In this document: positions 1 through 64,000 of the stretch, in pieces
How positions within the stretch are numbered: position 1 is the first letter of the stretch
Layout: each line of letters begins with the position of its first letter
NCBI GenBank assembly: GCA_011523385.1
Contig: WTGX01000006.1
Location: 4,121-68,120, forward strand
Direction: 5' to 3'
Length of the DNA: 64,000 bases
Source: Nitrospira sp.
Lineage (GTDB): Bacteria > Nitrospirota > Nitrospiria > Nitrospirales > UBA8639
Notes under the pieces: model-generated
Told to the model about the DNA's origin: nothing
The model's input: the letters and a program-made list of their open reading frames with translations, nothing else
Databases searched by the model: none
Position numbers and translations under genes: made by a program

Positions 1-482
1 GCGAGCGGATAGTCCGTCAAGGAAGCCAACACGTGCCCCGCCGTTGACTCGGAAAGATTTGTCCAGCCGTGCAATGCGACCTTTCCTTGTTTCACGTCGA
101 CCCCGATGAAGATTTTCCCGGGGAAGCTTGCACAGGCGTCGTCGAGAAACGCCCGGTTTTCCAATACGGCCGTTCCCAACACCACCCGGCCGACGCCATA
201 AGAAAAATACTCTTCCATGACCTCCAACGATCGTATCCCCCCACCCACGTGAATCGGGATGGAAACGGCCGCGGCAATCGCTCGCACCTGCTCCATGTTG
301 TGAGGTTTCCCGTTGACCGCACCATTGAGATCGACCACGTGCAGCCGCTGGGCGCCCAGGGCTTCCCATTGCCTGGCCATGGCCGCCGGATCGTCGGAAT
401 AGGTCGTTTCCTGCGCCATGTCACCTTGCCGGAGTCGGACGCACCGCCCGTCTTTCAAATCAATTGCAGGGATTACCATCAT
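1..482 (-). CDS. hisA: HisA (ProFAR isomerase), N-terminal part; the 3' end lies outside the window
   Basis: It is absent from the ORF track because it runs off the window edge. My minus-strand translation from the ATG at 480..482 reads MMVIPAIDLKDGRCVRLRQGDMAQETTYSDDPAAMARQWEALGAQRLHVVDLNGA...IHVGGGIRS, a typical HisA N-terminus. The listed + ORF 69..560 is its antisense shadow. Confidence 0.85.
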   Translation of the reverse strand, partial: MMVIPAIDLKDGRCVRLRQGDMAQETTYSDDPAAMARQWEALGAQRLHVVDLNGAVNGKPHNMEQVRAIAAAVSIPIHVGGGIRSLEVMEEYFSYGVGRVVLGTAVLENRAFLDDACASFPGKIFIGVDVKQGKVALHGWTNLSESTAGHVLASLTDYPL

Positions 483-579
483 GAGTTGAACACCCTTCCC
501 GGTCGTGGCCTGGAACCTGCTTTTGTTGAGTGTATGCCTCGAAGGAGACATCTCCGGTGAGGCGAGACGGAAACGTACG

Positions 580-1350
580 CTACTCCGTACCCAAGGGTAA
601 GCTTTGCAGCACGCGAACGACCCCTGTGCGCGCCAGCTCTTCGGCCGTAACAAATGTTCCCCCTCGTTCGAGGAATCCCTTGAAATCATGAGTCAGCGGC
701 TTTTGCTCTTCGAAATAATCGCCCACCCACAACACTTTGCCGTCCTTGACCCCGACCAACCGGAATTCGAATCCGACGGCCGCGGGATGAGCGGCGAACT
801 TCGTGCCTTCCCGTTCACGGTACACTCGGACAACGCCCTCAAGAACCGCATCCACATCCAGCCGTTCTCCCAAGAGACGCGCCGATTCCCGACTATTCTT
901 GGCTTGGGCGGATCCCCCCAAGCCGTCAAGGATCTGTCCGACGGTTTCAGGCGGGATGACCTGAATCCGGGGCTTGAGCCGTAACTGGGAATACACCATA
1001 TGCCGGATCATGTCGGGAACGGAGTCCGGCACGGAAACCTGTACCTGGCGAGACCGGCCGGGAATCGATGAACCGCTGACACTCCCCAACGACTGATGGA
1101 TTTGGGGATTAGCAAGGTCCGCCGGAGGCGGTGTTCTGAAAGCAAGAGAGATTCCCTGCTTCACTTTGACCACGCGAAACGGCGCAATCGCAACTTTGGT
1201 GATAGCCAGGGACGCAAGCTGGGGATGCGATTTAACGGTGACCGGGTCCGCGGCACATGCCCCACACCCCCAAAGCAGAAAGAATGTCGCCGACAGCCAA
1301 CGTGCCTGTCGCCGATGCGCGCCGATGGTGATGAAAGCGTTCAATTCCAT
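580..1350 (-). CDS. putative lipoprotein of unknown function, between hisH and hisA
   Basis: Taken from ORF 580..1476 but trimmed to the internal Met (MELNAF...) so it does not run through hisH. It has a hydrophobic signal sequence with a lipobox-like LLWGCGAC. I recognise no catalytic motif. Confidence 0.55.
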   Translation of the reverse strand: MELNAFITIGAHRRQARWLSATFFLLWGCGACAADPVTVKSHPQLASLAITKVAIAPFRVVKVKQGISLAFRTPPPADLANPQIHQSLGSVSGSSIPGRSRQVQVSVPDSVPDMIRHMVYSQLRLKPRIQVIPPETVGQILDGLGGSAQAKNSRESARLLGERLDVDAVLEGVVRVYREREGTKFAAHPAAVGFEFRLVGVKDGKVLWVGDYFEEQKPLTHDFKGFLERGGTFVTAEELARTGVVRVLQSLPLGTE

Positions 1351-1958
1351 GCCCCGAAATTTTTGAGCAATTGAAGCCCGACCTTTTGACTTTTTTCCGG
1401 ATGAAATTGACAGGCAAAGACCTTTCCCCTGGTCACACTCGACACAAAAGGAACGCCGTACCGTGTTTCGGTACACACCACGTCGGTCTCTTCCGGTTCC
1501 ACGTAATAGGAATGGACAAAATAGACATGGGCCTCCGGACTGATGCCTTCGAACAACGGCATGGGCCGCTTCACCTGAATCGTGTTCCAGCCCATATGCG
1601 GAATCTTTAACGACGCCTGAGCCGGTCCGGAAGGAAACCGTTTCACTTTACCTTTGAAAATATTCAACCCCTTATGCACGCCAAATTCTTCGCTTTCCGA
1701 AAAAAGGACCTGGAACCCCACGCAAATACCCAGGAACGGCTTGTCCTGAGCAATTGTCCGGCGCAACGGCTCGACCAGACCAAACCGTTGGAGATTGTTC
1801 ACGCAATCGCCGAAGGCCCCCACTCCGGGAAGCACGACGTGGGTTGCCCGATCAATGATCGCAGGATCGCTCGTGACGACCGCGTGATGACCGACGGTTT
1901 CAAAGCCCTTTTGGACGCTTCGCAAATTCCCTCTCTCATAATCGATGATGGCGATCAT
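1341..1958 (-). CDS. hisH: imidazole glycerol phosphate synthase, glutamine amidotransferase subunit HisH
   Basis: The 205-aa ORF starts MIAIIDYERGNLRSVQKGFE, carries GICVGFQ (nucleophile Cys) and ends with a FHPEKS triad. It sits in his-operon context. Confidence 0.95.
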   Translation of the reverse strand: MIAIIDYERGNLRSVQKGFETVGHHAVVTSDPAIIDRATHVVLPGVGAFGDCVNNLQRFGLVEPLRRTIAQDKPFLGICVGFQVLFSESEEFGVHKGLNIFKGKVKRFPSGPAQASLKIPHMGWNTIQVKRPMPLFEGISPEAHVYFVHSYYVEPEETDVVCTETRYGVPFVSSVTRGKVFACQFHPEKSQKVGLQLLKNFGAWN

Positions 1959-2003
1959 GCCTGCTTCATCACTCCTCGTTCCGAAATCACCCCTTACGAA
2001 TGG

Positions 2004-2609
2004 CTAGGCGAGAACCCCTTTTGTGGATGGGACTCCAACCACCCTATCGTCCTGGCGAGTCGCCTGATCCATGGCTTTTGCAAAAGCCTTAAATACAGCT
2101 TCGATTATATGGTGAGGATTCCGGCCGTACCGAACGTTGACGTGCAAATTCAACCCGCCTTGAGTTGCCAGGGCCTGAAAAAAATCTTCAAACAAGCCGA
2201 GATCAAACCCTTTCACCTCGCGATGGGACAACGTGACGTTATACACAAGAAACGGCCGTCCGCTCAGATCGACCACGACTTCCGCCAGCGTTTCATCGAG
2301 CGGGACAGTGGCCCACCCGAACCGGCGGATACCGGCTTTGTCTCCCAGCGCCTCCCTGAAGGCGCTGCCCAACACCATACCGATGTCCTCGACCGTATGG
2401 TGATCGTCAATATGGGTATCGCCCTTGGCGTCAAGCACGAGATCGAACAACCCGTGTCGTGCGAAAGCATCCAACATGTGGTCCACGAACGGAACGGGAG
2501 TGGCAATCCGGCGTTGCCCCGTCCCATCCAGCCCCAATTCCACGCGAATAGTGGTCTCGGAGGTGGATCGGTCTACCGCCGCCCGTCGTGGTTTGCCTGC
2601 AAGATTCAT
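2004..2609 (-). CDS. hisB: imidazoleglycerol-phosphate dehydratase HisB
   Basis: The 201-aa ORF contains the typical IGPD motifs [20 protein letters not shown] and NPHHIIEA. Confidence 0.95.
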
Positions 2610-3892
2610 GACCCCCGGCTTTCTATGGAACGAGCATGGGCTTGGAGCCCCTCCATGGCGGCCAACCGCGTGACGTATGGGGTGACGACTTTCAGTTGTG
2701 CCTGGGTATACGCCACGACGTTCGTTCGTTTAATGTAATCATCGAGCGACAGCGCTGAAAAAAACCGCGCGGAGCCCCCGGTGGGCAGGACGTGATTCGG
2801 ACCGGCCACGTAATCCGCCACGGCCGGCGGGGTGTAGGCCCCCATGAACACCGCACCGGCATGCCGAATTTTTTTCACGTAGTCGAAGGGCCTGGGCAAC
2901 AGAATCTCCAGATGTTCGGGAGCAATGGCATTAGCCACGTCAAAGGCTTCGTCCATGTTCGAGACGACGAAGATTTTAGCATACCGGCCGACGGAATACG
3001 CGGCAATATGTCGCCTCTTCAGTTTGGGCAGTTGATTGCGAATTTCCCGAGCAACTTTCTTGGCGAACGCCGTCGAGGTCGTGACCAGATAGACGCGGGC
3101 CTCTTCATCGTGTTCGGCTTCGCACAACAGGTCCGCCGCGCAATGGGCGGGATCAGCGGATTCATCCGCAATCACCAGCAGTTCGCTCGGTCCGGCAACC
3201 ATATCGATATCGACGGTCCCGTACACCGCCCGTTTGGCCGCGGCCACGTACATGTTACCCGGCCCGACGATTTTGTCCGCACGGGGAATCTGCTTGGTAC
3301 CATACGCCAACGCCCCGATCGCCTGCACGCCTCCGACCCGGTACACTTCATCCACGCCGGCGAGATCCGCCGCGACCAACAAACAAGGATCGATGGCCCC
3401 GGACGCGGTGGGGCTACACATGACGACCCTCGGCACCCCGGCCACTTTGGCGGGGATCGCGTTCATCAAGACCGTGGAGGGATACAAGGCTTTCCCTCCG
3501 GGTACGTACAAGCCCACGACGTCCAGCGGGGTGATGAGTTGCCCGAGTTTCACGCCCTTCTCCTCACTCACCCACGTCGAGACCCGCTGCTTGCGATGAA
3601 ACGCGCGAATACGCCGCGCGGCAAATTGCAAGGCTTGCAGGTCCGCCCGTGGAAGGCTCGCATACGCCTGCCGGATTTCTTTCGAGGAGACCAGGAACTT
3701 TTTGGGTGACAAGGCCAGACCGTCAAATTTCTTGACGTATCGCGCGACCGCGGCATCGCCGTTGCGTTCGACGTTTTTCAGAATACGCTTCACGCGCGTT
3801 TCGATCCTGGCGTGCTGCCGGGCGGCACGATTGCAGACCTCGGCCAACGCCCCGGGATAGGCTTTATCTTTTGAAGAAAAAACGTTCATCAC
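2606..3892 (-). CDS. hisD: histidinol dehydrogenase HisD
   Basis: The 428-aa ORF contains [17 protein letters not shown] and APEHLE motifs. It overlaps hisB by 4 nt. Confidence 0.95.
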
Positions 3893-3896
3893 GCCC

Positions 3897-4547
3897 TCAG
3901 GCGCAGGCCGTCCTGGGACGACTCTTGCGCAGCCTGTTAATCATGGTGGTAATCGCCTGATGCTTCATTTTCAAACTGGCACGATTCACGATCAAGCGTG
4001 CCGTCGATTCCGCAATCGTTTCCATTTCCTTGAGGTTGTTGGCTTTCAGCGTCTCTCCGCTCGACACCAGGTCCACGATACGATCCGCCAAACCCACGAC
4101 CGGCGCCAATTCGATCGACCCGTACAACTTGATAATCTCGACCGGAATGCCCTGCCGGTTAAAATGCCATTCCGTAATGTTGGGATACTTCGTGGCGACC
4201 CGGAGTTTTGACGATAAGCGCGTGCGCTCATCCAGTCCCGCCAGGGCCGCGACGGAAATCCGGCACCATCCGATCCGCAGATCCAGGGGTTCATACACGT
4301 CCAGTTGTTGCTCTAATAATAAATCTTTCCCCGCCACACCCACATCGGCGGCGCCATACTCCACGTACGTCGGCACGTCCGTGGGGCGGACAACCAGAAA
4401 AGACAGCCCGGACTGCGGCACTTCGAAAGCCAGTTTGCGATCGTCAGCGGACAATTCCGGGCTCAGATAGCCCGCTTCCTGAAACAAGGACAGTGCCTGA
4501 TCCAGGAGTTTTCCCTTCGATAGCGCGACGGTCACCATGTCACTCAT
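3897..4547 (-). CDS. hisG: ATP phosphoribosyltransferase HisG (short form)
   Basis: Taken from ORF 3897..4688 but started at the internal MSDMVTVALSKGKLL. The upstream extension overlaps murA and has no HisG similarity. The sequence contains VRPTDVPTYVEYGAADVG. Confidence 0.88.
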   Translation of the reverse strand: MSDMVTVALSKGKLLDQALSLFQEAGYLSPELSADDRKLAFEVPQSGLSFLVVRPTDVPTYVEYGAADVGVAGKDLLLEQQLDVYEPLDLRIGWCRISVAALAGLDERTRLSSKLRVATKYPNITEWHFNRQGIPVEIIKLYGSIELAPVVGLADRIVDLVSSGETLKANNLKEMETIAESTARLIVNRASLKMKHQAITTMINRLRKSRPRTACA

Positions 4548-5802
4548 AACCGGAGCCCTCTCGACGAACCGAAGCGCCCAAGCCTTGTAATTTATCTTCG
4601 ATCCGTTCGTATCCCCGTTCCAAATGATAAATTCGGGAAATCCGCGTTTCACCCTCTGCCGCCAACCCGGCCAACAGGAGCGCGGCACTGGCGCGCAGAT
4701 CCGACGCCATGACCGGCGCGCCCGTCAAACGCCCTAATCCTTTCACAACCGCACGGTGTCCATCAACCGCAATCACCGCACCCATGCGTTGCAATTCCGG
4801 GACGTGCAGAAACCGCCCCGCAAAGACCAATTCGGTAATGACGCTGGTTCCTTCCGCCAAACACATCAAGGCCATCATTTGCGCTTGCAGATCCGTGGGG
4901 AACCCCGGATAGGGAAACGTTTGAACGTCCTGGGCCTGCAACCGGGATCCGGCCTCAATGGTGATCGACCGTGTCCCCTCCGACAGATTGGCGCCGCATT
5001 GCTTGAGTTTGGAAGTCACGACCTCCAGATGTTCGGGCACGCATTGATCCACTTCGACCCGCCCACCCGTCATGGCCCCGGCGATCACATAAGTTCCGGC
5101 TTCAATCCGGTCGGGAATGACCTCGTGATCCGCGCCACGCAACGCCGAAACCCCTTCGATGACGAGACGCCCGGACCCGGCCCCTGAAATTCTGGCCCCG
5201 CGTTTGATCAGGAAATCGGCCAGATCGACAATTTCCGGCTCCATGGCGGCATTGTTGATGACCGTGGTGCCTTTCGCGAGACAGGCGGCCATCAATAAAT
5301 TTTCGGTGCCGGTGACGGTCGGAACCTCGAAATCGATGCGTTGGCCTTCCAACTTCGGGGCATGGGCCCGGATGTAGCCGTAATCCACTGAGACCGTGGC
5401 TCCCAGCTTTCGCAGGCCATCCAAATGGAAATCGACCGGCCTCGGACCGATGGCGCATCCACCCGGGAGGGAAACGACGGCTTCCCCAAACCTAGCTAAT
5501 AACGGACCCAACACCAGGATGGAGGCCCGCATGGTTTTGACCAGATCATACGGCGCCTCGAATGATTGGACGTGAGTCGCGTCGATAATCGCCCGCCCCT
5601 CCTCCTGCTTGACGGAAACGCCGAGTAAGCTGAGAAGCGTCATCATGGTGGTGACGTCTCTCACCTGAGGCAGGTTGGAAATCGCGCATTCTCCTCCCCC
5701 CAACAAGGTCGAAGCCAAAATCGGGAGCGCCGCATTTTTGGCGCCGCCCGCCCGGACGTACCCTTCCAATCGCTGCCCTCCCATGACGATCAAACTGTCC
5801 AT
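4540..5802 (-). CDS. murA: UDP-N-acetylglucosamine 1-carboxyvinyltransferase MurA
   Basis: Full-length MurA-like sequence: GAKNAALPILA, LPGGCAIGPRPVD, ERGYERIE. The start is either MDSLIVMGG (5802) or eight codons upstream (5826). Confidence 0.95.
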   Translation of the reverse strand: MDSLIVMGGQRLEGYVRAGGAKNAALPILASTLLGGGECAISNLPQVRDVTTMMTLLSLLGVSVKQEEGRAIIDATHVQSFEAPYDLVKTMRASILVLGPLLARFGEAVVSLPGGCAIGPRPVDFHLDGLRKLGATVSVDYGYIRAHAPKLEGQRIDFEVPTVTGTENLLMAACLAKGTTVINNAAMEPEIVDLADFLIKRGARISGAGSGRLVIEGVSALRGADHEVIPDRIEAGTYVIAGAMTGGRVEVDQCVPEHLEVVTSKLKQCGANLSEGTRSITIEAGSRLQAQDVQTFPYPGFPTDLQAQMMALMCLAEGTSVITELVFAGRFLHVPELQRMGAVIAVDGHRAVVKGLGRLTGAPVMASDLRASAALLLAGLAAEGETRISRIYHLERGYERIEDKLQGLGASVRREGSGYE

Positions 5803-6710
5803 GTCGACGACGTTCGCTCCAGGCAAATCACGCGATCAATACCCGCCTGATCGCGCCGGATCGTTTTGACGATGAACGCTTCGCCGACTTTTCGACGAAC
5901 GTCCTCTGACTGATGCATTCCCATTTCCATGACCAGAATCCCGCCCGGATGCAACAATGACGGACTCTCCGCAAGCAGGCGATCGTAGAACGCCAAACCG
6001 TTCGAACCGCCATTGAGGGCAGGAAGCGGCTCAAATGCCCGGACTTCCCGTGGCAGGCGATCGCATTGCTCCGACGGAATATAAGGTGGATTCGAGACAA
6101 TGACCGACACCTTGCCCGCAAATACGCCAGCGGCCAGCGGTTCGAGACATTCGCCCAGGAAGAACCGGATCTTATCGGCCACGCCATGACGCTGCGCGTT
6201 CTCGCTGGCCACTTGTAGGGCCGAGGCACTGCAATCCGTAGCCGAGACGGTGGCACCCGGGCAGTCCAAAGCCAACGAGACGGCCAGGCAGCCCGACCCC
6301 GTTCCCATATCCACCATATGACAGGCGACCGTCGAAAAGCGTGAGGCCAGGACTTCCTCGATGATTAACTCGGTTTCAGGCCTGGGAATCAACACGCTCG
6401 AGTTCACGAGAAAGTCGCGTCCGCGAAAGACCTGGGTGCCCACGATATATTGCAGGGGTTCCCGTGACGCCCGGCGCCGAAACAGCGATTCGGTTCTCGC
6501 CCAATCTACCGGCCTGACCCTCGCGTTTGCGTCGGCATACACCTTGAGACGCGAAATGCCCAAACCGGCTTCCAGCAGCCAGAACGCTTCATTATCCGCA
6601 TTGTCCACCCCGGCGGCCTGAAGGATCGCCAAACCCCGTTGATAGGCGGCCAGGAGTGTGGACGGGGACGGCAAGGAACTGTTCGGAGCCTCCATATCAG
6701 TCTGCACCAT
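5790..6710 (-). CDS. prmC: release-factor glutamine N5-methyltransferase PrmC
   Basis: Contains the SAM motif VDMGTGSGC and the catalytic NPPY (IVSNPPYIP). It lies directly downstream of prfA. Confidence 0.9.
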   Translation of the reverse strand: MVQTDMEAPNSSLPSPSTLLAAYQRGLAILQAAGVDNADNEAFWLLEAGLGISRLKVYADANARVRPVDWARTESLFRRRASREPLQYIVGTQVFRGRDFLVNSSVLIPRPETELIIEEVLASRFSTVACHMVDMGTGSGCLAVSLALDCPGATVSATDCSASALQVASENAQRHGVADKIRFFLGECLEPLAAGVFAGKVSVIVSNPPYIPSEQCDRLPREVRAFEPLPALNGGSNGLAFYDRLLAESPSLLHPGGILVMEMGMHQSEDVRRKVGEAFIVKTIRRDQAGIDRVICLERTSSTWTV

Positions 6711-7828
6711 CAGTTGTTGGACGCAATTTCAGCCCCACGACTCTCCGGCTCACGAGCATCGTCCAACGCCTTCACCAATTCCTCAAGGTCTCCGTCCAGG
6801 ATCGATTCCAGTTTATGCAAACTCAGCCCTATCCGGTGATCCGTGACGCGATTCTGCGGGTAATTGTAGGTGCGGATCTTTTCACTTCGTTCACCCGTCC
6901 CGACCTGGGAACGCCGATGTTCGGCAATCGACGCTTCCTGTTTTTCACGTTCGGCGTCGCCGATGCGGGTTCGAAGGGTGCGCATGGCTTTTTCACGATT
7001 CTTGAGTTGCGACCGCTCATCCTGACACGTGACCACCATGCCGGTCGGAATATGGGTTATTCGCACAGCCGAATAAGTGGTATTGACGCTCTGACCTCCT
7101 GCGCCCGAGGAACAGAACGTATCGATGCGAAGATCCCTCGGATCGAGATGCACGTCGACGTCTTCAACCTCCGGCATCACCGCCACGGTCGCCGTGGACG
7201 TATGAATGCGGCCGCTCGCCTCCGTACTCGGAACTCTTTGGACACGGTGCACCCCGCTCTCGTATCGAAAGGCGCCGTACGCTCCCTGGCCTTCGACCAG
7301 AAAAATGGCTTCCTTGATCCCGCCGATGCCCGTCTCATTTGCATCAACCATCTGCACCCGCAACCCGCGGTTCTCGGCATAACGCATGTACATGCGCAAC
7401 AACTCACCGGCGAACAGCCCGGCCTCTTCGCCGCCCGTCCCGGCTCGTATTTCGACGAATGAGTTTTTATCATCTTCGGCGTTTCGGGGATGCAGGAGTT
7501 GCAGCGCGCGTTCCTCAACCTGTGTCCGTTGCTCCTGCAACGCTCCCAATTCATCGGTGGCCAACGCTTTGAGTTCCGGGTCCGATTGCGGGTCATCCAG
7601 CAGCCGCGAAGTATTGGCGATTTCCCGGAGCAGACGCCGGTAGTCCGCAAACAACTGGCTGACGTCTTCAAGGTCAGCCCGCTCCTTGTTGTAGGCAATC
7701 ACCACCGGCGGTTGGCTGAGGACCGTCGGATCGGCTAGGCGATGGGTCAATTCGTCGTAACGATGCGCCGCGGCTTCCCATTGGGCGAGCCAACCCTCAA
7801 ACTGGTTTTCCATCTTGTCGCCGGACAT
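6710..7828 (-). CDS. prfA: peptide chain release factor 1
   Basis: Contains the GGQ motif (SGAGGQSVNTT) and PxT-type RF1 features, with the usual prfA-prmC coupling. Confidence 0.95.
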   Translation of the reverse strand: MSGDKMENQFEGWLAQWEAAAHRYDELTHRLADPTVLSQPPVVIAYNKERADLEDVSQLFADYRRLLREIANTSRLLDDPQSDPELKALATDELGALQEQRTQVEERALQLLHPRNAEDDKNSFVEIRAGTGGEEAGLFAGELLRMYMRYAENRGLRVQMVDANETGIGGIKEAIFLVEGQGAYGAFRYESGVHRVQRVPSTEASGRIHTSTATVAVMPEVEDVDVHLDPRDLRIDTFCSSGAGGQSVNTTYSAVRITHIPTGMVVTCQDERSQLKNREKAMRTLRTRIGDAEREKQEASIAEHRRSQVGTGERSEKIRTYNYPQNRVTDHRIGLSLHKLESILDGDLEELVKALDDAREPESRGAEIASNN

Positions 7829-7903
7829 AGAATGCCCTTCTCTACAATTGAACGAAAGTCTGCGAGAAAATCGAGGAGTGCGAGATCGCGTCGAGCGGGG
7901 AGG

Positions 7904-8113
7904 CTAGGCTTTGGACTTCTTGGCGTATTTTTTCCTGAATCGTTCCACACGCCCTTCGGTGTCAACGATTTTCTGCGTGCCGGTAAAGAAGGGGTGACAG
8001 GCGGAACAAATGTCCACCTTGATATCGCCCACGGTAGAACGGGTTTGGAATTTCATGCCGCATGCGCAACTGACCGTCGCCTCGGAATATTCGGGATGAA
8101 TGCCTGCTTTCAT
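7904..8113 (-). CDS. rpmE: 50S ribosomal protein L31
   Basis: The 69-aa ORF reads MKAGIHPEY...CxC...[10 protein letters not shown]. Confidence 0.95.
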
Positions 8114-8194
8114 GATACCGATGTCCTCCTGAAAACTGTTCCAGAGCCTATATCTAGCATGAAAGACCGGTCGTTGGCAAAGCGAACGGACAGG

Positions 8195-9445
8195 TTATCG
8201 ATTCATGGACTGGAGAAAGTCCTGATTATCCTTGGTCCCGGCGATCTTATCCATGAGAAACTCCATGGCTTCCATCGTCCCCAAGGGGCTCAATACCTTG
8301 CGTAACACCCACATTTTATTCAACCGGTCCCGGTCGACCAGCAACTCTTCCTTCCGGGTTCCCGATTGACTGATATCAATGGCCGGGAAAATGCGCTTGT
8401 CCGCCAAACGGCGGTCCAAATGGACTTCCATGTTCCCCGTGCCTTTAAACTCTTCAAAAATCACGTCGTCCATACGACTGCCGGTGTCCACCAGCGCCGT
8501 GGCCAGAATCGTGAGACTCCCGCCGTCTTCGATGTTTCGAGCCGAACCGAAAAACCGTTTGGGCCGTTGCAGCGCGTTGGAATCCAGCCCGCCGGAGAGC
8601 ACCTTTCCGCTCGGAGGCGCAATCGTGTTATAGGCGCGAGCCAACCTGGTAATACTGTCCAGCAGGATCACCACGTCGCGCTTGTGCTCAACCAATCGCT
8701 TGGCCTTTTCCATCACGATCTCGGCCACTTGCGCGTGCCGCTGAGCCGGTTCGTCAAACGTGGAGCTGATGACCTCGGCGCTCTTGACCTGACGCTGCCA
8801 ATCCGTGACTTCTTCCGGGCGTTCGTCAATGAGTAAGACGATGAGCAGGGTCTCCGGGTGATTGTGCAGGACCGCACGGGCAATAGCTTGAAGCAGCATG
8901 GTTTTTCCCGTCCGCGGAGCGGCCACGATGAGCCCCCGTTGTCCCTTCCCGATGGGCGTGGTCAGTTCCATCACCCGCGTGCAATATTCCTCCTGATCAA
9001 ACTCCAGGGAAATGCGTTCCTCGGGATAGAGTGGCGTCAAATTGTCGAACAGAATTTTGTCCCGCTGCACTTCCGGTTCGTCATAGTTGATCTTTTCAAC
9101 TTTCAACAAGGCAAAATACCGCTCCCCACCTTTGGGCGGACGAACCTGGCCCGAGATGATGTCGCCCGTTCGCAAGCCAAAACGACGGATTTGAGAGGGC
9201 GAAATATAAATGTCATCGGGACCCGGAAAATAATTCGAATCCGGCGCACGCAAAAACCCGAAGCCGTCGGAAAGAGTTTCCAGGACCCCTTCGCCAAAAA
9301 TGACTCCGTTCTTCTCCGCCTGCCCTTGCAAGATGGCAAAGATCAGTTCCTGTTTCCTCAGATTCGCACACCCTTCGATCTTCAATGACCGGGCCAAATC
9401 CGCAAGGTCGCCGATGGATTTTTGTTTCAATTCCGCAAGATGCAT
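8195..9445 (-). CDS. rho: transcription termination factor Rho
   Basis: The 416-aa ORF has an N-terminal [14 protein letters not shown], the Walker A motif APRTGKT, and full-length Rho similarity. Confidence 0.97.
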
Positions 9446-9876
9446 AACCTTCTCCTAAAGAGGTGGGGGATCGTTGAAGAGATCGGATCGTGACGACGAG
9501 CCGAAATGTGTCTTCCTGGAGATCGACGGATTCGCAAACTATTTACACGTGGTGAACAGACCGTCCTGCTTGTGTTGCGGAACAGTCATTCAGACAATTC
9601 CGCCGATGCATTAAATGAAGGGAAACTATTCATTATGTTTTGGACAGAAGGGTGTTGGCGTTACGAAAAATTGATTTACAATTTTGGGACTTGAAAAGTC
9701 ATGTAGGGAGAAGTAACTGCCTCTTCAATTTGGAAGGTATATCTGTTTTGTATAACATGCATCTCCTGATTGTCAATAGCTACTTTCAACCATTGTCGGT
9801 TTGCGATGCCACGAGCGTTGTGATAAATGAACGGAAGCAGGGGAAAAATTTTCACAGAGAAAATTTATTGCACAAA

Positions 9877-10293
9877 ATGGCTAAACCCGACGAGCCTTTT
9901 TCACATAGCAGGATTTTCTCCTTTGCCGAGGCGACGGAACTGATCCCCAAGCTGGCGACGCATCTGACCAGAGCCAAAGCCGGCAAAACAATCCTGCAGC
10001 AAACCAAAGAAGAAATCAAAAAAGCAAGCGCCAACGCGCCATATGGAGGCGGAAGTTGTGAGGGGCCACGCTACATCAAAGCACTCGAAACGATTTATGA
10101 AAACCTCAACAGCATCAATGAAATGGGCGTGATTGTCAAAGATCTGGACATGGGCTTATGCGACTTTCCGTATCTCATGGAAGGACGGGTGGTCTATCTC
10201 TGCTGGAGGCTCGGTGAAGAAACTATCGAATGGTGGCATGAAATCGACGACGGCTACAAGGGGCGGCAAGCCCTGCCTAAAGGAATCTCATGA
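9877..10293 (+). CDS. DUF2203-family protein
   Basis: Taken from ORF 9640..10293, trimmed to the ATG at 9877 (MAKPDEPF). The C-terminal GLCDFPYL..GRVVYLCWRLGE..WWHE..GYKGRQ pattern is typical of DUF2203. The upstream extension is AT-rich and non-coding-like. Confidence 0.7.
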   Translation: MAKPDEPFSHSRIFSFAEATELIPKLATHLTRAKAGKTILQQTKEEIKKASANAPYGGGSCEGPRYIKALETIYENLNSINEMGVIVKDLDMGLCDFPYLMEGRVVYLCWRLGEETIEWWHEIDDGYKGRQALPKGIS

Positions 10294-10350
10294 ACGACGG
10301 CCCCCGGTCAGTCGTCCCTTATCGCAAGCCTTAACGGAAACGCCGAGTCC

Positions 10351-10635
10351 ATGACCTACGTGATCATTGGATGGGATGGACCCGAAGGGCAAAGCAAGCG
10401 GCAGCATCATAGACCCGCCCACTTGGGCCATCTTGAGCGCTTGCAGCAAAAGGGCCAATTGATCTGCGCCGGCCCCTTTACCGATCAAGCCGGAAGCTTG
10501 GTCATCATCGAAGCCGACACCATGGAGAGGGCCGAAAACATTGCCAACAGCGATCCCTACGTCACGCATGGAATATTCGAACGAGTCGAAATCCATCCGT
10601 TTAAACGAGTCTTCCCCCGGCCACAAGAAATTTGA
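10351..10635 (+). CDS. YciI-like protein
   Basis: The 94-aa ORF shows the YciI pattern (RPAHLGHL...AGPF...DPY...FERVEIHPFK). Confidence 0.75.
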   Translation: MTYVIIGWDGPEGQSKRQHHRPAHLGHLERLQQKGQLICAGPFTDQAGSLVIIEADTMERAENIANSDPYVTHGIFERVEIHPFKRVFPRPQEI

Positions 10636-10695
10636 AAGGGCGGCATCTTGCGTGTTACAAATTTTTATTCATGATTTCACGCATGTGGCGATCCA

Positions 10696-11406
10696 ATGAT
10701 TAAGCTAATCCGCGAAGGTTCGACGAAATACCCCTGGCTGCTCAAGATCATCATGTTGGTGATCGCGGTCACCTTCACCATCGGAATGGGGTGGTTCGGG
10801 TATGAAACCGCACAACAACCCAACGTGGTGGCCGTGGTCGGGGCGTATCAGGTGGAGCTGGAGGAATTCCGCAGGGCATATAACAGACTCGATGCCTTCT
10901 ATAGAAATCAACCTCAGCAAGAAGCCCCCGACAGCAAAGAGCTCAAGCAGACCGCCATCAACTCTTTAGTCAACCGGAAACTGTGGCTCGCGGCTGCCGA
11001 TGATCTCAATCTGGAGGTGCATCCGGATGAACTGCGAGACACGATCATGAAGCGCGAAGAATTTCAGAAGGATGGGGGCTTCGACCCGGAAACCTACCAT
11101 CGCCTCCTGTCGCTCAACCGGATTTCTCCGGCGAAGTTTGAAGAGGGCCTGGCCAAGGATCTTCGCATACAAAAAGTTCAGTCCCTTGTTCAAGACGTGG
11201 CAACCCTCAACCCCGTGGAGGAAGAACTGGTCAAGGAACTCGCTACAGGGCAAACCGCCGACCTTGAAGATGAAAAAGAAATCGAAAAGATCAATGACCG
11301 CATCAGGCTCCAACTCCTGCTTCAAAAGAAACAGCAAGCCCTCGAAGCATTCCAACAGGCCCTGCGGGCTTCCTCCGCCGTCGAAATCCGCCAGGAATTC
11401 CTCTAA
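10696..11406 (+). CDS. SurA N-terminal-domain / PpiD-like periplasmic chaperone lacking a PPIase domain
   Basis: It has an N-terminal membrane anchor followed by a helical chaperone-like region, as in PpiD N-termini. Confidence 0.55.
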   Translation: MIKLIREGSTKYPWLLKIIMLVIAVTFTIGMGWFGYETAQQPNVVAVVGAYQVELEEFRRAYNRLDAFYRNQPQQEAPDSKELKQTAINSLVNRKLWLAAADDLNLEVHPDELRDTIMKREEFQKDGGFDPETYHRLLSLNRISPAKFEEGLAKDLRIQKVQSLVQDVATLNPVEEELVKELATGQTADLEDEKEIEKINDRIRLQLLLQKKQQALEAFQQALRASSAVEIRQEFL

Positions 11407-11496
11407 GGCCCTCGCTCCCCCAACCTTGCCTCGCCCTGAACGGATAACAACCCCGGCACCGCCTTTTCCCTAAACCTGGAACCCAGCCATACCGCG

Positions 11497-11931
11497 TTAC
11501 TCCAGTGGATTTCGGACGTCCAAAAAATCAAATTTCCTGAAATCCCTATCCGCGGTGTACAGTTTGAGAACGTCATGTTGTCGCAGAAGAGCAGCCAAAT
11601 GGGCATCCGGGACCAAGTTTCCACGTACGGGAAAGTCTCGTGTGACTTCTCGATAGATTTCAAAAAATCCATCCGCTTCGGACAATGGTCTCACGTGGGG
11701 TAACTGTAACAGGGCCTGGATATTTCCAAGGGCTTCCTGTGGAGGCAAAGGGTGAGAAAAGACCCGAGGGTGAGTCGCCACCCGGAGATAAGCCATCAAC
11801 GTCGGCCAAGCCACGTACCACGGCTCAGAATTGATGGTACAGCTTTGAAGAAACTGCAGGGCTAATGAATGATGAGAACTGGTCCGATCCGATGCATACA
11901 AAAAAATATTCGCATCGACCGAATAGCTCAC
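11497..11931 (-). CDS. vapC: PIN-domain toxin VapC
   Basis: Starts MSYSVDANIFLYA, with acidic PIN residues. It overlaps the upstream antitoxin gene by 4 nt. Confidence 0.8.
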   Translation of the reverse strand: MSYSVDANIFLYASDRTSSHHSLALQFLQSCTINSEPWYVAWPTLMAYLRVATHPRVFSHPLPPQEALGNIQALLQLPHVRPLSEADGFFEIYREVTRDFPVRGNLVPDAHLAALLRQHDVLKLYTADRDFRKFDFLDVRNPLE

Positions 11932-12167
11932 TTCACGTTCTCATCAAGTACGGCATAAAGGGCCTCTTTGTCGGAAAGATCAATGCGGGCTTTCATAGAA
12001 CGAGACACCCAATGCAGTTTGGATATTCGCGGGGTCTTTTTTCTTTGAAAGAGAGCTTCGGCCAACAGTTGAGACATAATTTGCCCCAATGATCGCTTTT
12101 CTCTCTTTTGAAGAGTTTTCAGTTCCTTCAAGAGAGGCCCATCAATATCAACGGTCGTTCTCGGCAT
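11928..12167 (-). CDS. vapB: type II antitoxin (VapB-like)
   Basis: The 79-aa ORF starts MPRTTVDIDGPLLKELK, a typical antitoxin N-terminus, and is translationally coupled to vapC. Confidence 0.7.
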   Translation of the reverse strand: MPRTTVDIDGPLLKELKTLQKREKRSLGQIMSQLLAEALFQRKKTPRISKLHWVSRSMKARIDLSDKEALYAVLDENVK

Positions 12168-12264
12168 GATGTCATGATGATAAGATGAATCGCATCTGAT
12201 GTCAATGCCGTTTTGATAAGGATTGCCTTATCTTCCTTCATCGCCGTAGAATCGCCGTCGTTCG

Positions 12265-13521
12265 TCAGTTCCGACCAGAATGGTTTTTCGACTTCAACGA
12301 GTTCAAAAATTTGAACACCCATTTGGTTTTTCGGATTTTCTCGACAAAATCGCGGCACTCCGCCAATGTATAGGCGTTCCTTTCGCTGGCATGGGCGACT
12401 CGATTGCGGTCGTTACGTACAACATTGAGTTTTGCAAACGTATCGCGGGAAGTAAGAAACTCGCTATTGCGCCTCGTGGCTAATATGTAGCTTAGACCAA
12501 CGTTGGATCCCGCTTTTTCAAGCACTGTGATAATTTGCCCTAAACCACATATCTGGTTACGACGTGGGGCATCGTCACCAAGCAATTTTTCGATGTAAGC
12601 CCGCTTGGGCCGAAATACCTGATAATGAAATTCCGACTCTATCGACAGCGCCCAGCGTAGAGGAACTGACCGAGGATTGATTTTTATCCAATGCTTATCA
12701 CTCCACAATTCCGCCCCTACGACAAACTCCTTGGTTCTATTGTGGAGATCATCAAATAATGAGCCGCATTCATGTCTCAGTCTGTTCTGCGTAGCGTCCA
12801 AGTCTGCTTGGTATCGTGGATTCACAGCAGCGCGACTTAGTTCGTCCCTCCAGGAGATGGCTTCCGCAGATCCCACTGGAGACACATAGCCATCATCGGC
12901 ATAATCTTCAATAAGTTCGCAAAAATGTCTCGCTCGCTCAGGTTGTTTTAGGCGATAGTAGTAGAGAGAAACGAGACTGCCCAGCCAGATTTCGAGCAAA
13001 CTTCTCTCGCTCGAATCAAGCCTCTGATCGAAATGGTCACGCCCAAGCTCTCCGCGACGAACAAGAGTATATAAATGTTCATAGACAGCAATGGCATGAG
13101 CGTACATCTCACATTCCTCATACCAGCCGGCCACGCCCTCGCTCAGAATTAATTCGTCGAATGCAATGTCAGCTTCTTTCAGGAACATCGTCCATGCTGT
13201 TTTCAACTTACCTGCATCGTCAGCCTCAAGCGTCGAGTGCGTGAAGGAAAGGCGCTTAATGAGATGATCGTAGTCATTGCCAAACGGGATCTCGCAGAAA
13301 AGATCGAATCCTTTGCCTATGAGGTTTAGAAGTTCTTCGTCGGTTGGTGCCTCTGGACCGGATTGCGGTCTCGATTCAACGTCGCGACATTGCCTTTCCC
13401 ATTCGTCTTTCTTACGTCGTTCTTCACGCTCTTCACGCTTTCTTTCAGGATCGTTTATGAATTTCTCCCATAAGTTCCGCAATTCATCTGCATCTGCACT
13501 AAAAATATCCCCAGCTTTCAT
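12265..13521 (-). CDS. large hypothetical protein with a C-terminal HEPN-like domain (RNRVAH motif)
   Basis: Taken from ORF 12265..13599, started at the ATG at 13521, which is preceded by AGGAGG at a 5-nt spacing. The N-terminus is charged (KREEREERRKKDE), the middle is helical, and the C-terminus reads ..SIESEFHYQVF..LGQIITVLEK..LNVVRNDRNRVAHA, which fits an Rx4H HEPN motif. The region looks AT-richer than its flanks by eye. Confidence 0.55.
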   Translation of the reverse strand: MKAGDIFSADADELRNLWEKFINDPERKREEREERRKKDEWERQCRDVESRPQSGPEAPTDEELLNLIGKGFDLFCEIPFGNDYDHLIKRLSFTHSTLEADDAGKLKTAWTMFLKEADIAFDELILSEGVAGWYEECEMYAHAIAVYEHLYTLVRRGELGRDHFDQRLDSSERSLLEIWLGSLVSLYYYRLKQPERARHFCELIEDYADDGYVSPVGSAEAISWRDELSRAAVNPRYQADLDATQNRLRHECGSLFDDLHNRTKEFVVGAELWSDKHWIKINPRSVPLRWALSIESEFHYQVFRPKRAYIEKLLGDDAPRRNQICGLGQIITVLEKAGSNVGLSYILATRRNSEFLTSRDTFAKLNVVRNDRNRVAHASERNAYTLAECRDFVEKIRKTKWVFKFLNSLKSKNHSGRN

Positions 13522-13712
13522 AAATCCTCCTGAACGAAATACGTCGTCACATAATTCTTCTTTCCATATTGCTGTGGTTGGCCTAAATGAGAAAAACAAA
13601 TTTCAGCGGAGCCGGGCCGACACCTAGTAAGTTGATCGAAGAATCAGACTCGCGATTTCGGGAACCCGCATGCCTTACTCTTTAAAAACCTGTGCAGCGA
13701 GTGGGAAAGTGC

Positions 13713-13967
13713 TTAGAGAGAGCGCCTTTTGAGGCGCTTTTCATATTGGGCGGCGTACAGGTCGATAAGCCTGCGGATCATCGCCTGATACGAAGTCCGG
13801 CGCTTTCCGGCTTCTTTCTTAAAGAAATCCACACTCGATTTGCTCAAAGAGATCGTGACCTTGACTTGGTCCTGGCGAAGCACCAACTCTTCCGGAGGTG
13901 GAAGAAAATCTTCAATTACGCTCAATCGGCCAAGAGGCTCATCCGTATATTTGATTGTGTTCTTCAT
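13713..13967 (-). CDS. BrnA/CopG-type antitoxin-like protein (orphan)
   Basis: Contains MKNTIKYTDEP..IEDFLPPPEELVL..VKVTISL..SVDFFKKEA...YQAMIRRLIDLYA, the pattern I associate with BrnA-type antitoxins. No BrnT (DUF497) ORF fits in the 80 nt upstream. Confidence 0.6.
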   Translation of the reverse strand: MKNTIKYTDEPLGRLSVIEDFLPPPEELVLRQDQVKVTISLSKSSVDFFKKEAGKRRTSYQAMIRRLIDLYAAQYEKRLKRRSL

Positions 13968-14047
13968 AAATCCTTTTGCCCCTCCTCCAGTATCCTGCAC
14001 CGATGATTCGAGCTAAATCCTTTCGGTTGTAGCCTAGTCTTCTCTTG

Positions 14048-15070
14048 TTATTGAATCAACATGGCATCGCCGTAGCTGTAGAACCGGTACCGTGCGTTGA
14101 TGGCTTCCGCGTAGGCCGCGCGCAGTTGGTCGAGACCGCCGAAGGCGGAGACGAGCATGAGCAACGTGGTGCGCGGCAAGTGAAAATTGGTCAGCAGGGC
14201 ATCAACCATGGTGAAGCGAAACCCGGGCGTGATGAACAGGCGGGTCTCACTCGCTCCGGCTTGGATGTGTCCAGCTTGATCGACCGCCGATTCGAGCGTG
14301 CGCACCGACGTGGTTCCGACTGCCACGACTCGCCTCCCTTCAGCCTTTGCCACATTGAGGCGCTGCGCCGTCTCCTCGGAAATATCAAACCATTCGGCAG
14401 CCATGTGATGATCTTCGATCCGGTCAACGGTGACGGGACGAAACGTCCCGGGGCCCACGTGTAGCGTGACGGTTGCAAGTTGAATGCCCTTTTGCTCAAG
14501 GGCCGCGAATAATTGTTCCGTAAAATGCAGCCCAGCAGTCGGTGCGGCAACGGCCCCTTCCGAGCGCGCGAAGACCGTTTGGTAGGCTTCTTTATCACGC
14601 TCATCCGCCGGGCGTTTGATATAGGGCGGGAGCGGGACTTCGCCTATCCGGTCGAGTAGTTCCGTGACGGACCCTCGGGTATTGATCCGAAGAACCGTGC
14701 GTTCCTGACTCCGTTCCAGAACTTCGGCGGTCGCCTCATCCTGAAATTGCAGGACCTGACCAACGTCGACGTGGCCTTTCAGCAAGACTTCCCAACTCTT
14801 TTCCTCCAAGGGCCGTACCAACAATGCCTCGATTTTGCCGCCGGTGGACCGTTTGGTGCCGTGAAGCCTGGCGGGTATCACCTTCGTGTCGTTCAACACC
14901 ACCACGTCATCGGACCGCAACAGATTCGGCAGATCTTTCATCCAGGCATGTTGAAACGCGGGCTCCCCCTTACGCGGCACAACCAACAGACGCGCGTGAT
15001 CTCTCGGAGAAACCGGATAGTCGGCAATCAGCGATTCGTCAAAAGGAAAGTCGAACTCGGAGAGTCGCAA
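14048..15070 (-). CDS. queA: S-adenosylmethionine:tRNA ribosyltransferase-isomerase QueA
   Basis: The 340-aa ORF starts MRLSEFDFPFDESLIA, contains GEVPLPPYI and ends FYSYGDAMLI. Confidence 0.95.
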   Translation of the reverse strand: MRLSEFDFPFDESLIADYPVSPRDHARLLVVPRKGEPAFQHAWMKDLPNLLRSDDVVVLNDTKVIPARLHGTKRSTGGKIEALLVRPLEEKSWEVLLKGHVDVGQVLQFQDEATAEVLERSQERTVLRINTRGSVTELLDRIGEVPLPPYIKRPADERDKEAYQTVFARSEGAVAAPTAGLHFTEQLFAALEQKGIQLATVTLHVGPGTFRPVTVDRIEDHHMAAEWFDISEETAQRLNVAKAEGRRVVAVGTTSVRTLESAVDQAGHIQAGASETRLFITPGFRFTMVDALLTNFHLPRTTLLMLVSAFGGLDQLRAAYAEAINARYRFYSYGDAMLIQ

Positions 15071-15141
15071 GGCGGATACCCACTTCGAAAAAATTGAGGC
15101 TAGACTATCAAGAACGGTGAGTAACTGTGGGAATCAGTTAT

Positions 15142-15283
15142 GGAACCTCTGATTTATTGTGATAGCGGGATGCAGGGCAAGGCGTCCCGGAGCGAAACCC
15201 GAGGCTTATCATAGGGATAGGTGAGGGTTGAGCGAGGACACAACGCAGCCATGCGCCCGATAGTGCATTAAATCAGAGGTTCC
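15142..15283. mobile_element. MITE-like element, copy 1 (142 bp)
   Basis: It has perfect 15-bp terminal inverted repeats GGAACCTCTGATTTA...TAAATCAGAGGTTCC and TTAT on both flanks. A second copy lies in opposite orientation at 54075..54299. This copy abuts the stop codon of the SpoIID-like gene. Confidence 0.7.
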
Positions 15284-16471
15284 TTATGAAGACGGCAGGA
15301 TCATGACCACCTGATCGCGCGGCAGGATTTCCGTCCCCGGATAGTAATGGCGCAGGATGGATTGATAGGGGTACCCCAACTCGGCCATTTCCTTGGCGCC
15401 CCATTGACAGAGGCCGACCCCGTGTCCTGCCCCTTTTCCCGCAAACACCACGTGCCTGTCAATGCGTTCAATGGAAAATCGGGTACTGCGGACTTTGGCA
15501 TACCCGAGGATCCTCCGAAATTCCTGTCCCGTGATAACGAGTTCTCCCCGGGAATGCAGAATCCTAATATCCTTGACCCGACCGGCGGTGGTCATGCCAT
15601 AGGGCGTAAGCGTCGCGAGCCAGCCAATGGGATACCCTTCTTCCTTGAGCCGGGCTTCGACCGTGTCAAACGGAATGGTCGCTCGCCACTCGTACCAGGG
15701 CGACTTCCGATCAAACGGACAAGCCACCCCTTTGAGATAGGGCAAGTCTTTGGCCCACACGTTCACAGCGTCTTCCGTAGGCCCGGCGGTCGTGGATGAA
15801 TACACTGCGAAAATAGGACGGCCTTCATAGGTCAGGACTTGGCCGCGCGTCCGGTTTACGGCATCGAGCACGGCGCGATTAACCTTTTGACGGCCCGTAT
15901 AGACCTGATCCTGCACGCTCGCATAGACGTCGAACGGTTGAGCTGCGCTCTCGAGTTTCTTGTATAACACGTAGGTCCGCGCCGCCACGGCCTGCGTTCG
16001 CAAGAGTTCTTCGTGCCAACCGGGATTGACTTCCGAACTCACGACGCCCGCCACGTACTCTTCGAGATCAACCACGTTCACGATCAGCAGGTGTTCGTCC
16101 CGGGCCGTTATTTCGAGATCCCCGTACACCGCCCAATGTTGGCTCACCGCATCGGGGGACGATCCTTGAATGGTGACTTGCAGTTTATTGTGTGTCCCGT
16201 GAATTGCGAGACCGTTGCCTCGGACGATGTTTCCATCAACCTGCAACTCATGCCCCTTGAGAACAACCGTTGCCTCGGACAACACGTCGATGTGGTCTCC
16301 CGAAGACGTTTCAAGACGCAAATCTCCGGCGGCGGCGACCGTGACGCGGCCGGCCTGTTTGGCCAAGGCAACCCGGACATGATCCGCTGCGTGAACCCAG
16401 GGCAACGATCCCGACCCCGCCCCGATGATCAGCAGGAGCATCCAAACCTGAGAGAAGGCGGACTTGGTCAT
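15284..16471 (-). CDS. SpoIID/LytB-domain protein
   Basis: It has a signal peptide and SpoIID-type motifs (AVAARTY, VYSSTTAGPTED, PYLKGVACPFD, GHGVGLCQWGA). Confidence 0.85.
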   Translation of the reverse strand: MTKSAFSQVWMLLLIIGAGSGSLPWVHAADHVRVALAKQAGRVTVAAAGDLRLETSSGDHIDVLSEATVVLKGHELQVDGNIVRGNGLAIHGTHNKLQVTIQGSSPDAVSQHWAVYGDLEITARDEHLLIVNVVDLEEYVAGVVSSEVNPGWHEELLRTQAVAARTYVLYKKLESAAQPFDVYASVQDQVYTGRQKVNRAVLDAVNRTRGQVLTYEGRPIFAVYSSTTAGPTEDAVNVWAKDLPYLKGVACPFDRKSPWYEWRATIPFDTVEARLKEEGYPIGWLATLTPYGMTTAGRVKDIRILHSRGELVITGQEFRRILGYAKVRSTRFSIERIDRHVVFAGKGAGHGVGLCQWGAKEMAELGYPYQSILRHYYPGTEILPRDQVVMILPSS

Positions 16472-16707
16472 CGTTTCAGGAAGAAGTAGAGAAGAAGACT
16501 GCCCACCACGCTGATGACGATACTGGTCCCTAGTGGGAAGTAAAAGGTGAAGTTGTCTCGCTTGATGAAAATATCGCCCGGCAGCTTTCCCAGCCAGCCG
16601 AGCCCGGTCCCCTCACCCGGCCACTTGCCGAGCAACGAGACCACGATGCCGAGGACGACGATGCCCAAGCCCAGAATGATGAGCGTCTTCCCGATGAACT
16701 CCGGCAT
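16468..16707 (-). CDS. DUF2905-family small membrane protein
   Basis: The 79-aa ORF has two TM segments and the LPGDIFIKRDNFTFYFPL motif. Confidence 0.7.
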   Translation of the reverse strand: MPEFIGKTLIILGLGIVVLGIVVSLLGKWPGEGTGLGWLGKLPGDIFIKRDNFTFYFPLGTSIVISVVGSLLLYFFLKR

Positions 16708-16710
16708 GGC

Positions 16711-17721
16711 TCACCTTGTCAATGCCTCGGCAATCTGGACGGCGTTGAGCGCAGCCCCTTTGCGCAGGTTATCCGCTACCACCCACAAATTGAGCCCATT
16801 GGGAATGGAGTCATCCTCACGAATCCGTCCCACGAACACCGCATCAGTTCCCGCGACGTGGATCTGCAGGGGATACAACTTCCGCGAGGGATCGTCATAC
16901 AGTTGCACGCCCGGCGCGGTCGAGAGGATGGCCCGGGTTTCCTCCACCGACAACTTCTGTTTCGTTTCGACGTTGACGGATTCCGCATGGCCGACGAACA
17001 CGGGCACACGCACCGTCGTCGCGGATATCCCGATCGAATGGTCACCAAGTATCTTCCGGGTTTCGTTGACCATCTTCATCTCTTCGCCGGTATACCCCGA
17101 CGACAGAAAATCGTCGATGTGCGGCAAACAGTTGAACGCGATCTGATGCGGATACACCGTGGACGTCACGTCGCCGAAGCTCAACAACTGCCGGCACTGT
17201 TCCGCCAATTCGTCCATGGCCTCTTTCCCGGTACCGGACACCGATTGATAGGTTGAGACGACGACGCGGGTAATCGTGGCCTGATCATGTAACGGCTTGA
17301 GCACCACCACCATTTGAATGGTGGAACAATTCGGGTTGGCCACAATACCCTGGTGGGCTTCCAGATCGTGCGCGTTCACTTCAGGGACGACCAGCGGAAC
17401 CTGTGGGTCCATACGCCAGGCCGAACTGTTGTCGATCACCACCGCCCCGGCCTTGACGGCAACCGGCGCGTACTCCTTACTCACGGAGGCACCGGCGGAG
17501 AACAACGCGATATCGATCCCCTGAAACGATTCCCGTGTGAGCAATTTCACCTTGACGTCGTCGCCGCGAAACGACACGGTTCCGCCCGCGGACTTGGACG
17601 ATGCCAATGGGCGCACCTCGTCCACGGGAAACTTGCGTTCTTCCAAAACCGAAAGCATTTCCGTGCCCACGGCACCGGTGGCGCCGACCACGGCAACGGT
17701 ATAAGCCGATTTCTTCTTCAT
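16711..17721 (-). CDS. asd: aspartate-semialdehyde dehydrogenase
   Basis: Contains VAVVGATGAVG and NPNCSTIQ (active-site Cys). The start is set at MKKKSAYTV. Confidence 0.95.
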   Translation of the reverse strand: MKKKSAYTVAVVGATGAVGTEMLSVLEERKFPVDEVRPLASSKSAGGTVSFRGDDVKVKLLTRESFQGIDIALFSAGASVSKEYAPVAVKAGAVVIDNSSAWRMDPQVPLVVPEVNAHDLEAHQGIVANPNCSTIQMVVVLKPLHDQATITRVVVSTYQSVSGTGKEAMDELAEQCRQLLSFGDVTSTVYPHQIAFNCLPHIDDFLSSGYTGEEMKMVNETRKILGDHSIGISATTVRVPVFVGHAESVNVETKQKLSVEETRAILSTAPGVQLYDDPSRKLYPLQIHVAGTDAVFVGRIREDDSIPNGLNLWVVADNLRKGAALNAVQIAEALTR

Positions 17722-17740
17722 CGTACGCGAAGCGGTTGTC

Positions 17741-18955
17741 TCACGGATTTCCATTCACGACGACGCGGATACGATGACTGAAAGTATCCGCGATGTATAC
17801 GTGTCCTCGGGAGTCCAAGGCGACTCCGAACGGATAGTTTAGACTGCTCTGCAAGGGATCCTTCCCATCGCCGGAAAATTCCGCCTTCCCGTTCCCGGCC
17901 AAGAGCGACATTTCCTGTTTCTGCACGTTCCACACCCGAATCAAGTGGTTGTCGCTGTCCGTAATGAACAGGCGGCCGTCAGGATGAAGGGCAATGGCAT
18001 ACGGCCGGGACAAGCTGGGGGAGGATTCATTTTCACCCGGCGTGAATTGAAACTCGCCGGTTCCTCCCACCACCGTCCCGACCGTTCCGGCCTGTCGATC
18101 CCACTTCCGAATGCGACTATTAAACGTATCGGCAATGTACAGGTCTCCGTCCTGATCCACGGCAAGTCCGCTGGGACCGGCCAACGCGGTTTCAGGGCCG
18201 GCGGCCCCATCGCCGTTGTATCCAGACTCCCCGGTCCCGGCGATTGTCGTCATCACGCCGGAAGGCACATCGAGTTTTCGGATCCGGTTGTTGCTTTGAT
18301 CCCCGATGTACAAACAATCCGGTCCGTCCAGGACCAGGGCCACAGGTTCATTCAGAGCCGCTTTTACGGCAGGGCCATTGTCGCCGTAATATTTCGCCTG
18401 GCCCGTTCCTGCGATGGTGGAGATGAACCCGGTGGCGGGATCAATCCGGCGAATCCGGTGATTCCAGGTATCGGCAATGTACACGGTGCCATCTTCGGCC
18501 ACGGCCACGGCCGAGGGAAAATTGAGCGCGGCCCCGGTTGCCGGTCCACCATCACCTGCAAACCGCTGATCCTTTGATTGGGGTCCGGTCATGTAGCGGA
18601 CCATGCCACTCAAATCGGGTTTTTGCGCGTAGACGTCACCCGGCTTGCTCACCGGATCCGCCAATGGATCTTCATCGTCTTCCGGGTGCTCCGGCACAGG
18701 CTCGACAGACAGCGACGCATGGGCATCAGGCTCGAAGGTTCCGGCTATCGTCGTGATGAACCCGGTTTGCGCATCAACCTTACGCACCAGGTGATTCTCC
18801 GAATCGGCGATATAGAGATTGCCGGCGGCGTCAAGAGCCACCGTTTTCGGTTCGTTCAACGTGGCCGCCGTGGCCGGACCGGCATCTCCGCTGCAACCGG
18901 GCTCCCCGCTTCCGGCGATGGTCCCGATCGTGCCGGCTTGAATGGTGTCCAACAT
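17741..18955 (-). CDS. NHL-repeat beta-propeller protein
   Basis: Contains repeated ..YIADxxNHRIR.. blades, six by eye. The start is set at MLDTIQAG to avoid overlapping leuB. Confidence 0.8.
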   Translation of the reverse strand: MLDTIQAGTIGTIAGSGEPGCSGDAGPATAATLNEPKTVALDAAGNLYIADSENHLVRKVDAQTGFITTIAGTFEPDAHASLSVEPVPEHPEDDEDPLADPVSKPGDVYAQKPDLSGMVRYMTGPQSKDQRFAGDGGPATGAALNFPSAVAVAEDGTVYIADTWNHRIRRIDPATGFISTIAGTGQAKYYGDNGPAVKAALNEPVALVLDGPDCLYIGDQSNNRIRKLDVPSGVMTTIAGTGESGYNGDGAAGPETALAGPSGLAVDQDGDLYIADTFNSRIRKWDRQAGTVGTVVGGTGEFQFTPGENESSPSLSRPYAIALHPDGRLFITDSDNHLIRVWNVQKQEMSLLAGNGKAEFSGDGKDPLQSSLNYPFGVALDSRGHVYIADTFSHRIRVVVNGNP

Positions 18956-18978
18956 GCTTCTCCTGCCTCTCCTTGTAC

Positions 18979-20049
18979 CTAACCGATGCTTTGAAGAATA
19001 CGGTCGCTCATCTCTTTGGTGCCCACGAGGGTGGTTCCAGGTGCCGCGATGTCTCCGGTTCGGCACCCCTGGCCCAACACGGCCTGAATCGCGTTCTCGA
19101 TAAGGTCCGCTTCCTCGCCCATACCGAACGAATACCGGAGCATCATCGCGCCGGAGGCGATCATGCCGATAGGGTTGGCTGCATCCTTGCCCGCAATATC
19201 CGGAGCGCTCCCGTGAATGGGTTCATACATGCCGACGGACGCGCCGACGCTGGCCGACGGCAACATCCCGATCGACCCGGTCAACATGGCGGCTTCGTCA
19301 CTCAAAATGTCACCGAACAGATTCGTCGTCAGGAGCACGTCAAACTGTTTCGGGTTCCAGATCAACTGCATCGCGCAATTATCCACGTACATGTGTCGCA
19401 GTTCCACGTCCTGATAGTCCTTGTGGACCTCGATGACGATCTTCCGCCACAACTCCGAGGATTCCAGTACGTTTGCCTTGTCCACGGAAGTGACGACCCC
19501 CCGGCGTTTGCGTGCCACGTCGAAGGCGACCTTGGCGATCCGCGTAATTTCTTCCGTTGTATAGACTTCGGTGTTAAATCCGCGATGGCCGGTCGGCGTC
19601 GCCTCCACGCCTTTGGGCTTCCCGAAATAAATGCCGCCCGTCAGTTCACGCACCACCAGCACGTCAATGCCCTCAATGACCTCGCGCTTGAGCGTCGAGG
19701 CATCGGCCAATTCCGAATACAGCTTGGCTGGCCGAAGATTCGCAAACAGCCCGAGTTGTTCCCTCAGACCCAGCAACGCCCGTTCCGGCCGCCGCTCATA
19801 ATCGAGGCCTTCCCATTTCGGTCCTCCCACCGCCCCCAACAGGACCGCGTCACTGGTTTTGGCCAACTGAAGCGTGTCGTCCGGGAGCGGCCATCCCGTG
19901 TTGTCAATGGCCTGACCGCCGACCGCGGCGTGAACAAACTCAAACGCATGGCCGCCGCGTTTTCCGACCGCTTCCAACACCGCCACGGCCGCCGGCACGA
20001 TTTCGGGGCCGATTCCGTCCCCCGCCAAAACTGCGATCTTCTTCATCAT
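18979..20049 (-). CDS. leuB: 3-isopropylmalate dehydrogenase
   Basis: Contains [17 protein letters not shown] and [25 protein letters not shown]. The nine upstream codons of the ORF are encoded by a repeat element. Confidence 0.95.
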
Positions 20050-20112
20050 AGCTTCTTCTTCACCCTTACCCATCAAGGGAGAGGGGACTATTTCCCGCCT
20101 CCTTGTGCTTGC

Positions 20113-20550
20113 CTATTCGAGGTGGGCGATTTCGACGTCGCCCCAGTGTTGCTTCAGATACCCCGCGACGAGCCGCCGGTGACAGTGGTGCGGCTTGTCC
20201 TCGCTGCATAGCAGGCAGCCGTCCGCGATGACCTCCTTGGGGACGGTCTCCTCGATGCGGCGTTGTCTCATGAGTTCCAGAAAACTGATCTCATACGTGC
20301 TCCAATCGCCACGCCGTTTCTTGTAGCCGTCCAACATCTCCTGCGTGGGAGCCAGTTCGGGCACATGGATATACTCCATCCCACAGATCTTCTGCAAGAA
20401 CCAAGCGAGGTCGTCCCTCTTCGCAAAGCCCGCAAGCTGGGACACGTTGTTGAGCCGCACGTCCACGACCCGCTTGGCCCCGGACTCACGCAAGAGATCG
20501 AAAAACCGACGTGCCGGTTTCTTCGTGAACCCGATCGTGAAAACCTTCAT
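20113..20550 (-). CDS. DUF488-family protein (145 aa)
   Basis: Contains TIGFTKK..F..LL...G...VVDVR.., then C.E....CHRR, which is the DUF488 pattern. Its ATG overlaps the stop of the upstream paralogue (ATGA). Confidence 0.7.
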   Translation of the reverse strand: MKVFTIGFTKKPARRFFDLLRESGAKRVVDVRLNNVSQLAGFAKRDDLAWFLQKICGMEYIHVPELAPTQEMLDGYKKRRGDWSTYEISFLELMRQRRIEETVPKEVIADGCLLCSEDKPHHCHRRLVAGYLKQHWGDVEIAHLE

Positions 20551-21152
20551 GGTGTTTCTACCTCAACATCCTGCCTCACATAGGAGATTAGTTCTTCCTG
20601 CCTAGCCAAGGCTTCCGCGAGTCTATCTTCCCTGGATAGAAAAAGATCTTCCTGGTTAGGCGCATCAAGCAATCTCTCCAGTGTAGCCTCATGCGGCTCC
20701 AAGCGTCCGTCCGGCAAAATATGCTCAATCGCAACCCCATGTCTGGCCAACACGCAAGCGACTAAAAGAGTACGGTGACACTCCAAAGGTTCCTGTTCCG
20801 CGCACATCAAGGCGACACGGTAATTGCTGGTGCTGCTGATGACGCACTCGATGCCTTCACGGAACAAGTCCGTTCTCGCCAGACGCGCATACTGTATGCG
20901 GCCATTCTCGTAGCACTCACTATCGTTTGATCTCGCGCCAAGCTCGCGCCCGAGAAATATGTACTCGATTCCATTCGTCTTTAGTACTTTTTCGAGTGCC
21001 TCACGATTAAACTGAAGATTGTGCCGACTGTAGGGTGCCGAACGCACGTCGGCCACAGCCGTGACCTCGTGTTTTCGCAGGAGCTTCACAAAAACATCCA
21101 ATGGATGATTGGAGTGTCCTATCGTTAAAACGATGCCCTTTTCGGAGATCAC
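20547..21152 (-). CDS. DUF488-family protein (201 aa, with a C-terminal extension)
   Basis: Contains TIGHSNHPLDVFVKLL..VTAVADVRSAPYS.. and MCAEQEPLECHRTLL, which is the DUF488 pattern. Confidence 0.7.
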   Translation of the reverse strand: MISEKGIVLTIGHSNHPLDVFVKLLRKHEVTAVADVRSAPYSRHNLQFNREALEKVLKTNGIEYIFLGRELGARSNDSECYENGRIQYARLARTDLFREGIECVISSTSNYRVALMCAEQEPLECHRTLLVACVLARHGVAIEHILPDGRLEPHEATLERLLDAPNQEDLFLSREDRLAEALARQEELISYVRQDVEVETP

Positions 21153-21172
21153 AACGCCTCTGCTTTTTCGGG

Positions 21173-21853
21173 CTAGATAACCTGGATAATGGTAGCAATC
21201 AGCTTGTAGCAGGCTTCCTTGAACGGCTCTCCAAGGCTGATGGTCAGAAAACTTTCACCAATCTCGTATTTGCCATCTGGTTTCGAAAGATACTCACGCT
21301 CATAAGAGGGATCCGTGATCCAAAGTGCGTATTCTTCTTCGGCGTACGAAAACCGTCCCTGCACCCGGCGTTTGAGATTACCGAATTCCTCGCCAGGCCT
21401 GAAGATGGACAATTGCACACGATCTACGTGGATCAAACGAAGCGAACTCTTCAAAGACTTCGTTAGTGCTAGTGGTATCTGATCATTGCAGCCACGGTAG
21501 GTGCTATGCCCGTCGATCCACAACGGCGCGACCGGGTCGGCAAGTTGTTGCAATTTATCCAGGGAAAGATCACCCACCTTGGTCCAGTAAGAATCGGAAT
21601 CGAGCAGCCAGTTCTCCTGCTGATGGTTATTTGGCTTGGGAGACAGCAAGGGTACGTCGATGATATCAAGCACTTGAGGGTCGCGGCCGTTCTCATACTG
21701 GCGTTCATCTTCCGAGACTTCTTCGCCTTCGCGATCGCTGACGGGTCTGATCCAATTTCCGGGCCGGTTTCCGTCCCACAGTCTGCCCGCGATACAACGT
21801 CCGCTCCGCCTACGGGCGTTGGCGAGGCAGACGATGCGTTTGACGATCTTCAT
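21173..21853 (-). CDS. hypothetical protein with a CLAN..GRCIAG N-terminal motif (possibly a dual-OB-fold family; unverified)
   Basis: The 226-aa ORF lies 20 nt upstream of the first DUF488 gene on the same strand. It starts MKIVKRIVCLANARRRSGRCIAGR. I recognise no enzymatic motif. Confidence 0.5.
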   Translation of the reverse strand: MKIVKRIVCLANARRRSGRCIAGRLWDGNRPGNWIRPVSDREGEEVSEDERQYENGRDPQVLDIIDVPLLSPKPNNHQQENWLLDSDSYWTKVGDLSLDKLQQLADPVAPLWIDGHSTYRGCNDQIPLALTKSLKSSLRLIHVDRVQLSIFRPGEEFGNLKRRVQGRFSYAEEEYALWITDPSYEREYLSKPDGKYEIGESFLTISLGEPFKEACYKLIATIIQVI

Positions 21854-21961
21854 GGCCTGCTTCTTTCCTCACCCTCACCCCGGCCCTCTCCCGTCAAGGA
21901 CGAGGGAGAAAATACGAAGCTTCCTCTCCTTTCAAAAGAGAGGGAACTCTCTTCTGATCGA

Positions 21962-23509
21962 TCAACAAAGTCCGATTTTGTCTCCCACGTTGGCGCGGCG
22001 CTCCAATTGCGACGCCAGTTTATTCAGAGCATTCAGATAGGCTTGGGCCGAAGCCACGATGATATCGGTATTCGCCCCGTTCCCGGTGACGATTTCGCCG
22101 TCCTGTTCGACTCGCACCGACACCTCTCCTTGCGCGTCAGTCCCACCGGTGATGGCTTTGACCGCGTAGGCCAACAATTTGCTTTTGGTTTGCGTGATCC
22201 GGGCAATCGTTCGATAGACCGCGTCAACCGGACCATCGCCGGTGCCCGTCTCCTTCATCGCCTGCCCGTCCACCTCCAACTCCACGGTTGCCGTCGGCAA
22301 TTGATTCGTCCCGCTTTGGGTGCTCAGCGCCTTTAACGAATACCGTTCGGGCACCTTGGTGACGGCTTCGGACACAATCGATTCCAGATCTTCCTCGAAC
22401 AATTCCTTTTTCTGGTCCGCGAGCCGTTTGAATCGCTCGAACGCCGCGTTCACTTCTTCGTCCGAGAGCGCATAGCCCAACTTCGCCAACTCCGCTCGAA
22501 AGGCGTGGCGACCGGACAGTTTCCCCATCACCAGGCGGCTTTGCGTCAACCCGATGGAACCGGGCCGCATGATTTCATACGTGTTTTTATCCTTGAGCAA
22601 CCCGTCCTGGTGGATCCCGGAAGTATGCGCGAACGCGTTCGCCCCGACGATGGCCTTGTTGGGTTGGACGACCATCCCCGTGATCTTGCTGACCAGCCGG
22701 CTGGTCTTGGAAATTTCTTCGGTGCGAATCTGCGTCCCGGCATCATAAAAGTCCTTGCGGGTCCGCAGCCCCATCACGATCTCTTCCATCGACGCATTGC
22801 CGGCCCGTTCGCCGATGCCGTTGACCGTACATTCCACTTGCCCGGCGCCGGCGTGGATGGCCGCCATGGAATTGGCGACCGCCAACCCCAAATCATTGTG
22901 GCAATGCACGGAAATGATCGCCCGATCGCAGTCACGCACCCGCGTCCTGAGCGTTCGGATAATATCTTCAAATTCCTTGGGGGTCGTGTACCCCACGGTA
23001 TCGGGAATATTCACCGTACCCGCGCCTGCGTCCACGACCGCCTCCACGACTTCGCACAGGTAGGAGACGTCCGACCGCGTCGCGTCCATGGGGGAAAACT
23101 CAACGTCATCGACGTAGCTGCGCGCGTGCCGGACCATCTCGACCGCACGCTGAAGCGCTTCCTCTCGCGTCATGCGGAATTGGTGTTTCAGGTGAATGTC
23201 CGACGTGGACAGGAAGGTATGAATGCGCGGTTTGGGCGCCCCTTTCAATGCCTTCCACGCCGAATCAATGTCCGCAGGCTTGGCTCGTGCCAGGCTACAG
23301 ACCGTCGGGCCTTCCACCTCCTGCCCGATACGCTGCACCGCCTCGAAATCACCGGGGGAACTGAAGGCGAACCCGGCTTCGATAATATCGACGTTCAAGC
23401 GAGCCAGTTGTTTGGCGACCAGCACTTTTTCTTCCACGTTCATGCTGGCTCCCGGAGACTGCTCGCCGTCACGCAAAGTGGTGTCGAAAATTCTGATGTG
23501 TCGCTTCAT
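21962..23509 (-). CDS. leuA: 2-isopropylmalate synthase
   Basis: The 515-aa ORF contains IFDTTLRDGEQSPG and HCHNDLGLAVANS, plus a C-terminal LeuA dimerisation/regulatory domain. Confidence 0.95.
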   Translation of the reverse strand: MKRHIRIFDTTLRDGEQSPGASMNVEEKVLVAKQLARLNVDIIEAGFAFSSPGDFEAVQRIGQEVEGPTVCSLARAKPADIDSAWKALKGAPKPRIHTFLSTSDIHLKHQFRMTREEALQRAVEMVRHARSYVDDVEFSPMDATRSDVSYLCEVVEAVVDAGAGTVNIPDTVGYTTPKEFEDIIRTLRTRVRDCDRAIISVHCHNDLGLAVANSMAAIHAGAGQVECTVNGIGERAGNASMEEIVMGLRTRKDFYDAGTQIRTEEISKTSRLVSKITGMVVQPNKAIVGANAFAHTSGIHQDGLLKDKNTYEIMRPGSIGLTQSRLVMGKLSGRHAFRAELAKLGYALSDEEVNAAFERFKRLADQKKELFEEDLESIVSEAVTKVPERYSLKALSTQSGTNQLPTATVELEVDGQAMKETGTGDGPVDAVYRTIARITQTKSKLLAYAVKAITGGTDAQGEVSVRVEQDGEIVTGNGANTDIIVASAQAYLNALNKLASQLERRANVGDKIGLC

Positions 23510-23633
23510 CGCCCATGCTCCTCACGAAGATGATTCACGGCCTTCCGGCAAGGCCTTGCCCACATGTTCATCGAGCCCTGCTTCCGGCCTTTCTCAATCA
23601 TACCTCAATCATTCACCCAAGCATAACCAGCCC

Positions 23634-23672
23634 CCATAATAAAAAAGCCTTCACCCCGAAGAGGTGAAGGCT
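23634..23672 (-). terminator. rho-independent terminator downstream of pssA
   Basis: Read on the minus strand, a 10-bp stem AGCCTTCACC / GGTGAAGGCT with a 7-nt loop is followed by TTTTTTATTAT. Confidence 0.6.
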
Positions 23673-23808
23673 TTCAACCTGTTTCGGGGTCATCAGGGAA
23701 TCATTGATGGTGTAGGGACAGGCCCCTGTGCCTGTCCTGACCTGCCAGTGTCGCATCACCTGAAAGAAGGGGGGCTCTGCCTTTTCCTTGCCATTGATCC
23801 ATGCGGAA

Positions 23809-24600
23809 TCAGTCCTTTGACTCCGACGACACGGGCGCCCGAACCGGCGTCTCCCGCGTCGTTGGTGCGGTGACAACGTTCCAGCCCTTTTCCAACAAAC
23901 CGGAACTCACGTATGCCAAACAAATCACAAACAACATCAATTCAGGATAGGCCATGACGGACACCAGAATCAAGACGGCCCAGACCAAATACATAAAATG
24001 GTTGTGGCCTGCAAACTTCAACTGTTTCACGCTACGGTATTTCACCGTGCTCACCATGAGGAACCCCATCAGCAAGCTCAAGGCGATAACCACCGAGGGA
24101 AGCACGCTCGCAGGCAGATGACTGATGTGCATGTCGAAAATATAAAACGTCGCGATAAAACCGGCTGCCGCGGGAATGGGCAAACCCGTAAAAAACCGGC
24201 TCTCCGCGCTGCTCGCCATGACGTTGAACCGGGCCAAACGCAGGGCACCGCAGGCCACGTACGCAAACATGATCGCCGCGCCCAACATGCCCGGGGATTT
24301 CAGCACCCACGCATAAATCAAAAACCCGGGGGCGAGCCCGAATGAAATCAGATCAGACAGGGAATCGTATTCCACGCCAAACTCGCTCGTACTGTTGGTC
24401 AAACGGGCGGACGTGCCGTCCAAGACGTCGAAGACCATCGCAATCAGGATCGCAATTGCCGCCGCTTCCAAGCGACCATGGTACACAAACACCATCGCGG
24501 CCAACCCGCTGAACAGATTGCCCGTGGTGAGGATGTTTGGGATCAGGTGAACGCCACGCCGGCGAGCCCCTTCCTTATTTTTGAATATCCGTCCCTTCAC
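23809..24600 (-). CDS. pssA: CDP-diacylglycerol--serine O-phosphatidyltransferase
   Basis: Contains the CDP-alcohol phosphatidyltransferase motif (DVLDG..AR......G.E.DSL.D). I set the start at the GTG at 24600, which overlaps the psd stop (GTGA), rather than at the long ORF start 24759. Confidence 0.88.
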   Translation of the reverse strand: MKGRIFKNKEGARRRGVHLIPNILTTGNLFSGLAAMVFVYHGRLEAAAIAILIAMVFDVLDGTSARLTNSTSEFGVEYDSLSDLISFGLAPGFLIYAWVLKSPGMLGAAIMFAYVACGALRLARFNVMASSAESRFFTGLPIPAAAGFIATFYIFDMHISHLPASVLPSVVIALSLLMGFLMVSTVKYRSVKQLKFAGHNHFMYLVWAVLILVSVMAYPELMLFVICLAYVSSGLLEKGWNVVTAPTTRETPVRAPVSSESKD

Positions 24601-25247
24601 GTGAACTCCGCGAGTATGGATTCTCCACCCTTCACCTGATCTCCGACCCTGACGCGGACACGGCTGTCGACGTCGAAATACGTATCCATCCGGGACCCAA
24701 ACCGGATCAGGCCAAAGCGTTCGCCGGACACGGCGGTATCGCCAGGCTGTGCCCAGCACACGATCCGCCTGGCCACGAGCCCCGCGACCTGGACACAGAG
24801 CACCTTTTTCTTCGACGGCGTTTCAATCATCAACGCATTCTGTTCGTTATGCACCGTGGCATCCTGATCGCTGGCGTCGAGAAACCGTCCCGGCTGGTAG
24901 GCCATGTCCATCACGGTGCCTGCACACGGCATTCGATTGATGTGCACGTCAAAAATATTCAGAAAGATACTGATCCGGATACTTTGCTCTTTCAAATATC
25001 TCGGTTCAAATTCCTTCTGAATCGCGATGACTTTCCCGTCCCCGGGTGCAAGGATTAACTCGTCACCCCGAGGGGGCGTGCGAGGAGGATTTCGAAAAAA
25101 CCAGCCGGTAAAACACGCGAGAACGCCAAAGGCCATGGCGGTTTTTCGCAAACCCAGCAACCTGGCCAGCAGAGCCGGCGTCGCCGCTCCCAGAACAAAG
25201 GGTACCCCTTCCGGCGCAATGGGGAGATCTTTCGCACGATCAGTCAT
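24597..25247 (-). CDS. psd: phosphatidylserine decarboxylase proenzyme (short form)
   Basis: The 216-aa ORF has a C-terminal FGSRMD-type self-cleavage region (IRFGSRMDTY). It is paired with pssA. Confidence 0.88.
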   Translation of the reverse strand: MTDRAKDLPIAPEGVPFVLGAATPALLARLLGLRKTAMAFGVLACFTGWFFRNPPRTPPRGDELILAPGDGKVIAIQKEFEPRYLKEQSIRISIFLNIFDVHINRMPCAGTVMDMAYQPGRFLDASDQDATVHNEQNALMIETPSKKKVLCVQVAGLVARRIVCWAQPGDTAVSGERFGLIRFGSRMDTYFDVDSRVRVRVGDQVKGGESILAEFT

Positions 25248-25326
25248 TAATATAAAACAACCTCAATCAGCCTGCCTCTCCTATTCCCCTCCTTTGTAAG
25301 GAGGGGTGAGGGGAGGTAGAGTCTGG

Positions 25327-26379
<1,053 letters not shown>

Positions 26380-26437
26380 TCAGGTGGGTAGCGCCCCACG
26401 CCCGAAAACGTCGCGCTCCGCATTCTCCGCACAACTT

Positions 26438-26959
26438 TTAGTTGGCTTTGGCAAGCGGGCGCGGCTGGTTCGCCACCGTGCGAACGGGTTCTCGCGCAAT
26501 GGCAATCCGGCCGGTCCTGACGATTTCCTTGATGCCAAGGGGTTGGAGCAACTGGATAATGGCGTGAATCTTCTGCACGTCACCCGTGACTTCGATCGTA
26601 TAGGACGTTGGGGATGAGTCAATCACGTTCGCTCGAAAGATATCGGCAATCCGCAGGGCCTCAGCTCGATCCTCAGACCGGGCGTGCACTTTAATTAAGG
26701 CACTCTCACGGCTCACGGCGTCACTTTCATTGAGGTCTACGACCTTGATGACGTCGATGATTTTATTCAATTGCTTGAGGATCTGTTCAATGATGCGCTC
26801 ATCGCCGCTTGTAACCACGGTCATCATCGACACGCTCGGGTCCAGAGTGGGCGCCACCGACAAACTTTCGATGTTGAACCCCCGTCCGCTGAACAGGCCC
26901 GCGACCCGCGACAAGGCCCCGGCTTTATTTTCCAACGTCACCGAAATAATGTGTTCCAC
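26438..26959 (-). CDS. ilvN: acetolactate synthase small (regulatory) subunit
   Basis: Contains the ACT domain sequence SVTLENKAGALSRVAGLFSGRGFNIESL. Confidence 0.95.
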   Translation of the reverse strand: MEHIISVTLENKAGALSRVAGLFSGRGFNIESLSVAPTLDPSVSMMTVVTSGDERIIEQILKQLNKIIDVIKVVDLNESDAVSRESALIKVHARSEDRAEALRIADIFRANVIDSSPTSYTIEVTGDVQKIHAIIQLLQPLGIKEIVRTGRIAIAREPVRTVANQPRPLAKAN

Positions 26960-27018
26960 GAATGCTCTACCCTTTAGCCGTTTACGCCGTTCGGCAATGC
27001 CTCGTCCGGCCTCTCCAT

Positions 27019-27081
27019 CCCCCTCTCCCCTGGAGGGAGAGAGCCTGCCCCGGACTTGATCCGGGGGCTGGGGTGAGGGGG
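27019..27081. repeat. dual-hairpin REP-like element (copy in the ilvB-ilvN spacer)
   Basis: The sequence CCCTCTCCCCTGGAGGGAGAGAGCCTGCCCCGGACTTGATCCGGGGGCTGGGGTGAGGG is closely similar to 58588..58646. It contains two adjacent palindromes. Confidence 0.65.
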
Positions 27082-27096
27082 CCTCGTCGTTGCTCC

Positions 27097-28869
27097 CTAC
27101 GCCGTCAAAATCGTGTCCTTGCCCTCCGTTTTGCCCGTCGCCCCTTGTCGCTTCTGCAACTCCGGCGGATCTTCGAGAATCATTTCATGGTTGCAGCCGC
27201 CGGCCGGAATCATGGGATAACAATTCTCGAATTGATCAACCGGCACGTCGATGAAAACCGGCTTGTCAATGGCCATGGCCTCTCGAATCCCGTCATCCAC
27301 TTCATTGACTTTTTGAATGCGCAGGCCAGCCGCGCCGTAGGCTTCCGCGAGTTTCACGAAGTCCGGCGATTGGTCCAGGTAGCTGCACGCATAACGGCCT
27401 TCATAGAACAGGTCCTGCCACTGCCGCACCATGCCGTGGAACCGATTGTTGATAATAAACACCTTGACCGGCAGTTTTTCAACCACGGCCGTGGCTAATT
27501 CCTGGGAGTTCATCTGGACGCTCCCGTCACCCGCAATGCACAACACGAGTCGGCCACGAAAGGCCGCCTGGGCCCCGAGGGCAGCGGGGAACCCAAAGCC
27601 CATCGTCCCCAACCCGCCGGACGTCAGCCACGTATTTGGTTTGGCGAGATGAAAGTATTGCGCCGCCCACATCTGATGCTGGCCCACGTCGGTGGATACG
27701 ATCGGGTCGCGGTCTTTCGTGAGTTGATAGACCCGGTCAATCAGATACTGCGGTTTGATCAACTTGCCGGCATCCTGCCGGTAGCTCAAAGGGTGGGCGG
27801 TTTTCCACTCATTTAGTTGATCCCACCACGGCTTGCGCAATTCTTTCTGGTCGCCGTTCACCGTCGCGCGCAACACGCTGTTCAACTCCTGCAAGACGCA
27901 TTTACAATCCCCCACGATGGGAACGTCCACGTGGATGTTCTTGCGAATCGACGTCGGATCAATATCGATATGGATAATCTTGGCACCGGGACAAAATTCG
28001 GACACCTTCCCGGTCACGCGATCATCGAACCGGGCGCCGATGGCAATCACCAGATCGGAATAATGGATGGCCATGTTGGCCACGTAGGTGCCGTGCATGC
28101 CCAGCATCCCCAGGGACAACGGATGTTGACCGGGGAACGCGCCCAAGGCCATCAGGGTCTGGTTCACGGGGATCTGGGTCAACTCGGCCAATTCGCGCAC
28201 TTCCGCCGAGGCGCCGGACAACTGCACGCCCCCGCCAATATAGATGACGGGCCGTCGCGCCTTCATGATGACATCCGCGGCTTGCTTGATTTTCCACTTG
28301 CTGCCTTCGTAAGTCGGATTGTAGCCGCGAATCGAGACGGAGTCCGGATATTTGAAATCAGCCTTCTCCATCGAAATATCCTTCGGAATGTCCACCAGCA
28401 CGGGACCGGGTCTGCCCGTGGATGCGATATAGAACGCTTCCTTGATGGTCTCCGCCAAATCGTTCACGTCCTTCACCAAAAAGTTGTATTTCGTGCATGG
28501 GCGGCTGAGCCCGACGTTGTCGGCTTCCTGAAAGGCATCGTTCCCGATGAGCGCCGTGGGGACCTGACCGGAAAAGCACACCATGGGCACGGAATCCATG
28601 TAAGCATCGGCCAACGCGGTAATCACGTTGGTCATGCCCGGACCCGACGTAATCAAGGCCACTCCGGGTTTCCCCGTGGCCTTTGCATAGCCTTCCGCCA
28701 TGTGGCCGGCCGCTTGTTCATGCCGGGTTAAAATGACTTCGATGTCTTTCTGTTGATGCAGGACGTCGAAAATTTTCAGGACTACCCCGCCGGGAAGAGC
28801 AAAAATCGTTTTCACTCCTTCGCGCTTCAAGGCTTCCACAAAAATCTCGGCTCCTGTAAGCTGTGCCAT
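27097..28869 (-). CDS. ilvB: acetolactate synthase large (catalytic) subunit
   Basis: Starts [19 protein letters not shown], with a ThDP motif [16 protein letters not shown]...GDGS..MN. Confidence 0.95.
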
Positions 28870-29010
28870 GATCTCCCTCATACGGTTTGAACCATCCATG
28901 CCGAACCATGCATGAATGGTTCAGTTAAAAATAACGACGATCCCCCCGACGACGCTTCGCGTCGGCCAAGAAACCCAATAGTTTCCATGGGTTGTAGACC
29001 TAAATGAATG

Positions 29011-29039
29011 ATGATAAACCTGCATTATCCACAAGTCAA
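29011..29039 (-). promoter_or_regulatory. candidate sigma70-type promoter for the ilvBNC operon
   Basis: Read on the minus strand: TTGACT (29039..29034), a 17-nt spacer, then TATCAT (29016..29011). It lies about 140 nt upstream of the ilvB start. Confidence 0.4.
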
Positions 29040-29090
29040 GGGACGGCACGGGGGCCATCCCCTGCAATGTCAATGATGACCGCTTGGTAG

Positions 29091-29200
29091 GGACAACCCC
29101 CTGTGGTTGTCCGTCCTGTGGTCGGATTAGGTAGGTCGGGTTAGCCCTTCGACTACGCTTCCTTCGACTTCGCTCAGGACAGGCGTGGCGTAACCCGACA
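29091..29200. repeat. composite REP-like cluster
   Basis: Contains the GGACAACC-CCCTGT-GGTTGTCC hairpin (29091..29112), followed by the GTCGGGTTAGCC..CTTCGACTTCGCTCAGGACAGGC..GGCGTAACCCGAC element. Related copies lie at 30796.., 31161.. and 40466..40571. Confidence 0.65.
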
Positions 29201-29243
29201 GCAGCTTGAACAAAGACAAGTATACGCACACGGACGCGGACTC

Positions 29244-30431
29244 ATGTTACGCGACTTGAAACAAGAGATAAAACATCTGGAAACTCGACACCTGCGCCGG
29301 CAATTACGGATCGTGGAGTCGCCGTCGGACCCGACCATCACTATCGAAGGCCGCCGGTTCATCTCTATGGCCTCGAATAACTATCTCGGGTTGGCCAACC
29401 ATCCCGGAGTCAAGCAGGCGGCCATCGAAGCGATCGAACAATGGGGCGTCGGAGCCGGCGCCGCGCGGCTCATTTCCGGCACCATGACCCCCCATCACCA
29501 ACTGGAACAAGACCTGGCCCGATTCAAACAAGTCGAAGCCGCCCTGACCTTCGGCACGGGCTACACCACGAACCTGGGGCTGATTCCGGCACTCATCGAC
29601 CGGGACGGCCTCATCCTGGCCGACCGCTACTGCCACGCCAGCCTCATAGAAGCCTGCCGGTTGTCCAAAGCCAGGCTGCGCGTGTTTCACCACAACGACG
29701 CTGAGCACCTGGAAAGCCTGCTCAAGAAACGAGAAAAAGTCAGACCGACCTTGGTCGTCACCGAAGGCGTCTTCAGCATGGACGGCGACCTCGCCCCACT
29801 TCCGGATTTACTGGCACTCTGCCGGCAACATGACGCCACGCTGGTCATTGACGACGCCCACGGCACGGGTGTCATGGGGACAAACGGGCGAGGAACCGTG
29901 GAACACTTCGGCGTGAACCCTCAAGACCTCATTCAAATGGGAACCCTCAGCAAAGCGATCGGAACCAGTGGCGGCTACGTCGCGGGACCGGCTTCCCTCA
30001 AAGAATACCTAATCAATACGTCAAAGGCTTTTATCTACACGACTGCCCAGCCACCCGCCATCGCCGCCGCAGCATCAACCGCGATTCGAATCATCCAGGA
30101 CGAACCCGCTCGCCGCGAACGCCTCCGGACCAACCGAAACGCGCTCCATGCAGCCCTGACAGGTCTGGGCTTTCAACTCACCGACACACAAAGCCCAATC
30201 CTGCCGATCATCGTGAAATCGCCGGAACGAGCGGTGGAGATGTCGCAGGCCCTGTACGAAGCCGGCGTGTACGTGCCGGCCATCCGCCCCCCGACCGTGC
30301 CCAAACACAGCAGCCGGCTACGCCTCACCGTGAGTTCGGAACATTCGCAAGAGCAGTTGGAAACAGTGGTGGCCGCGTTTCGGAAGGTACGGGAGGCGTT
30401 TTCGATGAAGTCGACTTCCGCTTCGGGGTAA
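29244..30431 (+). CDS. bioF: 8-amino-7-oxononanoate synthase
   Basis: A 395-aa alpha-oxoamine synthase: NNYLGL, DDAHGTGVMG, GTLSKA (PLP lysine). Confidence 0.88.
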   Translation: MLRDLKQEIKHLETRHLRRQLRIVESPSDPTITIEGRRFISMASNNYLGLANHPGVKQAAIEAIEQWGVGAGAARLISGTMTPHHQLEQDLARFKQVEAALTFGTGYTTNLGLIPALIDRDGLILADRYCHASLIEACRLSKARLRVFHHNDAEHLESLLKKREKVRPTLVVTEGVFSMDGDLAPLPDLLALCRQHDATLVIDDAHGTGVMGTNGRGTVEHFGVNPQDLIQMGTLSKAIGTSGGYVAGPASLKEYLINTSKAFIYTTAQPPAIAAAASTAIRIIQDEPARRERLRTNRNALHAALTGLGFQLTDTQSPILPIIVKSPERAVEMSQALYEAGVYVPAIRPPTVPKHSSRLRLTVSSEHSQEQLETVVAAFRKVREAFSMKSTSASG

Positions 30432-30517
30432 CATGGCAAACGGGGCTTTTAATCAGGAGAACCGATGATCAATGCCGGTGAGCCGGATTGCTATTGGAGA
30501 AGCCTCCACATCAAGAA

Positions 30518-30730
30518 TCAAGCCGCGAGCGGCCGTAGAAGAATGACCAAAATCGCCAAGGAGAACGCCAGATTGACCCCCAACATCCCCTTGAGCAGCT
30601 TCATGTCGGCTTCGATGTTGGTCAGCCGGTTCTCGAACCCGGCAATCTCTTCGGCCGCCTCGCGCGCCTTCTCATCGGGCGTGCCCGCCGCCCTGAATGC
30701 TTCGTACGTTTTGGAGAGCATCATCCCCAT
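30518..30730 (-). CDS. small coiled-coil, C-terminally membrane-anchored protein (DUF1640-like), paralogue 1
   Basis: The 70-aa ORF reads MGMMLSKTYEAFRAAGTPDEKAREAAEEIAGFENRL, then a C-terminal TM segment. Its N-terminal half is near-identical to 30898..31101. Confidence 0.55.
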   Translation of the reverse strand: MGMMLSKTYEAFRAAGTPDEKAREAAEEIAGFENRLTNIEADMKLLKGMLGVNLAFSLAILVILLRPLAA

Positions 30731-30795
30731 GTGAACAGGCTACTCATCAGGAGTCACCCATGCAAGGCAAAAGGCAATGGTCGGACTCTGCGTAG

Positions 30796-30890
30796 GTAGG
30801 TCTGGTTAGCCCTTCGACTACGCTCAGGACAGGCGTAGCGTAATCCGATAGTCAATCTGCGTGATCCGAGATATGGTCACACAAATCAAG
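30796..30890. repeat. REP-like element plus a GTGATCC..GGTCACAC palindrome (unit 1 of the tandem duplication)
   Basis: Contains GGTCTGGTTAGCCCTTCGACTACGCTCAGGACAGGCGTAGCGTAATCCGA, then GTGATCCGAGATATGGTCACAC. It matches 31161..31256. Confidence 0.65.
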
Positions 30891-30897
30891 TGGTCTT

Positions 30898-31101
30898 TCA
30901 GGTGAAGAAGGTTTTAACGACGAGGCTGACCACGCCGGTCAGGACAATGGTGATCAGGACTTCAACGCGGATGAGCCGATTCTCAATGCTCGCTAAACGG
31001 TTCTCGAACCCGGCAATCTCTTCGGCCGCTTCGCGCGCCTTCTCGTCAGACGCGCCGGCATCTTTGAACGCTTCATAGGTTTTGGCGAGCATCACAGCCA
31101 T
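30898..31101 (-). CDS. small coiled-coil, C-terminally membrane-anchored protein (DUF1640-like), paralogue 2
   Basis: Reads MAVMLAKTYEAFKDAGASDEKAREAAEEIAGFENRL, then a TM segment. The start is chosen to align with paralogue 1; the ORF extends to 31128. Confidence 0.55.
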   Translation of the reverse strand: MAVMLAKTYEAFKDAGASDEKAREAAEEIAGFENRLASIENRLIRVEVLITIVLTGVVSLVVKTFFT

Positions 31102-31160
31102 GCAAATAGGATACCTTTCATGAGTCACTCCAGCAAGGCAAAAGCGACTGACCTATAAGT

Positions 31161-31256
31161 AGGTCGGTCGGGTTAGCCCTTCGACTACGCTCAGGACAGG
31201 CGTGGCGTAATCCGACAATCAGGCTGTGTGACCCGAGATACAGTCACACAGATCAT
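31161..31256. repeat. REP-like element plus a GTGTGAC..GTCACAC palindrome (unit 2)
   Basis: Shares the same architecture and most bases with 30796..30890. Confidence 0.65.
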
Positions 31257-31264
31257 GACGTTTC

Positions 31265-31480
31265 TCAATTTAAATCCTTGAGCGCCTCCTCGAAGGGACG
31301 ACTAGGCTCCCCTCGCCGGTTTTCAGCAGCCGCCAAATCGAGGGAATCTTCCCTTAACAGTTCAAGCACCGCTTGGTTGACGATATCGGAGAGCGTTCGG
31401 TCGCTTTCTGCAGATTTCAACTTCAGAGCACGGTAGACCCCTGGTTCCAAATAGACCGTCGTTCGCGCGCTATTGGCCAT
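31265..31480 (-). CDS. ribbon-helix-helix (CopG/RelB-like) antitoxin-type protein, orphan
   Basis: Reads MANSARTTVYLEPGVYRALKLKSAESDRTLSDIVNQAVLELL, an RHH pattern. There is no toxin ORF downstream; a repeat element follows directly. Confidence 0.65.
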   Translation of the reverse strand: MANSARTTVYLEPGVYRALKLKSAESDRTLSDIVNQAVLELLREDSLDLAAAENRRGEPSRPFEEALKDLN

Positions 31481-31848
31481 AAATTCCTCACGTAGGATGA
31501 TGACAATGGTTTCAAATTATAGCATACGCAAGATCCGTTGGAGAACATCATGTGTAGCTTGCGCGAAGCAGGGCAAATCTTGGGTGTGCTTTAACGATCA
31601 GGCGGAAGAAGCTCACCTGTGCTTCTATTCGCGAAAGCAGATTTTGCAAGGTCTTGGATGACCAGCATCCCTTGCTCCTTCCGGACTTGAGTAGGTCTTC
31701 CAATTGTCCTCGACCGTATTTTCGTTTTGAGTGTGGGGAGGACGACAGGAACAATGATAGGGACGTGGTCCGTGCGGTTCCGTTTCATTGTCTGTTGCAC
31801 TCACCTCTTTAAGAGGCTTGTAACAAAAATTGCAACGACGCATTCTAT

Positions 31849-32874
31849 TCACTGTATAGGTCTCCATTCGCGCGCCAGCCGTTGCGCCTCGGCGATCTGC
31901 GCCGGAGTCATCTTCGACGCAATCTCGCTACGGAGTTGTATGGCATCGTCTCGAAATTTCCGCTCAGAACCCGAAAACCGAGAAGCTGCAAGATTGACCC
32001 ATTTGTGCGCCTGAACATAGTCCTGCGACATGCCTTTGCCAAGGTAGTACATGAACCCGAGACTCTCCTGAGCGAAGGCGTGACCCTGTTCGGCCGCTTG
32101 GCGATACCAGCGGACCGCCTCCAGATAGTCCTGCGGCACGCCTTCGCCGAAATCGTACTTGATCCCGAGCCTGGTCTGCCCCTCGGCGTTCCCTTGCTCC
32201 GCGGCCTGACGAAACCAACGCAATGCCTCGACATCGTCCTGCGACACGCCCCTGCCTTGGTCAAACATGTATCCAAGATTGACCTGAGCGACGGCATCGC
32301 CCTGCTCCGCCGCCCGACGATACCAGCGCACTGCCTCGGCCTCGTCCTGGGGCACACCCCTACCCGTGTTGTACATGAGCCCAAGATTGTTCTGGGCACC
32401 AGCGTGTCCATGCTCTGCAGCGAGACGGTACCAGCGCGCCGCTTGAGCATTATCCTGCTGCACGCCCTCGCCCTTGTCGTACATGTACCCGAGATTGACC
32501 TGAGCACGGGCATTGCCCTGCTCCGCCGCCCGACGAAACCAACGCACTGCCTCAACATAATCCTGCGGCACCCCGTCGCCCTTTTTGTACATAAACCCGA
32601 GATTGATCTGAGCCAAGGCAAAGTTCTGTTCGGCCGCTTGACGATACCAACGTAACGCCTCAGCATAGTCTTGAGGCACACCTTTACCATTGTCGTACAT
32701 CACCCCGAGATTGTGCTGAGCGCTGGCGTTGCCCTGCTCGGCAAGGGTGCGTAAAGACTTCAAAGCAATGGCATACTCGCCCCGATTATACGCAGCCGTG
32801 GCTTCCTCAAACGTCTGCGCCTCCGCAGCCGGTGCGCTGAGCAGCGCAAGCGCCAGCACCTTCGAGGCGATCAT
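31849..32874 (-). CDS. Sel1-repeat (SLR/TPR-like) secreted protein
   Basis: About 7-8 tandem 36-aa units of type AAEQGNA.AQ.NLG.MY..G.GV.QD..EA.RWYR. A signal peptide (MIASKVLALALLSAPAAEA) follows the internal Met; the ORF extends to 32928. Confidence 0.85.
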   Translation of the reverse strand: MIASKVLALALLSAPAAEAQTFEEATAAYNRGEYAIALKSLRTLAEQGNASAQHNLGVMYDNGKGVPQDYAEALRWYRQAAEQNFALAQINLGFMYKKGDGVPQDYVEAVRWFRRAAEQGNARAQVNLGYMYDKGEGVQQDNAQAARWYRLAAEHGHAGAQNNLGLMYNTGRGVPQDEAEAVRWYRRAAEQGDAVAQVNLGYMFDQGRGVSQDDVEALRWFRQAAEQGNAEGQTRLGIKYDFGEGVPQDYLEAVRWYRQAAEQGHAFAQESLGFMYYLGKGMSQDYVQAHKWVNLAASRFSGSERKFRDDAIQLRSEIASKMTPAQIAEAQRLAREWRPIQ

Positions 32875-33059
32875 ACCGTGCAACTCAATGCAATGGATTC
32901 TCAACAATCGTAAGAGTGATGAGGACATGGGCGTCTAGCCTTCCATGTTGAAAAGTTTCTTATTTCGTAATCTTGTCGTTCTCAACGGTATCAAGTCCAA
33001 CTCCTGTTTTTGAGAAAGCTCCTGCTCTTCAGGAGTATCTCGCTTGGTAAGCTTATGAC

Positions 33060-33719
33060 TCATACTTGGGAACGAACGTTTCTGACAAAAAGCGGAATAT
33101 CTCGTTTCCAGAACTTTTGCCAACGCCACCCGTTTCCTGACGGAAGGTACGTGGCGGAAAGAATTGGGCGATGCGATGCTTCAAGCGGCTCCTCTCGGAC
33201 AGAGGAAAGGCTTCCTGCTTGAAACTTGCGTGCAAATTTTGAACGAGGCCAAAGCATGGAGACCGCCGTGGATGCGGGCCGACCAAGAGCCAGAATCGCA
33301 GAGGGCTGAAAGAATTCAATCTGCTGGTAGAGATGGGTCTTCACCTGATGCCTCAACAAAAGCTTCAGATCTTCACATCGTATCCCAGCGATGCTGCTTT
33401 TGAGCGGACGAGGGAAGGATTGCAGCAGATAGTAGCCCGAATCGCAGAATGCCGTGAACCCACGATCTGAACCGGAACGCGACAGCTTGAGAAGTGGAAG
33501 AAGTTTCTCGCGCAAGTCATCCTGTTTCGCATTCAGAGGTTGAATGGTCCAGAAGCCGCCATCCGGCGGAGGCGCTTCGGAAATAAAGAGAATGGCATTT
33601 CGTCGAGGTTCAGGGAGCGTCGGCCAATTTCCTTTGAAAGGATCAAACACGCGACCTTCAACACTCTGACACATGCGACAGGTGCGAATCGATTCTTGAA
33701 TGTCCTGCCAACTTGTCAT
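33060..33719 (-). CDS. divergent uracil-DNA-glycosylase-superfamily-like protein
   Basis: Contains an N-terminal CRMC, then ILFISEAPPPDG at the place of the GEAPG motif and PSAILALG later on. The C-terminal His motif is not recognisable. The assignment is tentative. Confidence 0.4.
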   Translation of the reverse strand: MTSWQDIQESIRTCRMCQSVEGRVFDPFKGNWPTLPEPRRNAILFISEAPPPDGGFWTIQPLNAKQDDLREKLLPLLKLSRSGSDRGFTAFCDSGYYLLQSFPRPLKSSIAGIRCEDLKLLLRHQVKTHLYQQIEFFQPSAILALGRPASTAVSMLWPRSKFARKFQAGSLSSVREEPLEASHRPILSATYLPSGNGWRWQKFWKRDIPLFVRNVRSQV

Positions 33720-33927
33720 AGAAGCTGCCTTAACTCGGTTGCTTATACACAAGGCCAATACTACCAGAACGTACTTAACCGTTCACGTCTACATTGAAGC
33801 GTGTCGTTGCACCGGAAAATGCGTTCCCGATTCCCTACCCTATTGAATTACGCTCTTGAGTAAATTAACTCAATGCAGTTTTCACAAGCGCCAAAAGCAG
33901 GGCGTGACAAGCCTATTCTCGGCTCCT

Positions 33928-34362
33928 TCACACCGGAATGACGCACAAGAAAGAACGTTGATTCTCCGCCAGCAACCCTTCTATGCCTCCATCCAACGTG
34001 GCCAGTTGGCCATGACGTTGCATTGCGGTGGCCAGCAATACGGCATCAGTAATCTGCCGGTATCCCTGAAGGCGGACGCCAAGTGAATCAGGCAGGCGCA
34101 CTATGGACTGATCCAGCGGCCAGAACATATGGGAACCCAATTGCGTGAGTCTCTCCAAGACCCCGATGGCGTCAAGAGGGGTGACAGTGCGATGGACAAC
34201 CGATGGGTTACAGGAGACTCGGACAAACCCCGCCTCCGTCAGTGGGCAGGTTGCCCAACTCTCCTCCTGATGAGCCTCAAACCACGTCCAAGCTGCGGCA
34301 TGGTGTACGTGATTGGGCCAGGCAAGAGCGATAAGGACGTTCACGTCCGGCAGGTAAGTCAC
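33928..34362 (-). CDS. vapC: PIN-domain toxin VapC
   Basis: Starts MTYLPDVNVLIALAWPNHVHH and overlaps the antitoxin gene by 4 nt. Confidence 0.85.
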   Translation of the reverse strand: MTYLPDVNVLIALAWPNHVHHAAAWTWFEAHQEESWATCPLTEAGFVRVSCNPSVVHRTVTPLDAIGVLERLTQLGSHMFWPLDQSIVRLPDSLGVRLQGYRQITDAVLLATAMQRHGQLATLDGGIEGLLAENQRSFLCVIPV

Positions 34363-34586
34363 GGCCAGTCGCTCAAGGACCGGTAGACGTCCTCGCTGGT
34401 AATGGGGTCGGCGTCGGAGGCAGCGGCAAAGACGGCGCCTTCCCCTTGCTCCATCGCGGCGGGTGCGCTTCTGAACCCGCGCCGTGCCAGATCAGAAATG
34501 GCACGGCCAAGGCTGGTCCCGTTCCGCTGGGCAAGCGCCCGAGCGACCGCCAGTACGTCATTATCGATGGTTACGGTGGTTCGCAT
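34359..34586 (-). CDS. vapB: type II antitoxin VapB-like
   Basis: The 75-aa ORF starts MRTTVTIDNDVLAVARALAQ and is coupled to vapC. Confidence 0.75.
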   Translation of the reverse strand: MRTTVTIDNDVLAVARALAQRNGTSLGRAISDLARRGFRSAPAAMEQGEGAVFAAASDADPITSEDVYRSLSDWP

Positions 34587-34736
34587 GACAGCATCATGGC
34601 ATCAATGCATCGCATCGTCAACTGAGCTGTCGGACATATGGCTTGAGACGTTTGTTGATGGCTTCTTACACAGGATATGCTTAAGCATATTTCAGGTGCC
34701 GTCTCTGATCCGCGGTCCCAACTATGGAGTCCGGCT

Positions 34737-36458
34737 ATGCTCATGATTCCCCTTCTCTTTGTTCTTCTGTTTATCTTCCCGGCCTTCTCTCAGACGAGGG
34801 CGGAACCGACGGACGCCCCAGGCTTTGCTGCAAAGCCCCTCAGCACGGCGAAAGAACGCATGATCGTCGCGGCAAATCCCTTGGCGGTCCAGGAAGGGGA
34901 CCGGATGATGGCCGTCGGCGGGTCGGCCGCGGATGCTGCCATTGCCGCGCTGCTGGTCCTCAACGTGGTCGAGCCGCAATCCAGCGGCATCGGCGGCGGT
35001 GGCTTCGCGCTCGTCCATAGCCCGGACGGGCTCACTACGTGGGACGCGCGGGAAACCGCGCCTGCCGGCGCCACGCCCGACATGTTCATGAAGAACGGTG
35101 AACCCCTGCCCTTTCACATAGCGGTGGCATCGGGGCGTTCCATCGGCGTGCCGGGTCTCGTGCGTCTGATGGAGGCGCTCCATGAACGCCACGGCAAGCT
35201 TCCCTGGGCCGATCTGTTCCAGCCCGCGACCCGGTTGGCGCGCGACGGGTTCGCGGTAAGCCCACGTCTGGCAAATATGCTGGCCCGATACGCCGAGCGC
35301 TTGAATGGAACTGACGCCGCGGCAGTCTTCCTGCCCGGCGGCGAGCCGGTGGCGGCGGGAGCGATCCTGAAGCAACCACGACTCGCCGAGACGTTCGCCA
35401 TGATTGCCGCGCACGGCGCAAACGCCTTCTACACCGGCCCCCTGGCTGAACGGATCATCGCGGCGACACACCGCATCCCCCGCCCTGGCACCCTCAGCCT
35501 TGACGACCTCGCCGCCTACCAAGTCATCGAACGTCCTCCGGTCTGTCATGATTTCCGGCGTTATCGCGTCTGCGGCATGGGGCCGCCTTCCTCGGGTGCA
35601 ACCACGACCGGCCAGATCCTCATGCTCCTCGACCGGTTCAAGCTGGATGACCTCACGCTGGATAGACCACGGCTCTGGCATCTCTTCGCCAGCGCCTCGC
35701 GGTTGGCCTACGCTGACCGTGCCCGCTATCTCGCGGACAGCGATTTCGTGCAGATGCCCGTCGAGGGCTTGCTCGATCCGAGCTACATGGACACCCGCGC
35801 GGAGTTGATCAATCCGTTTGAAGCCGCGAATGACGAAGCCGCCGCCGGTGATCCGCCGGCGCGCGCGGACGGACCCCACGCACCGGACGTGCAGGAAGAT
35901 CTGCCGGGCACGACTCACCTCTCGGTTATCGACAAGGACGGGCTCGCGATCAGCCTGACTGCATCAATTGAAACCGTCTTCGGGTCCGGTCGCATGGCCG
36001 GAGGATTCCTGCTCAACAACCAGTTGACTGATTTCTCATTCCGCCCGACGGACGCCGACGGCGTGCCCATCGCCAATGCTCCGGCACCGGGAAAGCGACC
36101 GCGCTCGTCCATGGCGCCGACCATCGTCTACCTGAACGGGGAGCCGATCGCCTTGACGGGTTCACCGGGCGGCGGGCGCATTCCGGAATACGTCGCGCAG
36201 AGTCTCGTCGCCATGTTGGCCTTTGAGGCAAACCCGGCCACTGCCGCGGCGTTGCCGCACGTCTCGCAGCGTAATCGCGGGACCGTCGCACTTGAGCCCG
36301 GTACGCCGGCCTCCATCGTAGAAGGCCTCAAAGCCCTGGGACATCAGACCGAGGAGGCGGAGATGACCTCCGGGCTGCACATCATTCGCATCCTGCCGAA
36401 CGGCACGCTTCTGGGCGGCACCGATCCGAGGCGGGAAGGCACGGCCATCGGCCGCTGA
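34737..36458 (+). CDS. ggt: gamma-glutamyltransferase
   Basis: A signal peptide follows the internal Met (MLMIPLLFVLLF). It contains the autoprocessing/nucleophile region GTTHLSVIDKDG and GSPGGGRIP. Confidence 0.92.
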   Translation: MLMIPLLFVLLFIFPAFSQTRAEPTDAPGFAAKPLSTAKERMIVAANPLAVQEGDRMMAVGGSAADAAIAALLVLNVVEPQSSGIGGGGFALVHSPDGLTTWDARETAPAGATPDMFMKNGEPLPFHIAVASGRSIGVPGLVRLMEALHERHGKLPWADLFQPATRLARDGFAVSPRLANMLARYAERLNGTDAAAVFLPGGEPVAAGAILKQPRLAETFAMIAAHGANAFYTGPLAERIIAATHRIPRPGTLSLDDLAAYQVIERPPVCHDFRRYRVCGMGPPSSGATTTGQILMLLDRFKLDDLTLDRPRLWHLFASASRLAYADRARYLADSDFVQMPVEGLLDPSYMDTRAELINPFEAANDEAAAGDPPARADGPHAPDVQEDLPGTTHLSVIDKDGLAISLTASIETVFGSGRMAGGFLLNNQLTDFSFRPTDADGVPIANAPAPGKRPRSSMAPTIVYLNGEPIALTGSPGGGRIPEYVAQSLVAMLAFEANPATAAALPHVSQRNRGTVALEPGTPASIVEGLKALGHQTEEAEMTSGLHIIRILPNGTLLGGTDPRREGTAIGR

Positions 36459-36629
36459 GTTCGAGCAGGCCGCCACCATTGCTGGCGTTACCTATGCAAA
36501 TCGTGCCATGCGTGCCTCCTGTAACCATTCTGTCCGTCTCATCAGATGTATCCTCCTGCATCCAATGAAAACCGGACAGATCATGTGTTACAGATGCGGA
36601 CAGTTTATTTGTTCCTAACACACACGTGC

Positions 36630-36658
36630 TTGACACCTCCGCATGAAACGAATAAGAT
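36630..36658 (+). promoter_or_regulatory. candidate sigma70 promoter
   Basis: TTGACA (36630..36635), a 17-nt spacer, then TAAGAT (36653..36658). It lies about 85 nt upstream of the ATG at 36744. Confidence 0.45.
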
Positions 36659-36743
36659 TAACCTTCTTTCTCCAGGGAAATAGTTCATTCGGAAATGCAT
36701 GTCTTTATCGTCCATAACCTGTTTTAACAAAAGGAGCGGAATT

Positions 36744-37094
36744 ATGAAGAGTATTCGCCTTCTTCTTATTGCGGTCGCGGGTACTGCCTTGATGGCGTCA
36801 ATGGCGTATGCGAATCCGGGGATGTTGCCCGCACATCCGGGTTATCCTGCTGCGGATACCAAATCTCCGGTCGACGGGACGCGGACCAGCCATGATGCCG
36901 GCCAAGGGAACGCCGTTGGTTCGAAAGCCTCGATGGCCGCGTCTTCAACCGCTGATGACGCTGCCATGAACAATACGAGCGACCAAAATCGTGCGCGGGT
37001 GACGAAATCGCAAGGCGCCGGGCGTTTGCCGGAAGTTGAAGGGGCCTTGAACACGGTGGATATCAACCCGGGCGGTGCCACGTCCATTAAGTAA
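36744..37094 (+). CDS. small secreted low-complexity protein
   Basis: Has an AGGAG-type RBS (AAAGGAGCGG) before the ATG at 36744, a signal peptide MKSIRLLLIAVAGTALMASMAYA, and a polar, probably disordered mature part. A strong terminator follows. Confidence 0.55.
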   Translation: MKSIRLLLIAVAGTALMASMAYANPGMLPAHPGYPAADTKSPVDGTRTSHDAGQGNAVGSKASMAASSTADDAAMNNTSDQNRARVTKSQGAGRLPEVEGALNTVDINPGGATSIK

Positions 37095-37121
37095 ACGTTT
37101 TTGAATCGATGAAATCGCAAG

Positions 37122-37154
37122 GGAGGCTATCGGAGAGATAGCCTCCTTTTTTTT
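37122..37154 (+). terminator. rho-independent terminator
   Basis: A perfect 10-bp stem GGAGGCTATC / GATAGCCTCC with a 5-nt loop is followed by an 8-T run. Confidence 0.8.
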
Positions 37155-37452
37155 CGCCGGGAGCGCGGAGCGTTCGTTCCTCGCTCGCGCCGCTATCCCT
37201 TCTCTGTCATTTCTGTAGATGATGTGCCGTGTCTCCCTCTTTTTTGACTTGAGCGGGGGAATGGGTTATAAACAGATCCCCCTTGGGGTTCGGGTTCCCA
37301 CGTGGTACAGAATGGCGGGAAATGAGTAAGGTTTATTCATATTCGTTGCGACACCAACTGCTTGATGCTCATGACCTGTTCCTTGTGAAATAACTTCCAT
37401 CACGTTACGTTGTTCAATCCCAAACGATCACTCCTCTTTTTTTCTTATTGCC

Positions 37453-39159
37453 GTGCGGTTGATTCTTTACGCATTTATTGTTGTCAGTCTGTTCCCTGCG
37501 CTGCCGGTTATGGCGGAGGCGCCAGGGAGTTCGGAGGATTCGGAGGCGCTGCCGCAGCCGTGCCGGAATTGCGGGCTGCGGTATTTTCCTCCATCTGAAT
37601 CGAAGGAGTCCTTGCCTCTCCCTGCGGCTGTTACTCCTGCTAACCCTACTCCCAGCCCTGCCCCCTCTTCGGATAGCCCTGCCCCCTCTTCTGTCATTCC
37701 TGCCCCCCCTTCTGTCATTCCTGCGGAAGCAGGAATCCAGGGTCAGGTTCCTGGTGAAGAAAAAAGCGAAAAAGCAAAGACCCTGGATCCCCGATCGGGG
37801 TCGGGGATGACAGCAGGAGGAGAGTCGGGGATGACAGATGGAGGAGAGAAAGGAGCCGGGGCAGAGGAGGGAAAGAGGAGTCTGTCATTCAAGCAGCTTG
37901 TGCAGGTGGCGCGGGGGCTGGTCAAGGCGGGGAAGGTTGCCGACGCCCTGACGATTTTGCGGCCACTGGCCGTGGCCCGTCCTCAGGAGACGGAGGTGCA
38001 ATTTCTGCTGGGTACGGCAGCCAGCCGGCTGTCCCAGTCCTCCGGGGTCGAGGAGGAGCAACAGTCCGCGTTGCTCGACGAGGCCATTGCGGCGTACCGG
38101 TCCATCCTGATCCGACGGCCGGACCTCGTGCGCGTGCGTCTGGATCTGGCGTTGGCCTTCTTTTTCAAGCAGCAGGATGGCTTGGCCCGTGAACATTTCG
38201 AGCGGGTCCTGGTTGGCGAACTGCCTCCGCCCGTGGTGGCGAACGTGAACCGGTTTTTGAACGTGATGCGAGCCCGTCGCCGGTGGAGCGGGTATTTCGG
38301 GTTCTCCGTGGCCCCGGACACGAATATCAACGCCGCGTCCAACGCGGCCATCATCTATATCAACGGCTTGCCGTTTGTCCGGAGCCAACAGGGCCGTGCC
38401 AGTTCCGATATCGGGCTGGTGGGCTGGGGTGGCGGGGAATATCAGTATCCCCTGACCAACCGCTGGCGCCTGCGCGGGGGCCTCAACTTCAACCGCCGCG
38501 AATATAAGGGCAGCCAGTTCGACCAGATGTTTATCGGTACTTACGTGGGGCCGCGCTGGTTGATCACCCGGACCACCGAAATGAGCCTGTTGGCAACGGC
38601 GAATCAAAACTGGTTCGGCAGCAGCACCTGGAGCAATAACCTCGGCGTACGCCTGGAAGTGGAGCACCGGCTCTTGCCGGGCCTGTGGACCAACGGACGG
38701 GCATCCTGGCAGGACCAGCCCTACCACCGGAATCCCGGCCTGCAGGGGCCGCAGATGGTGTTCTCCCTGGGGGCGTCGTATGTGCTTCTGCCAACGGTAC
38801 GGGTCAATGGGCAGGTCGGGTATTCGCAGCAGCAGGCGCGAGCGCATCGATGGAACAGTACCGGGTACTGGACGCGAGTGGGGACGAACGTGGTGTTGCC
38901 GTGGGGCTTTACAGTGGGTCTCAGCGGTGAATTCCGGTGGACGGATTTCGGGAACGGGTGGTTCCCGTTCACCTTGGATAATTCCACGCCCCGTGAGGAT
39001 CAGACCCGCATCCTGCAAGCCACGCTGCTGAATCGCGCGATCACGGTGTTCGGGTTCAGCCCCCAGGTCGCCTTTTCCAACCAGGTGCGCGAATCCAACG
39101 CCCAATTGTGGGACTACAAGCGCAACCTCGTAGAAATGCGCTGGGTCCGCCAGTTCTAA
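37453..39159 (+). CDS. DUF560 / Slam-like outer-membrane beta-barrel protein with an N-terminal TPR-like region
   Basis: GTG start and signal peptide, then a repeat-derived linker and a TPR-like helical region. The C-terminal barrel has alternating-hydrophobic strands and ends ..FSNQVRESNAQLWDYKRNLVEMRWVRQF (terminal Phe), resembling DUF560 surface-lipoprotein-assembly-modifier proteins. Confidence 0.6.
   Translation: MRLILYAFIVVSLFPALPVMAEAPGSSEDSEALPQPCRNCGLRYFPPSESKESLPLPAAVTPANPTPSPAPSSDSPAPSSVIPAPPSVIPAEAGIQGQVPGEEKSEKAKTLDPRSGSGMTAGGESGMTDGGEKGAGAEEGKRSLSFKQLVQVARGLVKAGKVADALTILRPLAVARPQETEVQFLLGTAASRLSQSSGVEEEQQSALLDEAIAAYRSILIRRPDLVRVRLDLALAFFFKQQDGLAREHFERVLVGELPPPVVANVNRFLNVMRARRRWSGYFGFSVAPDTNINAASNAAIIYINGLPFVRSQQGRASSDIGLVGWGGGEYQYPLTNRWRLRGGLNFNRREYKGSQFDQMFIGTYVGPRWLITRTTEMSLLATANQNWFGSSTWSNNLGVRLEVEHRLLPGLWTNGRASWQDQPYHRNPGLQGPQMVFSLGASYVLLPTVRVNGQVGYSQQQARAHRWNSTGYWTRVGTNVVLPWGFTVGLSGEFRWTDFGNGWFPFTLDNSTPREDQTRILQATLLNRAITVFGFSPQVAFSNQVRESNAQLWDYKRNLVEMRWVRQF
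37693..37836. repeat. cluster of about 29-nt palindromic elements inside the 5' part of the Slam-like CDS
   Basis: Contains GTCATTCCTGCGGAAGCAGGAATCCAG (37714..37740) and CTGGATCCCCGATCGGGGTCGGGGATGAC (37783..37811), plus half copies. Confidence 0.7.
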
Positions 39160-39214
39160 CCATTCTTTTCTGTCATCCTTGACCCTCCTCCTCATCCCCG
39201 ACCCTCCCCCCTCC

Positions 39215-39304
39215 GTCATCCCCGACCCCGATCGGGGATCCAGTGTTTTTCTCCTTTTTTGTCTTTTTCTTTGTCATCCTCGACGTTTGTAATCGAGGAT
39301 CCAG
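39215..39304. repeat. two about 29-nt palindromic elements
   Basis: Contains GTCATCCCCGACCCCGATCGGGGATCCAG (39215..39243) and GTCATCCTCGACGTTTGTAATCGAGGATCCAG (39273..39304). Confidence 0.7.
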
Positions 39305-39426
39305 CGTCTTTGCTTTTGCCTTTGTCTGTGAAGAAAAAGATCCCGGAGAGTAAAGCAGATTCTTCGCGAGGTCCTTCGCGTTGCTCAGGACAAGCCCGGA
39401 ATGACAGATGCCCCGGTCTTTCCGTC

Positions 39427-40440
39427 TTACCCGAACAGGTCGGGGTCGGTCTTGCTGCGGCCGAAGTGCTGGAAGGCTTTGGCGGTGAGCTGGCGGCCGC
39501 GGGCGGTACGGTCCAGGTAGCCGGCCTGGAGGAGGAAGGGTTCGTACACGTCTTCGAGCGTGGCCCGTTCTTCCTGCACGGCGGTGGCCAGGGCTTCGAC
39601 GCCCACCGGGCCGCCGTTGAATTTGTCCAGGATGGTCATGAGGATTTTGCGGTCCATTTCATCAAACCCCGCGTCGTCCACCCCCAGCCAGTGCAGCGCG
39701 TCCTGCGCGACCTTGCGGGTGATGACGCCTTGAGCCTTGACGTCGGCGAAGTCCCGGACCCGCCGGATGAGCCGGTTGGCGATGCGCGGGGTCCCTCGCG
39801 CGCGCCGGCTGATTTCCGCGGCGCCGCCCGGTTCGATGGTCACGTTCAACAGGCCGGCCGACCGGTTGACGATGGCTTCCAGTTCCTCCGCCGTGTAGAA
39901 GTCGAGCCGGTACACCAGCCCGAACCGTTCCCGGAGCGGCGAGGTGAGCGCACCCGCCTTGGTCGTGGCACCCACCAGGGTGAACGGCGGCAGGTCCAGT
40001 TTCATGGTGCGGGTGGCCGGGCCCTGGCCGATGACGAGGTCGATCTGGAAATCCTCCATGGCGGGGTACAGGGCTTCTTCCACGGCCGCGGGCAGGCGGT
40101 GGATTTCGTCGATGAACAGCACGTCGTGGGCTTGCAGGTTCGCCAGGATCGCGGCCAGGTCGCCGGCGTGGTTCAGGACGAGCCCGGAGGTCGACCGGAT
40201 GCCGCCGCCCATTTCCCTGGCGATGATGTGCGCGATGGTGGTCTTGCCCAGGCCGGGCGGGCCGTAGAAGATGGCGTGGTCCAGGGGTTCGTTGCGGCCT
40301 TGTGCCGCCTGGATGCAGACCCGCAACGATTCCTTCATGCGCGCCTGACCGGTGTATTCGTCCAGGGTTTGCGGGCGCAGGGTGCCTTCGGTGTTCTGTT
40401 CTTCTTCCAGGAGGTGGTCGGTGACGATGCGGTCTTCCAT
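39427..40440 (-). CDS. ruvB: Holliday junction branch-migration helicase RuvB
   Basis: The 337-aa ORF contains the Walker A motif GPPGLGKTT and FIDEIHRL, with full-length RuvB similarity. Confidence 0.97.
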
Positions 40441-40465
40441 GAACGGATCGCCCGGATTGGGGACG

Positions 40466-40571
40466 GCACCCTTCGGCTTCGCTTCCTTCGACTTCGCTCA
40501 GGACAGGCAGGGCAGGCTCCAGCCGTCCCCTACAACGACAATAACGTAAGGACAACCCCCTGTGGTTGTCC
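40466..40571. repeat. composite REP-like cluster upstream of ruvB
   Basis: Contains CCCTTCGGCTTCGCTTCCTTCGACTTCGCTCAGGACAGGCAGGGCAGG, then GGACAACC-CCCTGT-GGTTGTCC (40550..40571). These are the same modules as at 29091..29200, in the opposite order. Confidence 0.65.
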
Positions 40572-40663
40572 GATGTGGAATGGCTCGGATCATTCGAGAC
40601 GGTTCAGGGCCGTTCCCCGGGGGTGAGCGGCGCCCCACCCCGCGATTGGTTTGCGGATGGGGG

Positions 40664-41200
40664 TTACGGGAGCGTGAATTCGACGTTGATGTCCCGCCCC
40701 AGGTAGTTCACGAGAAAGCCCTGATTCTGGTAGTTCAACATGGCCCCCATGACGTTTTCGTCCCCGAAGTCTTCGGGGCCCAGCAGTTCCCGGATTTCTT
40801 TCGCGCTCTGGGCCGTGAGCACGCGCCGGAAAATGCCCCGCGTCTTATGCACGAAGCGGTTGTTGATGAAGATCAGCGTGACGCGGCCGTCCATGATCTG
40901 CACGCCGGCCATGGCGCCGGTGGGGTTGGATTGATCCCACAGCAGCACGAAGACGCCTTCCTGTTCGGCGCGGACCCCGGAAATTTTTTCGTTGATCAGC
41001 ATTTCCACGGCGTCGATTTCCGAGTCCCCCAGGCGGACGCCGTACAGGGACACCAGGGTGCTGTCGACATTCTCGGGTTTCTGCACGTTGTTTCTCGTGA
41101 GTTCGTATTTCCTGGCCTTGGCCACGGCGTCGGTGGTGACGGTCATGGTCCCCCCGATGCCCACCAACAGGGCCAATGCGATCATTGACAGTATGCGCAT
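40664..41200 (-). CDS. hypothetical secreted protein
   Basis: The 178-aa ORF has an N-terminal signal or anchor sequence (MRILSMIALALLVGIGG). I recognise no family. Confidence 0.55.
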   Translation of the reverse strand: MRILSMIALALLVGIGGTMTVTTDAVAKARKYELTRNNVQKPENVDSTLVSLYGVRLGDSEIDAVEMLINEKISGVRAEQEGVFVLLWDQSNPTGAMAGVQIMDGRVTLIFINNRFVHKTRGIFRRVLTAQSAKEIRELLGPEDFGDENVMGAMLNYQNQGFLVNYLGRDINVEFTLP

Positions 41201-41501
41201 GGAATTCTCCTCCCCCAGTCTGGTAAAAGACGCTCTCTCATCCGATTCACGGGAATATGGATCATGAATGCCGAATTCTTTGGTGTTGACATGCCGAAGC
41301 TTGCCCTGAACGAAGTGAAGGGCCTAGCGAGGAATCCCTCGCTCAACAACCGTGCGCGTCAACTACGAGATCCTTCACTTCGTTCAGGATGACAACGCGG
41401 AACTTGCTCGCATTTGTAGCCGCCGCCACATTACTCTGATTGTAACGAACGGCCTGCGCATAAGCAAATGGTCCTGTGTATGTTCCGTGCCGTTTCATTC
41501 T

Positions 41502-41679
41502 GCCATTCCTGATCCTCGATCGAGTCAAGGACAGGCGCTGATCGGGGATCCAGAGTCTTTACCCTCATGAATGAAAAAGCAACAACTCTGGATCCTCGCG
41601 TACGCAAGGATGACGAAAACAGACAACGGCAAAAAGCAGAGGAAAAACGATACTGGATTCCTGCTTTCGCAGGAATGAC
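41502..41679. repeat. cluster of about 29-nt palindromic elements upstream of uvrA
   Basis: Contains CTGGATCCTCGCGTACGCAAGGATGAC (41588..41614), CTGGATTCCTGCTTTCGCAGGAATGAC (41653..41679) and a compound copy at 41502..41553. Confidence 0.7.
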
Positions 41680-41693
41680 GGCAGGGGGCAGGC

Positions 41694-41721
41694 ATGACAG
41701 AATAGCGCACTGTGGTATATT
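41694..41721 (+). promoter_or_regulatory. candidate uvrA promoter
   Basis: ATGACA (41694..41699), a 16-nt spacer, then a TG-extended TATATT (41716..41721). It lies about 70 nt upstream of the ATG at 41789. Confidence 0.3.
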
Positions 41722-41788
41722 CTATGTGTTTTAACGGGCCTCTGTGCCCATGTTTCTCAGCCGATATGCGCAAGCCACTGCCGGACCC

Positions 41789-44407
41789 ATGAGCCAGACG
41801 ATTCATATTAAGGGGGCGCGCGAGCATAACCTGAAGAACCTCGACGTGGTGCTGCCGCGCGACCGCCTGGTGGTGGTCACGGGGTTGAGCGGCTCCGGCA
41901 AGTCGTCGTTGAGTTTCGACACGATTTATGCCGAAGGGCAGCGGCGGTACGTGGAGTCGTTGTCGGCCTACGCGCGCCAGTTCCTCGAACAGATGGGCAA
42001 GCCCGACGTGGATTCCATCGAGGGCCTGTCGCCCGCCATCTCCATCGAGCAGAAGAGTACCAGTCACAATCCCCGGTCCACGGTGGGCACGGTGACGGAG
42101 ATTTATGATTACCTGCGCCTGCTGTTCGCGCGGGTGGGCCGGCCGTTTTGCGTGAACTGCGGGCAGCCGATCACGGCGCAGACCGTGCAGCAGATGGTGG
42201 ATGCCATCGGCGCGTTGCCGGTGGGGTCTCGGTTTCAGATCCTGGCGCCCATCGTGCGCGGCCGCAAGGGCGAGTATCGCAGGGAGTTGGCCGACGCCCG
42301 GCGCGCGGGCTACGTGCGGGCCCGCATCGACGGCGCGATCGTCGGGCTGGACGAGGCGATTTCGCTGGATAAGCAGCGGAAGCATACGATCGAGATTGTC
42401 GTGGACCGGCTGGTGATGAAGGACGAGGAGTCGTTGCTGCGGCGGCTGGCGGATTCGGTGGAGACGGCCCTGAAGTTGACCCAGGGCCTGGTGGGAGTGC
42501 TGGGAGAGACGGACGAGGTCACGCTGTACAGCGAGCAGTTGGCGTGTATCACGTGCGGGGTGAGTTACCCGGAACTGGCGCCGCGGGTGTTTTCGTTCAA
42601 CAGCCCGCACGGCGCGTGTCCCGCGTGCGACGGGATCGGCTACGAGGTGTCCGCGTGCCCGGAGGGACAGGAGTATTCCGAGAGCTACCACTGCCCGGTG
42701 TGCCGGGGGACGCGGCTGAAGGCGGAGAGCCTGGCCGTGAAGGTGGGCGATAAATCCATTGCCGAGGTCACGCAGTTGTCGATCCGCGAGGCCGTGCCGT
42801 TTTTCGCGGACCTGGACTTGAACGAGCGGGAGCGCATGATCGGCCGGCGGATCCTGAAGGAGATCCGGGAACGGCTGGAGTTTCTCTTGAACGTGGGGTT
42901 GGATTACCTGACGCTGGACCGGGCGGCCGCGACCCTGTCGGGCGGCGAGGGGCAGCGCATCCGGCTGGCGACCCAGATCGGGTCCGGGCTGGTGGGGGTC
43001 TTGTATATCCTGGATGAGCCGAGTATCGGCCTGCACCAACGCGACAATCACCGCCTGCTGCAAACCTTGCTGCGGTTGCGCGACCTGGGCAACACCGTGC
43101 TGGTGGTGGAGCATGACGCCGCGACCATGCGCGTGGCGGATCATATCGTGGACATGGGACCCGGCGCCGGCGTGTACGGCGGGTCGATCGTGGCGCAGGG
43201 CTCGCCCGCGGAGGTGATGCGGCATCCCGATTCGCTCACCGGGCAGTACCTGCGCGGGGAGAAACGGGTGGCGTTGCCCGCGCGCACCCGCCGGGCCAAA
43301 AAATTTCTCACCGTGGTCGGGGCCGACAAGCATAACCTGCAATCGGTGACCGCGAAGTTCCCGCTGGGGCTGTTGACGTGCGTCACCGGCGTGTCCGGGT
43401 CCGGCAAGAGTACCCTGATGTTGGAGGTCCTGTTCCCGTCGCTGTCGTCGCGGCTGTCTCACAAGCCTGCCCTGCCTGTCCTGAGCGAAGTCGAAGGAAG
43501 CGGAGCGCGGCGGCGCAAAGCCGAAGGGCCTGTCCTGAGCGAAGCCGAAGGGCCTGCCCTGAGCGAAGCCGAAGGGAAACCCCGGATGGAAGGCTGCCGG
43601 GCGCTGAACGGGGCCGACGCCCTGGACAAGGTGATCGATATCGATCAGTCGCCGATCGGCCGCACGCCGCGCTCCAATCCCGCCACCTACACGGGCGTGT
43701 TCACGTTCATCCGCGACTTGTTCGCCGGGCTGCCCGAGTCGCGCGTGCGCGGGTACCGGCCCGGGCGCTACAGTTTCAACGTGAAGGGCGGCCGGTGCGA
43801 GGCGTGCCAGGGCGGCGGGTTGCTGAAAATCGAAATGCATTTTTTGCCGGACGTGTACGTGACCTGCGAGGCCTGCAAGGGGCGGCGGTATAACCGCGAA
43901 ACGCTGGACGTGCGGCACAAGGGCAAGAGTATTGCGGACGTGTTGGACATGACCGTGGCGGAGGCCCAGGATTTTTTCGCGCACATCCCGGCGATCGCCA
44001 GGAAATTGCAGACGCTCGCGGACGTGGGCTTGCACTACGTCAAGCTGGGGCAGTCCGCCACCACGTTGTCCGGGGGCGAGGCGCAACGCGTGAAATTGAG
44101 CCGGGAGCTGTCCAAGCGGCCCACGGGCCGGACCCTGTACCTGCTGGATGAGCCGACGACCGGATTGCATTTTGCTGACGTGCAACGCCTGCTCGACGTG
44201 TTGAACCGGTTGGTGGAACACGGGAACACCGTGCTCGTGATCGAACACAACCTGGACGTGATCCGCAATGCGGACTGGATTCTGGACCTGGGGCCGGACG
44301 GCGGGAACGCCGGCGGCCGGATCGTGGAGGAAGGCCCGCCTGCCGAACTGATCAAATCCGGCACCTCCTGGACCGCGCAAGTGCTCCGCGACGACCAGGG
44401 CGCGTGA
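41789..44407 (+). CDS. uvrA: excinuclease ABC subunit A
   Basis: Starts [17 protein letters not shown]. It has two ABC ATPase modules and zinc modules (CPVCRG.., C.AC.G..), with full-length UvrA similarity apart from a repeat-derived insert at 43465..43576. Confidence 0.97.
43465..43576. repeat. three to four tandem REP-like units embedded in-frame in uvrA
   Basis: CCTGTCCTGAGCGAAGTCGAAGG-type units encode ..[38 protein letters not shown]... The same family occurs at 29150.., 30810.., 31175.., 40466.. and 56009... Confidence 0.75.
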
Positions 44408-44464
44408 CGCTTCCTCCCTCTCTTTCTATTGTATTCGTAGCCGCGCCATCTCATGGCGCTTGTC

Positions 44465-44800
44465 TCAGACGAGACTGATGAGGGCCAGCAGGGCCAGCGT
44501 GCCCAGCGCGTATGGAATCATGCACGCATACACGACCATTCGTAGCGGAGCGATGCCCGTGACGGCCGCGTGGCGGGTTCGATGCTCTTTGTAGATGAAT
44601 TCATAAACCAGGATGATGACCGCGCAGGTGAGCGTCACGACGCGACTCGACCGGGGCCACGTATAGATTCCGCTGAGCAGGAAGTCCATCGTGAAGAACC
44701 CGCTCCAAACCGACAGGAGCACGGCCAGCACGAGGCTGACGATCGCCGATAGAGGCAGTTTCCCGAATCCTGTGGCTCGTGCGTCCGGAATGGGGTTCAC
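44465..44800 (-). CDS. small integral membrane protein
   Basis: The 111-aa ORF has about 3 hydrophobic segments. It lies 18 nt downstream of the zinc-finger gene on the same strand. Confidence 0.55.
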   Translation of the reverse strand: MNPIPDARATGFGKLPLSAIVSLVLAVLLSVWSGFFTMDFLLSGIYTWPRSSRVVTLTCAVIILVYEFIYKEHRTRHAAVTGIAPLRMVVYACMIPYALGTLALLALISLV

Positions 44801-44818
44801 CGGTGTGGAGGTCTATGT

Positions 44819-45142
44819 TTATTGTGCGGATTTTGCGAGCGTGTGCTCGCAGTTGAGACACACGCGGGGCCGCCTTTTGAGGAATTGCACCTTGCCGCTG
44901 ACGAGGCAGGCATAGTGGACGAACCTGTGGCACACGGAACAGCGTTCCCAGCCTCCCTTGAGCATGGTGGTGTTACGATACAGGACTTGATTGCACACCC
45001 CGCAGTATTCAGGCTCGATGCCCAGGAGCAGGGGTTCCCATTCGCCCGCGCGATTCCGGATACTCATGGCCGCGAAGTATAGCCGCAGGATCGAGGGAAT
45101 TACAAATGCCTCTGCTTCTTGCCGTTCTTGTTTGACACTCAT
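44819..45142 (-). CDS. small protein with a C4HC3 (PHD-like) zinc-finger pattern
   Basis: The pattern C47-x2-C50-x17-C68-x2-C71-x4-H76-x2-C79-x15-C95-x2-C98 can be read directly from the 107-aa ORF. Confidence 0.6.
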   Translation of the reverse strand: MSVKQERQEAEAFVIPSILRLYFAAMSIRNRAGEWEPLLLGIEPEYCGVCNQVLYRNTTMLKGGWERCSVCHRFVHYACLVSGKVQFLKRRPRVCLNCEHTLAKSAQ

Positions 45143-45184
45143 GGGGGCCTTTGTTAGGTTCTAAGTCGGGCCGCGCTCGCGAAA

Positions 45185-46096
45185 ATGACTTCTTCTATCA
45201 TCCCCGTGGATATCAAATCCTATCTCGAAGAGAAGCGAAACGTCGTCGACCGGTATCTGGAGGCCCATCTGCCTGATCCGCAGACGCCGCCGGCGATTCT
45301 GCACGAGGCGATCCGGTACAGCCTGTTGGCCGGGGGCAAACGCATCCGGCCCATCCTGACGATGGCCACGGCTGAGGCGATCGGGCCATGCCCGGCCTCG
45401 CTGTTGCCCGTGGCCTGCGCATTCGAGTTCATCCATACGTATTCGCTGATCCACGACGATCTGCCGTCGATGGACAACGATGATTTTCGTCGCGGGCGGC
45501 CCACGAACCATAAGGTCTATGGGGACGCCATTGCGATTCTGGCGGGCGACGGGTTGCACGCCATGGCGTTTGAATGGTGCAGCCGGGCCGATCTCGTGAC
45601 GGACCTGGACCCGCAGTGTCAGGTCCAGATCATCGCGGAACTGGCGCTGGGGGCCGGGCATGGGGGCATGGTGGGCGGCCAGGTGCTGGATATTCAGGCC
45701 GAGAACCGGCAGGTGGATCTGGCGGAATTGCAACAGATTCACGTGCATAAGACCGGCAAGTTGATTCGCGCCGCAGTGCGGGTCGGGGCGCTCCTTTCCG
45801 GCGCCGGGATGACGCAGTTCGAGCACCTGACCGGGTATGCCGAGGACATCGGGCTGGCGTTTCAGATTGCGGATGACGTGTTGAACGTGACAGGGACCCG
45901 CGAAGAGTTGGGGAAAGACGCCGGCACGGATGATGAACGGGGCAAGCAGACCTATCCCGCGATTTACGGGCTCGAGGGCGCGCAGCAACTCGCGCAGGAC
46001 TGCGCCGCCCGGGCCATCGGCCGGCTCGACGGGTTTGACGAAAAGGCGGACCCGTTGCGGGGCATTGCCAGGTATATCGTGGACCGCAAGAATTGA
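45185..46096 (+). CDS. ispA: polyprenyl (farnesyl/geranylgeranyl) diphosphate synthase
   Basis: Contains the first DDxxD (LIHDDLPSMDNDDFRRG) and the second DDxxD (FQIADDVLN). Confidence 0.9.
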   Translation: MTSSIIPVDIKSYLEEKRNVVDRYLEAHLPDPQTPPAILHEAIRYSLLAGGKRIRPILTMATAEAIGPCPASLLPVACAFEFIHTYSLIHDDLPSMDNDDFRRGRPTNHKVYGDAIAILAGDGLHAMAFEWCSRADLVTDLDPQCQVQIIAELALGAGHGGMVGGQVLDIQAENRQVDLAELQQIHVHKTGKLIRAAVRVGALLSGAGMTQFEHLTGYAEDIGLAFQIADDVLNVTGTREELGKDAGTDDERGKQTYPAIYGLEGAQQLAQDCAARAIGRLDGFDEKADPLRGIARYIVDRKN

Positions 46097-46342
46097 CTAT
46101 CCATATGCGCAAATTAGCGCATAATTAAACCTAAAAAGCATAGAAATAGCGCATAAATAGACCGTAAATTGAACGAAATAGTATCACATTTGCACATTTA
46201 TGGTTTCATATCGCAGGCCGTGACGCCCGAATCAGCTCCATGTGTAGTCACTCCTTGACGAAGTATAGGCTGACCACACCAGAATTGTCATTCTGAACGA
46301 AGTGAAGAATCTCTCCTCCTCCGTCCCGTTTCCTTTTGCATC

Positions 46343-47329
46343 ATGAAAGCCTTGGTCACAGGAGTCACGGGGTTTGTCGGGTCCGCTGTGGCGCGGGCCG
46401 TGGTGCAGGCCGGCACGGAGGTCAGGGGGTTGGTCCGGCCCGGCGCAGACCGGCGTGCCCTGGACGGGCTGGCGATTGAAACCGTGCCCGGCGATTTGAC
46501 CGACGCGGCGTCGCTCCGTACGGCGCTGCACGGCTGCCGGCAGGTGTACCACGTGGCGGCGCATTACGCCCTGTGGGCGCGTGATCCTTCGGTGTTCTAC
46601 GAGGCTAACGTCGACGGCACCAAAGCGTTGCTGGCCGCGGCGCGCGAGTCGGGCGTGGACCGTATCGTGTACACGAGCACGATCGGCGCGATCGGGTTGC
46701 CCGACGGCGGGGGGCCTGGTACGGAAGAGACCCCGGTGTCCCCGGCGCAGATGACCGGGCATTACAAACGCTCCAAGTATCTGGCCGAGCAGGAAGTCCT
46801 GAAAGCGGCGGACGCGGGGTTGCCCGTGGTGATCGTGAACCCCTCGGCGCCGGTGGGGGTGCGTGACGTGAAGCCGACGCCCACCGGGCAGATCGTCGTC
46901 GATTTCATGAAGGGGCGCATGGTGGCGTACGTGGAAACCGGCATGAACCTGATCGACGTGGATGACGTGGCCATGGGCCACGTGCGCGCCATGGAGCGCG
47001 GCCGCACGGGCGAGCGATACATCCTGGGGTGCCGCAACCTGACGCTGAAAGAGGTGTTCGAGATCCTCGGCGGGTTGACGGGCGTTAAAGCGCCGAAGGT
47101 GAAGTTGCCCCGGGGGTTGATCCTGCCCCTGGCCCACGTCGACAAGTGGCTGGCCGACTACGTGACGCATCGTCCCCCGCGCATTCCGCTCGACGGCGTC
47201 CGCATGGCCAAATACGTGATGCACTATGATTGCTCCAAGGCTATCCGCGAGTTGGCGTTGCCCCAGACACCGCCGGAAGTGGCCCTGGAAAAGGCCGTGC
47301 GCTGGTTCCGGGATCATGGGTACGCGTAA
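46343..47329 (+). CDS. NAD-dependent epimerase/dehydratase (hopanoid-associated HpnA-like)
   Basis: Contains the Rossmann motif VTGVTGFVGSAV and YKRSK (YxxxK). The HpnA-like call comes from overall resemblance only. Confidence 0.75.
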   Translation: MKALVTGVTGFVGSAVARAVVQAGTEVRGLVRPGADRRALDGLAIETVPGDLTDAASLRTALHGCRQVYHVAAHYALWARDPSVFYEANVDGTKALLAAARESGVDRIVYTSTIGAIGLPDGGGPGTEETPVSPAQMTGHYKRSKYLAEQEVLKAADAGLPVVIVNPSAPVGVRDVKPTPTGQIVVDFMKGRMVAYVETGMNLIDVDDVAMGHVRAMERGRTGERYILGCRNLTLKEVFEILGGLTGVKAPKVKLPRGLILPLAHVDKWLADYVTHRPPRIPLDGVRMAKYVMHYDCSKAIRELALPQTPPEVALEKAVRWFRDHGYA

Positions 47330-47333
47330 CTGA

Positions 47334-48128
47334 GTGACCCTGCCCATGGACGTTCCCCTGCTCCTGTGGAAGACCCTCCTGCTCCGGCCCTATGTCTTTT
47401 TCTTCCTGGCCGTGGCGCTGGTCGCCTCGTTCCGTTTGTTGGGCCGGACGCGCACCGGCGCGCTGTTCGGCATCACGTGGCTGACCGCGTTCCTCTGTGA
47501 AATATCCTCCACCCGCATCGGGTTCCCCTTCGGCGATTACTATTACACGGGTTCGAGCGTGGGCGAGGAATTGTATCTGTCCAACGTTCCGTTCATGGAT
47601 TCGTTGTCGTTCACGTTCCTGTTGTTTGCGAGTTATTGCCTGGCCCTCTGGTTGCTCCTGCCTGCCGAACCCGGGTCGCCGGACTCCGGCCGGGGCCGGC
47701 ATTTGCTGACGCGGAAGTCGCTTTCCTGGCCGGTGATCGGCCTGACCTGTGCGTTGTTCACGTTGATCGACGTGGTGATCGATCCGGTGGCGCTACGCGG
47801 AGATCGCTGGTTCTTGGGACAGATTTACGGGTATCCCGATCCCGGCGTGTATTTCGGCGTGCCCCTGGCCAACTTCGGCGGGTGGTTCGTCGTGGGGTTG
47901 ATTGCGATGACGGGCTACCGGGTGCTGGACCGGCGGTTCGGCATGCTGCCCGCGTTTCCCCACGCGGTCGCGGTCAAGGACGTTCTGCTCGGGTGCGGGT
48001 TGTATTACCTGGTTTTGGTGTTCAATCTGGCCATGACGTTCTGGATCGGCGAATGGTTGCTGGGGCTCGTGGGGTGTTTGCTCTATATGCCCGTGACCGC
48101 TCTGGTGGTTCTCAAACTGCGCCGTTAG
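47334..48128 (+). CDS. polytopic membrane protein (possibly DUF422/carotenoid-biosynthesis-like)
   Basis: The 264-aa ORF has multiple TM segments and lies immediately downstream of the epimerase. The family call is tentative. Confidence 0.55.
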   Translation: MTLPMDVPLLLWKTLLLRPYVFFFLAVALVASFRLLGRTRTGALFGITWLTAFLCEISSTRIGFPFGDYYYTGSSVGEELYLSNVPFMDSLSFTFLLFASYCLALWLLLPAEPGSPDSGRGRHLLTRKSLSWPVIGLTCALFTLIDVVIDPVALRGDRWFLGQIYGYPDPGVYFGVPLANFGGWFVVGLIAMTGYRVLDRRFGMLPAFPHAVAVKDVLLGCGLYYLVLVFNLAMTFWIGEWLLGLVGCLLYMPVTALVVLKLRR

Positions 48129-48277
48129 TTGTCCTCTCCTCCCCGTGAACCCAATCAAGGCTTGTATGAAACCGGAGGCACGGGTAAGATAAACGTAGAC
48201 GTCCTTTCACGATTCACCTATTCCCCTGAACGGTCCATGAAGCGCCCCTGTTCTCCTCCGTCCGAGATGAGTGCCCG

Positions 48278-49357
48278 ATGTCTGCCAGCGTGAAGAAAAT
48301 TGCAGTGGCCGTGGTGCTGGCGCTTGCGGCGTGGTTCGGGAGCGGCGCCCTGGGCTTTCCGCACGTGTTTCAGGCGATGTTTGTGGCGTACGTGGCCTTG
48401 GGTTTGGTCGTGTTTCTCCTGTTGGATGCTCCGCCGATGAAGAGGTTGTCGGGGTGGACGGCCGCGGCGGCCCTGGTGGGCTTCTATCTCGTGCTGTCCG
48501 CGATTTATATCGGGGGAGCGTCGTCGTGGCCCCAATATGATCCGGAGGTGGAAAAGGGGAAGATCGAAAAGATTCTCAAACGCAAACGGGCCATGGCCTT
48601 GGCCGAACAAAGTCAGGTGGATGCCTTACTCGAACAGGTCCGGGTGCTCCAGGATGATTCGCAAACGATGATGGCGCGACTGGGCCGGTACGCCCCGGCC
48701 GCCGCGGTGGCGGAGGCTCCGCCGGAGCAGGGTGCCCTCACGGTGGTGGAACGCGGGGCCGAGGTCTATGATTTGTACGAGTGTTATAACTGCCACAAGA
48801 TCGGGGGCAAGGGGAGCGTCAAGAAACGGGGGCCGGTCCTGGACAACATCGGCAGTTTTTTGACGGTCAACGATATCAAGCGAAAAATTTTCGACCCGAC
48901 GTACCTGTATGCGAAGGGGTTCGAGAAAGAGCACAAGAAAGGCCGGATGCCGGACAAATACAAGGATTTGATGACGGAGGAAGAGGTGACGACGCTCGCC
49001 ACGTATTTGTCCACGCTGAAGGACCCCACGGCTAAGACCCCGAAACCCGTGTTCGTGAAATCCAACGTGGAGCATGGGTTTACGGTTTTCGGGTACGTTC
49101 GGGACGCATCGGGCCGGGCGTTGCCCGGGACTGAGGTGCATGCCGTGCCCCAGAGCGGGCATGGGGCCTCCGGCAAGACCAACGAGGCCGGGTATTATGA
49201 AATATTCCTGCACATGCATAATGAAAACGCCGGCGCGACGGTCGAAGTCTCGGCTCAAGGCGTGAAGAAAACGTTTGTGGCCGACTATGATCCGAGTGAT
49301 ACAATAACCCGGCGGCAGCAGTCTCTGGATTTGACGGTGCCCGCGCCAAAAGGGTAA
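48278..49357 (+). CDS. membrane-anchored c-type cytochrome-domain protein
   Basis: It has N-terminal TM segments, a single CxxCH (CYNCHKIGGKG) and a C-terminal beta-rich domain resembling a carboxypeptidase-regulatory domain. Confidence 0.7.
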   Translation: MSASVKKIAVAVVLALAAWFGSGALGFPHVFQAMFVAYVALGLVVFLLLDAPPMKRLSGWTAAAALVGFYLVLSAIYIGGASSWPQYDPEVEKGKIEKILKRKRAMALAEQSQVDALLEQVRVLQDDSQTMMARLGRYAPAAAVAEAPPEQGALTVVERGAEVYDLYECYNCHKIGGKGSVKKRGPVLDNIGSFLTVNDIKRKIFDPTYLYAKGFEKEHKKGRMPDKYKDLMTEEEVTTLATYLSTLKDPTAKTPKPVFVKSNVEHGFTVFGYVRDASGRALPGTEVHAVPQSGHGASGKTNEAGYYEIFLHMHNENAGATVEVSAQGVKKTFVADYDPSDTITRRQQSLDLTVPAPKG

Positions 49358-49368
49358 GGCTAGGTCGC

Positions 49369-49770
49369 ATGAGAGGTTTTGTTCTTCGCTTTATCGTCAC
49401 GGGAATCGCGGTGCTTGTCGCTGCACAAATTATTCCTGGCGTGACCATCGATTCGTTCGCCGCGGGCGTGGTCGGCGTGCTGGTCCTGGCCATCCTGAAT
49501 GCCGTGGTCCGGCCGATCCTGTACGTGCTCTCGGCGCCCTTCATCGTGGTGACGCTCGGCTTGTTCATGATCGTGATCAATGCCTTATTGCTGCTGACGG
49601 TCTCTGCGCTGGTCCCGGGGTTTTACGTGGCGGGATTCTGGCCGGCGGTCGGCGGGGCCGTGTTGATCAGTCTCGTCAGCGTCGTCGCGAACATGGTGGT
49701 GGCCGATCGCGGCCACGTGCAGGTGGTCGTGTCTCCGTCCCGGTCACGAAAGATTCGGCATATCAATTGA
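49369..49770 (+). CDS. phage-holin-family 4 / DUF360-like membrane protein
   Basis: The 133-aa ORF reads MRGFVLRFIVTGIAVLVAAQIIPGV....NAVVRPILYVLSAPFIVVTLGLF, a typical pattern for this family. Confidence 0.7.
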   Translation: MRGFVLRFIVTGIAVLVAAQIIPGVTIDSFAAGVVGVLVLAILNAVVRPILYVLSAPFIVVTLGLFMIVINALLLLTVSALVPGFYVAGFWPAVGGAVLISLVSVVANMVVADRGHVQVVVSPSRSRKIRHIN

Positions 49771-49807
49771 ATGCGCCTCACCTTCCTTTCCTTCAACGGT
49801 TCTCACC

Positions 49808-51598
49808 ATGACTAAAAAGAAAACGCCAGAGCCGGTTCGGGCTTCGAAGCAGACGACGCTTCAGCGCATTTTGACCGCGACGGTCAATGACCTGGGCATG
49901 GATGCGACGGTGGCCATCATGAATCAACCCAAGGGGCCGTTGGTGTCGCAGGTATCCAAAGGGTTTTCGGCCCGTGAGATTCGCGCCGTCGTCCGGACCC
50001 TATCCGGCGGAAACGGCCAGTCCCAAAGTCTGTTCAGGGGGGACGGGCAGGAAGAGGCGAACGGAGCGATCGAACTGCGCATGGTGACGCCCGGTTCGAA
50101 AAATCTGTTGGCGAAGTTCCTCCGTGAGGGGAAAGTGACATATGGGGCGCTGGTCGTGGGCAAACAGGAGCGGCGACCGTTTACGAAGCGGGAAAAAACC
50201 GCCATCGACGCGACCGGGCAGCGGATCACCGAGCAATTGCGGGAAGCCAAACTGTTCGATCATTCCGTGCTCCTGGCGCGTCCCTGGATTCTGGAGGAGC
50301 CTTCAACCGAAGAACCTGCGGAAACCGGCGACGCGACGACGCGGACGTATACGTCGCCCCAGGCGCAGAAGCGCGTTGCCAAGTGTTTGACCGAGGCGCA
50401 GTCCCTGGTCCCGTTCGACCGGGGATGGGTCACCTTGTATGATCCGTTGGCCGCATCCCTGGAAGTGTTGGGTTGTCTGGCCGGGCATAAGAAAGAACTG
50501 CTGCCGGGGCGCCGCTTGTCACTGAACGAATCGGCGTCGGGGTGGACGGTGCGGCATCGCAAGCCGCGGATCGATCAGAACCTGGCCTCCACGCAAGGCC
50601 GCTTTCAGGATTACAAACAATTATACCGCGACCGGTTCCGATGCACGCTCGTGGTTCCCTTTTTTGTCAGGGGCCGCGTCGCCGGGACGATCACCCTGGC
50701 GTCCAAGACGACGGCGCAATACGAGCACACGGAAGCCGAGTCCGGAAAGCTCGCACCGGTGACGAAGCAATTGGCGCAACTGTTTGATGAACCGTCCCTG
50801 AACGTCCAGGCGTCGCCGGGAGGGGCGGCCCCATCGACACCGGAGGCGGCAGCCGGCGTCCCGGAACCGGTTATCCGGCGACAGGAACGCCAGGTGGCCT
50901 TGAATGAAGTCAGTTCGTTTCTCGCCACCGAGATTCGTGAACCCATGGGCTACATCCGGGCGCAATTGGAGGAAGTGACGGGTGACGGGATACTCGACTT
51001 CGAAACTCAAACCTCCATCGAAGCGGCCATGCGGGATCTCATGCGGATGGAAAGTATGTTGAACGACATTCTGGATTTCGCCAAGCCTCTCCAATTGGAC
51101 CGGCGGCCCTGCCGCGTCACCGACTTGATCGAAGACGGGCTGGCGTTGGTCGCTACGGATTTTCGGGTCAACCGGATCGACGTCACCAAGGAATTTCCCT
51201 CGCGTCTGGGCCAGGTGCGATGGGATCGAGAGAAGATCCAGCATGTCTTTCTCAGTATTTTTACGAATGCCCTGGAAGCCATGTCGCCGGGCGGGAATTT
51301 GCGAATCTCCGTGTCGCAGAAACGGGGTCGCCAGCCTGAAATGGTCATTCGCATCCATAACGACGGCGCGCCGATTCCCGAAGAATTGAGCGAGAAAATT
51401 TTTGAGCCCTATTTCACCACGAAACGGTCGGGCACGGGGTTGGGCCTGCCTATGGTGAAAAAAATCGTGGACGAACACGAAGGCCACATTGCGATCAACA
51501 GCCGACCCCAGGAAGGAACGCTGGTCACCATCACCCTGCCTGCCATGCGCCCCAGGCGGCCCTATCGGGGGAAAGGGCGCCCGCCCAGGCGGTCCTAG
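49808..51598 (+). CDS. sensor histidine kinase with GAF-like N-terminal domains
   Basis: Contains a HisKA-like region, then an HATPase_c domain with N box (IFTNALEAM), G1 (RIHNDGAPIP) and G2 (GTGLGLPMV). No adjacent response regulator is present. Confidence 0.85.
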   Translation: MTKKKTPEPVRASKQTTLQRILTATVNDLGMDATVAIMNQPKGPLVSQVSKGFSAREIRAVVRTLSGGNGQSQSLFRGDGQEEANGAIELRMVTPGSKNLLAKFLREGKVTYGALVVGKQERRPFTKREKTAIDATGQRITEQLREAKLFDHSVLLARPWILEEPSTEEPAETGDATTRTYTSPQAQKRVAKCLTEAQSLVPFDRGWVTLYDPLAASLEVLGCLAGHKKELLPGRRLSLNESASGWTVRHRKPRIDQNLASTQGRFQDYKQLYRDRFRCTLVVPFFVRGRVAGTITLASKTTAQYEHTEAESGKLAPVTKQLAQLFDEPSLNVQASPGGAAPSTPEAAAGVPEPVIRRQERQVALNEVSSFLATEIREPMGYIRAQLEEVTGDGILDFETQTSIEAAMRDLMRMESMLNDILDFAKPLQLDRRPCRVTDLIEDGLALVATDFRVNRIDVTKEFPSRLGQVRWDREKIQHVFLSIFTNALEAMSPGGNLRISVSQKRGRQPEMVIRIHNDGAPIPEELSEKIFEPYFTTKRSGTGLGLPMVKKIVDEHEGHIAINSRPQEGTLVTITLPAMRPRRPYRGKGRPPRRS

Positions 51599-51669
51599 GA
51601 ACGGTCCCCGAGCCGGCCTAAGACGGCATTATTCTCGATCTTCGAGATATGGCCCTGCGGCACACCTGA
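51565..51669. repeat. 105-bp direct repeat, copy 1
   Basis: It differs from 52482..52586 by 2 mismatches and includes the last 34 nt of the kinase gene with its TAG stop. Confidence 0.85.
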
Positions 51670-51714
51670 TTTGGCGCTCAACTCGCGCTGGCTGAGGCCT
51701 CTGGCTTCACGCAT
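51595..51714 (-). pseudogene. truncated XRE-type HTH gene fragment
   Basis: Reads MREARGLSQRELSAKSGVPQGHISKIENN.., then ends prematurely inside the direct repeat, convergent with the kinase 3' end. Confidence 0.4.
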
Positions 51715-51745
51715 TCCTTGTGAATTATTCGTTCTTCTTTCCTGT

Positions 51746-52147
51746 CTACGAACGGGGCGGGGTGATGACTTCACACGTGGGGCCGGTAGCACGGCTGAGC
51801 TTCCGGTCGAGTGTCACCAGCGGGCAAGCGAGTGCCTCGGCCAGCGCCACGTACCAGGCATCGTAGCTGGTCAGGTTGCGGCGTAAGGTCCATATGCGTT
51901 CGGCAAAGGGCGCGAAAGGAAATAACTCCACGTCGAGTCGCAACAGGTCACCGTGCGCGTTTTCTGCCTCCGGGCGCGAGACCCGGCCAATTTGTTCCAA
52001 CCGACGCAGGATGTTGCTGGCCTCAACCAAGGCCAATTCCGGACTGGCCAGGAAGCCGCCGGCAACCACGGACTCAGCCCACTGGCCTTCACGGCCCGAG
52101 TCGACCAAGGCCGCAACCAGCACGGATCCGTCGACGACGGTCGTCAC
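51746..52147 (-). CDS. vapC: PIN-domain toxin VapC
   Basis: Starts MTTVVDGSVLVAALVD and contains YDAWYVALA, which is the PIN pattern. It overlaps the antitoxin gene by 4 nt. Confidence 0.85.
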   Translation of the reverse strand: MTTVVDGSVLVAALVDSGREGQWAESVVAGGFLASPELALVEASNILRRLEQIGRVSRPEAENAHGDLLRLDVELFPFAPFAERIWTLRRNLTSYDAWYVALAEALACPLVTLDRKLSRATGPTCEVITPPRS

Positions 52148-52380
52148 GTCCGGTCCGCGTCACGGGCGCGCAGGATCAGAGACGGAGGAACCCGTGTTTT
52201 GGTTCCTCCCTTGCGGTTGTGAACGTCTTGCAGCCACGCGCCAACGGAAGGCCGCGACGCGATACGCTCCAGTTCGCAACGGAGGAATTCCTGCATGGAC
52301 TGGCGTTGGAGTGCCGCGCGCATTGCGAGTTCATCGCGGACTTCCTCGGGCACACCCCTGATGGTGATCTGTATCGGCAT
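52144..52380 (-). CDS. FitA/Arc-like type II antitoxin
   Basis: Starts MPIQITIRGVPEEVRDELAMRAALQRQSMQEFL, a typical antitoxin N-terminus. Confidence 0.75.
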   Translation of the reverse strand: MPIQITIRGVPEEVRDELAMRAALQRQSMQEFLRCELERIASRPSVGAWLQDVHNRKGGTKTRVPPSLILRARDADRT

Positions 52381-52481
52381 GAAGGCATTCTGCCATCACT
52401 GAAAGCATTTTGCAATCACTCGACTCGAAATCCTTGAGAATCATTCTCCTGGCACCTGATATGGCACCCGCTGTGGCACTT

Positions 52482-52586
52482 TCGGGGGAAAGGGCGCCCG
52501 CCCAGGCGGCCCCAGGAACGGTCCCCGAGCCGGCCTAAGACGGCATTATTCTCGATCTTCGAGATATGGCCCTGCGGCACACCTGA
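52482..52586. repeat. 105-bp direct repeat, copy 2
   Basis: See copy 1. In this copy the TAG is replaced by CAG. Confidence 0.85.
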
Positions 52587-52597
52587 GAACAAGTGAT

Positions 52598-52867
52598 TTA
52601 CGCTACCCGTCTTGCCTCGACGGCCTTGGCCAAGTCATATGTCGTCTGCAAATTCAGCCAAAGCTTTGGCGAGGTTCCCAGGGTTTCGGCCAGATCGAGT
52701 GCCGCATCGGCGGTGATACCTCGCTTGCCTCGTATGACTTCATTCAGACGCGCTCGGCTCCAGCCGATCTTCTGTGCGAACGCCGCCTGGCTCATTCCCA
52801 TGGGCTCGAGAAATTCCTCCAGCAGCATTTCGCCCGGATGAAAAGGATTTTTCGGTTGTTTATCCAC
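52598..52867 (-). CDS. higA: HigA-family HTH antitoxin
   Basis: Contains ..HPGEMLLEEFLEPMGMSQAAFAQKIGWSRARLNEVIRGKRGIT. The start is set at the GTG at 52867, downstream of the higB stop. Confidence 0.8.
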   Translation of the reverse strand: MDKQPKNPFHPGEMLLEEFLEPMGMSQAAFAQKIGWSRARLNEVIRGKRGITADAALDLAETLGTSPKLWLNLQTTYDLAKAVEARRVA

Positions 52868-52880
52868 GGTTTTTGCTCCC

Positions 52881-53171
52881 CTAGTGATAGTCGATGATTT
52901 GCACACCATAGGCATGGACCCCGCTCCATTGAAACACCAATCGCCACTGATCGTTAATCCTGATCGAATGGAACCCTTTCCATTTTCCCTTCAGGCTCTC
53001 CAATCTGTTGCCGGGTGGCATTCTCAGATCTTTCATCTCTGCAGCATCGTGAAGATAGAGCAGTTTACGTCTTGCCTTCCGTCGCAACTCCGGGGGAAAT
53101 GATCGTGTCGCTTTGCTTTGCTTGTCGTAGAACAAATCCTTCGCCAGAGCATTCCCAAATGCCCGAATCAT
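52881..53171 (-). CDS. higB: HigB (RelE/ParE-fold) toxin
   Basis: Contains the plasmid-maintenance-killer pattern: LHDAAEMKDLRMPPGNRLESLKG...FHSIRINDQWRLVFQW. Confidence 0.85.
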   Translation of the reverse strand: MIRAFGNALAKDLFYDKQSKATRSFPPELRRKARRKLLYLHDAAEMKDLRMPPGNRLESLKGKWKGFHSIRINDQWRLVFQWSGVHAYGVQIIDYH

Positions 53172-53310
53172 GTTCCTATGTTATCGGAACGCGATAACAT
53201 AGGCAAGTGGCATACCTGTTACTCTCTTAGCAGAATGATCAATTTTGTTATGAACCCTCCCCTTATGGATCGTTCTTGCCGCCTTTCGCATTTTGGTGTA
53301 TGGTAGGTGT

Positions 53311-53514
53311 ATGTCGCGCACCAACATAAACATCGACGATCAGGCGTGCGCCGAGGTGATGCGGCGTTATCAACTCGAGACCAAGCGTGAGGCGATTAAC
53401 TTCGCGCTCCGGATGCTGGCGGCCGAACCCGTATCTGTCAACGAGGCTCGTACGCTTCGTGGGGTCGGTTGGGGAGGAGACCTCGACGCGATGCGTTCCA
53501 GCCGTTCGCTATGA
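53311..53514 (+). CDS. vapB: type II antitoxin VapB-like
   Basis: Starts MSRTNINIDDQACAEVMRRYQL. Its stop overlaps the vapC ATG (ATGA). Confidence 0.8.
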   Translation: MSRTNINIDDQACAEVMRRYQLETKREAINFALRMLAAEPVSVNEARTLRGVGWGGDLDAMRSSRSL

Positions 53515-53927
53515 TCCTGATCGATACCTCGGCTTGGATAGAGTTTCTGCGGAACACGGGGTCCACGATCTGCAATCTCGTTGACGAACTGCTGGCACGC
53601 GAGGTTGCCATCTGCGATGCCGTGCGGATGGAGGTGCTCGCCGGAGCGCGGGATGAATCGCACCTGCTGAACCTTCGGCGACTGCTGGCCCGGGCAGCGG
53701 TGATACCAACACGGGCGACGGACTATGAAGATGCTGCCGGGCTCTATCGCCGCTGCCGACGGGAAGGGGAGACCGTTCGCAAGTTGATCGACTGTCTCAT
53801 TGCCTCCGTTGCCATACGCACCGGGACGCCGATTCTGCATAACGACGCCGACTTCGATGTGCTTGCGCGTCACACGGAGTTGCGAGTGTATGCAGCCGGA
53901 CGGGCCTCGTCCGACTTCAATGCTTGA
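53511..53927 (+). CDS. vapC: PIN-domain toxin VapC
   Basis: Starts MILIDTSAWIEFL and contains DCLIASVAIR and LHNDADF. Confidence 0.85.
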   Translation: MILIDTSAWIEFLRNTGSTICNLVDELLAREVAICDAVRMEVLAGARDESHLLNLRRLLARAAVIPTRATDYEDAAGLYRRCRREGETVRKLIDCLIASVAIRTGTPILHNDADFDVLARHTELRVYAAGRASSDFNA

Positions 53928-54074
53928 GGCACAGATACCGGAACCAGAAAAGCAGAAGTAAAGGAAAATGAGGGTTCCTGAGCCTGAACGACTAAAAGCC
54001 AAACGCTATGAACCTGAGAACCGAATGAAGATCCTACGCCTATGACAGCATAGATCATATAGCACTCAAGGTAA

Positions 54075-54299
54075 GGAACCTCTGATTTATTGCACTATCG
54101 GGCGTATGGCTGCGTTGTGTCCTCGCTCAACCCTCACCTATCTCTCTGATAAGCCTCGGGTTTTGCTCCGGGACGCCTTGCCCTACATCCCGCTATCACA
54201 ATAAACATGTCCTCGACCCCCGATTACAAACAGCCTGCCCTCGACGTTTGTAATCGGGGGTCGGGGGCAGGCTATTCTTAATCGGGGATCAGAGGTTCC
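54075..54299. mobile_element. MITE-like element, copy 2 (inverted relative to copy 1) with a nested 83-bp insertion
   Basis: It has the same 15-bp termini as copy 1 and GTAA on both flanks. The interior matches the reverse complement of copy 1, except for an insert at 54206..54288 made of palindromic-repeat sequence. Confidence 0.7.
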
Positions 54300-54334
54300 G
54301 TAAGATATTTCGACTTACCCGACGCTCATTTTGC

Positions 54335-56086
54335 TTACCTGCGGGTCTTGGCCGATTTTGACTGCGGCATGACGAAGGCCTGGCCGCGGAGTTTGCGATG
54401 GTAGGCGATGGCGAAGCGGTGCGCTTCGTCACGGATGCGCTGCACCAGGCGGGAGACGTGCGACGTGGGGGACAGGATGAGCGGGTCGCGATGACCGGGT
54501 GCATAGATCCGCTCTTCTTTCTCGCCTTTGGCTTTGGCTAATCCGACGACGGGCAGGTGACCGAGACCGAGAACGCGCAGCGCGTCCACCGCGGCTCCCA
54601 ATTGCCCGATTCCCCCATCGATCAGGATGAGATCGGGAAGCGGCAGCATCTTATTGGTTTTGGTGCCGAGGGTCCCGCCGTACCGGCGAGTGACAACTTC
54701 CTCCATACTCGCAAAGTCGTTCGCCCCCTCGACGGTCCTGATACGAAACCTCCGGTAATCCGCTTTCTTCATTTTGCCGTCTTCCCACACCACCATCGAG
54801 GCCACGGAATGGGTGCCCATGGTGTTGGAAATGTCAAACCCTTCCACCCTGCCCGGCGTCTTCGGCAACCCAAGGAGTCGCTGCAACTCCTCGGCCTCCT
54901 TGTGTTCGACCGCGGTGTTGCGCAAATGCTCCGCGATGGCCGCGGCGGCATTTTCTTCGGCTAAGTGGAGCAGTTGACGTTTTGCCCCTCGCTCGGGAGT
55001 CAGGATTCGCACACGCCGGCCTTTTTTTGAACTCAGCCAGCGTTGAAGCAATTCCCGGTCGGACAGGGCTTCGGACACCAACAATTCCTTGGGGGGCAAG
55101 GTGTCCTTGTTGTAGAACTGCTCAATGGCCGACCGGATCAACTCCTCATCCGAAGCCTCTTTCGCATCCGCCCAGAAAAAATCCTTGCGGCCGATCAACA
55201 AGCCGCCGCGCACAAACAACAGTTGCAGGTCCACCGCCGGTCCCATCCTGGCCAGGCCGAGAATATCCTGGTCCATGGACCCGATTTGCGCCACGCGCTG
55301 TTTTTCCAACGTCCTGGTAATGCTCGCCATCCGGTCCCGCAGCCGGGCCGCTTCTTCAAATTCTTCGCGATCGGCGGCCGCTTCCATCTCCTTGCGCAAC
55401 CCGTCCAGCAATTCCTTGTCCCGCCCCTCCAGAAAACAGCGAACCTGTTCGACGATGCGATGGTAGTCTTCCTGCGACTGGTTGCCGGTACAGGGCGCCA
55501 TGCAGCGTTTGATTTCAAATTCCAGACAGGCGCGTTCAGCAGTCCCGTCGATGTCGATCTTGCACGTGGCCAGCGGAAACACCTTCTTGATGACCTTCAG
55601 CGTTTCCCGAAGCGCGCCCGCGGGCACGTACGGGCCGAAATACAGGGCACCGTCGTTCTTCACGCGACGCACGATCGAGAGACGGGGAAAATTGTCCTTC
55701 ACCGGCAGGCGGAGAAACGGGTAGTGCTTGTCATCGCGCAGCACCACGTTGAACCGGGGACGATGGCGTTTGACCAGGTTGCTTTCGAGCAGGAGGGCTT
55801 CCAGTTCGGAGCGCGTGACGATCGTTTCGATATCCCGAACCAGGGACGTCAACACGCGGGTCTTGGGAGTCGGGTCGTGCCCTTTCTGAAAATACGAACG
55901 GACCCGGTCCGCCAGCACCCGGGCTTTTCCGATGTAGAGGATTTCGCCGCCCTTTCCTTTCAGCAGGTACACGCCGGACTGGTTGGGCAGGTGTGCCAGG
56001 GTCGATTCGAGCCCTTCGACTTCGTTACGCTTCGCTACGCTACGCTCAGGAGAGGCGGGAGTGGTCACGGAAGTATTGTACTGCAC
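54335..56086 (-). CDS. uvrC: excinuclease ABC subunit C
   Basis: Contains a GIY-YIG domain (GVYLLKGKGGEILYIGKA), a UvrBC domain and a C-terminal HhH. It has a GTG start and a repeat-derived N-terminal extension. Confidence 0.95.
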   Translation of the reverse strand: MQYNTSVTTPASPERSVAKRNEVEGLESTLAHLPNQSGVYLLKGKGGEILYIGKARVLADRVRSYFQKGHDPTPKTRVLTSLVRDIETIVTRSELEALLLESNLVKRHRPRFNVVLRDDKHYPFLRLPVKDNFPRLSIVRRVKNDGALYFGPYVPAGALRETLKVIKKVFPLATCKIDIDGTAERACLEFEIKRCMAPCTGNQSQEDYHRIVEQVRCFLEGRDKELLDGLRKEMEAAADREEFEEAARLRDRMASITRTLEKQRVAQIGSMDQDILGLARMGPAVDLQLLFVRGGLLIGRKDFFWADAKEASDEELIRSAIEQFYNKDTLPPKELLVSEALSDRELLQRWLSSKKGRRVRILTPERGAKRQLLHLAEENAAAAIAEHLRNTAVEHKEAEELQRLLGLPKTPGRVEGFDISNTMGTHSVASMVVWEDGKMKKADYRRFRIRTVEGANDFASMEEVVTRRYGGTLGTKTNKMLPLPDLILIDGGIGQLGAAVDALRVLGLGHLPVVGLAKAKGEKEERIYAPGHRDPLILSPTSHVSRLVQRIRDEAHRFAIAYHRKLRGQAFVMPQSKSAKTRR

Positions 56087-56191
56087 CGCACGGCGACCAA
56101 CAATATTGACTTCTCTTTTCCATCAACGTAACGTAAAATAGACCGAACGATATAATAATCTGCGGAAGCGGACCACGCTCCACTATTTCTC

Positions 56192-57622
56192 ATGATTCGG
56201 CACGGCAACCATTCCCGCTCTTCTTTGTGTACCTCACTACTTGGGACCTTTTTGGCCTTTGTCGCGACAACCAGCTTTTCTCACCAGGCTTTTGGCGAAG
56301 GCTTCAGAATCCTGGACCAGAGCGCGGCGGCCACGGCTCAAGGCGGAGCGTTCGCCGCCCAGGCCGATGACCCGTCGGCCGTACATTACAATCCGGCTGC
56401 CATCACGGACCTGCCGGGTCTGCAAATGACGGTGGGAACGCTCCTCGTAAACGGAGCCATTGATTTCAGGCCATCCTCCGGACCGGCCATTGAAGGTGAT
56501 TTCGGCGGCACCTTTGCCAATCCTCCGCCCAGCAGTTTTTTCGTGAGCGTCAGGCTCAGTGATTTGGGGTGGCCTTCATTCGACTCGTTGACATTGGGGC
56601 TGGGAGTCTATGCGCCCTTCGGCAACATCACGCGCTATCCCCGGGCTTCCAGCATCGCCCCTATCCTCACAAGAACGGCATCCCCGATCCTGGACATAAC
56701 CCCGACTGTCGCGTTCAGGGCAAATCCCATGTTGGCACTCGGCGCCGGGTTGGACATTTATACGTTTTCCGACCTGTTCGGTGAGGGTCACGTTGAGATA
56801 CAGCAAACCGCTGCGGACCTGGCGCGCGCCGGGTTCCCGTTTGCCTCCGACGACGATATCGAACTGAACGGCCGGGATACGGCCCTTGGGTATCATGCCG
56901 GATTGCTCTTGACGCCTTTGCGCAATGAGCAAGGGCACCCGCTTGTGAACGTCGCGTTGGTCTATCGAAGCCGGGCGACGTTGAACTTGACGGGACGGTT
57001 TTTGAACAAGAGTCGAGGGTTCGCGTTGGGAGCAAAGGCCGATCTCAACCTGCCCCAAGTCGTCACGGCCGGCCTCGCGGTGTGGCCCATGAGGGATGCC
57101 CGGCGCGAGTGGAAGCTGGAAATCGACGTGGATTACGCGGATTGGACCTCGTTCGATCACCTGGACGTGACCCTATCCAATGGCGCAGTGCTTCCCAACC
57201 CGCGAAACTGGCAGGACTCGTACGTCGTGATGGCCGGTACCGAATACAAATTCGTCAAGCCGGCTTGGCTGCCGTCCTGGGACGTGTCCATCAGGGGCGG
57301 GTACGTGTTCGCCGACAGTCCGGTGCCGGAACGGACGTTCAAGCCTGACGTTCCGGATTCCAATTCACATTCATACTCCGCCGGAATCGGGTTCCTGTGT
57401 CGGCACGGTGGAACCTTTCTGGGCGTGATTCCTTGCGGCACTGGTCGGGAGGGGCTCGGTCTGGCCGCTCTGGGATTCGACGTGGCTTATCAGGGCATTT
57501 TCTACCAATTACGCGGCATTTCAAACAACCAGGATCCTCGGGTCCACGGAGTATGGGACACGACCATCCACGTGGTTTCCTTGAATCTCCGCATGAATTT
57601 CGACGTATTCCGGTCGTTCTGA
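56192..57622 (+). CDS. outer-membrane transport protein, OMPP1/FadL/TodX family
   Basis: It has a signal peptide, GFRILDQSAAATAQGGAFAAQADDPSAVHYNPA and a C-terminal aromatic residue. Confidence 0.85.
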   Translation: MIRHGNHSRSSLCTSLLGTFLAFVATTSFSHQAFGEGFRILDQSAAATAQGGAFAAQADDPSAVHYNPAAITDLPGLQMTVGTLLVNGAIDFRPSSGPAIEGDFGGTFANPPPSSFFVSVRLSDLGWPSFDSLTLGLGVYAPFGNITRYPRASSIAPILTRTASPILDITPTVAFRANPMLALGAGLDIYTFSDLFGEGHVEIQQTAADLARAGFPFASDDDIELNGRDTALGYHAGLLLTPLRNEQGHPLVNVALVYRSRATLNLTGRFLNKSRGFALGAKADLNLPQVVTAGLAVWPMRDARREWKLEIDVDYADWTSFDHLDVTLSNGAVLPNPRNWQDSYVVMAGTEYKFVKPAWLPSWDVSIRGGYVFADSPVPERTFKPDVPDSNSHSYSAGIGFLCRHGGTFLGVIPCGTGREGLGLAALGFDVAYQGIFYQLRGISNNQDPRVHGVWDTTIHVVSLNLRMNFDVFRSF

Positions 57623-57734
57623 TAGCCTGCCTCATTAACTGACAAATTCTCTCCATCCCGGCCATTCAGGAACCGTTGAGTCCGGTACGGTCATTATGTG
57701 ATAACTACACACCCTGCAACCTGAAGGAGCCTTC

Positions 57735-58643
57735 ATGGAAATCAATACCGACACGCAATTGTGCGGCGTCCTCGGCCATCCGGTGAAGCACTCGCTGTCT
57801 CCGGCCATTCACAATGCCGCGTTTCAGCACTTGGGGCTGAATTACGTGTACCTCGCGTTTCCCGTTGAAGACGTGCCTCACGCTCTCCACGGAATCCGCG
57901 CGTTGGGCAACCTCAGGGGGTTCAGCGTCACGATCCCCCATAAAGTGTCGGTCATGGCCCACCTGGATACGATCGAGCCGGCGGCCCGGCACATCGGCGC
58001 CGTCAATACCATCGTGAAAGAGGACCAAACCCTGGCCGGATACAATACGGACGCCTCCGGCGCCCTCCTGGCGTTACAGCACGCAGGCGTGGCACTAGAC
58101 GGGAAACACGTGGTCATGATCGGCTCCGGCGGGGCCGCACGAGCCATTGCATTCGGGCTCGCGCTGGAGACCCCGGTCAGCAGGCTCACGATCCTGGGGA
58201 TCGAAGAAGAAGAGCGCCAGACCCTCGCCCGCAACCTTCGTGAAGGCACGACGCTTCACGTTGAAGACCACACGCTCAACGCGGACACCCTGGAACCGGC
58301 CCTGGACCAGGCGCAGGTCATGATTCACTGCACTCCCGTGGGGATGGACCCCCACGTCGATCAGACCTGCGTGCCTCAGCAATTTTTGCATCCCGACCTG
58401 ACGGTCATGGACATCGTGTACAACCCATTGGATACGCGATTGCTGAAGGAAGCTCGAAACGCCGGATCCCCCACGATCCGGGGTCTGGAAATGTTCCTGC
58501 ATCAGGCTGTCGCCCAATTCGAGTTGTGGACGGGCCAACCCGCCCCGGTCCCCGTCATGCGTCAGGTCCTGGAGTCCCGCTTTTCATCTCCCTCTCCCAC
58601 TGGGAGAGGGCCTGCCCCGGACTCGATCCGGGGGCCGGGGTGA
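57735..58643 (+). CDS. aroE: shikimate dehydrogenase
   Basis: Contains GHPVKHSLSPAIHNAAF, SVTIPHK and NTD. The last about 18 codons and the stop come from a repeat element. Confidence 0.92.
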   Translation: MEINTDTQLCGVLGHPVKHSLSPAIHNAAFQHLGLNYVYLAFPVEDVPHALHGIRALGNLRGFSVTIPHKVSVMAHLDTIEPAARHIGAVNTIVKEDQTLAGYNTDASGALLALQHAGVALDGKHVVMIGSGGAARAIAFGLALETPVSRLTILGIEEEERQTLARNLREGTTLHVEDHTLNADTLEPALDQAQVMIHCTPVGMDPHVDQTCVPQQFLHPDLTVMDIVYNPLDTRLLKEARNAGSPTIRGLEMFLHQAVAQFELWTGQPAPVPVMRQVLESRFSSPSPTGRGPAPDSIRGPG

Positions 58644-58646
58644 GGG
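58588..58646. repeat. dual-hairpin REP-like element (copy at the aroE-aroK junction)
   Basis: The sequence CCCTCTCCCACTGGGAGAGGGCCTGCCCCGGACTCGATCCGGGGGCCGGGGTGAGGG closely matches 27019..27081. Confidence 0.65.
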
Positions 58647-58648
58647 CC

Positions 58649-59167
58649 ATGAATCTGGTGCTCATCGGGTATCGGGGCACGGGGAAAAGCACGGTTGCGG
58701 AACTCCTCGCCACGCAACTTGGATGGAGGGCGATTTCAACGGACGCGCAAATCGTTGAACAGGCGCACATGACAATTCCGGACATTGTGGCCGGCAACGG
58801 GTGGGACCATTTCCGCACTCTCGAAACCGGGGTATGCCTCGCACTCAAAGACCAGGACCGCCTGGTCATCGATACCGGCGGGGGGATCATCCTCCGACCG
58901 GAAAACATGGCAGCGTTGAAGCCCAACGGCCTGGTGTTCTGGCTGACCGCCACAGTCACGACGATTACCCGGCGGATTTCGGATGACACGCAACGCCCGG
59001 CACTCACCGCGGGAAAGACGTTTCTCGAGGAAATTCAGGAAGTCCTGACCGAACGGACCTCGAAATATCAAGCCGCGGCCGATCACACCATTGCGACCGA
59101 CGACCACTCACCGGAGGAGATCGTCTCTCAAATCCTGACCATTGCCCGCAGCCACGGAATCAATTGA
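58649..59167 (+). CDS. aroK: shikimate kinase
   Basis: Starts MNLVLIGYRGTGKSTVAELLA (Walker A). The start is set at the internal ATG 58649, 3 nt after the aroE stop codon. Confidence 0.92.
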   Translation: MNLVLIGYRGTGKSTVAELLATQLGWRAISTDAQIVEQAHMTIPDIVAGNGWDHFRTLETGVCLALKDQDRLVIDTGGGIILRPENMAALKPNGLVFWLTATVTTITRRISDDTQRPALTAGKTFLEEIQEVLTERTSKYQAAADHTIATDDHSPEEIVSQILTIARSHGIN

Positions 59168-59218
59168 TCGCGCTAGCCGCATCGTGGGTCTTCTTGATAC
59201 GGATGTCTTGAATCCGAG

Positions 59219-60190
59219 TCAGAGCAATCGCAGGCCATGATGAAAAATTTCCTGTGTGAATTGTTCCCACTTTTCGGGATCGTTTATAATCTCGGAAAGA
59301 TCAAATATCTGTTCGAGTCGAAATCCCAAGGCCTTCAAACGCTTTCCCATCTCTGCCGTACAAACTCCCACAATCAAATAATCCTTTGATGTGTTGGGTG
59401 TTTCTCCCGCACTCTTTTGAAACGCCCCAAGCCGTTCAAGTGCCCCGGCTGGGTCCGTTCCGGCCTTGATCTCAATCGTTGCGACAATCTGCCATTCCCC
59501 ATTCCGCACTTTCCTCTTGAATGCAATGTCCGGGTCGATACCAAAAGTCATTCGCACCTCGTTTGACAACATCCAATCCTTCGTTGGTTCCGTCGCATCT
59601 GTTCCGGTGTAGGGGCGCAGATCAATCCGACTCTGCGTTTGGAGCCACGCAACCAATGCGTTCTGAACCGCCTTTTCCCCCTCTCGTCCGATGATATTCC
59701 GAATCGAACCATCCGCCGTAATACCTATCGTTGCCAAAACATTCCGGTATCCGTTTTCCAATACCCAATCGTCTGCATCCATAATAATTGATGAGATAAT
59801 CGAGTTGTACAATCGTGCGATCTTTTGACACTTTTCCGTTGTTGGACGACGGTTCTTTGGCCATGATCCGTCTTCCCAGGAAACCACACTTCCCGCAATT
59901 GTCTGAACCCGCTTCAGCGATAAAAGGGCTATCCCCCGATAGTGCAATGATACATCTGGGCTCTGCTGCAACATAATCGGATGGACAAAGACAAACTTCG
60001 GGTCTATCCCTGAAGAGATGACATGCTGCCAAGCCTCTTGCGCGATTGCCAATTCCACAAGGTCTCGTTCGTAATCTGACACGCTCAAGGCAAACGAGTC
60101 GATTTTCTTCCTCGCCTTTAGTTCAGCACGTTCCCGTATTCGCCGAGAAATGATAGTGGCACGGGTTTTTGACTCTTGCAATTTATCCAT
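59219..60190 (-). CDS. putative type II restriction endonuclease (PD-(D/E)xK)
   Basis: Contains ..GIDPDIAF..(17 aa)..ATIEIKAG, which fits a D...ExK nuclease core. The gene lies downstream of, and overlaps by 8 nt, a DNA methyltransferase gene. The start is set at MDKLQES. The region looks AT-richer by eye. Confidence 0.55.
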   Translation of the reverse strand: MDKLQESKTRATIISRRIRERAELKARKKIDSFALSVSDYERDLVELAIAQEAWQHVISSGIDPKFVFVHPIMLQQSPDVSLHYRGIALLSLKRVQTIAGSVVSWEDGSWPKNRRPTTEKCQKIARLYNSIISSIIMDADDWVLENGYRNVLATIGITADGSIRNIIGREGEKAVQNALVAWLQTQSRIDLRPYTGTDATEPTKDWMLSNEVRMTFGIDPDIAFKRKVRNGEWQIVATIEIKAGTDPAGALERLGAFQKSAGETPNTSKDYLIVGVCTAEMGKRLKALGFRLEQIFDLSEIINDPEKWEQFTQEIFHHGLRLL

Positions 60191-61658
60191 CAGGCTTTTC
60201 CCAATGATAGACGCATTTTCGTATTTCGTGCCTCCCGAACCGTCCCATTTGCTGACTGGAATTGCCTTTTCCGCGCTCAAGCATCCGAATGGTCTGACAC
60301 CGGAAACCGGATTGCTCTGCAAAATCTGATAAAATCAGGTCAACAGGAACCTCCTCCCCATGATACCGAACGTTGTCATTCACCATGAAGACGCTTCCAC
60401 CCGGTCTGACCACCCGACCCAGCTCCCTTACGACAACAGCCATCTCCGTAAAATAATTTTTCACAAGTCGGATCACGTTGCGATTGCTCAACTCGTGGGC
60501 TTGTTCAGTCAGATTGTCAAGAATCTCTTGAAGGGCGGGCTGCTCATCAGCCATCCGAAATGCTTCCCTTGCGAGTGAGTCCTCACCGTAGTCTTTCTCG
60601 ATGGACGTGCGTTTTGAGCCGTTCTCTACGGTTGCCGACAACAACGACTGCCGTAACGCTTTCAACTGTTCGTGTCCGTAGCCGAGGTATTCCAACTCCA
60701 ACGCATACGTCCGCGTGTAATCATATCGGTTGGCATAGGGCGGCGACGTGACAACGGCGTCTACCGAGTTTGCCTGTAGCTTTTTGAGTTCGTTGAGGCT
60801 CGATCCGTTAACAAGTGTAGGGATATGACCGGCATATGTCCTCTCCAGTATTGGGATGTCCGCAATGATTTCGGATATACGCTTTCCCAAGGCTTCCCTA
60901 ACGGTCGGAAGCGGTCCTTTATCCAACTTGGGGCTCACGACCCGTCCAGATTGAGGGTCCCATCGAAGAAACTGGCCGTCTTTCCGCGTATAACTCACGT
61001 CCTCCAAAATACTTACACAAGCAAGTGTCAAGACCGTTGCAATTGCCGGATCATCAATTTTTGAGATGAACATCTGCGCCCGCATCAATGCAGATTCGGT
61101 CTTCCGGGGATACGCGCCTTGCGTAATCGGCATCTGCTCCATACGGTTTCCTGTCCCGTGAACGCTATACTGGACAAGAGCTTTCGCTTGTTTTTCTAAG
61201 CAACCCATATCAATTCCATTCGACGCATACGCCACCGCCATGGCAGCCAGATTCCCGACTGGCATAATCTCAATCCCTGTCCCAACGTGCCCGAGACCAG
61301 TAGCGGCCACAACCGTCGTCCCTACACCAGAAAACGGATCGAGAACATGAGTTCCTTGTTGTTGGGGGAGAAGTGTCCGAACAAGGGATCTGGAAAACCC
61401 TTCCTTGTATTTGAACCACCGGAACCCTGGTTCATGCTTATTTCCTTGATAGGACACCAGTTTCCGGTTGAGACCGACATCTACGAACATCCGATCACAG
61501 AATCGACGAAACAAGTCGTTCCGCTCTTGGGTCTTTTTCCCATTAGAGGACAAGACGGCAGTTAACGGGAAAGCTCTCTGCAAAGAGCCATCTAACCTGA
61601 CGTCTCTCTCTATCTGATCAAAACCAAACTCCTGTTGCTGTAGAAGCCCGTCCCTCAT
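60183..61658 (-). CDS. DNA methyltransferase (N4-C/N6-A type, SPPY motif)
   Basis: Contains the AdoMet motif LDPFSGVGTT followed about 170 aa later by VVTSPPYANRYDY, an alpha-like motif order. Confidence 0.85.
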   Translation of the reverse strand: MRDGLLQQQEFGFDQIERDVRLDGSLQRAFPLTAVLSSNGKKTQERNDLFRRFCDRMFVDVGLNRKLVSYQGNKHEPGFRWFKYKEGFSRSLVRTLLPQQQGTHVLDPFSGVGTTVVAATGLGHVGTGIEIMPVGNLAAMAVAYASNGIDMGCLEKQAKALVQYSVHGTGNRMEQMPITQGAYPRKTESALMRAQMFISKIDDPAIATVLTLACVSILEDVSYTRKDGQFLRWDPQSGRVVSPKLDKGPLPTVREALGKRISEIIADIPILERTYAGHIPTLVNGSSLNELKKLQANSVDAVVTSPPYANRYDYTRTYALELEYLGYGHEQLKALRQSLLSATVENGSKRTSIEKDYGEDSLAREAFRMADEQPALQEILDNLTEQAHELSNRNVIRLVKNYFTEMAVVVRELGRVVRPGGSVFMVNDNVRYHGEEVPVDLILSDFAEQSGFRCQTIRMLERGKGNSSQQMGRFGRHEIRKCVYHWEKPDG

Positions 61659-61772
61659 ACTCTTCCCCGAATTCCTGTCTGCTGTACTACACTACTAGCT
61701 CCTGGAAAACGTTTCCCCTTCATCTTTCTAACATACAGACAATTAATAAATGGGAACATTGGGTCGATCATT

Positions 61773-62010
61773 ATGCCGTCCTGCAAACTCATTCACAACG
61801 AGCTTAATCCGCAAATCGTCATCGAGGCCAAACTTACCGAAGACAACGGCACAGTGCGCGATAAGGCCACCGCAGCATGGAAGGGCAACTGCCAGACAAG
61901 CCAAAATTCGAAGTGGTCGCCTGTATTGCCGGACGCGGCTTTGGCGTACGCCGTGAGGACATGAAGAAGCTACTTCTTTTCACTCGTTCCTCGGCTTCTT
62001 TGCGAAAACC
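61773..62010 (+). pseudogene. possible frameshifted remnant of a second nuclease gene
   Basis: Two overlapping frames read ..NPQIVIEAKLTEDNGTVRDKATAA and ..KPKFEVVACIAGRGFGVRREDMKKLL. They parallel the ExK..G....R...vvg...M.K.L C-terminal layout of the 59219..60190 protein. This call is weak. Confidence 0.25.
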
Positions 62011-62014
62011 ACGC

Positions 62015-62380
62015 CTAAGTCTTACCACGGCCTTTCCTCATGTGTTTGTAGGCCGACTTGAGCATCGTGTCCAAGGCTTTGGCGCTTTCTTCACTCAGAT
62101 TGCGGTCAGCACGAAGAAGTGCTGAGATCTGCGCAAGTGGTTCAGCGTAAGATTGTACTTTCTCGGCAGGCTTATAAAACTTCCTCACATCGACACCTGA
62201 CCAACTCGCCAGAGCTGCCAGACCATCTATGTCTGGCCGTTTCCCTTGTCGCATCCGTGTGAGCGTAGATGCTGCAATCCGAGCCTCGTTCGCGACCTGT
62301 TTCCAGGTCAGTTTCCTGGACTCCCTTGTACCATCCAACGCTGCGTAGAAGCCTGTCGTATCAAATCGTTGATTTGACAT
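62015..62380 (-). CDS. XRE-family helix-turn-helix regulator
   Basis: Contains ..RKLTWKQVANEARIAASTLTRMRQGKRPDIDGL... It is divergent from the multiubiquitin-like gene. Confidence 0.75.
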   Translation of the reverse strand: MSNQRFDTTGFYAALDGTRESRKLTWKQVANEARIAASTLTRMRQGKRPDIDGLAALASWSGVDVRKFYKPAEKVQSYAEPLAQISALLRADRNLSEESAKALDTMLKSAYKHMRKGRGKT

Positions 62381-62485
62381 ATGACATCATATTTCACTAT
62401 TGCAATTCATGATGTTATATGATTGAATGCGGAAATGATTGCAAAGTAGGAATCAGAATGCAAACTTACAACAGAGGAGGGTGAC

Positions 62486-62788
62486 ATGTCAAAGCAAAAT
62501 CCCGATGGCTCTTTCGAACTTGAGGTCAACGGTGCCGTCATCACTTTCAAAGATCCCGTGCCGACGGCCAGCCAAATCCTACGCGAAGGCAGATTCACCC
62601 CAACAGATGAGCACATTTTGATCCGACTGCAGAAAGGCTCATCAAATGCGTTGGGCTTGGATGAATCGGTCGATCTCCGCAATGGAGAATCTGCGAAGTT
62701 TGACCGTAGACGCATGGAGCAATCGTGCTCAGCGACGAGTGCGCGCACAGGCAAGTTTGGTTCAACAGAAATGGCACCTACGAATTGA
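62486..62788 (+). CDS. multiubiquitin-like (beta-grasp) domain protein, single domain with an odd tail
   Basis: GAGGAGGG RBS. The sequence FELEVNGAVITFKDPVPTASQILREGRFTPTDEHILIRLQKGSSNALGLDESVDLRNGESAKF resembles the prokaryotic multiubiquitin domain pattern as I recall it. The remaining 28 aa look like out-of-frame sequence. Confidence 0.45.
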   Translation: MSKQNPDGSFELEVNGAVITFKDPVPTASQILREGRFTPTDEHILIRLQKGSSNALGLDESVDLRNGESAKFDRRRMEQSCSATSARTGKFGSTEMAPTN

Positions 62789-62837
62789 TTCAGGATTTTG
62801 TCGAGGTTGGTGTCCCGATTCGGAAGTGGAGGGGAAC

Positions 62838-62903
62838 ATGAGTCGCTTTGTTCGCCAGAGTTTCTTAGGAGTCAACAGCAGGGCTGTTTTAGTTGGTGGT
62901 TAG
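62838..62903 (+). pseudogene. 21-codon stub resembling a ThiF/E1 N-terminus
   Basis: Reads MSRFVRQSFLGVNSRAVLVGG, then a stop, resembling the RxxRQ...(V)xxVGxGG start of E1-like adenylyltransferases. An AT-rich break follows. Confidence 0.3.
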
Positions 62904-63044
62904 ATTGAAACGGATTTAGTTACTTTTCTCATTGGATTAATTAGAGATATACTATTGCATATATCACTGCACCGCGGGTGAAAGGCCTGACAAAAAATCA
63001 GTGCGTTTAGGTTTTTCGTCATAGAATAGCAAGTAATAAGACTC

Positions 63045-63527
63045 ATGAGCGTCAAATCCCCGGAGAAACTGCCTCCCATGGACTTCACCTGGATTCGGTG
63101 GCTGTTGGACAGCTACGGGTTCTGGTTGAAGCGCGAACTCATCGACCGGACGGGCACGCTTGAGGAGCAAAGCGAACGGCTCTTTGTTGCCCCGTTTGTG
63201 GTGGCCTCCCACACCAATGCGGAAGATCCCATCCTCAATTACGGGAATCGACAGGCCCTCGAATTATGGGAAGGGAACTGGGAGGAATTTACCTCGACCC
63301 CTTCGCGATTGACCGCAGAACCCGTGAATCAGCCCGAGCGGGCACGGATGCTCGATCGGGTGGCGACACACGGATTCATTACCGATTACCAGGGGATACG
63401 CATTTCACGTAGCAGCCGGCGGTTTCTCGTGCAGCAAGCCACGGTCTGGAACATCCTGGACGACCACGGGGCCATCCAAGGGCAAGCCGCGACCTTCTCG
63501 CACTGGCAACCGCTGACTGAAGATTAA
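63045..63527 (+). CDS. MEKHLA-domain protein
   Basis: Contains LLDSYGFWLKRELI..APFVVASH..EDPILNYGNRQALELWE..WEEF...PSRLTAEP..ERARML..V..HGFITDYQGIRISRSSRRF.V..ATVWNILD..G...GQAATF..W. Confidence 0.8.
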   Translation: MSVKSPEKLPPMDFTWIRWLLDSYGFWLKRELIDRTGTLEEQSERLFVAPFVVASHTNAEDPILNYGNRQALELWEGNWEEFTSTPSRLTAEPVNQPERARMLDRVATHGFITDYQGIRISRSSRRFLVQQATVWNILDDHGAIQGQAATFSHWQPLTED

Positions 63528-63613
63528 AGAAGCCCTTCCATAGAGAAAGTGTTGACATTGTGCGCACACCGAAGGATACTCCAGACAGAGACGGATAAAG
63601 AACGGGGTATCAT

Positions 63614-63910
63614 ATGCGCAAACACACTGCCAAAACGCAACGCAAGGGTCAGCCGAGAAACATCAATCTTCGGGTGAAACCTCATGCACGTGCTTTAATC
63701 GATCGCGCCTGCGCCATTACGGACAAACGCATAACGGACTTTGTCCTCGACGCGGCGTGTCGTGAAGCCGAGGACGTGCTCCTCGACCGGAGACTCTTCA
63801 ATCTGGACGAGACAGCATATCGGGCATTTGTTGATGCGCTCGATAAGCCGACGCGACGCCATCCCGAACTCAAAAAATTACTGAGCCGGAAGCCGATTTG
63901 GGAAAACTGA
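63614..63910 (+). CDS. tacA: DUF1778 (TacA-type) antitoxin
   Basis: Contains ..INLRVKPHARALIDRACAITDKRITDFVLDAACREAEDVLLDRRLFNLDETAYRAFVDALD, a typical DUF1778 pattern. Confidence 0.8.
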   Translation: MRKHTAKTQRKGQPRNINLRVKPHARALIDRACAITDKRITDFVLDAACREAEDVLLDRRLFNLDETAYRAFVDALDKPTRRHPELKKLLSRKPIWEN

Positions 63911-64000
63911 ACACGGACGCATCCACGCCAAAACTCACCGCACCCGAAGCCCTCAACACACACCATATTCTCGCCGACTTTGATTGTGGTCATGATGCGC
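63898..64000 (+). CDS. tacT: GNAT-family acetyltransferase toxin (TacT-like), 5' fragment; continues beyond the window
   Basis: An open frame overlaps the tacA stop. It reads ..LTAPEALNTHHILADFDCGHDA, which resembles TacT N-termini (..F.CG...L). The start codon is uncertain (TTG at 63898 is possible). Confidence 0.5.
   Translation, partial: MGKLNTDASTPKLTAPEALNTHHILADFDCGHDA

Follow-up and report, generated by a model that had tools for sequence, protein, structure and literature searches.

A copy of the candidate defence module PDC-M45 in the leucine-biosynthesis operon of a Nitrospira sp.

Described systems closest to the leuA-leuB cassette

PDC-M45 is a cassette of three families (CAS_00153, FAM_01974>>FAM_00888>>FAM_01897) that was defined from copies inside BREX, DISARM or type I R-M systems, and its status as a phage-defence candidate derives solely from this guilt-by-embedding (Payne, Hughes, Fineran & Jackson 2024, bioRxiv 10.1101/2024.01.29.577857). 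Hma is a helicase-methylase-ATPase defence system (Payne et al. 2024, 10.1101/2024.01.29.577857). DUF4326 has been described as a rhodanese-phosphatase clade whose proposed role is the processing of terminal phosphates linked to ribose (PMC9503650). No functional study of DuOB, DUF488 or PDC-M45 was found in the literature, and PDC-M45 is not among the candidates that were tested elsewhere. The searchable literature likewise held no experimental function for any DUF488 protein or any member of a DuOB/DUF488 system.

We analysed a window of 64,000 nucleotides of Nitrospira sp. contig WTGX01000006.1, in which leuA (2-isopropylmalate synthase, 21962..23509) and leuB (3-isopropylmalate dehydrogenase, 18979..20049) are separated by three added co-directional genes, all on the minus strand like the leu genes themselves. 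The flanks were assigned from their ORFs and from Pfam matches on the identical contig (HMGL-like/LeuA_dimer and Iso_dh, respectively). Gene A (21173..21853) encodes a DuOB (dual OB-fold) protein of 226 aa that starts with MKIVKRIVCLANARRRSGRCIAGR. Gene B (20547..21152) has a GTG start and encodes a DUF488 paralogue of 201 aa that is extended by about 60 aa at its C-terminus, and gene C (20113..20550) encodes a minimal DUF488 protein of 145 aa. A and B are separated by 20 nt, and the stop codon of B overlaps the start codon of C in an ATGA on the minus strand (20547..20550), consistent with translational coupling. This layout reproduces the original prediction exactly in coordinates, lengths, gap, overlap and leu flanks.

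Protein A matched the Pfam DuOB family (PF22557) over the full profile (238.6 bits, 1-210/210; gathering cut-off 27 bits), as expected from the earlier guess that the first protein is of the dual-OB-fold type. Proteins B and C both matched DUF488 (PF04343) far above its cut-off of 22.2 (83.3 and 83.2 bits), in agreement with their designation as two DUF488 paralogues. DUF488-N3a (PF22751, the "active N3 subclade"; cut-off 27) accepted C with 37.5 bits and rejected B with 14.1 bits. The PADLOC models of PDC-M45 were matched nearly end to end: A against PDC-M45A (PDLC04653) with an E-value of 8.4e-94 (residues 1-224, profile 1-224/230), B against PDC-M45B (PDLC04657) with 2.7e-81 (residues 7-197, profile 5-197/204), and C against PDC-M45C (PDLC04658) with 3.2e-76 (residues 1-144, profile 1-144/145). 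The genes are adjacent, co-directional and ordered A>>B>>C, as in the PDC-M45 definition. Since all three proteins match its models, the architecture is already catalogued as the candidate PDC-M45, and since DuOB and DUF488-N3a are in addition curated Pfam families, the cassette does not qualify as a new kind of system. The original prediction, which knew of no described system with such an architecture, has to be corrected on this point.

The window copy differs from PDC-M45 in its setting. It lies inside a leucine-biosynthesis operon. The founding property of PDC-M45, a place within or beside a known defence system, is shared by copies in other genomes but not by this one. No defence gene, integrase or transposase adjoins it, and its neighbours are the housekeeping genes leuA and leuB only, which counts against a defence reading. 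The cassette is a recently inserted copy of the horizontally mobile DuOB + DUF488 + DUF488 module (PDC-M45) and is probably co-transcribed with the leu genes. On balance, we nevertheless consider it somewhat probable that it would act in defence directed at nucleic-acid ends.

Insertion and selection at the leuA-leuB junction

In syntenic relatives whose leuA is 82-92% identical, leuA and leuB lie 22-33 nt apart or overlap, and the cassette is absent. Three genomes with a leuA 93-97% identical (L005, L006 and L009) hold it at the same site. The sequence comparison of these junctions thus indicates that the cassette is a recent, polymorphic insertion of 1.9 kb, in one subclade of the Nitrospirales, into a leuA-leuB junction that used to be tight, and the notion that extra genes split leuA from leuB holds in the stronger form of a foreign insertion. 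The relatives provide clean occupied and empty sites for the cassette. The junction was also considered as a hotspot for defence cargo; this was ruled out, the other occupied junctions holding leuC/leuD or a cupin gene.

Base composition gave a mixed picture. The cassette had been described as more AT-rich than the leu genes, and this is true of A and B, with GC contents of 0.526 and 0.515 vs 0.587 and 0.599 for leuA and leuB and GC3 values of 0.61 and 0.56 vs 0.73-0.74. Both genes are approximately 1.3-1.5 SD below the mean of the genes in the window (0.580 +/- 0.042). Gene C, however, is native-like (GC 0.587, GC3 0.80). The relationships of gene C and of the leu genes are incongruent.

Across four species-level genomes, the dN/dS ratio of A was 0.22-0.29, that of B 0.12-0.20 and that of C 0.11-0.20, which indicates that all three cassette genes are under purifying selection. 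The reading frames in the window are all intact and retain every invariant residue. In L009, the DuOB gene is frameshifted. A search for a promoter or terminator of the cassette's own found none; it used a sigma-70 consensus, which may not suit Nitrospirota promoters, so this negative result carries little weight.

Both borders carry repeats. The upstream junction, from the leuA stop to the A start (21854..21961, minus strand), contains two degraded REP-like palindromes (21922-21944 and 21884-21906) and a GGGTGAGGGTGA tail (21869-21880). The downstream junction, from the C stop to the leuB start (20050..20112, minus strand), has a single degraded palindrome of the REP-like type (20063-20085), together with a GGGTAAGGGTGA tail at 20060-20071. 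Exact copies of GGGTRAGGGTGA occur only at 20060-20071 and 21869-21880, each following a palindrome of the CCCTCTCCC...GGGAGAGGG type. Together with one site elsewhere that has a single mismatch they make three matches, a number reached by 0 of 100 shuffles. The palindromic repeats noticed earlier are thus real, related and present at both borders. They are, however, degraded copies of a dispersed, genome-wide REP-like family rather than cassette termini: further copies of the family lie at about 27021-27090 and 58590-58660, so the repeats are not cassette-specific ends. Folded as RNA, they are no more stable than shuffles (z -1.5 and +0.4), and their candidacy as termini or att sites was rejected on these grounds. 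No cassette-specific inverted or direct repeats or target-site duplication were found at the two ends, the border repeats recurring in the window. The upstream-border element has a counterpart in all three cassette-bearing relatives and is missing from the empty junctions (L170-L173).

Occurrence and neighbours in other genomes

Among GTDB species genomes, 262 DuOB loci were confirmed, and the 80 that were kept span more than 12 phyla. The trio is intact and in the order A-B-C in 66 of the 80, with B and C overlapping by 4 nt (-4) in 55 of these 66. The A-B distance is -4 in 18 loci, and most of the others leave 2-22 nt between A and B. The trio therefore keeps together as a conserved operon across many unrelated phyla, which is the outcome that the survey proposed with the original prediction was looking for. 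Orthologous trios are 60-70% identical between phyla, and their distribution is patchy. Genes that take the place of C in some loci were considered as alternative effectors and rejected; they are unrelated housekeeping genes, and the loci are accordingly regarded as decayed.

Defence genes do adjoin the trio elsewhere. HmaB and/or HmaC flank it in 13 of the 80 loci, including one of Nitrospira sp. KAN-bin2, and these Hma-embedded cassettes, placed between HmaB and HmaC, are orthologous to the window cassette, which itself has no adjoining Hma genes. Other direct neighbours match DRT, dGTPase, type I MTase, mad2, HEC and PDC models. On Agrobacterium pAt1D1108a, the trio adjoins CBASS (cyclase, HORMA, AAA) and TcmP/DUF5131. 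Most of the 80 loci are flanked by unrelated metabolic genes, which counts against the defence reading. The predicted link to defence and mobile contexts was thus found in other genomes, as Hma, CBASS and R-M neighbours and as plasmid carriage. Restriction of the trio to one lineage, a native composition combined with fixation at the locus and no such link, or membership of the first protein in a housekeeping family, any of which the original prediction named as speaking against it, were not observed.

A variant of the module is carried by plasmids. In DuOB-DUF488-DUF4326, found in Klebsiella, Citrobacter, Salmonella and Acinetobacter, the gene after DuOB encodes a C-type DUF488 (54-59% identity to C of the window), and the one after that a second enzyme from the same broad clade. 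In contrast to the window cassette, this second enzyme is a DUF4326 protein after the C-type gene instead of a B-type DUF488, the DuOB protein is only about 30% identical, and the genes are plasmid-borne. On a Klebsiella plasmid, the variant adjoins a NotI-type R-M system and RelE. It occurs in 23 plasmid records and is nearly the sole cargo of mobilizable plasmids of 4.2 kb, which raises a second explanation, that the module serves mobile elements, either guarding or processing the single-stranded DNA ends of plasmids (anti-defence or establishment) or acting as an addiction module, with chromosomal copies as leftovers. The tight B/C overlap recalls toxin-antitoxin organisation. We regard this explanation as quite unlikely, because no integrase, transposase or relaxase recurs beside chromosomal copies, both B and C carry full catalytic signatures and neither is a small neutraliser, the chromosomal copies of the four species-level genomes are under purifying selection, and plasmids commonly carry defence systems anyway. 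No DuOB homologue was matched in 50,697 phage genomes, so no phage origin or phage counter-measure is visible there, and in IMG/VR only two contigs hold the trio.

The commonest form of the locus, 47 of 80, has a fourth gene, X, upstream of the trio, which encodes a protein of about 410 aa with Schlafen/AlbA_2 and HATPase_c_4 domains (PF04326 + PF13749). This four-gene form resembles the window locus in its orthologous A (58-70% identity) and C (55-83%) and in its gene order and spacing, but in the window and the Nitrospirales relatives leuA occupies the position of X. A tblastn search of the whole window with seven X proteins gave no match better than E 0.02, and X is also absent from L005, L006 and L009. 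The loss of X could mean that the window copy is a non-functional remnant, hitch-hiking in the leu transcript, and the frameshift in the DuOB gene of L009 and the degraded state of the border REP elements would fit this. Such decay is highly improbable, as dN/dS in the clade is 0.11-0.29 across all three genes and the window frames are complete. Moreover, intact trios are kept by 32 loci of other phyla that lack X, most of the Hma-embedded ones among them, whereas all 13 decayed trios, except one cut by a contig end, belong to X-bearing loci.

Housekeeping neighbours at most surveyed loci, the position within the leu operon, where no promoter or terminator of the cassette's own turned up, purifying selection despite the missing Schlafen-like partner, and an enzyme clade tied to terminal-phosphate processing (PMC9503650) would also suit a repair or maintenance module rather than immunity. 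The DuOB protein would then find damaged single-stranded DNA or RNA ends, the DUF488 pair would heal them by taking off or reshaping phosphate or ribose adducts that block them, and the leu-operon site would reflect domestication. Pnkp/Hen1 and Rtc systems, which heal RNA, offer an analogy. We think this unlikely. The cassette is absent from close, fully syntenic genomes, it is patchy across phyla, where its copies are 60-70% identical, it is embedded in Hma loci and lies in a CBASS island on a plasmid, and decayed copies are frequent, all of which are features of accessory conflict genes and not of core repair.

Gene products and proposed activity

In the AF2 model of protein A, the C-terminal half (residues 125-224) forms a confident all-beta barrel, and the pLDDT of the N-terminal half is below 50. 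The top Foldseek matches of this model are all OB-fold, SSB-like binders of single-stranded nucleic acids, which were weak and non-significant (E 0.09-0.5). Protein C was modelled with a pLDDT of 86.7 as a Rossmannoid alpha/beta fold, and its best Foldseek match was likewise non-significant (E 0.017), the weak matches including PTP4A1, the N-domains of diphthine synthase and tetrapyrrole methylase, and T4 PNK. Sequence searches of the PDB with A, B and C, and with profiles of A and C, gave no match. As neither model had a significant Foldseek neighbour, we claim no specific enzymatic homologue for A or C, and the OB-fold label of A and the phosphatase-like label of C lean mainly on the Pfam assignments and on the literature.

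The DUF488 family is large and includes E. coli YeaO. Its signature, an N-terminal T-x-G-x-[ST], D-V-R and C-x-E...C-H-R, is kept in B and C of the window and does not vary among 38 orthologues of C and 37 of B. In B, the invariant residues are T10, G12, S14, D35, V36, R37, C117, E119, P122, C125, H126 and R127; in C, the invariant stretch reads C112 L L C115 S E117 ... C123 H124 R125 R126. Gene C is the most conserved component of the trio, its best 120 homologue clusters being 79-99% identical across phyla. In the model of C, the invariant loop C115-x-E117-x5-C123-H-R125 joins strand 4 to the last long helix. The predicted Rossmannoid fold, with Cys, His and Arg conserved in a strand-helix loop, would be shared with the rhodanese/Cys-phosphatase superfamily (RapZ-C-DUF488-DUF4326 clade), but DUF488 lacks the canonical C-x5-R motif and no PDB structure came within significance. 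Burroughs and Aravind reportedly predicted in 2023 that this clade includes DNA-end-processing enzymes in conflict systems.

A nucleic-acid-directed role in defence, repair or modification, as put forward in the original prediction, would be a reasonable reading of the trio. In the defence reading that we favour, the double-OB protein A would bind single-stranded nucleic acid or nucleic-acid termini and recruit a hetero-oligomer of the translationally coupled enzymes B and C. These would be Rossmannoid enzymes whose Cys/Glu/Cys-His-Arg loop occupies the position of the catalytic loop of cysteine phosphatases and rhodanese, and they may modify a terminal phosphate or ribose group on the ends of invader DNA or RNA. 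The invader genome would then be blocked from replication, ligation or packaging. T4 polynucleotide kinase/phosphatase and bacterial Pnkp/Hen1 would be analogous in this proposed logic only, as enzymes acting on nucleic-acid terminal phosphates in virus-host conflict; they have no sequence relationship to the trio, which is accompanied by neither a ligase nor a methyltransferase. The product of the Schlafen/AlbA_2-HATPase_c_4 gene that directly precedes the trio in most genomes is probably a sensor or regulator, and the window copy would act without it or rely on something else.

A more far-reaching possibility, which we put forward tentatively and with considerable doubt, is that the DuOB protein and the DUF488 pair form an immune effector that is sufficient by itself and whose chemistry is new, in which an OB-fold reader of single-stranded ends would deliver two phosphatase-superfamily enzymes that covalently remodel the DNA or RNA termini of invaders. 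In this Nitrospirales clade, the Schlafen-like sensor would have been shed, and the wiring into the leucine operon would tie dosage to amino-acid starvation signalling. If true, this would give the widespread DUF488 family its first biochemical function.

Beyond the PADLOC entry, the analysis adds a Schlafen-like fourth gene beside the trio in most solo copies, the exchange of DUF488 for DUF4326 on plasmids, and a naturally sensor-less copy within a housekeeping operon, for which close relatives show both the occupied and the empty site. The trio is compact (approximately 1.75 kb), highly conserved and easily cloned, and its presence in Hma systems, a CBASS island and tiny plasmids makes it a practical entry point to the function of DUF488 enzymes. 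The DuOB family comprises about 3,600 clusters at 50% identity.

Identity and catalogue status of the cassette

The cassette consists of three genes, A, B, and C, lying on the minus strand between leuA (21962..23509) upstream and leuB (18979..20049) downstream, both also on the minus strand. Gene A (21173..21853, 226 aa) is separated from leuA by 108 nt and from gene B (20547..21152, 201 aa, GTG start) by 20 nt. The TGA of B and the ATG of C (20113..20550, 145 aa) share an ATGA overlap, and a 63-nt spacer leads from C to leuB. The coordinates and the N-terminus quoted in the original prediction all agree with these ORFs, and its family assignments were borne out. In Pfam, A matches the DuOB domain over its full length (PF22557, 238.6 bits versus a cut-off of 27), and B and C are both DUF488 proteins (PF04343, 83 bits each). 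For the "active DUF488-N3" model PF22751 (cut-off 27 bits), C scores above the cut-off (37.5 bits) and B below it (14.1 bits). None of the three has a match in NCBIfam.

In PADLOC-DB, A, B, and C match PDC-M45A (E = 8.4e-94), PDC-M45B (E = 2.7e-81), and PDC-M45C (E = 3.2e-76), respectively, nearly end to end. PDC models denote phage defence candidates, 145 of which Payne, Hughes, Fineran and Jackson (bioRxiv 10.1101/2024.01.29.577857) took from cassettes embedded in BREX, DISARM, and type I R-M systems and put into PADLOC; Table S8 of that study lists CAS_00153, three consecutive protein families, as PDC-M45. The matches and this entry show that the architecture, previously thought to correspond to no described system, has already been described and catalogued as a candidate. 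The literature searched contained no mention of PDC-M45 by name, and it is not among the candidates tested elsewhere. The trio is a further member of this uncharacterised candidate kind and not a new class of system; what is unusual in the window copy is its location and the absence of the usual fourth gene.

Distribution and defence context

Eight metagenome contigs carry a protein identical to A in the same context. Homologues of A gave 2,910 scored matches, the best 120 clusters being 62-97% identical and spanning several phyla; clustering at 50% identity (E ≤ 1e-3) gives 3,625 clusters, nearly all of them free-standing proteins of ~225 aa. A survey of GTDB species, each represented by a single genome, confirmed 262 loci, and the best 80 were analysed. 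These 80 come from Nitrospirales, Latescibacterota, Gemmatimonadota, Acidobacteriota, Binatia, Alpha- and Gammaproteobacteria, Rhodothermales, Spirochaetia, Thermodesulfobacteriota, Chloroflexota, Planctomycetota, and others. Intact B and then C follow A in the same order in 66 of the 80, so the trio co-occurs in unrelated taxa across many phyla. The 4-nt overlap of B and C is kept in 55 of the 66 intact loci, and between A and B the spacing is -4 in 18 and mostly 2-22 nt in the others. C is strongly constrained, with the best 120 clusters all at least 79% identical to window C, and B is looser (47-65% identity outside the clade). A Singulisphaera contig (L079:1757-3111) carries two tandem DuOB genes before B and C, 62% and 41% identical to window A.

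Of the 80 loci, 47 have a fourth gene, X (~410 aa; e.g., L014:8735-9991), immediately before A and co-directional with it; X ends 6-129 nt, mostly 6-55 nt, before A starts. It combines Schlafen/AlbA_2 (PF04326) and HATPase_c_4 (PF13749) domains, and the X proteins of the surveyed loci are 66-100% identical to seven X queries from several phyla. The PADLOC definition of PDC-M45 does not include X. A tblastn search of the whole window with X proteins found no X (best E 0.02), nor was it found at the related Nitrospirales loci. All 32 complete loci without X have intact trios. B or C is lost or broken in 13 loci, all of which carry X except one cut by a contig end. These are not alternative architectures: the genes next in line are unrelated housekeeping genes, so the loci represent decayed copies. 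In one deltaproteobacterial MAG (L033:8210-9754), the Schlafen-like gene is replaced upstream of DuOB by a DndB-like protein with a nucleoside 2-deoxyribosyltransferase/TIR-like C-terminus.

When the nearest gene outside the system was scanned to either side of each of the 80 loci, HmaB (a methylase) and/or HmaC (an ATPase with a Swt1-like HEPN domain) proved to flank the trio in 13, including that of Nitrospira sp. KAN-bin2. Other neighbours matched a DRT reverse transcriptase with RmuC, a dGTPase, a type I methyltransferase, mad2, HEC-01A, HEC-03B, and several PDC models. Neighbours are mostly unrelated metabolic genes, and no recurrent integrase or transposase lies beside the trio in the 80 loci, which agrees with the statement that embedding-derived candidates are mostly "solo" (Payne et al., 10.1101/2024.01.29.577857). 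On the conjugative Agrobacterium plasmid pAt1D1108a, the trio adjoins a CBASS cyclase-HORMA-AAA, an ImmA/HTH pair, and TcmP/DUF5131; this CBASS and the HmaB/HmaC flanks place it near known defence genes. A variant made up of DuOB, a C-type DUF488, and DUF4326, in that order, is found on a Klebsiella plasmid, adjoining a NotI-type R-M system and a RelE toxin, and on an Acinetobacter plasmid (DUF488 54% and 59% identical to window C, respectively). The same variant is almost the sole cargo of 4.2-kb mobilizable plasmids. Tiny enterobacterial plasmids with it include L174 (NZ_CP056340.1, 4167 bp) and CP052514.1. The tiny plasmids suggest a plasmid-serving role (establishment, anti-defence, or addiction) and are the sole pointer to it. 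No homologue was present in 50,697 phage genomes; the complete trio occurs on two IMG/VR contigs.

Structural models and a proposed mechanism

A sequence search of the PDB returned no relative of A, B, or C. For A, AF2 gave a mediocre model (pLDDT 61), unreliable in the N-terminal half but with residues 125-224 forming a confident beta barrel. The best Foldseek matches of this model are all OB-fold proteins that bind single-stranded nucleic acid (bacterial SSB, baculovirus LEF-3, RADX, RMI, HIN-200, uS12/uS17), none of them significant (E ≥ 0.09). C is modelled well (pLDDT 86.7, pTM 0.82), as a Rossmannoid alpha/beta domain with five strands. Strand 4 and the loop into the last long helix hold the invariant C112-L-L-C115-S-E117 and C123-H124-R125-R126, and the invariant T5-x-G7-x-T9-x-K11 is found in the loop after strand 1. 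As modelled, the invariant Cys/Glu/Cys-His-Arg residues would occupy the position of the catalytic loop of cysteine phosphatases and rhodaneses. Foldseek matches of C are weak (best E 0.017) and comprise CobU, T4 PNK, PTP4A1, and the N-domains of tetrapyrrole, diphthine, and borosin methylases. In 2023, Burroughs and Aravind reportedly grouped DUF488 with RapZ-C and DUF4326 in a rhodanese-phosphatase superfamily, and are said to have predicted DNA-end processing roles in conflict systems. The model of C and its weak matches agree with that placement.

Both B and C retain the full signature residues. Together with the near-constant translational coupling and the DUF4326 swap on plasmids, this suggests two cooperating enzymes instead of an enzyme and a dead partner. 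DUF4326 belongs to a rhodanese-phosphatase clade probably processing ribose-linked terminal phosphates (PMC9503650). The trio is probably a nucleic-acid-directed module, and its products may form a complex. In the proposed mechanism, DuOB would bind and read a single-stranded end, the DUF488 pair would remodel the terminal phosphate or sugar of that end, and the Schlafen-like ATPase, where present, would sense or license the reaction. The trio offers a compact handle on DUF488 biochemistry and is therefore of moderate interest.

Insertion into the leu operon

The trio occupies the same leuA-leuB site in three Nitrospirales MAGs (L005, L006, and L009; leuA 93-97% identical). Four genomes with leuA 82-92% identical and the synteny ilvC-psd-pssA-leuA-leuB-NHL-asd-DUF2905-spoIID-queA have an empty site, with leuA and leuB 33, 22, or 26 nt apart or overlapping by 8 nt. 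Comparison of occupied and empty syntenic junctions indicates a recent insertion of ~1.9 kb, polymorphic between lineages ~8% apart in LeuA. The original prediction is partly supported: it was right in recognising a foreign, conserved, probably nucleic-acid-directed module, and failed in calling the architecture undescribed. A repair role, in which ends are healed and not harmed, fits the proposed enzymology equally well and is in keeping with the housekeeping setting of the window copy, but is a poorer fit to the patchy, polymorphic, defence-embedded distribution. In more distant relatives, leuA and leuB are separated by 88-162-nt spacers, a small cupin gene, or leuC/leuD. The cupin ORF (~127 aa) is found in Nitrospira-like relatives (L090, L113, and ~20 similar loci); more distant loci (L119, L120, L127, L128, L141, L155) have leuC, sometimes a SAM methyltransferase, and leuD. 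With such occupants, the junction was rejected as a general defence-cargo hotspot.

All three genes are under purifying selection within the cassette-bearing clade, with NG86 dN/dS values of 0.22-0.29 (A), 0.12-0.20 (B), and 0.11-0.20 (C), against 0.03-0.10 in leuA and leuB. These values and the intact invariant residues contradict the view that the window copy is a dead remnant. The DuOB gene of L009 (10001-10674) has a 1-nt frameshift near codon 30, reflecting either genuine decay or a mistake in the assembly. GC is 0.50-0.53 over 20600-21800 versus 0.56-0.63 in the flanks. The cassette had been described as more AT-rich than the leu genes, which is true of A (GC 0.526, GC3 0.61) and B (0.515, 0.56), both within the six lowest-GC of the 42 genes called in the window (mean 0.580, sd 0.042), but not of C, which is host-like (0.587, 0.80). 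Window C is nearest to L005 (dS 0.19), whereas window leuA and leuB are nearest to L006/L009; this difference and the GC3 of C, unlike that of A and B, suggest recombination inside the cassette.

Related palindromic repeats are indeed present at both borders, as CCCCTCTCCCTTGAYGGGAGAGGG followed by YCAGGGTGAGGGTGA, in all four cassette-bearing genomes. The 12-mer tail is exact only at the two borders in the 64 kb; with one 1-mismatch site it gives three matches, a number reached in none of 100 shuffles. None of the four empty junctions carries the element. The palindrome belongs to a dispersed family, with longer copies at ~27021-27090 and ~58590-58660 that add a second hairpin; fuller copies comprise a CCCTCTCCC-loop-GGGAGAGRG hairpin, the second hairpin CCTGCCCCGGACTYGATCCGGGGGC, and the tail GGGGTGAGGG. 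The downstream border of L005 has this two-hairpin form. Because family members occur elsewhere in the window, the repeats were rejected as cassette termini. At the borders the copies are degraded, with folding no stronger than that of shuffled sequence (z -1.5 and +0.4), whereas z is -2.5 for the copy at 58575-58670. Our reading is that the border copies are REP-like elements, which either moved into the new intergenic spaces or arrived with them.

Between the cassette and leuA or leuB there is neither a promoter-like site nor a convincing terminator-like one, and a strong terminator-like hairpin (15-bp stem, then a T-run) lies upstream of leuA, between pssA and leuA, at 23675-23643 on the minus strand; the cassette is therefore likely co-transcribed with the leu genes. 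The hairpin may mark where the upstream operon ends, or be an attenuator-like leucine leader element. Further low-GC ORFs on the minus strand, at 12265-13599, 33060-33758, and 60183-61658, may be additional foreign genes. Among these, the ORFs of 444 aa (GC 0.47) and 232 aa (GC 0.515) have no Pfam match, and that of 491 aa (GC 0.51) matches an N6_N4 DNA-methylase fragment.
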